Assembly (NCBI GenBank): GCA_965226435.1
Contig: CBDDCY010000008.1
Span: 415,232-479,231 of the forward strand
From: Bryobacterales bacterium
GTDB taxonomy: Bacteria; Acidobacteriota; Terriglobia; Bryobacterales; UBA6623
DNA: 64,000 bases
Direction: 5' to 3'
In this document: piece after piece, positions 1 through 64,000 of the stretch
Numbering within the stretch: the stretch's first letter is position 1
Layout of the letters: the number at the start of each line of letters is the position of its first letter
The notes under the pieces: generated by a model
What the model was told of the DNA's origin: nothing
Database searches by the model: none
Seen by the model: the letters and a program-made list of their open reading frames with translations, nothing else
Position numbers and translations under genes: made by a program

Positions 1-725
1 TCGGAGGAATCGGGGTCCTTTTCCTCGGGGGTCTCCGAGGGCGGCGCCGCCGGAACGGGTTCCATATCGGGCAGCATCAACAAAGGCCGCGCCTTTTCGG
101 CCGGTCCGGAGAACTCTGTGCCCTTACTCGGCCCCGGGGCGGTTTGGGTCAGCTCGGCCAACTCCGCCGCCGATGGCGCGACCAGCACGAAAGGGGTGAT
201 GTCGGGCGCCTCGTAATGAACGGGGTTGATCGGAAACAGCTTCGGTTGCAGAATCACCAGCGTGATCCAAATCGCGTGGACCAGCAACGAACCGGCGCCG
301 GCTTCGCGACGGCCCAAGGGCCCGGCGGGGGCCCAGGTGATGCGTAGCTTATCGAGGTGCGGGTCGCGTTCGCCCGCGGCCGCGGCGGGGAGAGAAGGCC
401 GTACGGCGCGCTTTTTACTTTCTTTCCAGAAACGGCCCGCCGGGTCGTAGTCGTCGAGCAGCAGCCGCGGCGCGTCTTCGTCTATTCCGCGAGAGGCCGA
501 GGAAGAGGCCGTCTTTCGAGAGCCGTTGCCCTGCTTTGACCCGGCGCGGATTGCCTCCGGGTAGTCGTCGAGCAGGACCCGCAGTTCAAGGCCGTCTTCG
601 GCGGGCGGTAGAACAGCGTGGGGACGGGCTGGCGGATCGAGGGCCGAGCCATTCCCGGGCCGGAAGCGCTTCTTGTAGTCTTCCAGCAGTAGATCGAGGC
701 CGCGATGTTCGCCCGGCGGCGTCAC
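1..725 (-). CDS. TonB-family/energy-transducer-like membrane protein, N-terminal part (runs off window start; not in ORF track)
   Basis: Manual translation from GTG at 725, which overlaps the upstream TGA, is open to position 1. It has one TM segment (GAGSLLVHAIWITLVIL) followed by a Pro/Glu-rich linker typical of TonB. The C-terminal domain is not visible. Confidence 0.55.
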   Translation of the reverse strand, partial: MTPPGEHRGLDLLLEDYKKRFRPGNGSALDPPARPHAVLPPAEDGLELRVLLDDYPEAIRAGSKQGNGSRKTASSSASRGIDEDAPRLLLDDYDPAGRFWKESKKRAVRPSLPAAAAGERDPHLDKLRITWAPAGPLGRREAGAGSLLVHAIWITLVILQPKLFPINPVHYEAPDITPFVLVAPSAAELAELTQTAPGPSKGTEFSGPAEKARPLLMLPDMEPVPAAPPSETPEEKDPDSS

Positions 726-1675
726 TTATCTTGGGTGCGCAGCGTTTCGGCAACGATGCCGGAATGCCTCTCCATTTCCTCTACTATTGTAAGCGCCAGG
801 GCGAGCACTTCCCGCCCGTCGGCGCCCGAGACCCGGGGCGGCGTGCGGTTCTGTACACAATCGAGGAAGGATTCGATCTGTCGCACCAGGGGTTCGCCCT
901 TTTCGGTTTTGAGAGGGTGGAAGCCGATTTGGCGCGATTCGGAGACTTCGTAGACCATGCCGTCCTGCCTTGTGTAGTCGACCGAGACATATTGGCGCGG
1001 CTGAAAGAAACGCAGTTTCCGGATTTTCTCGACCGAAACGCGGCTGGCCGACAGGTTGGCCACGCAGCCGTTTTCAAACACCAGACGAACGCTGGCGATA
1101 TCGGGTTTGACCGAGAGAACCGCGATCCCGGTTGCCTCGAGGCGAGAGAGCGGGCTGTTGACCATGTTGAGCAAAATGTCGAGGTCGTGAATCATCAGAT
1201 CAAGCACGACGTCGACATCCAGGCTGCGCGGGGAAAACTGACTCATGCGATGGACTTCGAAAAAAAGCGGAAGCGTCGCGGTGTCGAGGGCGGCTTCGAC
1301 CGCCGGATTGAAGCGCTCGAGGTGGCCGACCTGGAGAATGCGGCCGTTGCTCGCGGCGGCCTCGACCAACCGATCGGCCGAGGCGAGGTCGGCGGCGATG
1401 GGTTTTTCGACCAGGACGTCGATGCCGTTTTCGAGCAACGACACGCCGACATCAGCGTGCAAGGCCGTGGGGACCGCGACGCTCGCGGCGTCGACCTTTC
1501 CGGCCAGGGCGGTGATGTCGGTCAGCGCTTCGCAGTCGAAGCGTTCGGCGATTTCAGCCGCGCGCCCGGCGTTGGCGTCGACTGCGGCGACGAGTTCGGA
1601 GTCGGGCAGGGAAGAGAGGACACGGGCGTGTTGCTGCCCGAACGACCCGACGCCGACTACTGCTGTTTTGATCAT
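722..1675 (-). CDS. Gfo/Idh/MocA-family NAD-dependent oxidoreductase (GnnA-like)
   Basis: Rossmann start MIKTAVVGVGSFG, EKP motif, GHLERFNP, DLMIHDLD; lies within the lipid A gene cluster. Confidence 0.9.
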   Translation of the reverse strand: MIKTAVVGVGSFGQQHARVLSSLPDSELVAAVDANAGRAAEIAERFDCEALTDITALAGKVDAASVAVPTALHADVGVSLLENGIDVLVEKPIAADLASADRLVEAAASNGRILQVGHLERFNPAVEAALDTATLPLFFEVHRMSQFSPRSLDVDVVLDLMIHDLDILLNMVNSPLSRLEATGIAVLSVKPDIASVRLVFENGCVANLSASRVSVEKIRKLRFFQPRQYVSVDYTRQDGMVYEVSESRQIGFHPLKTEKGEPLVRQIESFLDCVQNRTPPRVSGADGREVLALALTIVEEMERHSGIVAETLRTQDK

Positions 1676-1744
1676 CGAACCCCGTCCCACGCGTTTCCGG
1701 TCAAGCGGCCCTTGCGTGCCCGGTCGCGCTTGTTTCCACGAATT

Positions 1745-2548
1745 TCAGGCAACGCCGACGATACTGATGCCGGATTGCTCGGCCGATGCCAACAATTCGT
1801 CGCGGTCGAGCAGCAGCGTCTTTCCGGCTTCGACGGCCAGGGCCGTGGCGTTGGCTCGTCCCATTTTCTTGATCGTCGTCGGCCCTACAACGGGCACGTC
1901 AAAGCGCATGTCTTGCTCCGGCTTGGCCGCTTTCACGACGGTCATTCTACGGCCGTTGCTCAGTGCCGCCGCGCGCTCGATCACCGCGTCGGTTCCTTCC
2001 ATCGCTTCGACCGCCACGCAGGCGCGCTCGCAAATTACGACGGTTTGTCCGACGTCGAAACCGGAAAGAGCTATCGCCACGCGGCGTCCGTAGTCGATGT
2101 CGGCTTGCTCGTCATCACTGGGGGCGCGCCCGGTCAAGGGGCCTTCCGCGGCCAAACAGGGCTCCAGAAAAGCCGTCGAGTCGAGCAACTCGATTCCCGC
2201 CTCGGCCAAAACGCCCGTCACCGCGCCCAGCAGGGAATCCGTATTCTTGCCTGTCAGCGAGGCCAGGAGCTTGACCAATTTCCAATCGGGGCGAATCGAG
2301 GAATAGATCTTCGCGTGCTGTACGCGGCCCGCCATGACGGCCTCTGTGACGCCCTCTTGCTGGAGAATCTTGATCAGTTTCGACAACTCGCCGAGCGAAA
2401 CCCAGTGGCAAACGTCGGCGGCCTGTTCGATTTCGGGAAGGGCTTCTTCTTGGATCGCGACGACGACCATCGAGCGGCCTTGCTGCTTGGCGGCTTCCAG
2501 AACAAGCAACGGAAAGCGTCCGCCGCCGGCGATCAAGCCGTATTTCAT
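1745..2548 (-). CDS. lpxI: UDP-2,3-diacylglucosamine pyrophosphatase LpxI
   Basis: GLIAGGGRFP start, DVGQTVV, AVEAMEGTD, KPEQDMRFDVPVVG; directly downstream of lpxA. Confidence 0.93.
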   Translation of the reverse strand: MKYGLIAGGGRFPLLVLEAAKQQGRSMVVVAIQEEALPEIEQAADVCHWVSLGELSKLIKILQQEGVTEAVMAGRVQHAKIYSSIRPDWKLVKLLASLTGKNTDSLLGAVTGVLAEAGIELLDSTAFLEPCLAAEGPLTGRAPSDDEQADIDYGRRVAIALSGFDVGQTVVICERACVAVEAMEGTDAVIERAAALSNGRRMTVVKAAKPEQDMRFDVPVVGPTTIKKMGRANATALAVEAGKTLLLDRDELLASAEQSGISIVGVA

Positions 2549-3321
2549 TTGACGACGCCTCGTTCCGAGCTTCGAATGAATTCGGTGAGCAAGGCGACAT
2601 GCTCTTCGTCCTCGATCTCGGCGGCGATCTTATCGAGAGCTTGGTCGGTATTCAACCCGGCTTTCGTCAACACCCGGAAGGCCTTGTGGAGGCCGCCGAT
2701 CGCGTCGCTCGAAAACCCTCGCCGCTCCAAACCGACTTTGTTGACGCCGAAAACCCGCGCCCCGCGCTCGGTCACCACCAACGAAAACGGCATCACGTCT
2801 TGCGTGATCACGCTATAGCCGCCGATGTAGCAGTGTTCACCGATACGGCAAAACTGATGCACGCCGCTCTGGGCTCCAACGACGGCGAAATCCTCGACGC
2901 TCACATGGCCGCCCAAGGTCGCGCCGTGCGCCAAGATGCATTGCGAGCCGATGCGGCAGTCATGGGCGACGTGGGCGTAGGCTTGCAGCAGATTTTCGTC
3001 GCCGATCGTCGTCAGCGCTCCTCCGCCTTCGGTGCCGCGGTGAATCGTCACGAATTCGCGGATTTGGTTGCGGTTCCCGATGCGGGTTTCCGAGCGCTCG
3101 CCGCGATACTTGAGGTCTTGGGGCGCGACGCCGACGGTCGAATAGGGGTGGAAGACGTTCTCCTCGCCGATGACCGTCGGGCCCTCGACATAGACGTGCG
3201 CCAACAGCCGTGTGCCCGCGCCGATTTCCACTTCTTCGCCGATGACACAGAAGGGCCCGATTTCGGCGCTCGGGTCGATGCGGGCTGCCCGATGAATGAC
3301 CGCGGTCGAGTGGGACGCCAT
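2545..3321 (-). CDS. lpxA: UDP-N-acetylglucosamine acyltransferase LpxA
   Basis: Hexapeptide repeats, PQDLKY, TIHRGT, HVAHDC, GVHQFCRIG. Confidence 0.96.
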   Translation of the reverse strand: MASHSTAVIHRAARIDPSAEIGPFCVIGEEVEIGAGTRLLAHVYVEGPTVIGEENVFHPYSTVGVAPQDLKYRGERSETRIGNRNQIREFVTIHRGTEGGGALTTIGDENLLQAYAHVAHDCRIGSQCILAHGATLGGHVSVEDFAVVGAQSGVHQFCRIGEHCYIGGYSVITQDVMPFSLVVTERGARVFGVNKVGLERRGFSSDAIGGLHKAFRVLTKAGLNTDQALDKIAAEIEDEEHVALLTEFIRSSERGVVK

Positions 3322-3328
3322 GAGCCCC

Positions 3329-3832
3329 CTATTCGTTTTCTTTCGGGGTGGCGGGCGGGGCGGAAAGAGGCTGCCGACTGCCGGCGATCGCCGACTTGTC
3401 GGCCGTTTGGCACATCAAGACGGCTTCGGCGACCAGCTTTCCGTCGACCGTTGCCTTTCCGCTCATTCGAAAGATGAACGATCGCCGCCTGAGCAGCTTC
3501 ATTTCGATCCGCAACTGATCGCCGGGAAAGACGGGTCGCCGGAATTTGGCCTGCTCGATGGAGGTGAACAAGACCAATTTCGTCTCCAGTTGCGCGGCCG
3601 TGGCGGGTTCGGAGCTTAGCAGCCATACCGCGCCGACTTGCGCCATCGCCTCGACCACCAGCACGCCGGGCATGACCGGGAAATCGGGGAAGTGGCCTTG
3701 GAAGTAGGGCTCGTTGGCGGAGACGTTCTTGATGCCGATCACGTGGTCGTCATCCATCTCGTCGATGCGGTCGACCAGCAACAGCGGATAGCGGTGCGGC
3801 AGGATCTCGCGGATTTGATGAATGTCGAGCAT
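3329..3832 (-). CDS. fabZ: 3-hydroxyacyl-ACP dehydratase FabZ
   Basis: LPHRYPLLLVDRI, FQGHFPDFPVMPGVLVVEAMAQ. Confidence 0.96.
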   Translation of the reverse strand: MLDIHQIREILPHRYPLLLVDRIDEMDDDHVIGIKNVSANEPYFQGHFPDFPVMPGVLVVEAMAQVGAVWLLSSEPATAAQLETKLVLFTSIEQAKFRRPVFPGDQLRIEMKLLRRRSFIFRMSGKATVDGKLVAEAVLMCQTADKSAIAGSRQPLSAPPATPKENE

Positions 3833-3907
3833 CGGGGCGTGAAGTCGGGCCGCGAATCAAGATCGCGTCCGCGGGCGGACGCGCGAAAACGCCTTGAAAG
3901 AAAGGGG

Positions 3908-3913
3908 TATTAT
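3908..3913 (-). promoter_or_regulatory. sigma70 -10 element (TATAAT) of the fabZ-lpxA-lpxI operon
   Basis: Perfect TATAAT on the minus strand about 75 nt upstream of the fabZ start. Confidence 0.55.
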
Positions 3914-4061
3914 AGCACCGGACCCCCGGAGGCCCCGCCCGCTCCGCCGACCCGACTCTCTTTTTTTCGCGGCGGGAATCTTTCAGCGCGAACAGGCCCG
4001 TTTCGTGTACCATGGACAAACGCGCGCGAGGCTCTCGCGCGCCGATAGGGAGGTTCAGGAG

Positions 4062-5273
4062 ATGAATAGCAATCACGTCGGCCGATGGACGGCCGCGATC
4101 ACCGCGCTGATGGTCGGGTTATTTCTGCCGGCTTGCAGTTTACCCAAGGATGGGGCCGGTCCCGAAACCAAAGCGACGTTTACGTCGGAGGTTTTCGGCA
4201 CAACGGCGGACGGCCAAGAAGCGCTGATCTATACGTTGACAAATTCGAATGGCGAGGAAGTTCGCATCACCAACTACGGCGGGATCGTCGTTTCGCTCAA
4301 GGTGCCCGACAAGGACGGCAATCTGGGCGACGTCGTGCTCGGCTTTGACAAGTTGGAGGATTACATCAAGGACTCGCCCTACTTCGGCGCGATCATCGGG
4401 CGCTACGGCAACCGTATCGGCAAGGCCAAATTCGCCCTGGGTCAGGATCTTTACGAGCTGGCGGCCAACGATGGCGAGAACCACCTCCATGGCGGGGAAA
4501 AGGGCTTCGACAAAGTTGTGTGGACCGCGGAAGCCTATATCGATTACAACGCTGCGGTTCTGCGGCTCGAATATGTGAGCGAAGACGGGGAAGAAGGTTA
4601 TCCGGGCAACCTAGACACCCGCGTGACTTACAAATGGACGGACGATTCGGAGTTACAGATCGAATACCGCGCGACGACCGACAAAGCCACGGTCGTCAAT
4701 CTGACGAATCACTCCTATTTCAACCTCAAGGACGCCGGTGCAAGCTCGATCCTCGACCATGAATTGATGATCGACGCCGACCGTTTTACTCCGATCGACG
4801 ACAAGTTGATTCCCGACGGCAAAATCGGGTTGGCGGCCGAGACGCCGCTCGACTTTCTCGAGTCGACGCCGATCGGCGAGAACATCGACGCCGAGCTGAA
4901 CCAGTTGGAATTCGGGGGAGGGTACGATCTGAACTATATCCTCAACCGCCGCGGCGACGGCCTCTTTTTGGCCGCCAGGGTGACCGAGCCGACAACCGGG
5001 CGCGTGATGGAAGTGTACACGACCGAGCCCGGGATTCAGTTCTATAGCGGCAATTTCCTTGACGGCCATCACATCGGCAAAGGCGGCGCGGCGTATCAGC
5101 ACCGTAGCGCGTTCTGCCTGGAGACGCAGCATTATCCGGATTCACCCAATATCGAGGGTTTCCCGTCCACCGTGCTGACGCCGGGGACGACCTATCAATC
5201 GAAGACCGTCTACAAGTTTTCAACCGTGGACGGGGGTGAAGCGCCGGCGGACGAAGCGCCGGCGAGCGAGTAA
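4062..5273 (+). CDS. galM: Aldose 1-epimerase (mutarotase), probably exported lipoprotein
   Basis: GRYGNRI, NHLHGG, NLTNHSYFNL, GYDLNY, FCLETQHYPDSPN; N-terminal hydrophobic stretch ending FLPAC; start re-assigned to ATG 4062 after the AGGAG RBS. Confidence 0.9.
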   Translation: MNSNHVGRWTAAITALMVGLFLPACSLPKDGAGPETKATFTSEVFGTTADGQEALIYTLTNSNGEEVRITNYGGIVVSLKVPDKDGNLGDVVLGFDKLEDYIKDSPYFGAIIGRYGNRIGKAKFALGQDLYELAANDGENHLHGGEKGFDKVVWTAEAYIDYNAAVLRLEYVSEDGEEGYPGNLDTRVTYKWTDDSELQIEYRATTDKATVVNLTNHSYFNLKDAGASSILDHELMIDADRFTPIDDKLIPDGKIGLAAETPLDFLESTPIGENIDAELNQLEFGGGYDLNYILNRRGDGLFLAARVTEPTTGRVMEVYTTEPGIQFYSGNFLDGHHIGKGGAAYQHRSAFCLETQHYPDSPNIEGFPSTVLTPGTTYQSKTVYKFSTVDGGEAPADEAPASE

Positions 5274-5450
5274 CGGCCGCCGTTCGGCTCCGCATGTTTC
5301 AAGGTCACTAACGGCCAAGGTCGCCGACGGGTTGATTTTCGATCCGTTGGCCGCCTTCTTGCGTACGTTCGAACGGAGTACTCGCCGCCACCGATCGCAG
5401 CCGGAGACCAGGGGAAGCGGAGGGAAGTAAAGCTGCTCTCGGCCTCGGCG

Positions 5451-6479
5451 CTACGCTCCCTGTTTGCGAGAGATTGGGGAGAGCGAGCGAGCCCCGGCCG
5501 GACGCGAGCGAGTACGGAAGCCGACCGCCCCGTCGCGGCTGACGAAGGTCTTTGACATGCGGTCGTGCCAGGTGAGCTTTTCGTCGTCAAGCAACGCCCA
5601 AACAAATCCCATACCGAACGTGGTTGTGCTAAAGAGCAGGCCCAGAGCCCTCGCGGCGCGCTGACGCCCGTTGGCGCGACGGCCGCGGAAGCTAAGCAGG
5701 CGTAGTCCCAGCCACGTCATCCCCGGGGTTTCGCCGAAATAACCCACATAGAAGGCCCAGTAAAATCCCGTCACCAGAAACGCCGTGACGCCGATGGCCC
5801 GCGCCCCTTCACGGTCCGCCGAGATCACTCCGCCCATCCAGTGGAAGACGCCCCAAAACGCCCCCAGGGCGATGATCAGCAGCGCCGTATCGAGCATGCC
5901 GGCAAAAAAGCGAATGGGCAATGGTGCAACGGTCGCGGAGCAACGTACTTCGTTAGGCGTAGCCGACCGCGGCTCGACAGCGGCTTCGACCGCGACAACT
6001 TCGGCCGGCCGCGGTATTCCCATGCCGACCGGTGGTGGAAACAGATGATCGGGCTGTATGTTCGCGGCGGCGGCCGCAACAGAAACAGCCTCGGGCCCTA
6101 CCGGCGCACCGCCGTTCGAGGCAACCTCGGCCGCGTGGAGTTCAAGCCACGTCCCGGCGGGCGCGGATTCGAAGCGGTCATTGTCGGTCCCGGCGACCGG
6201 CCCGCGATCCGGAAACCTCGCTCCACGCTCGATGGAAATAACGTTGGGACCGGCGGTCGTGTCGCTCCCCTCCCGCTTCGCCGCCGCCGCTAGGGCGCCG
6301 TCGCGCCGTTGACGGTATGCGTCCAAGCGGCGATGTAGTTCCTGCCGCCAGGGCGCGGCGGCGGCTCCTCCGTAACTGTCTCCGGATTGCGATCGGTGAC
6401 GCGGTTCGTCGAGCCGCCTGCCGCAGTGCACGCAGCGGACTTCGTCCTCATTGAGATGACCGCAATGGCCGCAAATCAT
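5451..6479 (-). CDS. RDD-family membrane protein with N-terminal zinc ribbon
   Basis: CGHC...CVHC at N-terminus; RFFAGMLD, GETPGM..LGLR and LTWHDRMSKT RDD signatures. Confidence 0.85.
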   Translation of the reverse strand: MICGHCGHLNEDEVRCVHCGRRLDEPRHRSQSGDSYGGAAAAPWRQELHRRLDAYRQRRDGALAAAAKREGSDTTAGPNVISIERGARFPDRGPVAGTDNDRFESAPAGTWLELHAAEVASNGGAPVGPEAVSVAAAAANIQPDHLFPPPVGMGIPRPAEVVAVEAAVEPRSATPNEVRCSATVAPLPIRFFAGMLDTALLIIALGAFWGVFHWMGGVISADREGARAIGVTAFLVTGFYWAFYVGYFGETPGMTWLGLRLLSFRGRRANGRQRAARALGLLFSTTTFGMGFVWALLDDEKLTWHDRMSKTFVSRDGAVGFRTRSRPAGARSLSPISRKQGA

Positions 6480-6812
6480 ATCGTGGTTCCGCGAATCCCT
6501 CGTGCGAACCTAATTACTATCGGCACGACGAGGTGACGCCGTTAGGCGACACCGATGTTTCGTCAGGCGAGGGCGCCTTGCTTCCAATACTAGAACATTC
6601 TATCGTATAAATGTTTTATCCCGAAACCCCCGGAACCTCACCGCTGCCCGGCTCGCGAGAAGGATGCGGAGAGTCGCTGCTGTTCCGGTACCAGGCGACC
6701 ACCTCGCGCGCGGCGTTCACTGTATGCTCGCGGGGACGGTGTTTTTCGGTACACTTTTTCTCCGAACGGCTTTCGGCGCATGGCGACGTGCCGCTCGGTT
6801 CTGTTGACCACG

Positions 6813-7967
6813 ATGCTTGTTGCCGGACTCATGAGCGGAACGTCGGTGGACGGCATCGACGTGGCCCTGGTCGAGATTACGGGCGAGGGCTACGAAATGC
6901 GCGTTGAGCCGGCGGCCTTCCAGGCGTTGCCCTACCCGGCCGGCGTGCGCGAGGCGATTCTGGCCGTGTCGAACGCCCAGACCCACACGTCTCACATCAG
7001 TCAATTGAACTTTCTGCTCGGGCGGCTGTACGGCGAGGCGATTGTCGAGGCCTGCCGGCTGTCGGGGGTTCCGGTCGCCGACCTCGACTTAGTGGGCTCT
7101 CACGGGCAGACGATTTACCATCAGCCGACCGCATCGAGGCTCGCCGGGCGCCTGGTGCGCGGCACCATGCAGATCGGCGAGCCGGCGTTGATCGCCGAAA
7201 TAACCGGTGTTCCGGTGGTTGCCGATTTTCGTCCCGCCGATATGGCCGCCGGCGGGCAGGGGGCGCCGCTGGTTCCCTATGTGGATTACCTTCTCTATCG
7301 TGATGCTGAACGGGGCAGGGTGGCGCTGAATATCGGGGGAATCGCCAATCTCACCGCGATCGGACCGGGTGCGGGACCCGGCGAGGTAATTGCATTCGAC
7401 ACAGGCCCTGGGAATATGATCATCGACGGGCTTGTCGAGCAGTTCACCAACGGCGCGGAGCGGTTCGACCGCGATGGCGAACGAGCGGCATCGGGGCAGG
7501 CGGACGAAGAGTTGCTCGATCGTCTGACAAGGCTGCCCTACTTCGACGAGCCGCCCCCAAAAAGCGCCGGGCGCGAGCAGTTTGGAGGGGCCTTCGTGGC
7601 GGATTTAGCGGCGCGAGGGCTCGGTCCTCACGATCTGATCGCGACGGTGACGGCTTTCACCGCCGAAACGATCGCCGCGGGCATTAGGAAATGGGTTGCC
7701 CCGACCATGCCGGTCGATCAACTGATCGCGGCGGGTGGGGGAACTCACAATCCCGAAATCATGCGCCGTTTAGCCGAGCTGCTGCCCGACACCGAGATCA
7801 TCCCGGCGAGTGTGTTGGGGCCCGCGGCGGATGCCAAGGAAGCCGCGGCGTTTGCCATTTTGGCCCACGAAACCTTCCATCGTCGGGCTGCCAATCTTCC
7901 ATCGGCGACCGGCGCGCGGCGGGCCTGCGTCCTCGGGAAGTTGAGTTGGCCCCCGCCGAAGAGCTGA
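6813..7967 (+). CDS. anmK: Anhydro-N-acetylmuramic acid kinase
   Basis: GLMSGTSVDGID, GSHGQTIYH, GGQGAPLVP, NIGGIAN, FDTGPGN, KEAAAFA. Confidence 0.95.
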   Translation: MLVAGLMSGTSVDGIDVALVEITGEGYEMRVEPAAFQALPYPAGVREAILAVSNAQTHTSHISQLNFLLGRLYGEAIVEACRLSGVPVADLDLVGSHGQTIYHQPTASRLAGRLVRGTMQIGEPALIAEITGVPVVADFRPADMAAGGQGAPLVPYVDYLLYRDAERGRVALNIGGIANLTAIGPGAGPGEVIAFDTGPGNMIIDGLVEQFTNGAERFDRDGERAASGQADEELLDRLTRLPYFDEPPPKSAGREQFGGAFVADLAARGLGPHDLIATVTAFTAETIAAGIRKWVAPTMPVDQLIAAGGGTHNPEIMRRLAELLPDTEIIPASVLGPAADAKEAAAFAILAHETFHRRAANLPSATGARRACVLGKLSWPPPKS

Positions 7968-8012
7968 GGCGTTACCTCGTCCGAACCGAGGCCGCCGCCA
8001 GCGTGCGGCGGA

Positions 8013-8651
8013 TTAGAGGCCGTAGGCGACGCCGAATTCGCTCGTGACGAGTTCCTTCATGGCGGCGGCGTAGAATGCGTTGCTGCGTTCACGAATGGGT
8101 TTTTCCACCCGCTCCGGGAAGGCCAGATGCTCCAGCTCGTGGAGGAACACCGCCAGCAGGGCGATGTGAAAGCGATAGTATTCCAGATCAGCTTCCGCTT
8201 CCTTGCCGAATTGTTCGTGATCGATGACGGCGAGGTCGGAAAGCGGCAAGGGCTCCCATTCTCGGATCGCTTGGATCGCTAAGTCGATCTCGCCGACTTC
8301 GCGTCCGGTGTCGGCGGAGACTCGCCGCGACAAGCGGCTTTCGGTGCCCCGGCGGTGATGGTGCCCGAGGCAGCCGCAGGCATTACGCTGTCTCAACACC
8401 GCCACGACCAGCGACGGTACGGCCTCCAGCGTTTCGGCGTAGGCCGCGCGCAATTGCGTGGAAAGCGAATGGTAAATTCCGCTCAGCGATGACTGGAGCG
8501 AAGTCGCGTAAGCTTCGTGTCCTCGGGGGTAACCGGCGACGACGAGCGGCAGATCGTCACCGGCTCGGAGCAGGAGCTGATCCCGGCCGCGAAGCTTGTC
8601 AAGAACACGGGCAAGCAGGCCGGGAGGGTGGATCTCGGGCCGTTCGGTCAC
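8013..8651 (-). CDS. Hypothetical protein with HExxH zinc-metalloprotease-like motif
   Basis: LAVFLHELEHLAFPE; preceded by TATGAT and a GAGGAGG RBS. Confidence 0.65.
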   Translation of the reverse strand: MTERPEIHPPGLLARVLDKLRGRDQLLLRAGDDLPLVVAGYPRGHEAYATSLQSSLSGIYHSLSTQLRAAYAETLEAVPSLVVAVLRQRNACGCLGHHHRRGTESRLSRRVSADTGREVGEIDLAIQAIREWEPLPLSDLAVIDHEQFGKEAEADLEYYRFHIALLAVFLHELEHLAFPERVEKPIRERSNAFYAAAMKELVTSEFGVAYGL

Positions 8652-8797
8652 GAAAGACCTCCTCTCTCATCATAGTCGTGTGGATTCGACGAGGCAGCGG
8701 CCGTGCCTAGCATGGCGTACGGAATCGACCGGTTTAACGGAGGCCCTTAGCCGCGGCCGGTCGATCGTGTGTTTTGGCTGTCAGGAGAAAACGCGCG

Positions 8798-9764
8798 CTA
8801 GCGGTTCGGGGGCGGCGGAATCGTGAGGTCTTTCTTGATTGCCGCTTTCCGCTCCCCGGGGGGCGTCGGCTTCTGTTGCATGTAGGCTTCGTTGCGAACA
8901 TCTATGTTGACGGCCTCGCGGATCTCAGTGACCTTTTGTCGCAGTTTCGTGGCCTGAATCCGTCCGGCCATGTCGTTCTTGACCTTCTGCATCGGCTCGG
9001 CATCGACGGCGGTTACCCGGAAGATATAAAACCGCCCGCCATGCTGTCTGGCATCGGAAAACGCGCCGGACTCGAGCGAGAAGATGACATCCTTGAGGGG
9101 GGTCGGGATCTTCGCATCGTGTTTGAAGCTGCCCAAATCGCCGCCCTTTTTTCGCCGAGGTGTTGTCGGTCGAGTGCTGCTGGGCCAGTTCCGCGAAATC
9201 GGCGCCCTCCCTTAGTTGCGCGACGAGGTCTTTGGCCTTGAGGCGTGCTTCGTTTTCCGAAAACGGGCGCTCTCCGTTGACGGCGGGAGCCTTTTCCGGA
9301 TCCAGCGAATAGTCAATGTAGATGGCTGAGACGCTGCGTTCTTCGAACTGAGCGCGATTAGCGTCGTAGTAGGCCTGGAATTCCTCCTCGGTGATTGTGA
9401 TGGACTTGCTCAGGTCGCGTATGAAGACCTGCGCGAAGAAGTCGAGACGGATGAATTCGAGCTGAGTTCGGAACGGCTCTTTGTCGGGCAAGCCCTCGGC
9501 TTCGGCTTTTTTCGCGAAACCCAAGAGCCCGGCGTAGACCCGAATCAGAGCGCCGTTATCCATCAAAGCGGCGCCTTTCTGGTAGTTGGCCGGCAGGGAT
9601 TTCCGCAGTAAATCGATTTGCCCGGCCGTGTATTCCACATCGTCAACGACCACGACGACGTCATCGGGCGCGATGGCCTCTTGTGCCCAAGCGGGGCTCG
9701 CGGAGAAGCCGAGCAGGCACACCAAAACGACGAATTTGCATGGATGAAAGACTAAGGATGACAT
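8798..9764 (-). pseudogene. Exported PpiC/parvulin-type peptidyl-prolyl isomerase, split by one extra base at about 9144-9152 (real or assembly error)
   Basis: Signal peptide; GADFAELAQQHSTD..SAKK continues as GGDLGSF in the other frame (8798-9136); the break is in an A5G4 run. Confidence 0.8.
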
Positions 9765-9805
9765 TTTTCCGAAGGCCTAAACTGTTGACGGAAGAGGAGT
9801 AAAGG

Positions 9806-9931
9806 TGGTTGCGGGGAAGGATCTGAACCTTCTACCTTTCGGTCCGCATTATGAGCGCAGTTTACCAACTTGCTCGTGTTGGTGTCCACACACCCAGCCA
9901 CGCCGACACACCGCCGAAGCCTTAGCCCGCT
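9806..9931 (-). ncRNA. tRNA-fMet-like structured RNA or pseudo-tRNA
   Basis: Minus strand has a GAAGG-TTCAGAT-CCTTC T-arm, a CCCGCAACCA 3' end, a CTCATAA anticodon loop in a CTGCG/TGCGG stem and a D-arm-like GAGCAAGTTGGTA; the 5' part is non-canonical. Confidence 0.55.
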
Positions 9932-10018
9932 TTTCTCGGTGCGTGGCGAGGCAAAGTGTATGAAAGGCCCGCCAGTGCCAAGCATGCGCCCCTTGGCGCA
10001 ATACGGCTTAGACCCGGC

Positions 10019-11173
10019 TCACACCCGCAAAAAGATCTTGCGCTGATAAAGCCAATAGCACAGGTACCACATCGGCAAGAAAGCCGTGATGGACTGCGCC
10101 ACCGGGCCGACGGCTCCCAGAAACGAATACCCGCCAGTGAAAACGGCCGCCGACGCATTGAACCAATCCCAAAGAATCATGTGCAGGCCGTAGATGAAGA
10201 TCGAGTTCATCCCCACGACAACCAAGGGGAAGACCAGCCGCCGTTGCTCGCGGATCTCCGCCAACCAGTAGAAAAACAGCAGAATCGCCAGGACGCATCC
10301 CGCGCTTGCCAGCGTAAACGAGGCGGTCCAGAGCCGCTTCACCATCGGATTCAACAGACTCAATGCATAGCCCGACGCAAAACACCCCGCCGCAGCCGCC
10401 GCCAACACTCGGGTGCGATAGGCGTGCGAATGCGGATCGAGCATCAAGCGTCCGGCCCAGGCGCCGAACAATGTCGTTACGGTGCTCGGGATGAAATTGA
10501 TCGTGACGTAGAAGCCCGAGTATTCGAGCCCGAGAAAATGATCGATCACCGCGCCGATATTGTCGGCGCGCGAAAAAGCCCCTTCACTCCCCGGGAACAG
10601 AGCGAACAGCAGCCAGTGCCCGGCCAACAGCAAACCGGCCGAAACCGCCTGCATGCGAAAAGAAAGATGCATCAGGCCGTAGCAGATCACATACGTAAAC
10701 GCGATCTGCGAGAGAACGTTGATGAGCTGAAACTCGAGCCGTCCGCTGCCGACCGCGATGAAAACCTGGCTCAGCAACAGCAACAAAAAAAAGCGCTGAA
10801 AAATGTGCCGCGTGACCTGAGCCGCGTTCTCCCCGCGTTTTCGGCGGTTGGCGAATGCATACGGCATCGCCAGCCCGACCATGAACATAAACGACGGCTG
10901 GATCAAGTCCCAAAAGACCATCCCCTCCCAGGGGACATGCTCGAACTGTCGCCCCAGCCAACCCCATTGCGGGTGGTTTTCAAGCGCCCGCAGTCCGAAG
11001 CCGTTCGCCGCCGGCGAAATCATGATGAAACCGCGGAAGGCGTCGAGCGAGATCAGTCTTTCGGGACGAGGTTCGCGTCGCGCGGGTTCTCCCGGGTCGA
11101 TGTTCCCGGGTTCCAGGGCAGCGCGAACCTCGCCTTCGGCGGGCCGGGACGGTGCTTCAATTGCCGTGGCCAT
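10019..11173 (-). CDS. HGSNAT-like (DUF5009/DUF1624) membrane acyltransferase
   Basis: RLISLDAFRG, WDLIQPSFMFMVG, PMVKRLWTASF, GMNSIFIY; multi-TM. Confidence 0.85.
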   Translation of the reverse strand: MATAIEAPSRPAEGEVRAALEPGNIDPGEPARREPRPERLISLDAFRGFIMISPAANGFGLRALENHPQWGWLGRQFEHVPWEGMVFWDLIQPSFMFMVGLAMPYAFANRRKRGENAAQVTRHIFQRFFLLLLLSQVFIAVGSGRLEFQLINVLSQIAFTYVICYGLMHLSFRMQAVSAGLLLAGHWLLFALFPGSEGAFSRADNIGAVIDHFLGLEYSGFYVTINFIPSTVTTLFGAWAGRLMLDPHSHAYRTRVLAAAAAGCFASGYALSLLNPMVKRLWTASFTLASAGCVLAILLFFYWLAEIREQRRLVFPLVVVGMNSIFIYGLHMILWDWFNASAAVFTGGYSFLGAVGPVAQSITAFLPMWYLCYWLYQRKIFLRV

Positions 11174-11416
11174 AAGAGATCCCTCTCGAGACCGGAACTA
11201 GTGTTTCGCGCGAAGCGAAGAGTACCATAGACGACGGCTTACCGGGCTGAGGTCTCAACGGCGAAATTCGTTGCCTTGTTGACCTCGCGTCCGAGGGGCC
11301 GCGAGCCAAGACCCCGCGGCCCGACACCGGAAACGGCTTCAGGGGAAGCCCCGGCGGCTTGCTGCCGGCAGCGGGGGCTGTACGTCCAACTAAGCAAAAG
11401 AAGGGCAGTCGCTTCC

Positions 11417-11516
11417 TTCCTGCCGCCCTGTCAGGGCTCAACCCGGTTTGACTCCGCCCCTGGGGTTCCGCCTTCGGCTCCACGCCAGGCTATATTCCTG
11501 CCGCCGCTTCGCGGCT
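11417..11516 (+). repeat. ~100-bp REP-like intergenic repeat, copy A
   Basis: GCCGCCCTGTCAGGGCT...GGGTTCCGCCTTCGGCTCCACGCCAGGCTATATTCC...GCCGCTTCGCGGCT; similar copies at 18419 and 49828. Confidence 0.8.
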
Positions 11517-11616
11517 GTGATCGGCCGCGATTTCATGGATTCGCTGCTCACGGGGCTCATTGCCGCTTGCCCCCCGCCCTGATACAATCCGGACAGACCG
11601 ATTCAAGGAGATCCTC

Positions 11617-12375
11617 ATGACCCATTCGATCGAAAGACGATTCGTTCGTTGCGGGGTTCTGTTCTTGCTTGTAACCTGCGTCGCGGCGCCCGCCTCCGCG
11701 CAGACGGTGATCTCGGTCCGGCCCGGGCTGATTTCCTACGCCGAAGGGCAGGTGAAACTCGCCGGCGTGGGACAGAAGCCTTCCGGCAAAGATATTCATC
11801 TCGGCCAGGGACAACACTTGCTCACCTCGGCCGGGCGGGTCGAGATTCTGCTCACACCCGTCGCTATCCTCCGCGCGAGCGGGACCAGCGATTGGGAGAT
11901 GGTTTCGAGCGAGGCTTCGGATGTTCGAATGGAACTCCATCGCGGCTCGGGTATCGTTGAGATCAGAGCAAAAGTCAATGGCGCGCGCATTTCGATCGAG
12001 GCGGGGGGTGCTTCGGTCCGGCTTGAAAACAAAGGCGTCTATCGCTTTGACGCCGTTCCGGGCTCGGATGCCGTGCTGACGGTGCTGAAGGGCAAGGCGC
12101 GGGTTTCGAACGGGGCCGGATCGCTGGTTGTCAAGTCGAAACGCTCGGTTGCGCTCGGGGCCGGTACGCTCGAAGCCGGCAAGCTCGCCTCTTCGGCGAC
12201 GCCCGACGCTCTGGCCGCTTGGTACCACGAGCGTACCGCGTTGCTGTCCCAACCCATTCGCCGGGCGCGGCCTCGGCAGGTTGCGGGCGTCTCCGAGTCG
12301 ACAGGTAGTGCTTTTGGTCAACACGGAACCGGGGCGATTCAGTGTGAGAACGGCACGCCGGAGTTGTTGAATTAG
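11617..12375 (+). CDS. Exported FecR-domain protein
   Basis: Signal peptide (APASA|Q), GLISYAEGQV, GRVEILLTP..LR, LHRGS; AAGGAG RBS before ATG 11617. Confidence 0.7.
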   Translation: MTHSIERRFVRCGVLFLLVTCVAAPASAQTVISVRPGLISYAEGQVKLAGVGQKPSGKDIHLGQGQHLLTSAGRVEILLTPVAILRASGTSDWEMVSSEASDVRMELHRGSGIVEIRAKVNGARISIEAGGASVRLENKGVYRFDAVPGSDAVLTVLKGKARVSNGAGSLVVKSKRSVALGAGTLEAGKLASSATPDALAAWYHERTALLSQPIRRARPRQVAGVSESTGSAFGQHGTGAIQCENGTPELLN

Positions 12376-12377
12376 GG

Positions 12378-12655
12378 AACCGAGCGCGTCAAACCGAGCG
12401 CGTCAAACCGAGCCGCGACCGTGAGGAAGCGGTATGCGATGCGGTACGCCGGAGGCAAATAAAGGGGCGGCCCCGGAACGGCGGCCCCAGAAGCGTCTTT
12501 CCCGGCTGAACTACCCTGAGTTCGCTAGTAGGGCTGTTTCGCAAGAAGAGGTTCGCTCTTCGGCGCGCTTCGCTCCCGCCACCTTCCTTCGTGTTGAACG
12601 GCCTCATCGCATACCGCTTCCTTAACGGTCGCGGCTCGGTTTGGGGGCTCGGTTT
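12378..12655. repeat. Inverted pair of REP-like units (REPIN/MITE-like) with a 14-bp tandem duplication
   Basis: AACCGAGCCGCGACCGTGAGGAAGCGGTATGCGATG at 12406-12441 and its near-identical reverse complement at 12605-12641; AACCGAGCGCGTCA x2 at 12378-12405. Confidence 0.8.
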
Positions 12656-12924
12656 GTTATTCGAAAACTGGTAAAATCGCGACAGAAGGGTTCGCCGACG
12701 TGATGCATCGTCCATTCCAGCCGCCAGTCGCGCGCCGCGCCGGCGTGACGCCTTCCCGCTCCGCGATAGACCGGATGATCCGCGGCATTATCATTACCAG
12801 CCCCCGTTAGGGGCTTCGGACAGGCAAAGATTCCGAGGCCGTTGACCGGGGTGATCGAAAGCCGGTCAACGGCCTTTTGCCGTTCGACCGGCCTGAACCG
12901 ACCCCCGGTCTCGATTGCAACGTC

Positions 12925-15900
12925 ATGAGTGAACCGAAATTCGAGAAAGCGCAACCGATCGTCGACTTCCCCCGCGTCGAGGAGTCGATCCGGAAGTTCT
13001 GGGAAGAACACGAGATTTTCGAAAAGAGCCTCCGCAACCGCGAGGGACGGCCCAAATTCATCTTCAATGAAGGCCCCCCCACCGCCAACGGGCTGCCGCA
13101 CAACGGGCACGTGCTCACGCGTGTGATCAAAGACATTTTCCTGCGCTACCGCACCATGCGGGGTTTCTACGTCCCGCGGAAAGCCGGGTGGGATACCCAC
13201 GGGCTGCCGGTCGAGGTCGAGGTCGAGAAGGAACTAGGCATCCACGGCAAGGCGGCGATCGAGGAATACGGCGTCGAGAAATTTATTCTCCGCTGCATGC
13301 AATCGGTGTTTCGCTACACCGAGCAGTGGGAGAAGATGACCAGCCGGGTCGGTTTCTGGGTGGATCTTCAAGACGCCTACGTCACCTATCACAAGAGCTA
13401 CGTCGAAAGCGTGTGGTGGGCGCTATCCGAGCTGTTCCGTAAAGGCCTGCTCTACCAAGGCCACAAGATTGTTTGGTGGTGGCCGCAAGGCGGCACGGCG
13501 CTTTCGGCGGGCGAGGTCGGCCTCGGTTACAAGAGCGTCGAAGACCCCTCCGTCTACGTCGCGCTCGAGCTGGAAGACGAGCCCGGGACCTATCTGCTGA
13601 TCTGGACGACGACTCCGTGGACGCTGCCTTCCAATCAAAACGTCGCCGTGCGCGAGGACTACGATTACGTCCAAGTGCGCGACGGCGACCACGCGATCAT
13701 CGTGGCCGCGGCGCTGCGTGAGACGATCGCCGCGAAGCTCGGCCGCGAATTGCCCGTCGAACGCGAAATGAAGGGCAGCGTCTTGGTCGGGCGGCGCTAC
13801 CGCCCGCCGCTCGATTATTTTCGTAAAGCCTACGGCGATGTGACCGTGGAGCGCAAGACGGGCGGTTCGGTTCCGGCGCTATGGACCGTACTCGCCGCCG
13901 ACTTCGTCGAACTCGACCAAGGCACGGGTTTGGTTCACGAAGCCCCGGCCTTTGGTGAGGTGGACTACGATTTGTTTCGAAAAACTCGTGAAGAGTTCAC
14001 CAACCCCGACGCTGTCCCGCTGCTGTGCCCGGTGGGCCCCGACGGCAAATTCACCGCCGAGACGCCGGATCTCGAAGGGGTGTTCGTCAAGGACGCCGAT
14101 CGGCCGATCATCGCCAAGCTCCGAGAAAACGGCATCCTGCTGCACCGCGAGAACTACCGCCACGATTATCCCTTCTGCTGGCGGGCCGAAGACGATCCGC
14201 TGATCCAGTACGCACGGCCGGCGTGGTTTGTCCGCACGACCGAACGCATCGACGACGCCATCGCCAACAACAAGAAAGTGCGCTGGTTGCCCGAACACAT
14301 CGGAACGGGTCGCTTCGGCGATTTCCTGGCGAATAACGTCGACTGGGCGCTCTCGCGAGAGCGCTACTGGGGCACGCCGCTCAATATCTGGATCAACGAC
14401 GAAACCGGGAAGATGCAAGCCCCGGCGTCGGTCGCCCAGATCGAGGCGAAAAACACCGACGCGTTCAACCAATTTAGGCGCGATCAGGAGAAGAACCCCG
14501 AGCTGTCCGATCACCTAATGGTCCACAAACCCTGGATCGACGACGTCACTTGGACCGAGCCCGACGAACCCGGCGTCTATCGCCGCATCCCCGAGGTGAT
14601 CGATTGCTGGTTCGACTCGGGTTGCATGCCCTTTGCGCAGTTCGGCTATCCGCATCAGGGGCGCCGGAAATTCGAGGACGCTTTCCCGGCCGATTTCATC
14701 ACCGAGGCCATCGATCAAACACGCGGCTGGTTCTATTCGCAATTGATGGTTTCGACGTTGGTCTTCGACGAAGAGACGCAACAACTGTGCGGGCTGAAAA
14801 AGAAACGCGACTACCCGCATCCCTTCCGCACTTGTATCGTGCTGGGCCACGTGACCGATCCGGAGGGGAAGAAGGAATCGAAATCGAAGGGCAACTACAC
14901 GCCGCCCGATGTCATCTTCGACCGCGTAATCAACGAGTTCGCCGTCGTCGGCGCCGCGCAAGCCGACATGACGGTCGCCGCGGGCGAAGTCATGCTCTGT
15001 CGCGAGGAGATCGAAGCGCTCGACGCCAACCCCGGCGCGGAGATGCGGCTTTCGACGGCTTCGCTCGCCGGGCAATCGAAACCCTTCACCGTGCGACAAG
15101 GGAAAAAGTTGCCGCGCCGCGTAGTCGTCGTCTCGGCCGACGATCTCGCGACTCTCGGACTCAACAGCACTCCGGCCGGACTCAAAGTCCAACCCAACGA
15201 CGTTGTCCGCCTTCCCGCCGACCAGCGCTTGACGCTCGAAAGCAAGAACGGCTCAGCCCCCGGTGCTGACGCCTTTCGCTGGTTCTTTTTCGCCGCCAAT
15301 CCGCCCTGGTCGCCGACCCGGCATTCGTTGAGCAATGTTCGGACGCTTCAAAAAGAGCTGCCGCTCAAGCTGCGCAACGTCTACTCGTTTTTCACGATCT
15401 ACGCCAATATTGACGGCTTCGACCCAGCGAGCGACGCCGGACGGTCACTCGCCGAGCGGACCTTGCTCGACCGCTGGATTCTCTCCGAGGCCGCGCTGGT
15501 CACCGGTCGCGTCAGCGAGCTGATGGACAACTACTTGGTTTACGAGGCGGCGGGCGAGCTGTCGAATTTCGTCGATGCGCTTTCGAACTGGTATCTGCGG
15601 CGCGGCCGGCGGCGCTATTGGAAGAGCGAGAAAGACGCCGATAAGATCGATGCTTACGCCACGCTCTATGAAGCGTTGGCGACCGTCACGAACCTTGCCG
15701 CGCCTTTTATCCCCTTTTTGACCGAAGAGGTCTACCAAAATCTGACGCGCCGACCTTTCGGCGACCAACGGCCCGAGAGCGTGCACTTGTGCGACTTCGT
15801 CAAAGCGGACGAAAGTGCGATTGACCGCAAGCTGTCGGAAGAAATGGCGGTAGTGCGTAATATCGTTTCGCTCGGGCTGCGGGTGCGAACCGACCATAAG

Positions 15901-16581
15901 CTTAAGGTCCGTCAGCCGCTTTCGTTGGCGGAAGTCGTCCTGCCCGACGACGCTCTGCGTCAAGCGTTAACCGAATACAGGGACTTGATCGCCGAGGAGC
16001 TGAACGTCCAACAGGTTGCTTTCGTGCATGGCGACGAAGGGCATGTGCAGTATGTGGCGCGTCCTAACTTCCGCCGGCTCGGCCCCCGGCTCGGTAAGAA
16101 AATGCCCCTGGCGAAGAAGGCGTTCCAAAACGCCGACGCGACGGAATTGCGGCGGCAATTGCTCGCAAACGGCAAAGCCGCAATCGAAATCGACGGCGAG
16201 ACGGTCGTCCTCGACGCCGAGGATATCGAGGTCCAAGTCGAAGCCTCCGGGCACTACGCCGCCGCGGGCGATCAGCGAACCGTCGTGGTGCTCAATACCG
16301 ACCTCACCGAGGAACTGATCGAGGAAGGCCTCTACCGTGAGTTGTTGCGCCGCGTGCAAGACCTGCGCAAAGCCCTCGACATCGAGTACACCCAACGCAT
16401 CGGGCTTTCAGTCGAGGTCCCCGAGAAGATCAGGCGGATTCTCGAAGACCGCCGCGAGCACTTCATGGAAGAGACGCTCTGCACGGCGCTCGAAACCGAC
16501 GGCCCCCCATCGCGAGAGGGCGAGCGCCGCGAGATGGAGATCAACGGCGAACTCGTGACGATCGTGCTCTTTTCCGTGTAG
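12925..16581 (+). CDS. ileS: Isoleucine-tRNA ligase (type-2-like) with variant signature motifs and an insertion
   Basis: GPPTANGLPHNGH, GWDTHGLPVE, WTTTPWTLPSN, DWALSRERYWGTP, WFDSG, EAIDQTRGWFYS, KESKSKGN. Confidence 0.96.
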   Translation: MSEPKFEKAQPIVDFPRVEESIRKFWEEHEIFEKSLRNREGRPKFIFNEGPPTANGLPHNGHVLTRVIKDIFLRYRTMRGFYVPRKAGWDTHGLPVEVEVEKELGIHGKAAIEEYGVEKFILRCMQSVFRYTEQWEKMTSRVGFWVDLQDAYVTYHKSYVESVWWALSELFRKGLLYQGHKIVWWWPQGGTALSAGEVGLGYKSVEDPSVYVALELEDEPGTYLLIWTTTPWTLPSNQNVAVREDYDYVQVRDGDHAIIVAAALRETIAAKLGRELPVEREMKGSVLVGRRYRPPLDYFRKAYGDVTVERKTGGSVPALWTVLAADFVELDQGTGLVHEAPAFGEVDYDLFRKTREEFTNPDAVPLLCPVGPDGKFTAETPDLEGVFVKDADRPIIAKLRENGILLHRENYRHDYPFCWRAEDDPLIQYARPAWFVRTTERIDDAIANNKKVRWLPEHIGTGRFGDFLANNVDWALSRERYWGTPLNIWINDETGKMQAPASVAQIEAKNTDAFNQFRRDQEKNPELSDHLMVHKPWIDDVTWTEPDEPGVYRRIPEVIDCWFDSGCMPFAQFGYPHQGRRKFEDAFPADFITEAIDQTRGWFYSQLMVSTLVFDEETQQLCGLKKKRDYPHPFRTCIVLGHVTDPEGKKESKSKGNYTPPDVIFDRVINEFAVVGAAQADMTVAAGEVMLCREEIEALDANPGAEMRLSTASLAGQSKPFTVRQGKKLPRRVVVVSADDLATLGLNSTPAGLKVQPNDVVRLPADQRLTLESKNGSAPGADAFRWFFFAANPPWSPTRHSLSNVRTLQKELPLKLRNVYSFFTIYANIDGFDPASDAGRSLAERTLLDRWILSEAALVTGRVSELMDNYLVYEAAGELSNFVDALSNWYLRRGRRRYWKSEKDADKIDAYATLYEALATVTNLAAPFIPFLTEEVYQNLTRRPFGDQRPESVHLCDFVKADESAIDRKLSEEMAVVRNIVSLGLRVRTDHKLKVRQPLSLAEVVLPDDALRQALTEYRDLIAEELNVQQVAFVHGDEGHVQYVARPNFRRLGPRLGKKMPLAKKAFQNADATELRRQLLANGKAAIEIDGETVVLDAEDIEVQVEASGHYAAAGDQRTVVVLNTDLTEELIEEGLYRELLRRVQDLRKALDIEYTQRIGLSVEVPEKIRRILEDRREHFMEETLCTALETDGPPSREGERREMEINGELVTIVLFSV

Positions 16582-16699
16582 GGCCCCCAGTGGGAAGATC
16601 CCCTCAGCTGGGCATGAGTCCGGGCCGGCTAACCTGAAACTTCAAATTTCGCGCTACCCGGAGACTCACAACTGCTACCAATAGATCTGACGTTCACCC

Positions 16700-16728
16700 A
16701 CCCGAGCCGCGCCGCCGTGCGGCGCGGT
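16700..16728 (+). repeat. ACCCGAG-footed hairpin (REP-like, possibly a terminator)
   Basis: ACCCGAG CCGCGCCGC-CGT-GCGGCGCGG T between convergent genes; related unit at 36555. Confidence 0.55.
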
Positions 16729-16803
16729 CCCGGCGAACCCTTCGACCAAGTTTCTCCCCTGAACGAGCCGGCGCGGCCGGTGGCCCCACTAGCCTTGCCG
16801 GGC

Positions 16804-17862
16804 TTACAAACCAGCCAGAAAGTCTTTCCAGCGGCCTTCACCCTCGGCGGCGGAGAAATACTCGCGCCTCACTCGCTGTCTCGCAAGCACTTGCTCTCGC
16901 CAGGGAGTTTCGGCCATCACGAGCTCGGCCGTTTCAGCCAACAGCGGCCAATCGGGGGTCTCGAAAAGGACGCCGGCATCCCCGAGAACTTCGCGGGCCG
17001 CGTCCGATGCCCGGGCCAAAACCGGCAAATCCATCCGCATCCCTTCGACCAACGGCACTCCGAACCCTTCGTGTTCGCTCAAGAAGAGCATTGCATCGGC
17101 CAACTGATAATAGGCCGCCAACTCACTCCGCGGCACCGAACCGGTGAACACGACATCATCCAGACCCATTTCGTCAACCAGGGCGTCGAGAGCCTTTCGG
17201 TAGGATTCCGCGTAGGTACTGCTCCCCACCACAAAGAGCCGCCGCCGCGGATCGACATGCCGCTTCAAGTAGTCCAATACGAACAAGCCGTCTTCGATCT
17301 TCTTGTGGGGTACGACACGCCCCACCATGAGAAGATTGCGTTGCTGATTGCCGCTGTAACGCTCGATGATATGGGGCGCGGGAGGTTGGGAGTACACGTC
17401 TTCGTTCAGCAAGTAGGGAATAACCTGAACGTCGCGGTACCCGGCCCGCCGCAGATCCGAGGCGCTCAACTCGGAATGGGCCACGACCTTTCGTGGAAGG
17501 CCGGCATAGAGAGGCAATTCATCGAGGCCCCGGCGTACGGAGCGAGGCACATGTTCCTCCAGGCCCAACATGTAGTTGATCGGCGGGTTGTTGTGGTACA
17601 GGAGGATGCTTTCCGGGGCCGTCTCGAACAGCGGTCGGTAGGCGTCCGATCCGTGCGAGTAATGGACCAACAATACGTCGCCGGGCGAATCGGCGTACCG
17701 GGCCCAACCGCGGATGCCGCGATCAGAGCGTTCTTCGTCGGCGAAGATGCGGGTTTCATAGCCGAGTGACCTCAGTATCCGGTCGAGCGCGATGACTTCG
17801 TTCCCAATCGCGTCGCGATCCGGAACACTGGGAGAAAACTGGTCGACGCGCCTCTTCCTCAA
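16804..17862 (-). CDS. GT4 (GT-B) glycosyltransferase
   Basis: LMVGRVVPHKKIED, SEHEGFGVPLVEGM. Confidence 0.92.
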   Translation of the reverse strand: MRKRRVDQFSPSVPDRDAIGNEVIALDRILRSLGYETRIFADEERSDRGIRGWARYADSPGDVLLVHYSHGSDAYRPLFETAPESILLYHNNPPINYMLGLEEHVPRSVRRGLDELPLYAGLPRKVVAHSELSASDLRRAGYRDVQVIPYLLNEDVYSQPPAPHIIERYSGNQQRNLLMVGRVVPHKKIEDGLFVLDYLKRHVDPRRRLFVVGSSTYAESYRKALDALVDEMGLDDVVFTGSVPRSELAAYYQLADAMLFLSEHEGFGVPLVEGMRMDLPVLARASDAAREVLGDAGVLFETPDWPLLAETAELVMAETPWREQVLARQRVRREYFSAAEGEGRWKDFLAGL

Positions 17863-18329
17863 TCTCCGTCACCTTCCCGCCGCTCGATGCCGGCGCGTCG
17901 TTCCAAATCGCGAAAACGTTTCTCGAAGTCGGCCTTGTCGGCCGCATACTCTTCCTCCAAGGCGGTCACGCGCTTGTGCTCGGCTTGCAGAGTCTTGTAA
18001 CCAGCTTGGATGGCGCGGGAATGCAAACCCAGAGAGCGCACGACCCACCAAAGCATCCTCGCTTGGGCGCGCACGATCCACTGCCCCACGCGGCCGCGAA
18101 GCGTCTCGGGTCGCGGCGGAATGATCGCCGTCGGGCCGTCTAAGTCCAAGACGGCTTGGCGGAACCCAAGGGCGTCCATGCGCCGCTCCAGTTGGAAGCG
18201 GTGCCGCCGGCCCTGGTAGCGGCGGCGCGGATCGGAAGGATGTTCGCGGGATCGCTCGGCGGCTCGAGCCGCATCGACCAACTCCGCCGACGGCGAAGGG
18301 CGGGAACTTTCCGGATTCGATTCGGACAT
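17859..18329 (-). CDS. Hypothetical coiled-coil protein translationally coupled to the GT4 gene
   Basis: Stop overlaps the GT4 TTG start; C-terminal heptad-rich region. Confidence 0.6.
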   Translation of the reverse strand: MSESNPESSRPSPSAELVDAARAAERSREHPSDPRRRYQGRRHRFQLERRMDALGFRQAVLDLDGPTAIIPPRPETLRGRVGQWIVRAQARMLWWVVRSLGLHSRAIQAGYKTLQAEHKRVTALEEEYAADKADFEKRFRDLERRAGIERREGDGD

Positions 18330-18418
18330 TCGATTAACGTCGTCGAAAGAGGAAGTGATGTCGAGTCAACGCCGGCATTATACCCAACGCGGTTAACCGT
18401 CGCTCCGCGAACCCCTTG

Positions 18419-18516
18419 AGCCGCGAAGCGGCGGGAATACAGCCCAGGGTGGAGCCGGAACGGCGGAACCCTGGGTGGAATCCTCCACCCAGCCAAGCCC
18501 TGAAGGGGCGGTGGAA
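18419..18516 (-). repeat. ~100-bp REP-like intergenic repeat, copy B
   Basis: Reverse complement reads CCGCCCCTTCAGGGCT...CCCAGGGTTCCGCCGTTCCGGCTCCACCCTGGGCTGTATTCCCGCCGCTTCGCGGCT. Confidence 0.8.
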
Positions 18517-18609
18517 ACGCTACCGACACCTCTCATGGCGCTATGATGAATCCGCGATTCACAGAAGCGGCGTGTCCCTAATTTTTCATGGATACTACTC
18601 GGCCGGCCC

Positions 18610-19866
18610 CTACGACACGCGTCGAATCCGAGCCCCCGCCGCCGCCAATTTTCGCTCGATCCCCTCATACCCTCGGTCGATGTGATAAACGCGGTCGATC
18701 ACCGTCTCCCCGGTTGCCGCCAGCGCCGCGATCAACAAACCGGCGCTCGCCCGCAGATCGGAAGCCATCACGGCGGCCGAGCTGAGCGCGGTTTTCCCGC
18801 GCACCAACGCGCGGTTGCCTTTGAGCGAGATGTCTGCCCCCATGCGCACCAGTTCCGAGACGTGCATAAAGCGGTTCTCGAAAATGTTTTCGACAATGCT
18901 CGATTCGCCGTCGGCCTGGGTCATCAGGGCCATCCATTGGGCCTGCATGTCGGTCGGGAAGCCGGGATGTTCTCGGGTTGCAATGTCGGTGGCCCGCAAA
19001 ATGTCCGGAGCCTGCACGCGAATCGCCCCCGGGCCGGGATAGGCGATTTCCGCTCCCGCCTCGCTGATCTTTTCGAGCAGCGGCTCGATATGGCCGACCT
19101 CGGCCCCGGTCACACTGAGCCCGCGGCCGGCGGCCAACCCGGCAATCAAGAATGTACCGGCCTCAATGCGGTCGGGGATGATGGAATGCTTCGCGCCTCG
19201 CAGCCGCCGGACCCCTTGGATGTGAATCGTCGACGAGCCGGCGCCCCGGATCGAGGCGCCCATCTTGGTCAGCAGCGCCGCCAGGTCAACGACTTCGGGT
19301 TCGCGGGCGGCGTTTTCGAGAACCGTTTCACCCTGAGCGAGCACCGCCGCCATCAGTACATCTTCCGTTCCCGTCACGGTCACGCGGTCAAAGTGAATGC
19401 GGCCGCCGCGCAAACCTTGGGGAGCGGTTGCCTCGACATAGCCGTGTTGCTGGGAGATGCGCGCCCCGAGACGTTCGAGGGCGCTCATATGCAGATTGAT
19501 CGGCCGTGCTCCAATAGCACAGCCCCCCGGCATCGAAACCCTGGCGCGTCCGGTCCGCGCGACCAACGGCCCCAGCACGAGACTCGAGGCCCGCATCGTC
19601 TTGACCAACTCGTAGGGCGCTTCCGGTTCGCTGATCCGGCGGGCTTCGAAACAGTAGCGGCCCTCCGACTTCTCCGCGGCGACCCCGGTATGTTCCAGGA
19701 GCCGAATCATCGTGCGAATGTCTCGGACTTCGGGAATTCGACTCAGCTCGACCGTCTCCTCGGTGAGCAGCGTCGCGGCCAGCGCCGGCAGAGCGGCGTT
19801 CTTGGCCCCGCTGATCGGAATTTCCCCGCTCAACTGATGGCCGCCTTCGATGACAAACTTATCCAT
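18610..19866 (-). CDS. murA: UDP-N-acetylglucosamine 1-carboxyvinyltransferase
   Basis: GAKNAALP, MRASSLVLGPL, PGGCAIGARP, PGFPTDMQAQ, DLRASA, HIDRGYE. Confidence 0.97.
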   Translation of the reverse strand: MDKFVIEGGHQLSGEIPISGAKNAALPALAATLLTEETVELSRIPEVRDIRTMIRLLEHTGVAAEKSEGRYCFEARRISEPEAPYELVKTMRASSLVLGPLVARTGRARVSMPGGCAIGARPINLHMSALERLGARISQQHGYVEATAPQGLRGGRIHFDRVTVTGTEDVLMAAVLAQGETVLENAAREPEVVDLAALLTKMGASIRGAGSSTIHIQGVRRLRGAKHSIIPDRIEAGTFLIAGLAAGRGLSVTGAEVGHIEPLLEKISEAGAEIAYPGPGAIRVQAPDILRATDIATREHPGFPTDMQAQWMALMTQADGESSIVENIFENRFMHVSELVRMGADISLKGNRALVRGKTALSSAAVMASDLRASAGLLIAALAATGETVIDRVYHIDRGYEGIERKLAAAGARIRRVS

Positions 19867-19912
19867 GAGAAATCAACACAGCTCGGGCGCGAGCCGCTGA
19901 TGCACCGCCTCG

Positions 19913-20830
19913 TTACCTCCGGCCGTCCCCCGACTCATTTCCCATGACCCGCCCAAGATTGTCGCCCGCTTCCCGCAATGCCGTCTCGGCTTCGTCGGCA
20001 CTCCATCCACGTTTCGCCATGACCACCGCGACCCGCACTCGTCCGCCCGACGCCTCAAGTACCTGTCGAGCCCGTTCGCGCGTGCAGCCGGAAACATCCG
20101 CGACAATCTTCTCGGCTCGTTCACGCAGCTTTTCGCTCTTGATTTGCACGTTGACCATGCGGTTGCCGAGTACATAGCCCATCCGCGTCATTACACCGGA
20201 CGAAATCATGTTGAGTACGAGCTTTTGGGCCGTCCCGGCCTTCATGCGCGTCGAGCCGGTAATCACTTCGGGACCTACGATCGGGGTGATCGCCACGTCC
20301 GCCAAAGCGGCGAGTTCGCTGCCGGAGTTGCAACTGACGGCGGCGCTGAACGCGCCGAGCGACTTCGCGAAACGCACCGCCCCCAATGCATAGGGCGTGC
20401 AGCCGCTCGCCGAGACGGCGACCAGCGCATCGGCGGCTGAGAATCCTCGCGCCGCCAGATCAATCTCCGCCGCGGCCTCATCGTCTTCGGCGCCTTCCCG
20501 GGAAGCCCACACGGCCTCGGGCCCGCCGGCCAATACGGCTTGCACGCGGTCCGGCGCCACGCCGAAAGTCGGCGGGCATTCAACGGCGTCGAGAACACCC
20601 AAACGACCGCTCGTCCCGGCGCCGGCGTAGAACAGACGACCGCCCTCGCCGAAGCGCTCGACGACCGCGTCAATGGTGCGCGCGATAGGCGGAATTTCTT
20701 TTTCAACAGCGTCGGCGATGCGGTGGTCTTCGCGGTTGATGATCGCCAACAACTCGGAGGTGGATACGCTGTCGATTCTCTCCGAGGCGGGGTTGGACTG
20801 TTCCGTCAGCAGGGAATCAAGCGGCGGCAC
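19913..20830 (-). CDS. murQ: N-acetylmuramic acid 6-phosphate etherase
   Basis: TEQSNPAS, GAGTSGRLGVLDAVECPPTFG, GPEVITGSTRMKAGTAQKLVLNMIS; GTG 20830 preferred as start. Confidence 0.95.
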   Translation of the reverse strand: MPPLDSLLTEQSNPASERIDSVSTSELLAIINREDHRIADAVEKEIPPIARTIDAVVERFGEGGRLFYAGAGTSGRLGVLDAVECPPTFGVAPDRVQAVLAGGPEAVWASREGAEDDEAAAEIDLAARGFSAADALVAVSASGCTPYALGAVRFAKSLGAFSAAVSCNSGSELAALADVAITPIVGPEVITGSTRMKAGTAQKLVLNMISSGVMTRMGYVLGNRMVNVQIKSEKLRERAEKIVADVSGCTRERARQVLEASGGRVRVAVVMAKRGWSADEAETALREAGDNLGRVMGNESGDGRR

Positions 20831-20872
20831 ACCGAAGTATAACAAGCGGCCGAAATCAATAAGCCGGACCGC

Positions 20873-21934
20873 TCAGGCCGCTTCCTTGGCGGTTGTGATG
20901 CGCTGCTTTTCGCGCAGGCCCTCGTGGTAGGCGTTCAACATGCCGACCGCGGTGGCGATCACCAGGGGCCCCAACACCACGCCGAGCAATCCGAAGTAAC
21001 TGATCCCGCCCAGCACGGCGACAAAAACCAGCAGCCCGTTGAGTTGCGCGCGCCCCGCGATCAGCATCGGCCGCAAGACGTTGTCGGCGCCGCTGATCAG
21101 CAAGAAACCGAATACGACCAGCAGCACCGCGCGGCCTTCGTCACCGCTCGCGAAAGTCCCAATCGCCGCCGGGATCCAGACCAACCATGGGCCGACCACG
21201 GGCAAGAACGCCAGGAAAGCGATAATCACGGCCCAGAAGATCGGCGACGGCATTCCGAGCATCCAGAAAATCAGCCCGCCGAAAAGCCCTTGTACCGCCG
21301 CCACGACGAAACCGCTTGACAGCGTCACCGAGATCAGCTCGGTTACTTCGCTGCGCGTGCGTTCACTGTAGGCGCCGCCCAGCGGAGAAATATCCTTCAG
21401 CATTTGAACAATCTTGTGACCGTCTCGGAACAAATAGAACATGGCCATCAGCATGACAACCAGGTCGAGAAGAAACCCCACCAGATTCCCCGCGAAGCGG
21501 GCCGAGGACGCGGCAACCATGGAACGCGCGCGGCCCCCAACCTCGTCGACAATTTCGTCGAAGGTGCCGATCGAAAACGGCAGCTGCGCCAACTGCTCTT
21601 CCGCCCAGACCTTGACCTTCGGCAACACGTCCTCGGAGCGGAATTGACCCACCACCGAAACCGTCTCCATCGCAAAGGCCGGAACCAGCCAAGCCATTGG
21701 GGCGACTAGTAAGACCGTCACCAAGACCAGCGAAATCAGAGCCGCCCCGCCGGCGCTCTCCACTCGCCCGATGACGCGCTTGTGAATCGGGAAAAAGAAA
21801 ATCGTTAAGATCGCGGCCCACGTCAGCGGCACCATGAAGACCTTGATGACCTGGAACAACAGGTAGATCACCAGAGCGGCGAGAGTAAAGGTAACCGCCC
21901 GCTGAAATCCGGGGCTTGTGACGCGCTCCATCAT
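20873..21934 (-). CDS. AI-2E family transporter
   Basis: Multi-TM; AFLPVVGPWLVWIP, DNVLRPMLI, FGLLGVVLGP. Confidence 0.9.
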   Translation of the reverse strand: MMERVTSPGFQRAVTFTLAALVIYLLFQVIKVFMVPLTWAAILTIFFFPIHKRVIGRVESAGGAALISLVLVTVLLVAPMAWLVPAFAMETVSVVGQFRSEDVLPKVKVWAEEQLAQLPFSIGTFDEIVDEVGGRARSMVAASSARFAGNLVGFLLDLVVMLMAMFYLFRDGHKIVQMLKDISPLGGAYSERTRSEVTELISVTLSSGFVVAAVQGLFGGLIFWMLGMPSPIFWAVIIAFLAFLPVVGPWLVWIPAAIGTFASGDEGRAVLLVVFGFLLISGADNVLRPMLIAGRAQLNGLLVFVAVLGGISYFGLLGVVLGPLVIATAVGMLNAYHEGLREKQRITTAKEAA

Positions 21935-22003
21935 GGCCGTTCCTAAGAGTATAACCGCGGGCCGAGGCGACGTCGATTACACCGGGAAGGAGCCTGGGGC
22001 CCG

Positions 22004-22024
22004 CCCCCCCCCCCCGGCTATAAT
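22004..22024 (+). promoter_or_regulatory. C12 homopolymer tract directly upstream of a TATAAT -10 box (degP side)
   Basis: CCCCCCCCCCCC at 22004-22015, TATAAT at 22019-22024. Confidence 0.5.
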
Positions 22025-22113
22025 GAGTGAAATCAGTCGCACCAAAATCAAGGGTTCGTGCGTCATAGAAGGTAGTCGCCCTCGAAACGGGACGACACCA
22101 GGAGAATGCCGGA

Positions 22114-23727
22114 ATGCAACGCAATCAGACTCGCCTCATCTTGCAACAGATCGGTAGCAGTAAACTGCTCTCGGGTTCGCTGATCCTCGCGACGCTTGCC
22201 ATTGGCATCGTCATCGGGACGGTGATTTCCGGTGATGCCGACGCCGCCCGCAAGCCGGCGGTCGCCCCCGACGCCACGCCGCTGACCATTCCCGACGCGG
22301 TGCCGATTGAAAACGAATTTTCGAAAATCGCCAAGCAGGTGCGTCCTTCGGTGGTCAACATCCAGGTCGAGTTCCAGGAAAAGCACGCCGAGGCGGCGCC
22401 TCGCGGCAATCCCCGCGGCAACTCCCCGGACGACTTCTTTCGACGCTTCTTCGGGATGCCCGAGGGACCGTTCGGCGGACAGGCGCCCCCGGAACGACGC
22501 CGCCGGCCCGGCGAGGGATCGGGCGTCATCGTCGACCCCAACGGCTATGTCATCACCAACAACCACGTGGTCGCCGATGCCGACCGGATCCGCGTAAGGC
22601 TCTTCGACGATGACGACCAGCTGCATGACGCGACGTTGATCGGCACCGATGTGGAAACCGATATTGCCGTCATCAAAATCAACAAGAAGCAGACGTTCAC
22701 GGCCGCGAGAATCGGCAATTCGGACGCAGTCGATGTGGGCGATTGGGCGGTGGCCGTGGGGTCGCCTTTTGGGTACCGCGAAACGGTGACCGTGGGCATC
22801 ATCAGCGCTAAATCGCGCGAAGTCCGCAACAGCCGGCCGCGACCGTTCCAAAAGTTTCTCCAGACCGACGCGGCCATCAACCCCGGCAACAGCGGCGGTC
22901 CCTTGTTGAACATCCGCGGCGAAGTGATCGGCATCAATACGGCCATCGTTTCCAACACCGGGAGTTTTCAAGGATTGGGTTTCGCGCTTCCCTCGAATGT
23001 CGCCGTTCAGGTCTACAACCAAATCATTCAGTACGGCAAGGTGGCGCGCGGCTCGATCGGCATCTCATTCCAGCCCAACCAATCTCCGGCCCTGCTGCGA
23101 ACATTTGGTGCCGAGAACGGCGGCGTCTTGGTCGGAGAAGTCAAACCACCCGGCGGACCGGCGGACCGGGCAGGCATGCAAGAGGACGATGTAATCATCG
23201 AAATCAACGGAGAAGCCGTCCGGAACGGCGCTCATCTCATCGGCATCGTTGCCTCGACGCCGGTGGGTTCCACGGTGCCGATCGTCGTGCTGCGGGACGG
23301 CGAACGCCTGACCCTCGACATCGAGATCGCCGACCGCGCTGAGTTATTCCCCTCCGATCTGGGCATGAGCGAAGCCCCGGAAGGCCATAAGAAAGAGGAA
23401 GCCGACGTCATGTTCGGCTTCTCGGTTTCCGATCTCAGCGCGATCGAACGCGGCCGCATTGAGTACGAAAAGTCCGGCGGCGTGCTGGTGACGAAGGTCG
23501 AGCCAACCTCCTTCGCCGAGGATATCGGCATGCTGGCCAATGACATCGTCGTCTCGATTAACCGCAAGCCGGTCGCCAGTGTCTCCGATATTCAGAAGAT
23601 CCAAGAGGACCTGAAGCCGGGCGATGACGTCGCGGTCAAGGTGGCGCGGCTCGCCGGCCGAGGCAACTGGGTGACCCGCTACCTAGCGGGCGTGCTGCCC
23701 GACGACGCAACGGAAAAGAGCTTCTGA
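22114..23727 (+). CDS. degP: Do/DegP-family serine protease with two PDZ domains
   Basis: TNNHVV, DIAVIK, QTDAAINPGNSGGPL; N-terminal TM/signal; two PDZ domains. Confidence 0.92.
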   Translation: MQRNQTRLILQQIGSSKLLSGSLILATLAIGIVIGTVISGDADAARKPAVAPDATPLTIPDAVPIENEFSKIAKQVRPSVVNIQVEFQEKHAEAAPRGNPRGNSPDDFFRRFFGMPEGPFGGQAPPERRRRPGEGSGVIVDPNGYVITNNHVVADADRIRVRLFDDDDQLHDATLIGTDVETDIAVIKINKKQTFTAARIGNSDAVDVGDWAVAVGSPFGYRETVTVGIISAKSREVRNSRPRPFQKFLQTDAAINPGNSGGPLLNIRGEVIGINTAIVSNTGSFQGLGFALPSNVAVQVYNQIIQYGKVARGSIGISFQPNQSPALLRTFGAENGGVLVGEVKPPGGPADRAGMQEDDVIIEINGEAVRNGAHLIGIVASTPVGSTVPIVVLRDGERLTLDIEIADRAELFPSDLGMSEAPEGHKKEEADVMFGFSVSDLSAIERGRIEYEKSGGVLVTKVEPTSFAEDIGMLANDIVVSINRKPVASVSDIQKIQEDLKPGDDVAVKVARLAGRGNWVTRYLAGVLPDDATEKSF

Positions 23728-23769
23728 TCAACGACGGGCGGACGAGACGGGTCGGTAAAATAAGAAGCG

Positions 23770-24252
23770 ATGGCAAGCGATCACCAGCGGCTGTTGGTAT
23801 GGGAATCTTTGCTTCACGCGGAGATTCTGCACCGCTACTACGGATACCTCGCAGAGCACTTAGAGAAAAAAGATGCCCGCCTCGTCTGGGCGGCCCTGGT
23901 AGCCACATCGGGGGCGGCCATGGTCCTCATCGGCGACTACCCGACGCTCTATGCCAAGATCCTAGCGTTACTCGCCGCGGCCTTGAACTTGTGGATCGCA
24001 CTGAGTCGATAATCGAAGAAATCGCTTTACAGCGCGAATTTGCAGAAGAAATTCGCCGACTTGATCGTGGAGTGGGAACTGTTGTGGGGCAAAGTGGATG
24101 AGATTCCCGCCGACCAAGTGGAACAGCAATACATCGACCTTCAAAAGAAAGCTACCGCGATCACCGAACTGGCGCCGGTCGAGCTACCTTTGGACAATCG
24201 CATCCAAGATCGCAGCGAGGGAGAAACGATCCGAATTCGAACCGCCGCATAG
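23770..24252 (+). pseudogene. SLATT-like two-TM effector protein interrupted by an in-frame TAA at 24010-24012
   Basis: ORFs 23770-24012 and 24040-24252 share one frame. Read-through gives about 160 aa: N-terminal helix (HRYYGYLA), two TM helices, C-terminal helices. Confidence 0.55.
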
Positions 24253-24299
24253 ATAATGGAAAGCACCAAGAGCGGGCCTTGGCCGCCGCCCAAGAACCG

Positions 24300-25685
24300 C
24301 TACCACCACCGCCGCCGCGCAAACCGAAACCGGAACCCTCGCAGCCGCCCACCAACGTTCAGAACTCTTGAACACAGAGTGCCGCCGCTCCCCAACAGCA
24401 TCAAGTAAACCGGGACGTACTCCAGCAACCGAAAGTAGTTGCTCTCTCGCCAAACACCCAACGCCGCGTAGTCGATCACAACGTGATAGGCCAACACGAC
24501 CAGCGCCGTCCAGAGCAGGAGCGCGGCGTTCGGGTAGATCGCCAGAAACGGCACGAGCCAACTCAGATACCACGGGAAGCAGTTCGCCGAGAGCAGCAGC
24601 AACAACGCTGTCGCGCCCATCGAGGCTCGAACAGTATCAAGTCGCGATCCGGCCATGGCCGCCAAAGCAACCAGCAGAATTCCGCTGGTTAACGCTGTCG
24701 CAAGTCCCTCGCTGCCTCCACTCGCGGCGAGGAGCAGCGAGTAGAGGCTGTTGTTGTTCCTCCAACCGCCCGCAAAAGCCGTCATCGTCACGGCCAGCCG
24801 CGGTATTCCCTCCCAGTACGGCGCGCTCAACACCAAGGCAACCGGGATAGCGACCAGCGCGGCCTTCCCTTCAAATCGGCGGTCTTCCCCATCACGGCGC
24901 CACAAGAAGAACGGCATCAAAATCAAAGGCCAAAACTTCGTTAAGACAGCCGCTGTCAGCCAACCCCACCCGCTCGTCCAACGCCCTCGCACCATCGCCC
25001 CGAGCGCCAACACCACACACAGCATCACCGGCGGGTCATTGTGGCCTTGGCCCCAAAATTCAATCACGATCAGCGGTGACCAGAGGTAGATCAACAGCCA
25101 CCCGGCGGGCCTACCCAGCGCATGCAGCAGCACGGCCAACGCCCAACCGACCCCCAGCTCGATCAAAGCGAAGGGGATCTTAAACAGCCACGCCTGCCGA
25201 AACGGATCGTCCGTCACCGCGGCCGCCAGCCGATAGCTCCCGGCGTTGATCATCTCCAACAGCGGCCCGTAAACCGTCGGCAGATGCTTGCCGGGAACGC
25301 GCCGGTATGCGGCGTCCCGCAAATGCTCCCATTGCGGGCTTTCCGGCGTTTCGGTGTAGGGGTTCCCTCCGGCGGCCTGCAGTTTCCCGTTCCAACGATA
25401 GCGGTGCGGGTCCTCGGAAAGTTGAGGATCGAGCGGCAGCGCCGTCAGTCGAAACACGATCGCCGCGCCCCAGATCAGACGCATCGCGCGGCGGTCGGAC
25501 GAAGCTTCATCCGCGTTCGTGATCAGATAGCAGGAAACCAGGTAAAATAGGGACGCCGCCAGATATGCCGTTACGAATTCGGCGATATAGGGCGGCGGGC
25601 CTTGCCCCAACCCGTGTAGTGTCAGCAGAGCCGCCTCGATAGCCGCCGCAAGGAGTAGAAGTCGTCGGTGAAGGTGGGTCGGCAT
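24300..25685 (-). CDS. GT-C fold (GT87/DUF2029-like) polytopic membrane glycosyltransferase
   Basis: LSEDPHRYRWNG, GNPY, TVYGPL, WSPLIVIEFWGQGHND, FPWYLSW. Confidence 0.8.
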   Translation of the reverse strand: MPTHLHRRLLLLAAAIEAALLTLHGLGQGPPPYIAEFVTAYLAASLFYLVSCYLITNADEASSDRRAMRLIWGAAIVFRLTALPLDPQLSEDPHRYRWNGKLQAAGGNPYTETPESPQWEHLRDAAYRRVPGKHLPTVYGPLLEMINAGSYRLAAAVTDDPFRQAWLFKIPFALIELGVGWALAVLLHALGRPAGWLLIYLWSPLIVIEFWGQGHNDPPVMLCVVLALGAMVRGRWTSGWGWLTAAVLTKFWPLILMPFFLWRRDGEDRRFEGKAALVAIPVALVLSAPYWEGIPRLAVTMTAFAGGWRNNNSLYSLLLAASGGSEGLATALTSGILLVALAAMAGSRLDTVRASMGATALLLLLSANCFPWYLSWLVPFLAIYPNAALLLWTALVVLAYHVVIDYAALGVWRESNYFRLLEYVPVYLMLLGSGGTLCSRVLNVGGRLRGFRFRFARRRWW

Positions 25686-25719
25686 CCGGTCGGCGGCCCT
25701 GTCCTCACGACTCCTCGTT

Positions 25720-27306
25720 ATGTCTCCCGCCATGCCGCCGTCGGCGCTCATCGAGATCGGCTCGCTATCGGCGGGATTGACGCAGCGGTTGGCCGAAGTG
25801 CTGTCGGGCGCTTACCAGGTTACCGTTTTCGGCTGGCTCTTGGTCGCCGCCTATTTCGCCGTCATGGCCGCCCTGAGTGTCTGGGGCTTGCATCGCTATC
25901 AACTCATTTATCTCTATCGAAAATATCGGGATCAGGCCGCCGGCCCCCCCGCGAAACGCTTCGATCGGCTCCCCAAGGTCACCGTGCAACTGCCGGTCTA
26001 CAACGAGCCCTACGTCGTTGAAAACCTGATTGAAACGGTGTGCCGTCTGGACTATCCGCGCGAGTTGCTCCAGATCCAAGTACTCGACGACTCGACGGAT
26101 GAAACCGGCCCCATCGCCCGCGCGGCCGTCGAGCGGCTTGCCGCCCAAGGATGCCCGATTGAATATTGCCGCCGCCCGCACCGCCGCGGTTACAAAGCAG
26201 GCGCGCTCCAAGCCGGGCTGTCGGCGGCGCGCGGCGAGTTGATCGCCGTTTTCGACGCCGATTTTTCCCCGCGCCCCGATTTTCTTCATCAAACCGTCCA
26301 TTACTTCACCGACCCCGCGATCGGCGTGGTGCAAGCCCGTTGGACGTATCGCAACCGAGACCAGTCGCTGCTCACCCGTCTACAGGCGGTTCTGCTCGAC
26401 GGGCACTTCGTCTTCGAGCACGGCGGACGGTCGCGCTCGGGGCGCTTCTTCAACTTCAACGGAACCGCCGGAGTCTTGCGGCGCTCCATGATCGAAGACG
26501 CGGGCGGCTGGCAGCACGACACCCTCACCGAAGACACCGATCTGAGCTATCGGGCGCAGATGAAAGGTTGGCGCTTTCTCTACTTGGGGCACGTCGAAGT
26601 GCCGTCCGAGTTACCGCTCGACATGGCCTCGTTCCAAACGCAGCAGGCTCGTTGGGCGAAAGGGTTGATCCAAACCGCGAAGAAGGTTCTCCCCTCGCTG
26701 CTCCGTTCCGCGGCGCCTCGGAAAGTCAAGATGGAAGCTTGCTTCCACCTTGCCTCGAACCTCTCGTTCCCGCTGATGATTCTCTTGTCGCTGTTGCTGC
26801 CGCCGTCGGTGCTGATCCGCTACCACCACGGCGACGGACGCTTGCTCTACTTGGACATACCGTTGTTCTTCGGTACCTTCGCCTCGCTTTGCTCGTTCTA
26901 CCTGCTCGCTCAAAAAGAGCTTTTCCCGCGGACTTGGAAGAAGACCTTTCTGTTGCTGCCGCTGCTGCCCGCGGTCGGCATCGGCCTGACCTTGACCAAC
27001 GCGCGCGCCGTCTTCCAAGCTCTGCGGGGCATCCCTTCCCCGTTCGAGCGCACAGCGAAATTCGCCGGCCGGCGCCCCCGCGTGCCGGCGCATTCCTCCG
27101 GACGTCCTAACGCCTGGCTCCCGACCGCCCATCTCGCCGCCGGCGGCTACTTCGCCTTCTGCCTTCTCGGCTCGTTGGTGATGGGCAATTGGGCGACCCT
27201 GCCCTTCCTGCTCATTTTCGTTTTGGGCTATTTCTTCACGGGTGGGTTGCTCTTGCTCGAAGCTCGCGAGGGCCGCCTCGCCAAGGAAAGCAAGACCAGC
27301 GGCTGA
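25720..27306 (+). CDS. Processive GT2 glycosyltransferase (CslA/cellulose-synthase-like)
   Basis: VTVQLPVYNE, QVLDDSTD, YKAGAL, FDADF, TLTEDTDLSYRA, QQARWAKG. Confidence 0.92.
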   Translation: MSPAMPPSALIEIGSLSAGLTQRLAEVLSGAYQVTVFGWLLVAAYFAVMAALSVWGLHRYQLIYLYRKYRDQAAGPPAKRFDRLPKVTVQLPVYNEPYVVENLIETVCRLDYPRELLQIQVLDDSTDETGPIARAAVERLAAQGCPIEYCRRPHRRGYKAGALQAGLSAARGELIAVFDADFSPRPDFLHQTVHYFTDPAIGVVQARWTYRNRDQSLLTRLQAVLLDGHFVFEHGGRSRSGRFFNFNGTAGVLRRSMIEDAGGWQHDTLTEDTDLSYRAQMKGWRFLYLGHVEVPSELPLDMASFQTQQARWAKGLIQTAKKVLPSLLRSAAPRKVKMEACFHLASNLSFPLMILLSLLLPPSVLIRYHHGDGRLLYLDIPLFFGTFASLCSFYLLAQKELFPRTWKKTFLLLPLLPAVGIGLTLTNARAVFQALRGIPSPFERTAKFAGRRPRVPAHSSGRPNAWLPTAHLAAGGYFAFCLLGSLVMGNWATLPFLLIFVLGYFFTGGLLLLEAREGRLAKESKTSG

Positions 27307-27323
27307 CCAGGCCCCGACAGATA

Positions 27324-28793
27324 TTAGAACTTCCGGGACCAGTCTTTCGGCCAGCGCTCGACAACGACTTTCTTGTCCGTGTAGAACTCGACGGCGTCGC
27401 GTCCCTGGCCGTGCATCACGCCCATGAAACTGGCCTTCCAGCCGCTGAAGGGGAAATAGGCCATTGGGGCGGCCACACCGATATTGACGCCCACATTGCC
27501 GGTGGGAACTTCGTAACGGAACTTGCGGGCGGCGGCGCCGTCGCTGGTGAAGATCGACGACGCATTCCCGAAGGGGTTCGCCGCGATAATCTCGATTGCC
27601 TCGTCGAGACTTTGGGCATGCACCAGGCTCAGGACCGGGCCGAAGATTTCGGTCTCCGAAAGCTTGCTCTCGGGTGAAACGCCGTCGAGCACGGTGGGAC
27701 CGAGGAAATGGCCGTTTTCGTAATCGGCGATCTTCGCCGCTCGGCCGTCGAGCACGGCCCGTGCTCCCTCGGCGACACCTTGCTCGATCAGACCCTCGAT
27801 CCGCTGTTGACTTTGCGAAGTAATGACCGGCCCCATTCGGACTCCGTCATCCAACCCGAAGCCGACCGAAAGGCCGCCGGCGGCATCGACGACGGCGTCG
27901 CGAAAACCATCCCGCGCTTCGCCCACCGTGACCGCCGTCGAAACGGCCAAGCAACGCTGACCGGCGCAGCCGAAGGCGCTGTCGGTGACAATCTCGACCG
28001 TCTTGTCGAGATCGGCGTCAGGCATGACGACGACATGATTCTTCGCCCCGCCCTGGCACTGCACGCGCTTACCGCGCTCCGCGCCTCGGGCATAGATGTA
28101 TTGAGCCACCGGCGTCGAGCCCACGAAGCTCACCGCCCGAACCGCCGCGTGGTCGAGCAGCGCATCGACCGCCTCCTTGCCTCCGTTGGCGATATTGACG
28201 ACACCGGGCGGCAGGTCGAGGCGGTCGAGCAGGCCGACGATCTTTCCGAGGGTCAGGGGCGCTTTCTCCGATGGCTTGAGAACCAACGTATTGCCGCACG
28301 CCAGCGCATAGGGCAGGAACCAGAGCGGGATCATCGCCGGGAAGTTGAAGGGCGTAATGATCGCAACCACGCCAAGCGGTTGGCGGATCATGATTTCGTC
28401 GATGCCAGGGGCGATGTCCTCGAGGTTGTAACCCTGCATCAGAATCGGAATTCCGCAGGCCACCTCGACGTTTTCGATGCCGCGCCGCAACTCGCCGCGC
28501 GACTCGGCCAAGGTCTTGCCGTTTTCGAGAGTCGTCGTACGGGCAATGTCGTCGAAGTTGTCTTCGAGAAGTTGCTTGAACCGAAACAGGTATTGGATGC
28601 GCTCGCCCGCGGGTGTGCGGCGCCATTCCGGGAACGCCCGTTGGGCGGCTTCCACGGCCTCGACGGCGCCCGCGCCGCCTTCGAGCGGCACGGTTCCCAA
28701 CACTTCGGCGGTGGCCGGGTTCACGACTTCCGAGACGCGCTCCGCGTCCGGCGTCGACCAGCGGCCCTCGATGTAGTTCGCGATCGGTTGCAT
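27324..28793 (-). CDS. mmsA: CoA-acylating (methyl)malonate-semialdehyde dehydrogenase family ALDH
   Basis: ITPFNFPAMIPLW, LKPSE, GGAKNH, FGCAGQRCLA, EIFGPVL, PMAYFPFSGWKASF. Confidence 0.9.
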   Translation of the reverse strand: MQPIANYIEGRWSTPDAERVSEVVNPATAEVLGTVPLEGGAGAVEAVEAAQRAFPEWRRTPAGERIQYLFRFKQLLEDNFDDIARTTTLENGKTLAESRGELRRGIENVEVACGIPILMQGYNLEDIAPGIDEIMIRQPLGVVAIITPFNFPAMIPLWFLPYALACGNTLVLKPSEKAPLTLGKIVGLLDRLDLPPGVVNIANGGKEAVDALLDHAAVRAVSFVGSTPVAQYIYARGAERGKRVQCQGGAKNHVVVMPDADLDKTVEIVTDSAFGCAGQRCLAVSTAVTVGEARDGFRDAVVDAAGGLSVGFGLDDGVRMGPVITSQSQQRIEGLIEQGVAEGARAVLDGRAAKIADYENGHFLGPTVLDGVSPESKLSETEIFGPVLSLVHAQSLDEAIEIIAANPFGNASSIFTSDGAAARKFRYEVPTGNVGVNIGVAAPMAYFPFSGWKASFMGVMHGQGRDAVEFYTDKKVVVERWPKDWSRKF

Positions 28794-28837
28794 GGCACTA
28801 TCCTCCGGCGACGATTGACCGGCTCGGAAATCGATTT

Positions 28838-29113
28838 TCAGGCCGTCTCGATGTGATCGATGACGCCGACAACAGCCGCGTCAATGGGGGAACCGGGACG
28901 GTCGACAGCCGACATGGCGGTCCAACCGTCGATCGCGAGCAAAACCTTATCGCCAACGCCGGCGTCGACCGAGTCGACGGCCAAGAAAGGGGCGGTATCC
29001 TCGATCAGCTCTCCACGCGGGTCGGTGGGCGCCACGATCAACAATTTGAGCCCTTCGTGGCTGGGATGCTTTTGGGTAGCGATGGTCTCGCCGACAACGC
29101 GCCCGATGATCAT
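28838..29113 (-). CDS. BMC-P (EutN/CcmL) shell pentamer
   Basis: MIIGRVVGETIATQKH..., AVDSVDAGVGDKVL, IDAAVVGVID. Confidence 0.93.
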   Translation of the reverse strand: MIIGRVVGETIATQKHPSHEGLKLLIVAPTDPRGELIEDTAPFLAVDSVDAGVGDKVLLAIDGWTAMSAVDRPGSPIDAAVVGVIDHIETA

Positions 29114-29406
29114 CGAGCGCCTTCATGCGGCGCGGCGGCGGCGCTTGCGTTGAGAGTGTCGACGATCCCGACGACCGAGGCGTCGGACCCGACAAGGTCG
29201 GGAAGGAAGGCCAGAGCGGCCTCGCGTCCGCGGCACCAATAGATGGTTTCTCCCGCGCCGGCGCCAATCGCGTCAAGGGCTACCAGGGCCTGGCCGGCAT
29301 CCTTGCCGTCGTCCGTAATTGGTTGAATTACCAACAGCTTACGGCCATTGAGGGATTCGTCTTTGACCGAGCACCACAGCTTGCCGACGACACGGCCCAG
29401 ACGCAC
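29110..29406 (-). CDS. BMC-P (EutN/CcmL) shell pentamer
   Basis: MRLGRVVGKLWCSVK..., ALDAIGAGAGE, DASVVGIVD. Confidence 0.93.
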   Translation of the reverse strand: MRLGRVVGKLWCSVKDESLNGRKLLVIQPITDDGKDAGQALVALDAIGAGAGETIYWCRGREAALAFLPDLVGSDASVVGIVDTLNASAAAAPHEGAR

Positions 29407-29408
29407 GG

Positions 29409-29696
29409 TCAGTCCCCACTCTCGTCGGATTCCTCGAGGTCGATCGCGTCGACAATGCCGACGATCGCGGTATCGACCGGGGTGTCTTTGCAGCCCGTCG
29501 CCATGCGGGCCGAGCTGCCCTGCACGGCGATCACCCGCTCGCCGACGCCGGCGCCGACCGTATCGACGGCTACCAGAAAGGCATCCCGCTTATCGCCCTT
29601 CGGCGACTCGATCTGCAAGACGAGCAGAGTCCGCCCCTCCAGGCGAGGGTCCTTCCGCGTAGCGACAACGGTACCTGCGACGTGCGCAAGGATCAT
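29409..29696 (-). CDS. BMC-P (EutN/CcmL) shell pentamer
   Basis: MILAHVAGTVVATRKD..., AVDTVGAGVGE, VDTAIVGIVD. Confidence 0.93.
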   Translation of the reverse strand: MILAHVAGTVVATRKDPRLEGRTLLVLQIESPKGDKRDAFLVAVDTVGAGVGERVIAVQGSSARMATGCKDTPVDTAIVGIVDAIDLEESDESGD

Positions 29697-29721
29697 GCGA
29701 GGCGTCCTTATTCAGCCGGAC

Positions 29722-30000
29722 TTACTTGGCGGAGATATTGAAAATATCGTCCAGGCTGGTGTGAGGTCGCGGAATTACGTGGACCGCCAGCAGCTCGCCG
29801 ACTCGACGAGCCGCGGCCGCGCCCGCGTCGGTGGCGGCCTTCACGGCGGCGACATCACCGCGACACATCACGGTGACATAACCCGACCCGATCTTTTCCC
29901 AGCCCACCAACGTTACGTTGGCGGCCTTGACCATGGCATCGCCCGCTTCGATCAGCGCGACCAAGCCTCGTGTTTCAATCATTCCCAGGGCTTCTCCCAT
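29722..30000 (-). CDS. BMC-H (EutM/PduA-like) shell hexamer
   Basis: [23 protein letters not shown] pore motif, [17 protein letters not shown]. Confidence 0.96.
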
Positions 30001-30025
30001 TTGAATTTCCTACCTCCTCGGGATT

Positions 30026-30817
30026 CTATTGCCTTGCCCGCACGGCATCCTCGACCAGTTGCATCAACTCGTCGCGCGTGACGGTAAAACGCTCTTCGCC
30101 GTCGGCTCCGCGGATGCCGCCCGCGACATCCTCGGCCGAAATCGGACAGCCGGGCTGCTGTACGGCATTTGACTGCACTCCATAACGGCCCCGCGCCTCG
30201 AAAAGCTTATCCACTTCGCCGCGCGGCAGCGAACGGGCGCCGCCCAGCATCTCGGCGACAAAATTGATGCGGGCGAAATGTTCCACGGTTTCCATGCGGA
30301 AATACGCTTGATGAACGTCTTTACCGTAGCTGACGGCCCCATGGTTGGCCAACAAGATGGCATCGTATTTGGGAATCAGCGGCAGCATCGGCTCGGTCAG
30401 CGCCGGTGTTCCCGGCAACCCGTAGTCGGCCAGCGGAACACACCCCAGCCCGATCACAACCTCGGGCAGCAGCGCCTTATTCAGCGAGAGCCCGGCGGCC
30501 GCGAAGCCCGTGGCCACCGGCGGATGGGCATGCACAACCGACAACGCATCGGGACGCAACTTGTAAATCGTCAGGTGCATCGCGATTTCCGACGTCCGCT
30601 CCAGACGCCCGGCGATCTTGTTGCCGTCATTGCCGACGATGATCAAATCGTCGGGCTTCATCATGCCCTTGCTCACACCGGTGGGCGTGGCGAGGATGCG
30701 CTCGTGGTCGAGGCGAACCGAGATGTTGCCGTCATTGGCGGCCACCCATCCCTTCTCGAAGACGAGCCTGCCGACGTCGACAATGTCTTGGCGATACTCC
30801 CGTTCTGTCTTGACCAT
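30026..30817 (-). CDS. Class II aldolase (fuculose-1-phosphate aldolase-like) with putative C-terminal encapsulation peptide
   Basis: NDGNIS, TPTGVSKG, TSEIAMH, VHAHP, ANHG; a linker then VTRDELMQLVEDAVRARQ. Confidence 0.92.
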   Translation of the reverse strand: MVKTEREYRQDIVDVGRLVFEKGWVAANDGNISVRLDHERILATPTGVSKGMMKPDDLIIVGNDGNKIAGRLERTSEIAMHLTIYKLRPDALSVVHAHPPVATGFAAAGLSLNKALLPEVVIGLGCVPLADYGLPGTPALTEPMLPLIPKYDAILLANHGAVSYGKDVHQAYFRMETVEHFARINFVAEMLGGARSLPRGEVDKLFEARGRYGVQSNAVQQPGCPISAEDVAGGIRGADGEERFTVTRDELMQLVEDAVRARQ

Positions 30818-31268
30818 GCGAACTTCGTATCGTAGCGTGGGCCGCGAGACAATGTAAAGCAGAAGGGCTTTTCCGGGCTCTCGGCGGCGGCGCATGCCCC
30901 GCGCCTTCCAGGTCCCGTCAAGGTGTCAGGCCGGTGAGTGAGTCGTTCGGGTGTTTTTCCTTTCTCGGGTCGCGCTCGCGGCTTTGCGAGTTCCCGGGGG
31001 CGGTCTTCGCTTAGGTTTCGCTCGATTTGGTGACTATTAGGCGGGCCACGATTGCCTCGCACCGCGTTGTTATATAAGACGTTAGGTTGGGTTTGGGTTC
31101 GTTTTGTATTTTTCGGTTTGGGGGCCGCCTCTTTCACCAGCTTGCGGGGTCTTAGGCTGCTCGCCGGGCAGGCCTCCAGGCCTGCCCTGTGGGTGCCCAA
31201 GCCCCAAAGCGCTCTCACGGCGCGCTCGCGGCCACACCCCGAGGCGGGGCGCTCGATGCTGACACTTG

Positions 31269-31562
31269 TTATTCAGCTTCGCTGTTGGCGGGACCGGCTT
31301 CGTCGGCTGGAAGATCCTCGCCGTCGGCTTCCCTCTCCTTATCGCGCGCGGCGCCTTTGGTGACGACGATGACCCGCTTCTTTCGTTGCGGCGCCCTTTT
31401 TTCGACGCGGTCGAGTCGTTGCTGTAAAGTTTCGCTTCGTTTTGCCATTTCTTGTCTAACTTCCTTTGGAGCAATCTCATCGAGTGAAACGCGGACGCCG
31501 AGATCGCTGTCGCTCGTCCGCTGTCGCCGTGGAACGCTCCGGTTACCAGAATAAGGTCCCAA
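31269..31562 (-). CDS. Small charged hypothetical protein
   Basis: Open frame downstream of and co-oriented with DUF3037; TTG start, no recognisable motif. Confidence 0.35.
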   Translation of the reverse strand: MGPYSGNRSVPRRQRTSDSDLGVRVSLDEIAPKEVRQEMAKRSETLQQRLDRVEKRAPQRKKRVIVVTKGAARDKEREADGEDLPADEAGPANSEAE

Positions 31563-31740
31563 TGCAAGGCCGTCCCCGGGCTATTTCACTAAACCGTTGA
31601 TTCTGTTCGCGAATTAAATCTTGAACTAACGTGACGGATCGGAGAATATCCGAGGTTGCGGAGATATCGCCGCAGGCCGCCAACGGGTTTCGCGGCCGGG
31701 ATGGGGCGGCGCCGCGGCGAGCCGCCGAGACGCCCGCGCA

Positions 31741-32523
31741 TCAAATCCGCAATTCGCGCCGAATCGAGTAGGCCATCGGGTCGAGCTTGGAAACCACGCA
31801 GGTCGCCACCGACGACGATGCCAACAGCTCCCGCGTATCGTCGGGGAAGGCGTCGTCGACGACCGCGGTCAGCTCGGGAGGGTCGGCGGTCGCCGCCCGC
31901 ATTTTGTCGAACGCGAAACACAGTTTCGAGGCGTCGGAGACGTCGTTGCGCAGCGCCAGGGCGTGGACGTATTTGACCACGCCGTTGGGCTGGTAGCCGT
32001 AGTCGAAGGTGAAACGCATGCGCGGCCCGCCATACGACACGCTGACTTGCCTGTGCATGCGATCATCCCCCAACAAGGCATGCCGCCGGAAACTCTCCTC
32101 CATGTGACGCCGCAGGGCTTGGCGCGTACCCGGCCGCGGCTCGCGCTGTTCGCCTTCGATCTCCTCTCGCCGCGGGGTCGTCAGGTAGGTGTTGGTGAGA
32201 CGTTCCACCTCGACGGAGACTTCCGAGCCGTCGAACGCCCGCCGGTCGCTCAGCTGCAACGTGTTCGACAGATCAGCCCGCAGCCCCTCGACGTAGGGAG
32301 CGAAGGCTTCGCCCAGCAGCAGCTTCTCTTCAAACTCCCGCCGAAGGCACTCCAGATAGTGGTGGTCGACGGACGGATTGCAGCGCAGACGCCGAAAGTC
32401 GGGCGTGAAACGCGCCCCGATCAGCCGCTCGTCGCGGTCGAACAACAGCAGCCCGATGTTCACGAACTCGCCCGAGACAATGTTGGGAACATAGCGCAAC
32501 AACTGAAAGCTGTATTGGTTCAT
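31741..32523 (-). CDS. DUF3037-domain protein
   Basis: YSFQLLRYVPNIVSGEFVNIGLLL N-terminus; partner of a HipA-like kinase. Confidence 0.85.
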   Translation of the reverse strand: MNQYSFQLLRYVPNIVSGEFVNIGLLLFDRDERLIGARFTPDFRRLRCNPSVDHHYLECLRREFEEKLLLGEAFAPYVEGLRADLSNTLQLSDRRAFDGSEVSVEVERLTNTYLTTPRREEIEGEQREPRPGTRQALRRHMEESFRRHALLGDDRMHRQVSVSYGGPRMRFTFDYGYQPNGVVKYVHALALRNDVSDASKLCFAFDKMRAATADPPELTAVVDDAFPDDTRELLASSSVATCVVSKLDPMAYSIRRELRI

Positions 32524-32548
32524 CGGTTACTCCTTCGTTACCTCTCCG

Positions 32549-33442
32549 CTAGAACCCTCCGGCCGCCCCGATCGCCCGCGCCGAAGTTGCCGTCCGCCAG
32601 TTGGGAAACGGGTCGCGAGCCGCCTTTTTCGCTCCCCGTACCAGGTCGGGAACGAGAGCGCGGCGTTGATAGAGGCGCTCGAGCAGACTCTCGAGTCGAT
32701 CCCACGAGCGGTCATACCATTGCGGCGGCGTGGTGCGGTAGGCTTCGTCCAAGATCGACGTCGGACACGACACAATGCGATCTAGCCAGGGTTCGAAACT
32801 TTCGAATCCCGTGACGTCCCCATAGACATCCCAGCGGTTGTAAAGTCCCAACTCAGCCGTATCGGAAAAATCCCAGTTTTGGGCGTTGAAAGCGAAGCCG
32901 TGGTCGATCATGTTCGCGACGTACACCAGCGAGCGGGGTGAAATCGCCGACTCCGGGGCCGGGCGGCCCGCCCGCAACCAATTCTTCGCGCGGTCACGGA
33001 AAAAGATCACTTGCCGGCCGTCGGCGTTGCTGACCCATTTGTCGAACGCCACCATCCCCCGAAAAGTATCGACATTCAACACCAGCCGCAGCAGGGATAG
33101 CGGCAAGTAGTCATACACGGCGCGCCGAGCGGGATCACCGGGGTAGCACGACCCGAAGTGGAGCCCGCTCTCGCAACGCAGCACGCGGCGCCCGGCTTCC
33201 ATCGTCAACTCGGGCGTTTCCTCCACCAGCCCTGGCGGCACATCGACGATTTGCCAGGCGGGAACCGGAAGCTGGAGATATTTCAGCAAGACGCAGCACA
33301 GCAACTCATTCACCAGAATGTGCTGGTGCTGCGGGTTATTGCGGAATTTGACGACGTAATAGCGATCGTCGTCAGCCAGTAATAAGTGGGCGTTCGCCCC
33401 GCCCCTCATCCGCTTGATATGTTGACGGGCAACAACCGCCAT
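32549..33442 (-). CDS. HipA-like (HipA_2-type) kinase
   Basis: RMRGGANAH, YVVKF, LVNEL, FDKWVSNADGRQ, MIDHGFAF. Confidence 0.85.
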   Translation of the reverse strand: MAVVARQHIKRMRGGANAHLLLADDDRYYVVKFRNNPQHQHILVNELLCCVLLKYLQLPVPAWQIVDVPPGLVEETPELTMEAGRRVLRCESGLHFGSCYPGDPARRAVYDYLPLSLLRLVLNVDTFRGMVAFDKWVSNADGRQVIFFRDRAKNWLRAGRPAPESAISPRSLVYVANMIDHGFAFNAQNWDFSDTAELGLYNRWDVYGDVTGFESFEPWLDRIVSCPTSILDEAYRTTPPQWYDRSWDRLESLLERLYQRRALVPDLVRGAKKAARDPFPNWRTATSARAIGAAGGF

Positions 33443-33509
33443 GCGGGCCGGATCGGATGGGTTTCGATCTGTTGGTCCATCTTAGCGCACCCGCCCTATA
33501 CTTGGAACC

Positions 33510-33947
33510 ATGCGGAGAATCGAAACGCGCGTAAGGGTGCGCTACGCCGAGACCGATCAGATGGGGATTGTCTACTACGCCAACTATTTGGTCTGGATGG
33601 AGGTCGGCCGGGTCGCCTATTGCAGCCAATCGGGTTTCGAATATCGCGACATGGAGCGCGACGGCGTGATGCTGACCGTCACCGAAGCGCATTGCCGGTA
33701 CCGGGCGGCGGCGCGTTTCGACGACGAGGTAAGGGTTCTGACCTGGGTCACTGAGTCTCGCTCGCGCACGGTGCGCTTTGCTTACGAGATGCTGCGCGGC
33801 GAGGACGATCAGCTTCTGGCAACCGGCGAAACCCTGCACCTGGTCTGCGACCTGGAAGGCAAACCCGTGCGGCTGCCGGAGCAATACCGGCCGTTCTTTC
33901 CGGCGGCCCCCATGGCCGGATTATCATCAAGAAACGAAAGTCCATGA
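33510..33947 (+). CDS. Acyl-CoA thioesterase (YbgC/FadM hotdog family)
   Basis: RVRYAETDQMGIVYYANYLVWMEVGR. Confidence 0.92.
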   Translation: MRRIETRVRVRYAETDQMGIVYYANYLVWMEVGRVAYCSQSGFEYRDMERDGVMLTVTEAHCRYRAAARFDDEVRVLTWVTESRSRTVRFAYEMLRGEDDQLLATGETLHLVCDLEGKPVRLPEQYRPFFPAAPMAGLSSRNESP

Positions 33948-34429
33948 ACGACGAGGCGAAAAACGACGGCGAAATCGTTCCGCCCGCCGCCGACGCTAGT
34001 CGAGCGCCTGACGGCGGCGGGGAGGACTTCGAATTTCCCGCCGATATACCACAAGAGCTTCGGGACCAGATCCTCGCGCCTCCCGAACCGGAGGCGCCGG
34101 CCTCGGACGGCATGTCCACACTGGTGCTGGTCACCGCCGGGGTCACCGTCTTTGACGGCGTTCTCCTGCTCACCTTTATCATTCTGTGGTTGACGAACCT
34201 GGACCTTCTGCTGGCCCTGTTAGCGGGGCGGGCGGGGTTCACGTTGCTGCTGGCCGCCGTGCCGTTGGGTCTGGGGGCGACGGTCACCAAGAGAAAGGAC
34301 CGGCAGCAGGGCGAATATCCCGGGGCCGTATGGGGCCGTGCCGGGATGATCGTCGGTGCTCTGCTGGCCGTGATGTCGCTGGCGGTCCCCGTGATGGCGA
34401 CGATGCGCGTGATGTTGACGCCGTCGTAA
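33944..34429 (+). CDS. Hypothetical membrane protein (3 TM)
   Basis: ATGA overlap with the thioesterase stop; acidic N-terminus then hydrophobic helices. Confidence 0.6.
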   Translation: MNDEAKNDGEIVPPAADASRAPDGGGEDFEFPADIPQELRDQILAPPEPEAPASDGMSTLVLVTAGVTVFDGVLLLTFIILWLTNLDLLLALLAGRAGFTLLLAAVPLGLGATVTKRKDRQQGEYPGAVWGRAGMIVGALLAVMSLAVPVMATMRVMLTPS

Positions 34430-34445
34430 GCGTCGTTGGAGGGGA

Positions 34446-34985
34446 TTACCGCCCCGATTCCGCCTGGGCGACCGCCGCGATTGGGGCCGGGTTCGGTTTC
34501 GCGGGATTTGGTTTGTAAAGCGTCACCAAACATCCCCCCACCGCCGCAAGCAGTATTCCGGCCACGAATTGCCAGCGAATCCCCGCCCAGCCTCCCGCCG
34601 GCGGATGCATCGTGATCGCGACGACGGCGTTGACGATCGGTGCTCCGGCGAAAATAATCGACATCACTACCGCCGGCGTTCCCTTCGCACCGAAGGCCAA
34701 CAGCACGCAAAAGGCGCCGATGGCGCCGAAGATCCCCGCGATCAATGACAGCGACGCGCCTTTGACCGGGAAGTTCCAGTCCGCGCCGTTCATCAGCAGC
34801 ACGACCAGCGGCGCCAATACGGCAGTCAGAAAGTAGGCGATCCCGACAAAGAGAAAGGCTTTGTAGCGGCCGTTGACCGGATCCCCCATGCCCATCTGTC
34901 CGCTGTGCAGGAAAATCCCGTAGACACCCCACGCTCCCACGGTGATCAGGGCGTAAATCAGCCACGCCATCCCGGTTTGGTTCAT
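34446..34985 (-). CDS. Small EamA/DMT-like membrane protein
   Basis: About five TM helices, WGVYG, GAIGAFCVLLAFGAKG, APIVNA. Confidence 0.65.
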   Translation of the reverse strand: MNQTGMAWLIYALITVGAWGVYGIFLHSGQMGMGDPVNGRYKAFLFVGIAYFLTAVLAPLVVLLMNGADWNFPVKGASLSLIAGIFGAIGAFCVLLAFGAKGTPAVVMSIIFAGAPIVNAVVAITMHPPAGGWAGIRWQFVAGILLAAVGGCLVTLYKPNPAKPNPAPIAAVAQAESGR

Positions 34986-35455
34986 CTCATCACTCCGTTC
35001 TCACTCACGATACGATTGCGGACCGGCGCGCCGGCCGCGAAGTCCGCAGCATAGCCGTTCCGAATCAAAGGCCGCAAGGGTAATGAGGGGGTAAACGGCG
35101 GGCGCACTCTTGGGGAGTTGGGGTGAATGCGCCCGCCTCTACGGGGATTACAGGTGATAGGGCGCAACCTAACCCTACGCGGGTTACATTTGGCTCGAAC
35201 TTTTTTTTCAACACGCGGTCGTCTCCGCTCCGTCCGACTCCGCCGGCGACCCCGCGCACCAATTCGCCCCGCCCACCATCTCGGCCGGCCCGAGAACCCC
35301 GGCAATCTACGCGCCGTGAAAAAATGGGGACTGTACCAAGCGCCAGCCGAATAAGTCCCATTGAATCAGTAACCGCATCCGGCGCGAAGTGGACTGTGCC
35401 CGATCTTTTCACACTCCCCTACGCGCCGATCGAGTATCTGTCCTCAAAAGAGGGG

Positions 35456-35509
35456 TTGACCGTCAGACCCAAAATCCATACACTATACATAGGCGAACAA
35501 AACAGGAAC
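35456..35509 (+). promoter_or_regulatory. sigma70 promoter plus GAAC-N7-GAAC LexA-type box upstream of DUF72
   Basis: TTGACC (35456-61), 17 bp spacer, TACACT (35479-84); GAAC-AAAACAG-GAAC at 35495-35509. Confidence 0.7.
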
Positions 35510-35512
35510 ACT

Positions 35513-36484
35513 ATGGGAACTTTCAGGGAATCTCCAAGCTGTCAAGTCAAAGTCGGCCCGGCCGGCTGGTCCCACCAGGACTGGAACGGGGTCGTGTATC
35601 CGACGCCCCGGCCGCGAGGGTTCCACGAACTGTCCTATTTGGCTCGCTACTTCCCTCTGATCGAGATCAATACCTCTTTCTACCGGCCTGTCAGGCCCGA
35701 GCTGTCCCGTTTGTGGGTGAAGAAGGTCGAGGATATTCCTCGATTTCAGTTCACCGCCAAGATGTACCACGTCTTCACCCACGAGCGGATTCTCAACCGC
35801 GACGATGTAGCGGCCTTCCAAGCCGGCTTGGCGCCGTTGCTGGAGGCCGGGCGGCTGGGGGCGGTGTTGATGCAGTTCCCTGTCGGTTTCCGGGCGACTC
35901 GCGAAAACCGGCAATACCTCGAGCGGCTGCGAAGGGCGTTTCAGGACCTGCCATTGGTCGCGGAGTTGCCGCACACCGACTGGCATGACCCCGCCGCACT
36001 GCGCGGACTGGCCGACCACCAGATCGGATTCGCCAACATGGATCAGCCGCGGCTGCCTCACGCCATGCCTCCGACGGCGCACGTTACTTCTCCGATCGGC
36101 TATGTGCGGCTTCACGGGCGCAACTATGAGGAATGGTTCCCGTTCGGAGATACGTCCGATTCGCCGCACGGATTCATGCCGCCTCGATCCCGCCACAACT
36201 ATCTCTATTCCGCGGCGCAACTGGAGACCTGGCGGCCTCGGATCGAAGCCGTGTCTCGCTACGCGGCGACCACCTTCGTCGTGACCACCAATTCATTTCG
36301 CGGCCAGGCCGCCGTCAATGCCTTGCAGCTGATGAACATGACTTCGAACGAGCGCGTGAATGTTCCCCCCAGGCTTCTCGACCGATACCCGGAGTTGGCG
36401 CCGATCACCGACAACCTGCCGCGGCAAAGGTCGCTTTTCGTCTTGCCGCGCGCCGATTCGCCGCGACACCAGCTGGCGAGCTGA
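35513..36484 (+). CDS. DUF72 (YecE-like) protein
   Basis: VGPAGWS, IEINTSFYR, FTAKMY, LMQFP, YVRLHGRN, YLYS; start at ATG 35513. Confidence 0.9.
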   Translation: MGTFRESPSCQVKVGPAGWSHQDWNGVVYPTPRPRGFHELSYLARYFPLIEINTSFYRPVRPELSRLWVKKVEDIPRFQFTAKMYHVFTHERILNRDDVAAFQAGLAPLLEAGRLGAVLMQFPVGFRATRENRQYLERLRRAFQDLPLVAELPHTDWHDPAALRGLADHQIGFANMDQPRLPHAMPPTAHVTSPIGYVRLHGRNYEEWFPFGDTSDSPHGFMPPRSRHNYLYSAAQLETWRPRIEAVSRYAATTFVVTTNSFRGQAAVNALQLMNMTSNERVNVPPRLLDRYPELAPITDNLPRQRSLFVLPRADSPRHQLAS

Positions 36485-36554
36485 TTTCCCTGAAACGACG
36501 GCAAGCAAGCGCAACGACGTAATGGCGGGCCTATTGCGGAGGAAACCACTGCCA

Positions 36555-36583
36555 ACCCGAGCCGCATCGCCACGCGATGCGGT
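36555..36583 (+). repeat. ACCCGAG-footed hairpin (REP-like, possibly a terminator)
   Basis: ACCCGAG CCGCATCGC-CAC-GCGATGCGG T between convergent genes. Confidence 0.55.
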
Positions 36584-36636
36584 CACTCAAGAATCGCGCT
36601 TTGCCGCCAAACAAACTTTTTCATGCGGTCGTGGCA

Positions 36637-36906
36637 CTAGTTTTCAGAACACTCGACACTGTCGGGCGGCGTATTGCTGCACTGAATGCTTTCGGTCATC
36701 CCGGAGGAAATCGGGGCGCAGGCAACATCGGTGGCCGTGCGGGTGGCCTCCGCCGACGTGGGGGCGCGGGCTATGCTGCATCTGGTTTGGCCTTCAAACG
36801 TCATGCACACCTCGCAAGAGTATTGCTGCAGCCCCATCGTGGAATAGATCAACAGGCCCAGCACGGCCAGGCCGAATAGGATCGAGATCAAGGTAGTTTT
36901 CGACAT
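36637..36906 (-). CDS. Small membrane-anchored protein with six cysteines
   Basis: N-terminal hydrophobic helix; CEVC...C...C...C...C; TATAAT 14 nt upstream. Confidence 0.7.
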   Translation of the reverse strand: MSKTTLISILFGLAVLGLLIYSTMGLQQYSCEVCMTFEGQTRCSIARAPTSAEATRTATDVACAPISSGMTESIQCSNTPPDSVECSEN

Positions 36907-37150
36907 CCCGTAGTCACGACATTATACTGACCGCGTTCGACAATCGCATTCGACGAGCGGCCGCAACGACCTCGCGAGACCACGAAGAATATGGCCGCGC
37001 CGTCTCGGGCGGCCACCCCGGAACTTGACTCAGGCCCATGGCGCGGCCCCGGCTGCCCACCGGTTTTCGCCCTCTCCCGTTGGCTGCGTTGTCGACTCCG
37101 GGCGCGCGCCGCTTGCCGGGCCTTGCTAAACTTGAAGTTTCAGGAGGGAG

Positions 37151-37588
37151 ATGCCTGTGGCTTATCCGGAATATCTGCTTTCGCCGATGCGCGAAGAGTT
37201 GTCTCGATTGGGGGTCATCGAGACGCGTACCCCCGAGCAGGTCGACGAGTTGCTTACCCCCGACAGCGGGACCGTTTTAATGGTTGTCAACTCGGTGTGC
37301 GGCTGTGCCGCCGGGTCGGCGCGACCGGGTGTCGCGCGGTCGCTGGAAAGCGAAATCAAACCCGACAAAGTCGGCACGGTTTTCGCGGGTGGTGATGTCG
37401 AAGCCGTAGCCCACTTACGACAAATCCTGTCGAACTATCCGCCGTCTTCGCCTTCGGTCGCGCTATTTCGCGACGGGAAGCCGGTCTACATGCTCCACCG
37501 CCAGGAGATCGAAGGGCGCGATCCGTCACAAATCGCGGCCATTCTACAGCAGGCCTACCAGGAACATTGCGCCGCTCCGGCGAAGTAG
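37151..37588 (+). CDS. BrxA/BrxB-family bacilliredoxin (CGC motif)
   Basis: PMREEL, VNSVCGCAAGSARPG, TVFAGGD, PPSSPSVALFRDG. Confidence 0.9.
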   Translation: MPVAYPEYLLSPMREELSRLGVIETRTPEQVDELLTPDSGTVLMVVNSVCGCAAGSARPGVARSLESEIKPDKVGTVFAGGDVEAVAHLRQILSNYPPSSPSVALFRDGKPVYMLHRQEIEGRDPSQIAAILQQAYQEHCAAPAK

Positions 37589-37720
37589 CCGGAGAGCCCG
37601 GCGCACGCGGGGGTCTTGGGGAAGATCTCACCGCCTTCTGGAGGCGCGGGACGCCCCCGCGCGTAGAACCGGCTTGAGAAGCCGGGAGGCTGTCACGACG
37701 ACTGTCGCCGGCGGCCCCTG

Positions 37721-39343
37721 TCACCACGTTCGATCAATCCCGACGACCGGCAACGACGCGCCGCTCTTGCGCAAATACACCGTCACCGTCTTGGCGGGAT
37801 CGGCTCCTTGGATCCGCGCGGCGAAGTAGGCTCCGTTTTCGCCCTCGCCGACCTCGGGCGGTAGACCAAGACCCGTTGCGCCTTCGATCGGCGAGTGCTT
37901 TTCGGCTTCGTTGTCGAATTTCGACCACTTGACTTGATACGTTTCGGACTCGGCGAAACCGTGCTTGACGGCCAGGTTCTCGAAGTCGAGCCGCCCCCCC
38001 GCCGCGCGAAAATGGTCGAGCGCCAACACGGCGCTGAAATATTTCTTTCCGACGATATCGCGCCTCTTGATGGGGCATTCGATCAACCATTCGACCGCTT
38101 CGGGGTCACTATATTGCCCTTGCTCGATGATCGCCCGAATGTGCTGATCCGAGAAAGCCATCACCTTCTTCGCCGCCCAAAAAGCATCGTCGGGCAGGCG
38201 GTTCTTGAAGGCCGGATTCGGCTCCTCGGTGGTCCATAGCTCGGGGTCGAAAACGCGATAGTCGAACTTCCCGACCGACGGGAAGTAGTTGTACTTGAGC
38301 CGATGGTAGCGCGGCGGGGCGAAGCCGAGTGTCAGGACCTGCTTCGCGGCCTTGCCCCATTCGAAAAGGTGTTCGTTGCCCGAGCGCGAGCTATTCGAGT
38401 AGACGCTGGCGCTCCCCAGAATCGAGCCGAAATCCACCAAGTGGTGCCGCACAAACGGCACCCCGTTTTCCTCGACCACCATGTCGAGCGTATTGATGGC
38501 GCGGGAGTCGTCATGCCCAAGCCAAGCGCAAAAAACAAAGAGACCGCGCAGGTCGCGGCGGTGTTCATGGGGCACAATGTCGTTGGGGTCGTCGGGCCGC
38601 GTACCGTGATAGCGGAACTCGCCGGCCGGACGGCCGCTCAGAAAATAGCTGGCGAGGCCGCGAATGCGTCCGTTTGCCGTTCGGGGAACGCGAGCCAGAA
38701 TCTTCTCGACGTCTTCCTCTCGCATCGCCTGTTCTCGGCCCTTGAGATCGGTGAGCGTCGTTCCCTCGCCGATGACCAGCTTGGGGCGGTCGAAATAGAC
38801 GATGTAATTTTCCGGGACGTCGTACCCGAGAGCGTGGAAAAACAACGACCCGACGACATCGACTGCCGTTGCCATTTCCGGGTTCGTCATGGGGTCGAAT
38901 TTAAGAATATATATCTTGCCCGTCGCGTCCTTGATCGTGAAGCCCGGCGTCACGCCCGCCGTCTTCGCGCCGACGATCGACCATTTCCCTTCTTGCGAGG
39001 GGGCATTGTCCCGCCGTGGGCCGCGCACGACCTCGTCGACGCTCATCGGCCGCGTGCCGATGCGGTTCGTAAACCAGGTGCTGTCGAGAACCTCGCCCAG
39101 CGTATTCACCGCGCCCGCGGGAATCGGCTTCGCGCCTTTCCTGAGCTCCTTGGGCTTGGGCTGCGCTTCGGCCGGCTTGCCAAAGGTCTGTAGGAAATAG
39201 TCGTAATACATCGACAGCCGCCGCTCTTCGACCATTTCGGCGGCCATTGGCGGCGGCTCGCGCGGAAGCGGGTCGTCGTCGTAGAACTTCTTCGCGCCGG
39301 CGGGCAACGCCAAGATCAGAAACAACAAGAAGGCTTTCTTCAT
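37721..39343 (-). CDS. Exported protein with atypical (HipA/PI3K-like) kinase motifs
   Basis: Signal peptide MKKAFLLFLILALPAGA; GVTPGF, YILKFDP, PEMAT, WLGHDDSRAIN, HHLVDFGS. Confidence 0.65.
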   Translation of the reverse strand: MKKAFLLFLILALPAGAKKFYDDDPLPREPPPMAAEMVEERRLSMYYDYFLQTFGKPAEAQPKPKELRKGAKPIPAGAVNTLGEVLDSTWFTNRIGTRPMSVDEVVRGPRRDNAPSQEGKWSIVGAKTAGVTPGFTIKDATGKIYILKFDPMTNPEMATAVDVVGSLFFHALGYDVPENYIVYFDRPKLVIGEGTTLTDLKGREQAMREEDVEKILARVPRTANGRIRGLASYFLSGRPAGEFRYHGTRPDDPNDIVPHEHRRDLRGLFVFCAWLGHDDSRAINTLDMVVEENGVPFVRHHLVDFGSILGSASVYSNSSRSGNEHLFEWGKAAKQVLTLGFAPPRYHRLKYNYFPSVGKFDYRVFDPELWTTEEPNPAFKNRLPDDAFWAAKKVMAFSDQHIRAIIEQGQYSDPEAVEWLIECPIKRRDIVGKKYFSAVLALDHFRAAGGRLDFENLAVKHGFAESETYQVKWSKFDNEAEKHSPIEGATGLGLPPEVGEGENGAYFAARIQGADPAKTVTVYLRKSGASLPVVGIDRTW

Positions 39344-39353
39344 CGCTGCGTCC

Positions 39354-40604
39354 TTAGAACGGGTTCCCGAATTTGAACCATATCTGATACCCCTCGCGGC
39401 TGAATCCGAAATCAAGCCGGAGAAAGACCTTGTTTCTGCCATTGAATCGAAAGCCGATTCCATACGACGTCTCCAGGCCGTGGAGATTGATCTGGGTACG
39501 GCGGGGCGTCACTTTCCCGGCGTCGAAAAACAGCGCCATGTCCAAACCCGGAAACGATTCCCAGCGGTATTCGGCGTTGAAGATGACGTGATTGTCGTCG
39601 TAAAACCGGTAGGTGCGAAAACCACGCAAGTCCTCCGAGCCCCCCAGGTAGGGCTGCATGTAGAAGGGCACTGACTGCCCGTCGATCGACCACGTCATCA
39701 CCGTGCGGCCGCGCAGCGCGAAGACCCGTTTATCGTTGAAGAACGGGATGTATTGCTGCACTTCCAGATCGAGCCGCCGAAACGTGTGCAGATCGATGCG
39801 CTGGTCGTCGTAGTAGAGAAAGCGCGCCGAGTAAAATCCTCCCGAGCGCGGACCGCCCTCAATGTCGCGGTAGTCGACTTCCACAAACCCGCCGGCGCGC
39901 AAAAAATCGGTCTGCCGCAGAATCCCCGGGCTGACGGCGGGGCTGTAAAGTTGGTCGGCCGACTCGTCGCCCGGCGGGCCGGGACCGATGTTGAATTGCA
40001 AATATCCTCCGGTGAGTCCCATTCGAAAAAACTCAGCGGGCCGGAAAGCGGCGTCGGCGTCGAATGACGTTCGCTCCAACCTATAGGCGGATTCACCCTC
40101 GACGCGGGAGTCCGGCCCGGGTCCGTAGTAATCCATCTCCGGGAAATTGCTGTGCACGGCCGCCAGATGGACGGGAAACCTTCCACCGGCGAGGTTGGGG
40201 AGATCGGCCAAGAGTTCGAACTGATATGCCTTCTTGGCCGATGCGACCGCGAAAGTCGACACCTTCAGGTCGCCGCCGGTCGTCCGGTAGGTGTACCCTG
40301 GGCCCAGCGCAAAGCCTTGCCCTGTGGCCAAGCCGCCGAAGCGCCCTCGCCAGCCTCCCAGCCCGGCCGCCAGCCGTTCCAGGTAGTTGGTGTCTTCCAC
40401 CTTGTGCATGACCTTTTCGATCTTGCCCGAGATCGGTTTGGTCAGTTTCTTGGCTTTTTCACTACGCGCCTGCTCGATGGCCTCGGCTCGCGAGGTGGGT
40501 TCGGGTTGCGCGGCCGGGTTGGAATCGCCGGATTCGTCCTGAGCTGGCAACGAGACTGCCATCACGATCAGGGGCAAAGCAATCCGCCGGAGTCGTCGGA
40601 TCAT
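39354..40604 (-). CDS. Omp85 (BamA/TamA-family) outer-membrane beta-barrel without obvious POTRA domains
   Basis: Signal peptide; LGGSEDLRGF..YRF, FNAEYRW, LFFDAGKV, YGIGFRF, C-terminal aromatic FKFGNPF. Confidence 0.85.
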   Translation of the reverse strand: MIRRLRRIALPLIVMAVSLPAQDESGDSNPAAQPEPTSRAEAIEQARSEKAKKLTKPISGKIEKVMHKVEDTNYLERLAAGLGGWRGRFGGLATGQGFALGPGYTYRTTGGDLKVSTFAVASAKKAYQFELLADLPNLAGGRFPVHLAAVHSNFPEMDYYGPGPDSRVEGESAYRLERTSFDADAAFRPAEFFRMGLTGGYLQFNIGPGPPGDESADQLYSPAVSPGILRQTDFLRAGGFVEVDYRDIEGGPRSGGFYSARFLYYDDQRIDLHTFRRLDLEVQQYIPFFNDKRVFALRGRTVMTWSIDGQSVPFYMQPYLGGSEDLRGFRTYRFYDDNHVIFNAEYRWESFPGLDMALFFDAGKVTPRRTQINLHGLETSYGIGFRFNGRNKVFLRLDFGFSREGYQIWFKFGNPF

Positions 40605-40798
40605 GATGGAGCGGGAGTCGGAGATCATGATCTTCCGGGGCGTGGAAAAGACCGCCTTAATGCCGCTTGGCGGAAACCGCGTCCGCGACGCGACCGAAAC
40701 AAGCTTCTAATCTATCACGCCTTTCCGGGAGTGGAAGCCAAGAGCCGGTGCTACACGACTTGGCGGAACCGAAGGACAGATCATCCGACCGCCCGTTA

Positions 40799-40828
40799 AT
40801 ACGTATGATATACTGAAAGATACGTATC
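40799..40828 (+). promoter_or_regulatory. Tandem palindromic operators of the TA operon
   Basis: ATACGTAT at 40799-40806 and GATACGTATC at 40819-40828, just before ATG 40837. Confidence 0.6.
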
Positions 40829-40836
40829 CTTTCGCC

Positions 40837-41058
40837 ATGAAAGCTAAGCTCACCGTTAGCATCGATGCCGACCTTTTGTCGCCGGCGAAAGAGGCGGCCC
40901 GCCGGCGAGGTGTTTCTTTGTCGAGCTACATCGAAGGCGCGCTTCGAACATTGAGCAGCGATCGCAAGCAATCTTTTGCGGAAAAGTGGCGCGGCAGCTT
41001 CCGACCCGCCGAACGGGACGAGGAACGTTACCGCCGGCTGGCGAAAAAATACTTGTGA
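40837..41058 (+). CDS. RHH-like antitoxin (DUF6364-like)
   Basis: MKAKLTVSIDADLL..AKEAARRRGVSLSSYIE; GTGA overlap with the PIN gene. Confidence 0.85.
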   Translation: MKAKLTVSIDADLLSPAKEAARRRGVSLSSYIEGALRTLSSDRKQSFAEKWRGSFRPAERDEERYRRLAKKYL

Positions 41059-41471
41059 CCCTGCTCCTTGATCTCGACGTGATCCTCGATCTGATCCTAG
41101 ATCGTGAGCCCTATTCCGCACCCGCCGCCGAATTGCTGGGGATGATCGAGACGCGTCCAGGTTCGGCCTTCATCGCGTGGCACTCCATCTCGAACTTCGT
41201 TTATCTGTCGGCTCGCCGCCACGGCCGCAAAACTTCCAAGCAATTCATCGTGGATTTATGCCGCTTCGTAGCGGTCGCGAAGACGGACACCGAAAGCCTT
41301 CGCTATGCGGCGGGACTCGCGATGAGCGATTTCGAGGACGCCATGCAGGTCGCGGCGGCGGCGGCGTGCGGCGCTGACGTCATTGTCACGAGAAATCTTC
41401 GGGACTACCGCCGTTCGCCTATCCGTGCCGCGGCTCCGGGCGACGTGATACCCGAGTTGAGACGAGCTTAG
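41055..41471 (+). CDS. PIN-domain (VapC-like) toxin
   Basis: LLDLDVILDLILDREP, SDFEDAMQVAAA, IVTRNLRDY. Confidence 0.88.
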   Translation: MTLLLDLDVILDLILDREPYSAPAAELLGMIETRPGSAFIAWHSISNFVYLSARRHGRKTSKQFIVDLCRFVAVAKTDTESLRYAAGLAMSDFEDAMQVAAAAACGADVIVTRNLRDYRRSPIRAAAPGDVIPELRRA

Positions 41472-41475
41472 CCGC

Positions 41476-41740
41476 TCACTTCAGCGTCGTCGGGTATTCC
41501 ACCAAGTCCACGAATTCGTCGAGAGTCATCTGCTCCTGCAAATCCATCGGCATGGCCGACACGGTTGATAACCTTCGCTTGGCGATGTCGCTTTTCGAGT
41601 AGTCGGCGGTGACGCCGCCTTCCATGCGCGGAGTCAACTCTTTGGGTATCTGCTGACGATAAACCCTTCGATTTCGTCGGCGTTGTTGAGCGCGAGAAGC
41701 TGCGGTTCGTAGCCGCCCCCCCCGGGTGTCGAGATGCCGC
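41476..41740 (-). pseudogene. C-terminal relic of a PVC-type heme-binding-domain protein
   Basis: GYEPQLLALNNADEIEGFIVS, then a frameshift, then KELTPRMEGG...SAMPMDLQEQMTLDEFVDLVEYPTTLK; no start codon or N-terminal domains. Confidence 0.6.
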
Positions 41741-41741
41741 C

Positions 41742-43046
41742 TTACTCCGTTCCTTCCGCGAAGCCCCCCTCGACGCTCCAGACGGTTTTTCCGCCGACGA
41801 TCGTCTCGACCGCTCCACCTTGAAATTCTCGTCGCTCGAAGGGGGAATTCTTGCTCTTCGAGTGAGACTTCGCGGCCTCGAAAACCCAGCCGCGCTCCAG
41901 GTCCAGAATCGTGACGTCGGCCGCGGCGCCCACTCGCAAGGTCCCCTGCTCGAGCCCGATCACCTTGGCCGGACCGGTCGTAAACAACTCCACCATGCGC
42001 ATCAAGCTGATCGTACCCGGGTGCACCAGCCGCTCGAGCGACAACCCGATCGCCGTTTCGAGACCGGTCACACCGAAAGGACAACGCTCAAATTCCTGGG
42101 CCTTCATATTCCCCGTGTGCGGAGCATGGTCGGTCGCGATGGCGTCGATCACGCCCTCCACCAAACCCTCGATCGCCGCCTCGATGTCGCGCTCGCCCCG
42201 TAGCGGAGGGCGCATCTTATAGTGGCTGTCGTAGCCGGGAATGTCCGTATCGGCCAGCGTGAAGTGATGCGGCGAAACCTCGCAAGTGATCGGGACGCCC
42301 AGCTTGCGGGCATGCCGCACGATGCCGATCGAATTCCGCGTCGAAATGTGCGCGATGTGGCAGCGCGCGCCGGTCGCCTCGCTCAGGATCGCGTCCCTGG
42401 CCACCATCACGTCTTCCGAGCTTGAGGGGATACCGCCCAACCCCAGCCTTACCGCTTGCGCCCCTTCGTGAATGTCGCCGCCCATGCTCAGATTCAAATC
42501 CTCGCAATGGTCGATCACCGTCATGTCGAACGACCCGGCATACTGCATCGCCCGCCGCATCACGGCCGAGTTCATCACCGGCAGCCCGTCGTCGGAAATC
42601 GCCACGGCGCCGGCCTCTTTCATCGCCCCGATTTCGGCAAGCTGCTCGCCCTCGCTGCCTTTGGTGATCGCACCGATCGGAAAGACGTTCACGATCGCCC
42701 TGCGGCGTGCCCGCTCGACGATAAAACTGGTGACCGTCGGGCTGTCGTTCACCGGAATCGTGTTCGGCATGCAGCATACCGTTGTGAAACCGCCGGCCGC
42801 CGCCGCCCGCGCGCCCGTCTCAATCGTCTCGGCGTGCTCGATGCCGGGTTCGCGCAAGTGAACGTGAATATCGAGAAAGCCGGGCGCTACGACGAGCCCC
42901 GCGGCGTCGCGGATTTCGGCGCCGGGTGCATCGATGGCGGTATCCACGGCCACGATGCGGCCGTCTTCGATCAGCACGTCGGCCGGACCGTCGCGACCCG
43001 AGTCCGGATCGACCACGCGGCCGTTTTTGATCAGCAGTTTCGTCAT
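41742..43046 (-). CDS. pyrC: Dihydroorotase (long type)
   Basis: PGFLDIHVHLREPG, MPNTIP, DHCED, HIAHIS, ATDHAPH, GLETA. Confidence 0.95.
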   Translation of the reverse strand: MTKLLIKNGRVVDPDSGRDGPADVLIEDGRIVAVDTAIDAPGAEIRDAAGLVVAPGFLDIHVHLREPGIEHAETIETGARAAAAGGFTTVCCMPNTIPVNDSPTVTSFIVERARRRAIVNVFPIGAITKGSEGEQLAEIGAMKEAGAVAISDDGLPVMNSAVMRRAMQYAGSFDMTVIDHCEDLNLSMGGDIHEGAQAVRLGLGGIPSSSEDVMVARDAILSEATGARCHIAHISTRNSIGIVRHARKLGVPITCEVSPHHFTLADTDIPGYDSHYKMRPPLRGERDIEAAIEGLVEGVIDAIATDHAPHTGNMKAQEFERCPFGVTGLETAIGLSLERLVHPGTISLMRMVELFTTGPAKVIGLEQGTLRVGAAADVTILDLERGWVFEAAKSHSKSKNSPFERREFQGGAVETIVGGKTVWSVEGGFAEGTE

Positions 43047-43098
43047 CAAAAAATTAGAGGCCGAGGCGGCTCCCCGATCGCGCCACCGGCGCGCCGCT

Positions 43099-44055
43099 TC
43101 ACGACATCCCACACGCTCGTTCCAGCACCGCCATGCGAACCGCCACGCCGTTTTCCACCTGATTGAGAATCACCGAACGCGGAAAGTCGGCGACTTCCGA
43201 CGACAGCTCGCGGCCGCGATTAATCGGTCCCGGGTGCATCACGATAGCGTCGGGCTTGGCGTGTTTCAGATGTTCGATCCCCAATCCGTAAAATTGAAAG
43301 TACTCGTTTTTGGGGAACGGCAGCATATTCTGCCGTTCGAGCTGCACGCGCAGCATCATGATCACATCGGCGTCCGTCACCGCCTCGTCGATGCTGTGAG
43401 TCAGGCGAATGCCCGGCGCCAGGTGCACCAAGTTGCCGGGCAACATCGTCGCCGGGCCGCACAGCACCAGATCCACGCCGAACTTCGTCAGCAAGTGGGC
43501 GTTCGAACGCGCCACGCGGCTGTGGGCGATATCCCCAATAATGGCGACCCGCAACCCTTCGAGCGAGGACCGGTTGTCGAGAATCGTGAGAGCGTCGAGC
43601 AGCGCTTGCGTGGGATGTTCGTGGCGGCCGTCGCCGGCGTTGACAATCGGAGTCGAGAGGAATCGCGACAGGAAATGCGGCGCGCCCGACGCGGCGTGGC
43701 GCATCACGATCACGTCGGGACGCATCGCCGACAACGTATTGAGCGTGTCAACCAGCGATTCACCTTTTGACATGCTCGACCCTTGCGCGGAGATCGAAAT
43801 CGCGTCGGCCCCCATGCGCTTCGCCGCGATCTCAAAGCTGGCTCGGGTGCGCGTCGAAGACTCGAAAAACAGGTTGACGATCGTTTTACCGCGCAACGTG
43901 TCGAGCTTCTTGACCGCTTCCGATTGCATCGGCTGGTGGTGACGCCCTCGCGCCAGCAACCGCTCGATGTCTTCACGGGCCAGGTCTTCGATGCCGAGCA
44001 AGCTTCGCCGCGCCAATTCGGCGGGTGCGGCGGAGGCTGGAGGAGAGAGTGCCAT
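43099..44055 (-). CDS. pyrB: Aspartate carbamoyltransferase catalytic subunit
   Basis: [48 protein letters not shown]. Confidence 0.97.
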
Positions 44056-44128
44056 CGGATGTCGTTCTTGGTGCCGGAGCCGGGCAGACCCTCGCGGGAC
44101 AGCTCGCTCAAAGCCGCGTCCGGGTTCT

Positions 44129-44680
44129 TCAATCCACTTTTTCCACTAAAAGGACGCGCTCTTCGCCGTCCACCGGTTCGAGCTTCACTTCGATGATCTC
44201 GGAATCCGTTGTCTCCACCTGCCTGCCCACGAAACGCGCCTCGATGGGGAGTTCTCGATGCCCTCGGTCGATCAGCGTGCAGAGCTGAATCGTCCTCGGA
44301 TTTTCCTTCCCCAGCAAGGCGTCGAGCGCGGTCCGCGTCGTTCGGCCCGTGTAGAGCACGTCATCGACAAGAATGACGTCCATACCGTCGGTTGAGAAAG
44401 GGATTCGCGCGCCGCTGACCACCGGATGATCGGCGACCGTCGAGAGATCGTCGTTGTAGAGTTTGATTGCAAGGCTGCCGCGCGGGATCTCGTGGTTCTC
44501 CAATTGGCTGATCTTGGCCGCCAGCCGTTCGCCCAGCACCGCTCCCCGCCGGTGAATGCCCACCACCGCCAGCCGCTCGACGGCGTCGTTCTTGTCTATC
44601 ACTTCATGGGCCAAACGCACCAGCGTGCGATCGATTTCCGAGCCCGTCATCAACTGTGCTTTCGTCTGGATGGTAGGCAT
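44129..44680 (-). CDS. pyrR: Bifunctional pyr regulator/uracil phosphoribosyltransferase PyrR
   Basis: [32 protein letters not shown]; start re-assigned to ATG 44680. Confidence 0.93.
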
Positions 44681-44955
44681 GGGCGAGCCGAAGCCATCAA
44701 GATACCACACCCTCGATTCGAGCCCCCGCGGGACTGGGCGAGCAACCCGCCGGCCTCGCGACGGTGTCGCGACGGTGGAAGTGGCAGTCACATGATGTTC
44801 ACACGCCAGTCATGCGGGCGCGCCCAGACGTCCGCTTGAAGCACGCCGCGGAAGGTTTCAGTATTCTCCATGGATCTTGCCCCCCATGAAACGCCCCGCT
44901 GCCTTCCCCAGAACTTCCTGATATCAGTTCACTTATAATAGCCCCGGCTTAGTGA

Positions 44956-45008
44956 ATTAGTATAAGTATAACTAATGTTTTAAGCGCCTTAGTTCCGCTT
45001 GCTATAAT
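44956..45008 (+). promoter_or_regulatory. AT-rich dyad ATTAGT-N9-ACTAAT and TATAAT -10 upstream of gltB
   Basis: Dyad at 44956-44976; TATAAT at 45003-45008, with another at 44934-44939. Confidence 0.5.
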
Positions 45009-45163
45009 ACTCTCGCGGGTGTTATCCTGACACGAACCTGAGAGCGAATCCCGTCCTTCTGTCCGCGGACACGCTCCCATCTTGGTCTTCTGACGGGAAG
45101 GTTTCCTCCGGCCCGGCATGCCGGAAGGGTGACAACCGTTCGCCTCAAGAGCAGCTACATCTT

Positions 45164-48100
45164 ATGTTGAACTACGGTTTACCACCGAAGCAGGGCCTCT
45201 ACGACCCTGAACACGAGCACGACGCGTGCGGCATCGGCTTTGTGGCCGATATCAAGGGCCGCCGGTCGCACGATATTGTCCAAAAGGGCCTTGAGGTTCT
45301 CGTCAACCTCACCCACCGCGGCGCCTGTGGCTGTGACCCCGAAACCGGTGACGGCGCGGGACTGCTGTTGCAGATGCCGCATACTTTCTTCGAACGCGAG
45401 TGTGACTCGTTGGGGATCGCTCTGCCCGCCGAGGGACAGTATGGTGTCGGGCAACTGTTTTTCTCGGCCGACGAAAACGACCATCCGGTGGTCAAGGGCA
45501 TGGTCGAGCGCGTGGTTGCCGAGGAAGGCGAAACCGTGCTGGGGTGGCGGGTCGTGCCGACCCGCTCCGACGCCATCGGCTGGCTGGCGCGGGAGTCCGA
45601 GCCGGCCGTCGAACAGGTCTTCATTGGGCGAGGGGAAGCCTCGAAAGACATCGACGGCGACGCCTGGGAACGCAAGCTCTACGTCATCGCCAAGCGCACG
45701 GAATCGGAAGCACGAAAGCTCAAGCTGCCGCGCTACTACCCTTGCTCGATGTCGGCGCGGACCATCTGCTACAAAGGCTTGCTGATCGCCCCGCAGATCC
45801 CGAACTATTTTGTCGATCTCGGCGACGATCTTTTCCGCTCCGCGATCGCGTTGGTCCATCAACGTTTTTCGACCAACACGTTCCCGACCTGGGAGCGCGC
45901 GCAGCCGTTTCGCTACCTGGCGCACAACGGTGAAATCAACACCCTGCGCGGCAACATCAACTGGATGAGTTCGCGCGAGGCCACCTTCTCATCGCCGCTC
46001 TACGGAGACGACATCAAGAAGCTGCTGCCGATCATCGACGAGACCGGCAGCGACTCGGCGATGATCGACAACGCTCTCGAGTTGCTCATCAAGGGCGGGC
46101 GCGAATCCCCGCACGCGATGATGATGCTGATTCCCGAGGCCTGGAGTTCCCATGAACACATGGAGGGCTACAAGAAAGCCTTCTACGAGTACCACGCCAC
46201 GATGATGGAGCCCTGGGACGGCCCGGCGTCGATTGTCTTCAGCGACGGACGCTATGTCGGCGGCGTACTCGACCGCAACGGTCTCAGGCCGTCGCGCTAC
46301 TACGTCACTCACGACGACATTGTGGTGATGGGCTCGGAAGCCGGCGTGCTGCAATTCGCCCCCGAGAACATCCGCTACAAAGGACGCCTGCAGCCGGGCC
46401 GCATGTTCCTAGTTGATACCGGCGAAGGCCGCATCGTCGAGGACGAGGAAATCAAGAAGACCTATTCGACCAGAAGACCCTACGGGGAATGGCTCGATGC
46501 ACAATTGATTCAGGCCAAGGACCTGCCGGAACCGGCCGAGGTTCACGGCACGAACTTCGACACGCTGCTCGGACGTCAGCGCATGTTCGGCTACACCATG
46601 GAAGACCAGCGTATTCTGCTCGGTCCCATGGCCGCCGTTGGCCAAGAACCCATTGGTTCGATGGGCATCGATACGCCGCTGGCCTGCCTGTCGGATCGCC
46701 CGCAGTTGCTGTTCAGCTATTTCAAGCAACTGTTCGCGCAGGTGACCAATCCCGCGATCGATCCGATCCGCGAACAGTTGGTGATGTCGACCATCACCTA
46801 CATCGGCCCGCAGGGCAACCTGCTCGACGAAACACCCGAGCACGCACATCTGCTGCGGGTGGATTTGCCCGTGCTGACCAATCGCGAGTTGGAAAAGCTG
46901 CGCGGGGTCGGCGAGCCGGGGTCGATCGAGTACGGCGCGGGCAACGGGGCTTCGGGCAAGGCGGGCAAGATTCGCTTCGGCGCGAAGACGCTGCCGACGC
47001 TGTTTGATCCCGCGAGCGGCGGCGAGGGTTTGGAGAAGGCTCTCGACGAGCTTTGCTCCAAGGCCGAGGCAGCGGCCAACAGCGGTTACAGCGTTCTGAT
47101 TCTCTCCGACCGCGGCGCGGGCGGCGACCTGGCGCCGATGCCGAGTCTGCTGGCTCTGGCGGCGGTGCATCATCATTTGATCCGCGTCGCGGTGCGAGGT
47201 AAGGTGGGGCTGATTGTGGAGTCGGGCGAGCCTCGCGAGGTGATGCACTTCTGTCTACTGATCGGCTACGGGGCCAACGCGATCAACCCCTATCTTGCGT
47301 TTGAAACGCTCGAAGGCATGCATCGCGACGGTGCTCTCGCCGAGGGGCTGGATCTCGAAAAAGCGGTTGTGAACTACATCTTCGCCATCAAGAAGGGCGT
47401 GCTCAAAGTCATGTCCAAGATGGGCATCTCGACGGTGCAGAGCTACCACGGCGCGCAGATTTTCGAGGCCGTCGGCCTCAACAGCAACGTCGTCGAGCGG
47501 TATTTCACCGGCACGGCTTCCCAGATCGAGGGTGTCGGACTTGACGTCATTGCCGAGGAAACCGCCAAGCGTCACGAGTTCGCCTATCACCCGGTGACCG
47601 ACGCGGTAAACGAGCTCGATGTCGGCGGCGCGTATCAGTTTCGTATGCGCGGTGAACAGCACCTGCTCAACCCGACGACGGTTTCCAAGCTACAGCACGC
47701 CGTTCAACAGCAAAGCTTCAAGACCTTCCAGGAGTTCTCCTCCACGATCAACGATATGAATAAGACCCTGTGCACGCTGCGGGGTCTGTTCGAGTTCAAG
47801 AAATCCGACGCCCCGGTTCCGATCGAGGAGGTCGAGCCGGCCACGGATATCGTCAAGCGTTTCTGCACCGGTGCGATGTCATTCGGCTCGATCAGCACCG
47901 AGGCGCACGAAACTCTGGCGATCGCGATGAACCGCATCGGCGGCCGCAGCAATACCGGCGAAGGCGGCGAGGACGAACGTCGCTTCGCCCGCGACGCGGA
48001 CGGCGACTGGCGCCGCAGCGCGATCAAGCAAGTCGCCTCGGGGCGCTTCGGCGTCACGTCGAACTACCTGGTCAACGCCGACGAGTTGCAGATCAAAATC

Positions 48101-49753
48101 GCGCAGGGCGCCAAGCCCGGCGAGGGCGGCCAGCTACCCGGCCACAAGGTGGACCAGACCATTGCCCGGTTACGTCACTCGACGCCCGGCGTGGGGCTGA
48201 TTTCGCCGCCGCCGCACCATGACATTTACTCCATCGAAGATCTGGCGCAGTTGATTTTCGACTTGAAAAACGGCAACAAGAACGCCAATGTCTCGGTGAA
48301 GCTGGTGTCGGAGGTGGGCGTCGGCACCGTCGCCGCCGGCGTTTCAAAAGGCCACGCCGACCTGGTGCTCATCAGCGGCCACGACGGCGGTACGGGGGCT
48401 TCTCCGGTCAGCTCGATTCGTCACGCCGGAACGCCTTGGGAATTGGGGCTTTCCGAAACCCAACAGGTCCTCGTGATGAACGACCTGCGCAGCCGCATCA
48501 CCGTGCAAGTCGACGGCAAACTGATGACCGGCCGCGATGTCGCCATCGGGGCGCTGCTCGGGGCCGAGGAGTTCGGCTTCTCGACGATGCCGCTGATTTC
48601 GCTGGGCTGCATCATGATGCGCAAGTGTCACTTGAATACCTGCCCGGTCGGGATCGCGACGCAAGATCCCGAGCTGCGCAAGAAGTTCGAGGGGCAGCCG
48701 GAAAGCGTCATCAACTTCTTCTTCTTCATCGCCGAGGAATTGCGGCAAATCATGGCCGAGCTGGGTTTCCGCAAGATCACCGACATGGTTGGCCGCGTCG
48801 ACATGCTCGACACGAAGAAGGCCGTCAACCACTGGAAAGCCAAGGGGCTCGATTTCAGCAGAGTCTTCTTTGACCCGCCGGTGGACAAGAGCGTTGGCCG
48901 CCACCGCACCAAGGGTCAGGATCACGGCCTGGAAGTGCAGCTCGACAATCGTTTGATCGAGCAGGCCGCGCCGGCGCTGGAAAGCGGAAAGCGCGTCGAA
49001 ATCGAAACCGACATCGTCAATATCAACCGCACCGTCGGCGGGATGCTGAGCGCCGAGGTTTCGCGACGATACGGCTCGAAAGGCCTTCCCGACGACACGA
49101 TCAACATCAAGCTGAGAGGCTCGGCCGGCCAGAGCTTCGGTTGCTGGGGCGCCAAGGGCCTTTCGATGACACTCGAAGGCGACGCCAACGATTACTTCGC
49201 CAAGGGACTGTCGGGCGCGCGGCTGGTCGTCTATCCGCCAAAGGGTTCGAGCTTCGTCTTCGAGGAGAACATCATCATCGGCAACGTGTCGTTTTACGGG
49301 GCGACGTCGGGCGAGGCCTACGTCAACGGCATGGCGGGTGAGCGTTTCTGCATTCGCAACAGCGGCGCGACGATTGTCGTCGAAGGCGTGGGCGACCACG
49401 GTTGCGAATACATGACAAACGGACGCGCGATCATCCTCGGCGCGGCGGGACGCAACTTCGGCGCGGGCATGAGCGGCGGTTTCGCGTTCATCCTCGACGA
49501 GGCGGGCGAGTTCGGCGAGAAGTCGGCCAACCATACGATGATCGATTTGGAACCGTTCGACGATCCCGCCGACATGGCGTTCGTCAAGGAGCAAATCGAA
49601 CGGCACGTTGTCTACACCAACAGCCCGAAAGGCCGTTGGATACTCGACAACTGGGAGAAGATGCTGCCGAAATTCATCAAGGTCTTCCCCAAGGAATTGA
49701 AGAAAGCGCTAAGCGACCGCATGAGCGCCGAAAAGGCGCTGGTCTCGGCTTAG
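45164..49753 (+). CDS. gltB: Glutamate synthase large subunit
   Basis: [66 protein letters not shown]. Confidence 0.98.
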
Positions 49754-49827
49754 GCATTCGAGCGCGCGCGCCGAGCTTGCGCCCTAGCGAAGCCGCCCGT
49801 GGTTGAGCGGGCGCGGTGACGGATTTG

Positions 49828-49926
49828 AGCCGCGAAGCGGCGGCCGGAATATAGCCCAGGGTGAAGCCGAAGGCGAAACCCTGGGTAGGGAAGCAAAGAG
49901 GTTGAGCCCTGAAAGGGCGGCAGGAA
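49828..49926 (-). repeat. ~100-bp REP-like intergenic repeat, copy C (between gltB and gltD)
   Basis: Reverse complement reads TTCCTGCCGCCCTTTCAGGGCTCAAC...CCCAGGGTTTCGCCTTCGGCTTCACCCTGGGCTATATTCCGGCCGCCGCTTCGCGGCT. Confidence 0.8.
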
Positions 49927-50051
49927 CGCATCTTTGCATGGCGGTCTTACCAACGCGCGGATTCAAAGAATCACGCCCCCCATTTTTCCGGCTCGACTCG
50001 GCCGGCCGCGAGAGTTGGACCATGACGCTTTAGAAAGACTGTTTCGATCGC

Positions 50052-51518
50052 ATGGGTAAAACAACAGGATTCATGGAATACGAACGTCAAGCCCCCGAGG
50101 GGCGCGACGTACTTGTTCGTATCAAGGACTACAAAGAAGTCTATGAACCAATGGCCGAGCCGGATCTCAAGGATCAGGGCGCGCGCTGCATGGATTGCGG
50201 CATTCCCTTCTGCCACACCGGCTGCCCGTTAAACAACATCATTCCCGACTTCAACGACCTGGTCTATCGCGGCCGTTGGAAAGACGCCCTGCGCGAGCTG
50301 CACTCGACCAACAACTTCCCCGAGTTCACCGGGCGCATCTGTCCGGCGCCGTGCGAAGAGGCCTGCGTGCTCGGCATCAACGAAGACCCCGTGTCGATCA
50401 AAGCCATCGAGAAGTCGATCGTCGACCGCGGTTGGGAAGAAGGCTGGATCGTTCCCGAGCCCCCGGCAAAGCGCACCGGCAAGAAAGTCGCCGTGATCGG
50501 CGCGGGGCCGGCGGGCCTTGCGGCTTCGCAGCAGTTGAACCGCGCCGGCCACCTGGTGACGGCCTTTGAGAAGAATGAAGTCCCCGGCGGTCTGATGGTC
50601 CTCGGGATTCCCGACTTCAAGATGGAAAAGCACCTCGTCGTCCGCCGCGTCGAGCAGATGGAAGCCGAGGGCATCACCTTCAAGTGCGGGGTCCATGTCG
50701 GCGTCGACGTCAGGGGCAAGGAGTTGTTGGACGAGTTCGACGCCGTTGTGATCACGACCGGCGCCGAGAACCCGCGCGATCTCGACATCCCCGGCCGCGA
50801 TCTCGAGGGCATCTATTACGCGATGCAGTTTCTGCCGCAACAGAACCGCCGCGTGGGCGGCCGTCCGGTCAACCCCGATTTCGACATCACCGCCGAAGGC
50901 AAGCACGTGATCATCATCGGCGGCGGTGATACGGGCGCCGACTGCCTGGGAACAACACGACGCCAAGGCGCGAAGTCGATTCGGCAATTCGAGTTACTGC
51001 CCAAGCCCCCAATGACCCGCGACGAGCCGGGAGCCTTCGCCTGGCCGCTGTGGCCTTTCACCTTCAGGGCCGAAAGCTCGCACGCCGAGGGCGATGTGCG
51101 CGAATGGGCCGTCAACACCAAGGAATTTCTCGGCGACGAGAATGGCCATGTCACGACGCTGCGGGGCGTCGAACTCGCATGGCCCGACGTGGATCCGGAA
51201 ACCAACCGCCGCCCCTTTAAGTTCGAGGACAAGCCAGGATCGGAATTCGCGGTCCCCGCCGACCTCGTGCTGCTGGCGATGGGCTTCCTGGGCCCGGTTC
51301 ACAACGGCCTGGTCGACGGGCTGGAACTCGAAAAGGATCCGCGCGGCAACATCAAGGCGACGTTCGAAGAATTCCAAACCTCGAACGAAAAGGTCTTCGC
51401 CGCCGGCGACGCCCGCCGCGGCCAATCCCTTGTCGTCTGGGCCCTAGCGGAAGGACGCAAAGCCGCCCACGCCGTCGACACCTACCTGATGGGCAAGAGC
51501 GACCTGCCGAAGTGCTGA
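50052..51518 (+). CDS. gltD: Glutamate synthase small subunit
   Basis: [48 protein letters not shown]. Confidence 0.97.
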
Positions 51519-51613
51519 ACGAACAGCCACGGAAAGCCGGCCAACTGATCGCCGTTGTCGCACCCGAATTCGGTTGGCGGCTGAGTTCCTCACGGTTGTC
51601 CTCCTGGAAACGG

Positions 51614-51886
51614 TTAACCGCCCAACGGCACTCCGACGCCGGCGGCGCGAAGGCCCGCTCGGTCGGGTCCCGAGCCCACACAGCACTGCGCGAGCCGCCC
51701 GTCAATGACGACCGCGGGTATAGCGCGGATACCGTAATCTTTGGCTCTCGCGGCAACTGGCTGCTCTTGTATGTTGAGGACCTCAACATCACAGGATGGG
51801 CAAGCGATGGCGTTTACGAGGGCGACGGTGTCCTCACATAGTGGGCAACCGGCGCTGAAAATTTCGATCTTGCGTTTGGTGTTCAT
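51614..51886 (-). CDS. Small thioredoxin-like protein with multiple cysteines
   Basis: IEIFSAGCPLC, CPSC, YGIRAIPAVVIDG, QCC. Confidence 0.8.
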   Translation of the reverse strand: MNTKRKIEIFSAGCPLCEDTVALVNAIACPSCDVEVLNIQEQPVAARAKDYGIRAIPAVVIDGRLAQCCVGSGPDRAGLRAAGVGVPLGG

Positions 51887-51897
51887 AATCGTAGCTC

Positions 51898-52224
51898 CTA
51901 AAGTTTGGTTTGCGAAGCGGTATCGCGGAGAGATTGACGAATGCGCCCGACCGACGGCGAGCCGGCTTGGGCGCCGTTGTCAAGGTATATGCGGCACGCG
52001 AAAGCGTAACCTTGTTTCTCCGCGTCGGCTCCTTCGATGTCAATGCCGTTGAGCCGAATAGTGGGCGAACCTAGAAAACGTTTGGCTTGTGCGTCTTCAG
52101 GGGACTCAACTCGAATCATGGCAACCTGTTCCGACAAGTGTTCGAGACGCAGGGCTTCCTTGAGATTGTCGAGCGCCCGATGATAAGAGGGGCACTCGTC
52201 GAAGTAGTAGAGTTCAGCCATCAT
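51898..52224 (-). CDS. Thioredoxin-like protein (DUF2703-like, commonly mer-associated)
   Basis: ELYYFDECPSY, FLGSPTIRLNGID, ACRIY. Confidence 0.75.
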   Translation of the reverse strand: MMAELYYFDECPSYHRALDNLKEALRLEHLSEQVAMIRVESPEDAQAKRFLGSPTIRLNGIDIEGADAEKQGYAFACRIYLDNGAQAGSPSVGRIRQSLRDTASQTKL

Positions 52225-52243
52225 TGGACGGTCTCCCGGGAAA

Positions 52244-52849
52244 TCAGGGCCTGGGTCTAGCTGCAAACTCCAGGTCCCGTACTGCCTCTATTAGTTGGTC
52301 AACCGAGATACGTGAGGCGTCGTACTGCACGTGAGCGGTTTTTTTGTCAAAGTTCACCTTGGCAAAGGTGACGCCCGGCTTCTGCTCCACCGCGGCTTGC
52401 ACCGACACCGCGCAGCCGGCACAGGTCATTCCTTCAAGATCGAGGAACGCTTCAGAGACCTCGCCAAGTGAAGCGGTTGCAGCCGGTTCTTTCGAAGAAG
52501 CGCTGTATGCCCCGGCCCAAAACACATCGGAATAATGAGGGAAGGCGGCCAAGGGAACCACCACGGCCGCGGCGAGCCAGAGGAGAAGCTTTTGGGTCTT
52601 CTTCGGAGGCACGACGACACACAATCCATCAACACACTGCTCAACAGGGGGCTTGCGGTAGATCAGGTAGAAACCCGCCGCCAAGAGGGATACGGCAACC
52701 ATCAGGAGGTAGGGTCGCAGGCCTTCGAAAAACGTGGCGGCTCCAAATGTGCTCAAGCCGATTCCAACAGCGACCAGAGGCCCGATACAGCACAGCGACG
52801 CAAGGCCGGCCACGAGCACGGATGCGGTCGTGAGAGCTTTGTTCATCAT
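52244..52849 (-). CDS. merT: MerT-like mercury transporter fused to a MerP/HMA domain
   Basis: ASLCCIGP in TM1, RPY, C-VDGLC loop, C-terminal LEGMTCAGC HMA motif. Confidence 0.85.
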   Translation of the reverse strand: MMNKALTTASVLVAGLASLCCIGPLVAVGIGLSTFGAATFFEGLRPYLLMVAVSLLAAGFYLIYRKPPVEQCVDGLCVVVPPKKTQKLLLWLAAAVVVPLAAFPHYSDVFWAGAYSASSKEPAATASLGEVSEAFLDLEGMTCAGCAVSVQAAVEQKPGVTFAKVNFDKKTAHVQYDASRISVDQLIEAVRDLEFAARPRP

Positions 52850-52860
52850 TGTTTCTCCCT

Positions 52861-53274
52861 TCACCTTTGGCCGTTGGAATCAAGCGATTCGAGAATAGGG
52901 CACTCACTCAATGAGCCGCGCCGCGCGGCGCACCGCCGGACAAGTTCCCCCAGTGCGTTCTGCATTGCCTGAAGCGACAGGATCTTCTCGTCTATCTGTT
53001 TGATCTTCGTGGCGGCCTGCCGCCGAACGTCCAAGCAGGTTGCGCCACGGGTAGCTCGAAGAGACAATAGCTCTTTGATTTCCTTGAGGGAGAAGCCGAG
53101 TTCCTGTGCCTTCTTGACAAATCGCACGCGGCGAACCGTGTCCCCCGGATACAGCCGGTAGTTCGAATGAGTACGCGGGGGCTTGGGTACGATGCCTTGA
53201 CGCTCGTAGTAACGCAAGGTTTCGATGTTGACTTGCGCCTGCTTGGCGACGTCGCCGATGGTTAGCGTGGTCAT
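52861..53274 (-). CDS. merR: Hg(II)-responsive MerR-family regulator
   Basis: TIGDVAKQAQVNIETLRYYER, AQELGFSL; three Cys (ATC, RRC, ECP) in the Hg-binding pattern. Confidence 0.88.
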   Translation of the reverse strand: MTTLTIGDVAKQAQVNIETLRYYERQGIVPKPPRTHSNYRLYPGDTVRRVRFVKKAQELGFSLKEIKELLSLRATRGATCLDVRRQAATKIKQIDEKILSLQAMQNALGELVRRCAARRGSLSECPILESLDSNGQR

Positions 53275-53294
53275 GTTGGTTTGGTTCTACACTC

Positions 53295-53326
53295 AGTCTA
53301 AACCCCGGACCTTAGTACGGTGTCAA
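53295..53326 (-). promoter_or_regulatory. MerR-type promoter/operator with long spacer
   Basis: TTGACA, 20 bp spacer containing the CCGTAC-TAAG-GTCCGG dyad, TAGACT. Confidence 0.8.
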
Positions 53327-53507
53327 GGGTTATTTGTTCAAAAAATCACACCGGCTACCCGTTCGAGGGCGAGCGGCTCGTCGTTCGAAGAAGGTTTGAG
53401 TCAGTCCAAGGCGGCATCTCGCCGAGCACCCGTACGTCACGCCCTCCGAGTGTGGAGGTCACGGCGTTCTAAAAACCCCGAAAGCCCGGGCCGAAAAGTC
53501 GGCATCC

Positions 53508-55901
53508 TCATTCCAACGCCAGGTTGCCGTTCAGGCGATATGCTACCTCGGGTTTGGTCTCCAGGTGGACTTCCTTCTCGCCGTATCGCAGCGTCAACGG
53601 CAAACCACGTTCGGAGACGATCTTCGTTCGAGTCAGCTTTCCGGTTTCCCATTCGAGATCAACGACAAACCCGCCCCGCGCCCGCAAACCCTCGACGCGA
53701 CCGGTTGGGAATGCCGAAGGTAGCGCGGGTAGAAAGTGCAAGAAGCCGCGCCAGCCGGCTTGCACGTCGCTGTAGCCGAGCGGAGTCCCATAGGGATCGT
53801 GGCTTTGCAGCAACATCTCCGCGATCCCCGCCGCGGCGCCGAAGTTGCCGTCGATTTGGAAAGGCGGATGGGCGTCGAATAGATTCGGGTAGAGGCCCCC
53901 TCGGCGACCGTCCAAGTTCTTCGAGGACTTCTTCGTCGGTACCGGCTGGAGTAAATTCCGCAAGATCTTGTACGCGTGATCCCCGTCCAGAAAGCGAGCC
54001 CAAAAGTTGACCTTCCAACCCATCGACCAGCCCGTGGCGCCGTCGCCGCGAAACTCGAGCGAGCGCCGCGCCGCCGCGAAAAGATCGGGCGTACCGAAAG
54101 GCGTAATCTCGACGCCCGGGTGCAAGCCGAACAGGTGCGAAACGTGGCGGTGTTTGTTGTTGGGGTCGTCGACGTCGTCGAGCCACTCCTGGAGCTGCCC
54201 GTGTTTGCCGACGCGGTTCGGCGCGATGCGGCGGCGCAGATCGGCGAGCTGCTCTTGCAAGTCCTCGTCGACATCGAGAATCTCGGCCGCCGCGATCGTA
54301 TTTCCTAACAGGTTGCGGATGATCTGATGATCCATCGTCGGCCCCATGACAAGACCGCCGTTCTCGGGTGAATTGCTCGGCCCCGAAACCAGCCAACGCC
54401 CGTCAGGCGTCTCGACCAACGTATCAGCGAAGAACCGCGAGGCCCCTTTCAATAGCGGGTAAGCGGTGTCGCGCAGAAACTCCTTGTCGCCGCCGAACAG
54501 ATAATGCTGCCAGACGCTCTGACAGAGCCACGCGCCGCCGGTCGGCCAAATGCCGTGATTGGAATGGTTGATCGGAGCGGTGCCGCGCCAAAGGTCAAAG
54601 TTGTGATGCAGCACCCAACCGCCGGCATTGTAGTGCTCGCGAGCGGTCGAGGCGCCCGATTCGGCAACCTCTCGAAGGGCCGCGAAGAGAGGCTCGGCGG
54701 TTTCAGGCAGAGCCGTCATCTCGGCGGGCCAGTAATTCATCTCCGTGTTGATGTTGACGGTGTACTTGCTCTCCCACGGCGGCTTGTTCAGGTCGTTCCA
54801 AAGGCCTTGCAAGTTAGCCGGTTGTCCCCCGGCGCGACTCGACGCGATCAGCAGATAGCGCCCGTATTGAAACAGCAGCGAGACCAGTTGCGGGTCGGCT
54901 TGAGAGGCAAAGCGGCGGATGCGTTCGTCGGTGGTGAGGTTCTTTGTGTCGGCCGCGCCGAGATCGATACGAACGCGCCGAAACAGATCTTGGTGATCGC
55001 GGATGTGGTCGCGGCGCAGCTCTTTGTAGCTCTTCGCGCGCGCCTGCTCGAGTACCCCGCCAGTTCGTTCGGCGGGGTCGGCGGAAACGTCTTGGTAGTT
55101 GACGAAATTCGTGGCTCCCGCGAGAAGCAGCGTGGCGCTGTTGGCCGACCGAACAAGCAGCTTACCGTCGGCGATCTCGACCGAGCCGTCGGTCTGGACC
55201 GCCAGCCGGGCTTCAAATCGAATCGCGCTGTCGGGAACACCCCCCGCCATCACCAGATCTTCTCCGCGAGTCGTCAGCGAGGCCCCCGGGTGCGCGGCGG
55301 CGAGTGAAGCCCGGAACGCGAGGCGCTCGACCCCGGTGGCGGAAAGCCGAACGACAATCACCTTGTCCGGGAAAGACGCGAAGACTTCGCGTTGGTAGTT
55401 CAGGTTGCCGGCGCTAAACTCGACCGAGGCAACAGCGGTGTCCAAGTTAAGATCGCGGCGATAGTCGCTGACGGCGCTCTCATCGACGTCGAGCAGCTCG
55501 ATCTCGAGATCCCCGAACGCCTGGTAGGCCTTCTGTCCCAGCGGAATGCTCATGAAGTGTTCCATGGCCAGTTTTTCGGCTTCCGATTGCTTGCCGGCCC
55601 ACAGCAGCCGGCGAAGCTCCCCGAGATATTTGTGGGAGCCCTTGTTGGCGTAGTCATGCGGAGCACCCTGCCAGACGGTGTCCTCGTTGAATTGGATGCG
55701 CTCTTTGGTGATGCCGCCGAAGACCATCGCCCCCAACCGCCCCTGCCCAACAGGAAGCGCTTCGGTCCATTCGGAAGCGGGCTCGTCATACCACAGCGAC
55801 AACACTTCCTCGGGCGGTTCGGCGGCCGGTAGCGGCGTACCGATCCAAAGAATCGTCGCGGCGATGATGCCGGCGAATGGGATTAACGTACGGAATTTCA
55901 T
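53508..55901 (-). CDS. GH95 alpha-L-fucosidase, exported
   Basis: [69 protein letters not shown]. Confidence 0.93.
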
Positions 55902-56084
55902 CGTGGGTCGTTCAATAGGGCAAATGTTCAGTAGGGCAAAAATGCCGGCCGGCCGGCGGAACTGCCTCCAGTGTACCCCCCGGATTCGCGACTCCGAGCC
56001 GGCTAGTGGAGCCACCGGCCGCGCGGGCCCATTCAGGCCGGAAACTTGGTAGGACGATTGAATTTCGAACCGACGCGGCCCCGG

Positions 56085-56144
56085 TAGCGACCGGCACTCT
56101 TGCCGGTCCTAGCCCACAGTTGAGACAAGCTCTCAGCTTGTCTC
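56085..56144 (+). repeat. Two adjacent REP-like hairpins
   Basis: GTAGC GACCGGCA-CTCT-TGCCGGTC and GAGACAAGCT-CTC-AGCTTGTCTC. Confidence 0.5.
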
Positions 56145-56306
56145 TCAATCTTCTGCATGGGAAAGGGGAAAGTGGGATATCGGCCGTGGGTATGTCGAGG
56201 GCTCACACCCCTGGCCGGCATCAATGAATACCACGATCGATCGAGGCGCTCGATGCTGTCCGCGCGAGCGGCCGTCACCGTCCGTGGACACGCCCTCTTG
56301 TGGAGC

Positions 56307-59300
56307 TTACTCCTTCGTCACCACCTCGTCGAGGTTTAGGATCGTGCCGGCCACCGTGGTCCACGCCGCCAGCTCGACGGGGTCAAGTGTGGGGTCGTGC
56401 TTCGATTCGCCGACGGCGATGAGTTCGCGGGCGGCTTCCGGGGCCTTGCGATAGTCGGCTTCCTGCTCGCGGGCAATCGAGGCCAGCACCGCCGTTTCGC
56501 CGGGCAGCGGAGCACGTCCCGTCGCCCGCCGAAAAACCCAGGCAATGCGCTGATCCGTAGCGTCACCGGCTTCGAGGATCATCCTCTGCGCCAGGTGCCG
56601 CGAAGCCTCAACATACGTCGGGTCGTTCATCAACACAAGCGCTTGCAGCGGCGTATTCGTCCGTGCCCGGCGGGTGCGGCACTCCTCGCGGTCGGGAGCG
56701 TCGAAGGTCGCCAGCGACGCCGGCGGCACCGTGCGTTTCCAGAACGTATACATGCTGCGGCGGTAGAGATCCTTACCGCTGCCGGGCGTATAGGCCTGGG
56801 CGCTGAAAACGTCGCCGAAGGCCATCTCTTCCCACAGCCCCGGCGGCTGGTAGGGGTAGACGCTCGGTCCGCCGATGTCGGCGTTCAGCAAGCCGCTGAC
56901 GGCGAGCGCGTTGTCGCGAATCCCCTCGGCTGAAAGACGGAAGCGCGGTCCGCGGGCCAGCAGGCGATTGCCGGGGTCTTTTTCGAGATGTTCCGGGGTA
57001 ACCCGCGAGGACTGCCCGTACGCCGCCGACATCACGATCTTCTTGAGCAACGCCTTGACGTCCCAGCCGGATTCGACAAACTCGACGGCCAGCCAATCGA
57101 GCAGCGCGGGGTGGCTGGGGGGCTCCCCTTGCGAGCCGAAATCTTCGGAAGTACGCACCAAGCCGGTGCCGAAAATCATCTGCCAGTAGCGGTTCACCGT
57201 CACCCGCGCGGTGAGAGGGTTGGCGGGATCAACGAGCCAGCGCGCCAATCCCAGCCGGTTCGGCGGCGCGTCGGCGGGCAGCGGGTTTAGCACCGCCGGC
57301 ACGCCCGCGGTCACTTTCGCGGTTTGGTTGCGGTAGTCTCCTCGGCCCAGCACAAAGGTCTCACGCGGCTTCGACATTTCGTTCATCACCATGGCGGTGG
57401 GAATCTCGTTCTTGAGGCGTGTGAGCTGCTTGTCGAGATCGAGCAGATCGGCGTAGAGCCGCTGCTCCTCTTCGTTGGCGATACGGGTGAGAAAGTAATC
57501 CCGCGTTTTTTCTTGTCGCCGGCCGCACTCGGCGAATAGCCGGCGGTTCTTCTTCTTGGCTTTCTCTTCCTCCTCGGAGAGTTCCCGATCCTCCTCGGGA
57601 TTCTTGCCGCGCCAGAAATGCTCGGGGCAACCTTCCAGGGCATTCGCGAGCATTGCCCGAACCGGGTGGTCCCCGGCGAGGTTGGCGGCTTCAGCGGGCG
57701 AGAGCACGCGATCGTAGACCCGCATTTCGTCCAAGCCCCCGTCGAAGGGAGTGCCGACTTCTTTGTCGCCCGCGCCGAGCTGCACGTCATTGTGAATCGG
57801 CCCCGAGAGGCTGTCGCTGATGGTTTCGGTCTCTTCCGGCTCGCCGTCCACGTAAAAACGCAGACCGGCGGCCGAGCCGCTACCGTCGTAAGTCACCGTC
57901 AGCTGATGCCATTTGCCTTGCCGGATGTGGCGGGCTGTGCGCACCTCGATCGCATTTTCGGGCCATTGATGGGATAGGCGCACACGGATTCGCTGACCGC
58001 GCTGGAGCTCATAGGGTTCGCCGATCTTCGTGAATTCATCGACAAAAAGCTCGAAGCCGCGGCGGGTCTCGGTGTTCTCGATTTTGTGGAGCACATGCTG
58101 GCCGCCGAACGAGACGACGCGCACCCACATCGCGAGTGAAAATGGCTTGTCCGCTCGAGGGGCAAAGGCCGTTCCGAACTCGGCGTGAGTTTCCCCGCTG
58201 AAAGCAACGTTGCGGCCGACGCGACCGTATTCGTCGTAAGTCAACTCGCCTCGAACCGTCGCGCCGGTTTCTTGCCCCACCTTTTCCATTAAATCTCCTT
58301 CAAATCCCCACCTCGCGACCAGACCTTTGTCGGGCGGCGTCGGAATCATGGCAAGCGCCGTCTTCTCCCAGCCGGCTTGGCGCGGCTTGATCTTGTCGTC
58401 GGGCAACTTGAGTTCGATCGCGCCGATTCGTTCCTCGAGCTCTTGCTGGCGGCTCTTTTGTTCGTCGGAGGGCAGTTCCAGCACCGGGGGCGGCGTTGCC
58501 GGTTTGGCCGTCGAGGCCCTTCTCTCCAATCGTGTTGAAGAAGGCGAAGAACCGATAGAACTCCTTCTGCTTAAAGGGGTCGTACTTGTGGTCATGGCAA
58601 CGCGAGCATCCCATGGTCGCCGCCATCCAGACCGTCGCGGTGGTTTCGATGCGATCGACGACGTACTCGACCTGATACTCCTCGGGGATGGCGCCGCCCT
58701 CGAAGTTAATCATGTGGTTGCGGTTGAACCCGGTGGCAAGAATTTGCGAGGGTTTCGGATCGGGCAGCAGATCGCCGGCAAGCTGGTCAACCGTGAACTC
58801 ATCGAACGGCATATTGTCGTTGAAGGCGTTAATCACCCAATCGCGCCAGCGCCACATATCGCGGTGACTGTCGATGTGATAGCCGTGCGTGTCGGCGTAG
58901 CGCGCGGCGTCGAGCCAGGGCATGGCCATACGCTCGCCGTAATGCGGCGAGGCCAACAGCGCGTCAACCCGCTTTTCGTAGGCGTTGGGAGAGCGGTCGG
59001 CGACAAAGGCCGCGATTTGCTCGGGAGTCGGTGGAAGGCCCGTCAGGTCGAGCGCCGCGCGCCGCAGCAAAGTTGGCTTGTCCGCCGGCGAGGAGGGCTC
59101 GAGGCCTTCACTCTCCAAGCGGGCGAGAATCAGACGGTCGATCGGGCTTTGGGCCCAAGCCGGGTTGCCGGCCTCGGGGAGATCGGGGCGTTTCGGCGGC
59201 ACATAGGCCCAATGGGTTTGCCAGTCGGCGCCCTGGTCGATCCACGCTCCGATGCGCTCGACCTCTTCGGGCTTCAATTTGCGCTCGGCGGCCGGCGGAG

Positions 59301-59604
59301 GCATGCGGGCCGCTTCCACCTCATGATTGATGCGCTGGAAGAGCCGGCTGGCGGATCGATCCCCAGGGATGATCACGGCGCTTCGGCCTCGCTCGGCGAA
59401 GGCTCCGTTGCGGGTGTCGAGACGAAGATCGGCTTGGCGTTGCGCGTCGTCTGGCCCGTGGCAAGCAAAGCACTTGTCGGAAAGAATCGGACGAACGTCG
59501 CGACTGAAATCAATGCGCGCCGCCGGAGCGCCGAGCACCGGCGCCGGCAGAGACACGGATAAGGCCGCCGCGACCCAAAAAGGTAGGTAGATCGACAGGT
59601 TCAT
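56307..59604 (-). pseudogene. Planctomycete-type cytochrome c/DUF1549/DUF1553 (PSD1) protein with LamG insert, split by one extra base at about 58486-58490
   Basis: CFACHG, CSRCHDHKYDP, RYADTHG, TPLQALVLMNDP; GNAAP continues as VLELPSDEQ in the other frame. Confidence 0.85.
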
Positions 59605-59892
59605 CTTGCGATGCGATCTCATGAACAAGCCCTCCCAACGATCCGAAATCCGTTGACGGCTTTATGGTACCGAACTCGGCTCCAGGCGGCCACGCCGAGC
59701 GGCTCAATTCAGCGATCGCCGATTTCTGTCGAAAAGGTAAGGAAGGGGAGTTGCCGGGAAGGTGCGTGAAGCGCCGTTGGCATCGGTCTGCGTCCGAATG
59801 AGTTACTCCCCGGAAGGTGAAAGCCGGGGCCCGAGGGACCGCGAAGTCTCGTCGGTGAAACAAGTTTGACGAAAGCACTCCCCGCACCAACG

Positions 59893-62342
<2,450 letters not shown>

Positions 62343-62475
62343 TCGCCGCGCGGCTGAACCCTACTCCTGAAAAGCCCGCCCGAAAATTGCGCTAACACCG
62401 CATAACCGAACCGATAAGGAGAGTGACGGAAACCGACAGCGGTCCGCGACCTCGACTTGCCTTCGAACCGGAGCC

Positions 62476-64000
62476 ATGGAACGGAACATCGCTACGCTTC
62501 TCGATCATGCGGTTCAGAGCCGAGACGGCGGACGACAGATCGAGGCCTTGCTGGCGCGAAACCCGGCGGTGTTCAAGAGCGCCGCGGCACGGTATCTTGC
62601 CAACGGTCACGACGACCAGAGCCGGCGGCTGTTGATCTGGGTTCTCCAGCGCGAGGGGCAACTTCTTGATTTACTGCTGAACCCGCGCGTTGCGTCGGTC
62701 GACGAAGCCGTCCCGCTGGCCGCTGTCATCAAGCAAGTCGTCAATCAGGTGGACATCCATCTGGCGAAAGCGTTGCAGGGAGCTTCGGATGAGTCGGCGC
62801 TGCGCATTCTTCGTCTCATGGCGGAGGTTTGCGACAGCAACCGCGTCCTGCCGCAGCTAACTCGAATTCTTCGCGAGCGAGGGCCCGAGCTGCGCTCGAC
62901 GGCGGCATTTATCTTCGCCCGCTACTGCCGCAACACGCTCTTCTTCGAAAACGCTCTCCGGGACCCCGAACCCTCGGTGCGCGCGCAGGCGCTGGAGGGG
63001 TTGATCGCCGCCGATTATGCTCCCGACCCGAGCGTCTTGGAGGCTGCCACCGTCGACAGCAATCCCAACGTGCGGGTCCGCGCGCTGGTGAGCCGCTACC
63101 GGCTGGGCGACGAAGACGGCGCGGTCAACTTCCTGGCCGCCATGTCACGCGACACCGATATCGGCTCTCGCGTGGCTACCGCCTGGGCGCTCGGCGAAGT
63201 GGCCGACCACCGTTCGCCGCGGTTACTCGAGGATTTAGCCAAAGACGAGGAGGAATCCGTCCGCGAGGCCGCCCGGGGAGCGCTCGAAAAACTGGGGGTC
63301 GACTTCGATGCCTCGCCGGCCGGCGATCAGGGCGTATTGAACAGCAACGACGAACTCACGCTGGAAACGATCTTCGCCGCGATCACGACAGGCGGCCGCC
63401 GTCGTATCGGCCTGGCCGTGACCCGCGCCGACGGGTCCGCGATCCCCGACTTGGATGAGCGCGACTTCCACGTTGCCGAAGGCGGGGAGAGCATCGAATC
63501 CCGCCGCGTTGAGCAACCGTCCGTCCGTGACGGACTCTCTTTGGCCTATGTGCTCGACTGTAGCAGCAGCATGTCGATCAGCAATACGCGGGAAGTCAGC
63601 ACCGCCCTGATGCAAAGCGTGGAAGAGAAATTCCCCGCCGACCGTCTGGCGTTCTTCAAGTATGGCTTCGACATCGAGGCGACGGGAGAATTCAGCGACA
63701 GTCCGAAACGTCTGGCCGCCTTGCTTCGGCGGCCCTATAGCGGTGCGACGAATGCCTCCCGCCTGCACGACGCTCTCGCGGAAGCGTTGCAAGCCGTCAC
63801 CGCCGAACCGGGTTGTCGCGGCATCGTCGTGATCTCCGACGGCGTCGATCAGGGCAGCGACCACACCTTTCCCGCGATCGTGAAAAAACTGCTGGCGGGC
63901 GGCGTGCCGCTCTATGTGATCGGTTACGGTTGCGGCGAAGACAGCCGTGAACTCGAAAGCTTGGCACGACAGTCAGGCGGCATCTATTACGCCGCCGACG
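62476..64000 (+). CDS. HEAT-repeat plus C-terminal VWA-domain protein (runs off window end; not in ORF track)
   Basis: Manual translation is open from ATG 62476 to the end: DPEPSVRAQAL, NPNVRVRAL, AWALGEV, EESVREAARGAL; MIDAS VLDCSSS, HDAL, VISDG. Confidence 0.85.
   Translation, partial: MERNIATLLDHAVQSRDGGRQIEALLARNPAVFKSAAARYLANGHDDQSRRLLIWVLQREGQLLDLLLNPRVASVDEAVPLAAVIKQVVNQVDIHLAKALQGASDESALRILRLMAEVCDSNRVLPQLTRILRERGPELRSTAAFIFARYCRNTLFFENALRDPEPSVRAQALEGLIAADYAPDPSVLEAATVDSNPNVRVRALVSRYRLGDEDGAVNFLAAMSRDTDIGSRVATAWALGEVADHRSPRLLEDLAKDEEESVREAARGALEKLGVDFDASPAGDQGVLNSNDELTLETIFAAITTGGRRRIGLAVTRADGSAIPDLDERDFHVAEGGESIESRRVEQPSVRDGLSLAYVLDCSSSMSISNTREVSTALMQSVEEKFPADRLAFFKYGFDIEATGEFSDSPKRLAALLRRPYSGATNASRLHDALAEALQAVTAEPGCRGIVVISDGVDQGSDHTFPAIVKKLLAGGVPLYVIGYGCGEDSRELESLARQSGGIYYAAD

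Follow-up and report, generated by a model that had tools for sequence, protein, structure and literature searches.

Here we describe a pair of adjacent genes that encode an Omp85-superfamily barrel without room for POTRA domains and a Sec-exported protein with a predicted protein-kinase-like fold, and that stay together across genomes. The pair lies in a stretch of 64,000 nucleotides from a Bryobacterales bacterium (the window), an acidobacterium of soil or sponge, and no publication on it was found in the searchable literature. We regard the chances as evenly balanced that the pair is at the heart of a cell-envelope module not described so far, and that this module carries out nucleotide-dependent phosphotransfer in the periplasm, docked to its own barrel. 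A sequence-only reading of the same DNA had proposed a dedicated barrel coupled to an exported atypical kinase. We looked for the three outcomes that the same reading had set as refuting it (a fold unlike that of kinases, catalytic residues that vary and genes that do not go together elsewhere) and saw none of them, so this coupling holds; the mode of action attached to it, two-partner export in the manner of TpsB/TpsA or PlpD, fared less well, as set out below.

A barrel gene followed by a kinase-like gene

Both genes lie on the minus strand, the barrel gene first and the kinase-like gene after a gap of 10 bp, just as the sequence-only reading had placed them. A Shine–Dalgarno-like AAGGA overlaps the TAA stop codon of the barrel gene, which suggests translational coupling of the two genes or a shared operon. 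The true start of the barrel gene is probably Met9, at position 40604, giving a protein of 416 aa. The window's own locus consists of this two-gene core only, with the following features.

39354–40628 (−): Omp85 barrel gene without POTRA (‘noNterm’), an open reading frame of 424 aa from the first ATG
40539–40604 (−): barrel signal peptide MIRRLRRIALPLIVMAVSLPAQ, from the translation, with a basic start, a hydrophobic core and small residues ahead of the cleavage site
40359–40496 (−): short periplasmic N-terminal helical segment, barrel residues 45–90 (alignment and AF2 model)
39369–40352 (−): 16-stranded β-barrel domain, residues 93–420 (AF2 secondary structure)
39618–39629 (−): loop-6 lid motif LRGF, residues 334–337, from the translation; R335 and G336 invariant in the alignment
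39516–39530 (−): lid-lock motif FFDAG (FxDxG), residues 367–371, from the translation; D369 and G371 invariant
39344–39353 (−): spacer GGACGCAGCG, exactly 10 bp
37721–39343 (−): gene for the exported protein-kinase-like enzyme, an open reading frame of 540 aa plus stop
39293–39343 (−): Sec signal peptide MKKAFLLFLILALPAGA of the kinase-like protein, from the translation, with no lipobox cysteine
38939–38965 (−): Gly-rich loop KTAGVTPGF, residues 127–135, between strands 121–126 and 134–138 (alignment and AF2 model)
38873–38908 (−): strand 3, ILKFD (K148, D150), then PEM (E156) where helix C begins (alignment and AF2 model)
38543–38605 (−): family hallmark GTRPDDPNDIVPHEHRRDLRG, residues 247–267 (alignment)
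38492–38515 (−): catalytic loop HDDSRAIN, H277–N284 (alignment), with D279 the predicted catalytic base and N284 a predicted metal ligand
38426–38434 (−): DFG, residues 304–306, with D304 a predicted metal ligand (alignment and AF2 model)
37724–38020 (−): C-terminal β-sandwich domain, residues 442–540, with a conserved GIDRTW end (AF2 model and alignment)

The barrel protein matches the Pfam family Omp85 (PF01103; E = 4 × 10−12, 46.6 bits, cut-off 24). Its AF2 model (pLDDT 84) has 16 strands spanning residues 93 to 420, and only about 65 residues, modelled as low-confidence helices, separate the first strand from the signal peptide, which leaves no room for a POTRA domain; Pfam likewise gave no POTRA match in this protein. 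The match, the lid motif and the model thus agree with the earlier description of a barrel of about 415 aa with an LRGF lid and no space for POTRA. By analogy with published Omp85 structures, FFDAG, an instance of the FxDxG motif (PMC11358297, PMC4490367), would sit on strand 13. In a Foldseek search TamA and BamA barrels were the best matches to the model (E = 2 × 10−12; TM-score 0.77 against the barrel-only TamA structure 8us4), and no FhaC/TpsB chain was among its 50 best structural matches, all of them TamA/BamA chains. By its PF01103 match, 16 strands, LRGF and FFDAG motifs and TamA/BamA matches the protein belongs to the Omp85 superfamily, and by the absence of a folded periplasmic N-terminal domain it fits the noNterm subclass. 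We rejected the idea that it is a BamA or TamA insertase proper: its scores against TIGR03303 (the BamA equivalog; 34 bits, cut-off 297), NF052279 (TamL; 27 bits, cut-off 400) and NF047779 (Omp85_fam; 94 bits, cut-off 200) fall far below the cut-offs, and the three to five POTRA domains are missing. The N-terminal segment, whose helices 47–60 and 69–88 were modelled with low confidence, has three residues that are invariant in the alignment of barrel homologues (R47, R55 and E71) and is a candidate docking site for the kinase-like protein.

The kinase-like protein (P0001) had no sequence match in Pfam, NCBIfam or the PDB. The sequence-only reading had recognized its signal peptide along with that of the barrel. 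Of 40 alignment members, 39 had a [KR]-F-Y-x-D-D-P motif that could be located, and in 37 of these a signal peptide ends just ahead of it. The AF2 model (pLDDT 88, pTM 0.89), in which the kinase core has the N-terminal 100 residues packed against it, gave kinase-fold proteins as the named best matches in a Foldseek search against the PDB (CtkA, Fam20C, HipT, Rio2 and PI4KIIα), led by CtkA (3akk; E = 2 × 10−4, probability 1.0, TM-score 0.50 on the target); among viral models, several of the 50 closest hits carry a kinase annotation. The fold matches are remote, with a TM-score of 0.3 on the query and 9–14% identity. As modelled, P0001 would have the two-lobed kinase fold of the PKL (protein-kinase-like) superfamily, in keeping with the fold that the earlier reading had presumed.

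All the kinase motifs named in that reading (GVTPG, ILKFD, PEM, HDDSRAIN and DFG) were recovered by translation, and sequence and model together indicate a complete catalytic set, comprising the Gly-rich loop, K148, D279/N284 and D304-F-G. K148 is the putative ATP-binding lysine, and E156 may, with some uncertainty, be its salt-bridge partner. HDDSRAIN comes after helix 263–275 in the AF2 model, as in kinase-like folds, and DFG is followed by a disordered activation-like segment (residues 307–328). The catalytic residues are invariant in 40 closer relatives (54–92% identity), and conservation extends to 150 divergent relatives, each representing one cluster at 50% identity: among these, K148 is retained in 84%, E156 in 72%, D279 in 86%, N284 in 91% and D304 in 97% of them, and D150 in 94%. 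The catalytic Asp is missing in about 14% of representatives, long fusion forms among them. In the Gly-rich loop, K127 is kept in 127, G130 in 139 (92%) and G134 in 129 of 151 sequences, and H259, R263 and R266 of the hallmark GTRPDDPNDIVPHEHRRDLRG are present in 151/151; this hallmark is likely to be a metal-binding or anionic-substrate site. With a 50% identity threshold, the family as a whole falls into at least 3,205 clusters.

Conservation of the pair and its neighbours

Of 80 loci from other genomes, 79 have a barrel homologue on the strand of the kinase-like gene, and in 77 the two are adjacent. The genes flanking the pair vary from locus to locus. The pair is also kept in a relative from Marinimicrobia at 35% identity and in two other distant loci, so that the co-occurrence expected of a dedicated system extends beyond close relatives. 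The two genes are separate in 80/80 loci. Among the long kinase-like homologues that we checked, none had an Omp85 Pfam match or was fused to a barrel, and the C-terminal half of P0141, the sole long homologue compared directly, is not a barrel.

The bare pair stands alone at 27 of the 80 loci, and many others have neighbours of two kinds. Genes matching TLC (PF03219) occur within 6 kb of 41/80 loci, in several different arrangements; rough arithmetic puts the chance of a TLC gene near a locus at <1%. Across 301 genomes of the phylum, TLC is present in 52 of 62 genomes with the kinase-like gene, ten having no TLC match, and in 39 of 239 without it (odds ratio 26.7, Fisher P = 2 × 10−23), a statistic that ignores shared ancestry. 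The TLC-like genes come in two architectures, one short and the other longer, with HEAT repeats. Eight of these genes, either neighbours or copies in the window's own genome, score 29–85 bits (cut-off 21) and are thus distant from a canonical NTT in the same phylum, at 576 bits; no PF03219 match was found in 14 control genomes. In the window's genome the TLC-like genes are on other contigs, unlinked to the pair, and have 28–29% identity to the linked ones. Exported phosphoesterase genes occur in 34/80 loci (PAP2 in 15 and Metallophos in 19, never both together), mostly directly downstream of the kinase-like gene, and many of the Metallophos neighbours have signal peptides. Together, ATP-transporter-like and exported phosphatase neighbours suggest phosphorylation outside the cytoplasm.

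Six cluster representatives, drawn from separate samples (Logan, ENA and JGI), have the kinase-like domain fused to a PAP2 domain, with a PAP2 Pfam match in 6/6. A linker and the PAP2 domain take the place of the C-terminal β-sandwich, and the D-x4-N and DF[GS] motifs are kept in P0240, P0413 and P0414, the fusions checked for the kinase domain. At both fusion loci examined, a gene of 460–464 aa lies directly upstream, and the one tested is a barrel homologue. Because the kinase would here be held at the inner membrane while the barrel gene stays upstream, the barrel could not be the kinase exporter in this lineage.

A proposed periplasmic phosphotransfer module

We propose that Sec carries the 540-aa protein into the periplasm, as its conserved signal peptide suggests, and that the protein folds there as a protein-kinase-like enzyme, as the AF2 model and residue conservation indicate. 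Its phosphate donor would be a nucleotide, most likely ATP, and the acceptor some component of the envelope, which could be a protein, a lipid-linked phosphate or a glycan. The barrel would work together with the enzyme, most likely by giving it a place to dock, or else as a target or a gate, rather than as an export pore. About half of the related genomes add inner-membrane proteins of the TLC/NTT type to the module, and these could bring ATP out of the cytoplasm in return for ADP from the periplasm; the exported phosphoesterase found at about 40% of loci, PAP2 or Metallophos, would undo the modification. We know of no ATP pool in the bacterial periplasm, which textbooks hold to be ATP-free, so regulated phosphorylation would not be expected there. 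More tentatively, and as a proposal that we think somewhat likelier to fail than to hold, many free-living bacteria bounded by two membranes (Acidobacteriota, Marinimicrobia and probably others) may perform dedicated periplasmic phosphorylation by a barrel-docked, Sec-exported kinase, with NTT-type ATP supply and reversal by PAP2 or Metallophos enzymes.

The sequence-only reading had left the site of action as the periplasm or the surface; the NTT-like transporters and exported phosphoesterases among the neighbours favour the periplasm and make surface display the weaker half of that claim. Its two-partner export mode is not supported, because the barrel has no POTRA domain, a TamA/BamA-like model and no FhaC/TpsB match, the partner has no TPS domain that Pfam detects and the PAP2 lineage keeps its barrel gene. 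A barrel that carries or anchors the kinase-like protein across the outer membrane, for action on the surface or on other cells, is decidedly unlikely in our estimate, although the tight barrel-then-partner order is typical of TpsB/TpsA operons, CtkA, the nearest structural relative, is a secreted kinase, and the conserved C-terminal aromatic residue (in GIDRTW) resembles that of proteins targeted to the outer membrane. Some of the DNA runs that hold the window are also sponge metagenomes, which makes a host-directed role conceivable. Besides the architecture of barrel and partner, surface display has to contend with PAP2 fusions that tie the kinase to the inner membrane with the barrel gene still kept, with the lack of an ATP source outside the cell, whereas linked TLC-like proteins and exported phosphoesterases suit a periplasmic cycle, and with the lack of any barrel fusion among the long homologues checked. 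The same neighbours would fit scavenging of nucleotides or phosphate. The module would then take up nucleotides or organophosphates from outside the cell, with exported phosphoesterases to hydrolyse them and TLC-like proteins to import nucleotides, and the periplasmic role of the kinase-fold protein would be to bind or process nucleotides rather than to modify part of the envelope. All the neighbours found are tied to nucleotides or phosphate, the characterized NTTs are all importers (PMC5381601), and general phosphomonoesterases occur among exported enzymes of the Metallophos and PAP2 types. This reading is unlikely too, since the catalytic base and both metal ligands are strictly conserved, which argues for phosphotransfer and not mere binding. 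Nor does a closed-lid, TamA/BamA-like barrel offer an obvious uptake channel; the core pair has neither transporter nor phosphatase at those 27 loci, the window's locus included, and the kinase–PAP2 fusion would be hard to account for.

Two further readings keep the periplasmic location. Other reactions are common among atypical kinase-like families, SelO and SidJ being examples, and AMPylation, UMPylation or another transfer could take the place of phosphorylation here. The invariant cluster of H259, R263 and R266 lies outside the classical motifs, and NTT families transport many different nucleotides (PMC5381601); we nevertheless judge such chemistry very unlikely, given that HxD...N, DFG, the strand-3 Lys and the Gly-rich loop make up a phosphotransfer configuration and that the nearest structures are true kinases. 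The least probable of the alternatives, to which we give scant weight, is a non-catalytic partner that replaces the missing POTRA domains of a barrel acting as a specialized insertase. An insertase-like barrel with no periplasmic domain of its own and the loss of the catalytic Asp in part of the family, long fusions included, speak for it, but catalytic residues kept in 84–97% of divergent members go far beyond what a scaffold would need, and this reading would give no account of the link to nucleotide transporters and phosphoesterases.

If the more tentative proposal of a dedicated system with its own ATP supply is true, that system would be a bacterial counterpart of eukaryotic secretory-pathway kinases, and the periplasm would have to hold ATP as a managed pool. 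It would also give a first function to the NTT and NTT–HEAT proteins of free-living bacteria and a first partner to noNterm Omp85 barrels. If the preferred reading is right, these two orphan classes would gain a role, and the envelope biology of bacteria that abound in soil, groundwater and the sea would gain a new layer. A large unannotated family unites an intact kinase site, an export signal, a private Omp85 barrel and neighbours resembling an ATP supply and phosphatases, and the question of usable periplasmic ATP would become directly testable with defined genes. Even with another chemistry, the conserved barrel–enzyme pair would be a new kind of Omp85 partnership.

Comparison with known systems

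What the pair shares with TpsB/TpsA systems (for example, FhaC/FHA) and PlpD is a gene for an Omp85-superfamily barrel, with lid motifs, immediately upstream of one that encodes an exported, enzyme-like partner. TpsB, however, carries two POTRA domains as well as an N-terminal plug helix, whereas the window's barrel has no POTRA, and Pfam gave no TPS domain match on P0001 or its relatives. A PlpD-type fusion of passenger to Omp85 through POTRA was rejected, as the genes are separate at every one of the 80 loci. In architecture the barrel resembles the noNterm Omp85 proteins (Heinz and Lithgow 2014, PMC4104836; Leptospira paralogues, PMC11358297; clade DUF5982), with 16 strands and a short periplasmic N terminus, and it shares their LRG[FY] and FxDxG motifs (PMC4104836, PMC11358297). 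The function of these proteins is described as poorly understood, and no kinase-like partner is reported for them in either paper, the word ‘kinase’ being absent from PMC11358297. NTT/TLC proteins, including NTT–HEAT fusions, are widespread in free-living bacteria with unknown function (Major et al. 2017, PMC5381601); our TLC-like accessory genes have the same short and HEAT-repeat architectures but are distant (29–85 bits), and that paper links NTTs to neither an exported kinase nor Omp85 and does not use the word ‘export’.

CtkA (Helicobacter pylori JHP0940; 3akj/3akk) and the HipA/HipT Ser/Thr kinases have in common with the kinase-like protein a kinase-like core with HxD...N and DFG-type motifs, and CtkA, too, leaves the cytoplasm. 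We rejected membership of the HipA/CtkA family for want of a significant sequence match: the HipA-type profiles PF07804 and PF20613 did not match P0001, HipA_2 gave sub-threshold matches in 6/40 family members (best E = 0.0075), and hhalign of the kinase-like family against the window's HipA_2 protein gave a probability of 0.8%. The kinase-like family has as its own a Sec signal, an N-terminal extension that is conserved and about 100 aa long, the GTRxDDPND...HEHRRxLRG motif, the C-terminal β-sandwich and an obligatory Omp85 partner. To our knowledge, CtkA and HipA have none of these.

Fam20C and Fam20B (4kqb, 5yh0 and 5xom) are the second-best structural matches (E = 4 × 10−4 to 3 × 10−3). 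Membership of the Fam20 or CotH families was rejected on sequence, as none of 40 members matched the Fam20C or CotH Pfam families at E ≤ 10, and Fam20 is alike in fold only. Fam20 proteins are eukaryotic, act in the Golgi lumen with no known membrane-barrel partner and are 9–11% identical to the kinase-like protein. The two would nevertheless be parallel in design, a logic that the NTT-like neighbours of the pair would match: each has a signal peptide and would work in a compartment that makes no ATP of its own, and hence needs nucleotide import.

The exported pair and its setting

The locus consists of an Omp85 barrel gene followed, on the same strand, by a gene for an exported kinase-like protein, and its surroundings in the window are unrelated housekeeping or mobile genes.

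Features of the locus and its surroundings
Upstream of the pair: dihydroorotase gene (pyrC)
Upstream of the pair: open reading frames (ORFs) read as putative pyrB and pyrR
40986-41471 (+): oppositely oriented PIN_3 (VapC-like) toxin gene, with the pyr genes on one side and the barrel gene on the other
40628-39354 (-): barrel ORF, 424 amino acids (aa) from the first ATG
39343-37721 (-): kinase-like ORF, 540 aa
Downstream of the pair: bacilliredoxin-like, DUF72 and thioesterase genes
32549-33442 (-): cytoplasmic HipA_2-type kinase gene (PF20613, E 4.5e-12), without a signal peptide

Translation from Met9 at 40604, the more probable start of the barrel, gives a protein of 416 aa whose N-terminus is a typical signal peptide, MIRRLRRIALPLIVMAVSLPAQ. 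The kinase-like protein also carries a signal peptide, MKKAFLLFLILALPAGA, without a lipobox. The barrel TAA stop is separated from the kinase start by 10 bp, GGACGCAGCG, and an AAGGA overlaps the TAA. Across 37300-41100, a promoter scan found no promoter-like sites and terminator-like sites occurred at the frequency expected by chance; no RNA runs could be identified among the public runs that hold the stretch. The HipA_2 gene is on the same strand as the exported kinase gene, 4.3 kb further downstream. We rejected a link between the two (hhalign probability 0.8%; not kept beside the pair in other loci) and treat their proximity as coincidence. The nearest public relatives, at 93% identity, are metagenome-assembled genomes labelled Bryobacterales (Acidobacteriota). 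Public DNA runs with the exact stretch 37721-40628 include sponge metagenomes (X12, X20), which hints at a possible sponge association of the organism.

The barrel protein matches the Pfam Omp85 family (PF01103; 46.6 bits against a threshold of 24) and its scores against the NCBIfam models of BamA and TamL are far too low to pass their cut-offs. With 43 homologues as input, AF2 gave a model (pLDDT 84, pTM 0.74) in which 16 strands span residues 93-420; ahead of them are only two helices of low confidence (47-60 and 69-88), so that a POTRA domain would not fit. The loop-6 motif LRGF and the lid-lock motif FFDAG are both present and invariant in the alignment. Foldseek matched the model to TamA and BamA barrels (E 2e-12), with a TM-score of 0.77 to a barrel-only structure of TamA, and no FhaC/TpsB chains were among its best 50 matches. 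The POTRA-less 16-strand model, the Omp85 motifs and the Foldseek placement together assign the protein to the 'noNterm' architecture of the Omp85 superfamily, the function of which has been termed poorly understood (PMC4104836; PMC11358297).

The kinase-like protein (P0001) has no significant sequence match in Pfam, NCBIfam or the PDB; PDB searches with the protein and two profiles returned chance matches only, to Tctex1 and pyruvate carboxylase. Its family is very large: at least 6,110 relatives at E <= 0.001 were present among 8,000 candidates scored from a word-indexed protein collection, and an exhaustive search gave at least 3,205 clusters at the 50% identity level, of which 890 had E <= 1e-30. 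All publicly named relatives carry the label 'hypothetical protein'. The AF2 model, based on 40 homologues, is confident (pLDDT 88, pTM 0.89), and its named best PDB matches are kinase-like: CtkA, Fam20C, HipT, Rio2 and PI4KII-alpha. CtkA is a secreted kinase of H. pylori and Fam20C is the Golgi casein kinase. Several of the best matches among viral models are likewise annotated kinases.

Catalytic motifs in the AF2 model of the kinase-like protein
Gly-rich KTAGVTPGF: between strands 121-126 and 134-138
K148: at the end of strand 144-148
E156/M157: at the start of a helix
HDDSRAIN (D279, N284): preceded by helix 263-275
D304-F-G: reached through a hairpin and followed by a disordered activation-like segment

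The catalytic residues are invariant in 40 relatives, and among 150 representatives of 50%-identity clusters K148 is kept in 84%, D279 in 86%, N284 in 91% and D304 in 97%. Around this core are family-specific elements: about 100 additional N-terminal residues (FYDDDP..., NTLGEV.DS.WF.NR), the hallmark GTRxDDPND..PHEHRRxLRG, whose H259, R263 and R266 are present in all 151 sequences compared, and a C-terminal beta-sandwich whose last residues are GIDRTW. Signal peptides are also kept across the family. Members without the catalytic Asp form a minority and are probably pseudoenzymes. Among them are long forms that continue into a further C-terminal domain of about 400 aa, for which Pfam gave no match; in P0141, P0193 and P0200 (742-1158 aa), HAVVS, HTLAR or HYLCN replaces HDDSR, and such long forms are probably pseudokinases with a new domain. 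Long open frames of 900-1476 aa also occur in genomes of a 301-genome survey of the phylum. Separately, we considered the 969-aa homologues P0141 and P0149 as PlpD-like fusions of kinase and Omp85 and rejected this, there being no Pfam match in either and no BLAST hit between P0141 and the barrel.

Much of what a sequence-only reading had proposed is therefore upheld. Its two co-oriented genes 10 bp apart, both with signal peptides, are seen in the ORFs, spacer and translation, and its barrel of about 415 aa corresponds to the Met9 start, the coordinate of which is also where it placed the end of the pair. Its call of a barrel-only Omp85 with LRGF and no space for POTRA domains is confirmed by the PF01103 match, the model and the invariant motif. 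The apparently complete kinase catalytic set that it listed agrees with motif placement in the model, the secondary structure of which fits those motifs, and with the retention of these residues; the fold search that it recommended returned kinase-like structures.

Conservation of the pairing

In three homologues with 54-64% identity and unrelated surroundings, an Omp85 gene of about 418 aa lies directly upstream in all three, in one case as two tandem genes. We then assembled 80 loci by scanning one genome per species, seeded with an alignment of closer kinase relatives (A1); an alignment of diverse relatives (A2) was dropped as a seed because it was too divergent, and the 80 loci are consequently biased towards Acidobacteriota. 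By profile search, 79 of the 80 have a barrel homologue on the kinase strand, and in 77 it is adjacent; it usually lies upstream of the kinase, and downstream in three loci. The pairing outlasts great divergence. A Marinimicrobia relative with 35% identity (L095; GCA_022567735.1, 4537-8993) encodes Omp85 (482 aa), kinase-like (570 aa) and Metallophos phosphoesterase proteins in a row. By hhalign, upstream barrel homologues also accompany a second relative of 35% identity (probability 99.9%) and a lineage in which the kinase-like domain is fused to a PAP2 phosphoesterase (96.8%). The coupling suggested by the sequence-only reading thus recurs both in the 80-locus survey and in distant relatives.

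Copy number varies (L005/L015, 2460-4985; L026, L031 and L038): a single kinase gene is preceded by two tandem barrel genes at some loci, and others have two kinase genes in tandem, L026 among these having no barrel gene within 6 kb. Close copies in L075, L085 and L086 are on contigs labelled Rhodospirillales, Arcobacter and Calditrichaceae, and may be mis-binned. Within Acidobacteriota the kinase is patchily distributed, being found in 62 of 301 sampled genomes (43 of 186 genera) and absent from one large family of the same class. A genome may contain up to four matching stretches, some being pieces of a single gene; the window's genome has a single copy.

Transporter and phosphoesterase neighbours

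A faint annotation as TLC (PF03219, NTT-type nucleotide-transporter-like) appeared beside the barrels in one of the three initial homologue loci. All-against-all BLAST clustering of neighbours missed both TLC and Metallophos genes, which were recovered by iterative profile searches; TLC-like genes lie within 6 kb in 41 of the 80 loci. Two forms score above the PF03219 cut-off, a short one of about 460 aa and a long one that includes HEAT repeats. Their placement varies between directly downstream on the same strand, divergently upstream and co-oriented upstream, which favours selection over mere inheritance of one ancestral order. Across the 301 genomes, a TLC match was present in 52 of 62 with the kinase and 39 of 239 without it (odds ratio 26.7, Fisher p 2e-23, uncorrected for phylogeny). 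NTT homologues and NTT-HEAT fusions of unknown function were already known in free-living bacteria (PMC5381601). A canonical NTT in one genome of the phylum (G212:C54:24385-25833) scores 576 bits against 29-85 for the kinase-linked forms, which therefore represent a distinct, divergent TLC branch. In the window's genome, both the short and the long form of TLC-like gene are found on other contigs, unlinked to the pair; identity to the kinase-linked genes is only 28-29%, too low to call them orthologues, and this weakens the nucleotide-supply argument for this organism.

One subclade (L022, L044, L052, L065, L067, L072, L078, L082 and L085) has a larger conserved cluster of barrel, kinase, short TLC, a convergent long TLC-like gene, a Hanks-type Ser/Thr kinase and sometimes PAP2. 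The long TLC-like gene of L044, the one checked, matches TLC and MFS, with no HEAT match. Cytoplasmic signalling through the Hanks-type kinase may be wired to the module in this subclade; a histidine kinase gene also recurs at times in one subclade.

PAP2 occurs in 15 and Metallophos in 19 of the 80 loci (L008-L087), mostly directly after the kinase gene. No locus has both, where about 3.6 would be expected by rough arithmetic if they were independent, and this mutual exclusion suggests that they are interchangeable 'eraser' enzymes. Signal peptides are present in many of the kinase-linked Metallophos proteins. In L014, L042 and L055 the predicted mature forms of these proteins start with QKFY or QKYY, which resembles the mature kinase start [KR]KFYDDDP and could reflect coincidence or a common motif for sorting or recognition. 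The usual substrates are lipid-linked phosphates for relatives of PAP2 and phosphoproteins or nucleotides for those of Metallophos, so neither neighbour singles out a substrate for the kinase.

In six cluster representatives, drawn from independent Logan, ENA and JGI samples, a PAP2 domain follows the kinase-like domain. The kinase domain was confirmed in three of the six, with D-x4-N and DF[GS] kept. In two fusion loci examined, a gene of 460-464 aa overlaps the start of the fusion gene, and the one that was checked encodes a barrel homologue. Enzymes of the PAP2 type are helical proteins of the inner membrane whose active sites face the periplasm. This topology keeps the fused kinase domain on the periplasmic side, anchored in the inner membrane, so that in this lineage the barrel cannot serve as its export pore.

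A candidate envelope-modifying system

The evidence supports an exported protein with a kinase-like fold and a conserved catalytic set, obligatorily linked to a dedicated POTRA-less barrel. We infer that the enzyme would act in the periplasm on an envelope component, using nucleotide that may be supplied by NTT-type exchange and opposed by exported phosphoesterases, with the barrel as a possible docking platform, gate or target. The minimal form of this system would be the two genes by themselves, as in the window and in 27 of the 80 loci.

The sequence-only reading had proposed a dedicated two-partner system that places the kinase in the periplasm or on the surface. Surface export by the barrel in the style of two-partner secretion is improbable: the pair lacks the defining features of such systems, and the PAP2 fusion lineage is at odds with it. 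A module for nucleotide or phosphate scavenging would account for the neighbouring genes but leaves the conserved catalytic base, the barrel and the fusion unexplained, and we consider it unlikely. The strong conservation of the active site also makes a purely structural role for the kinase-fold protein unlikely. Another nucleotide-dependent chemistry, such as AMPylation, in place of phosphorylation is a less likely alternative. Periplasmic modification of the envelope is the reading that we prefer.

Full-text literature searches found no publication on the kinase-like family or its pairing with a barrel. The family next to PAP2 that appears in a 2026 survey of kinase-like domains is a different one, and cytoplasmic. 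Each part of the system belongs to a known superfamily, and the system as a whole matches no described kind.
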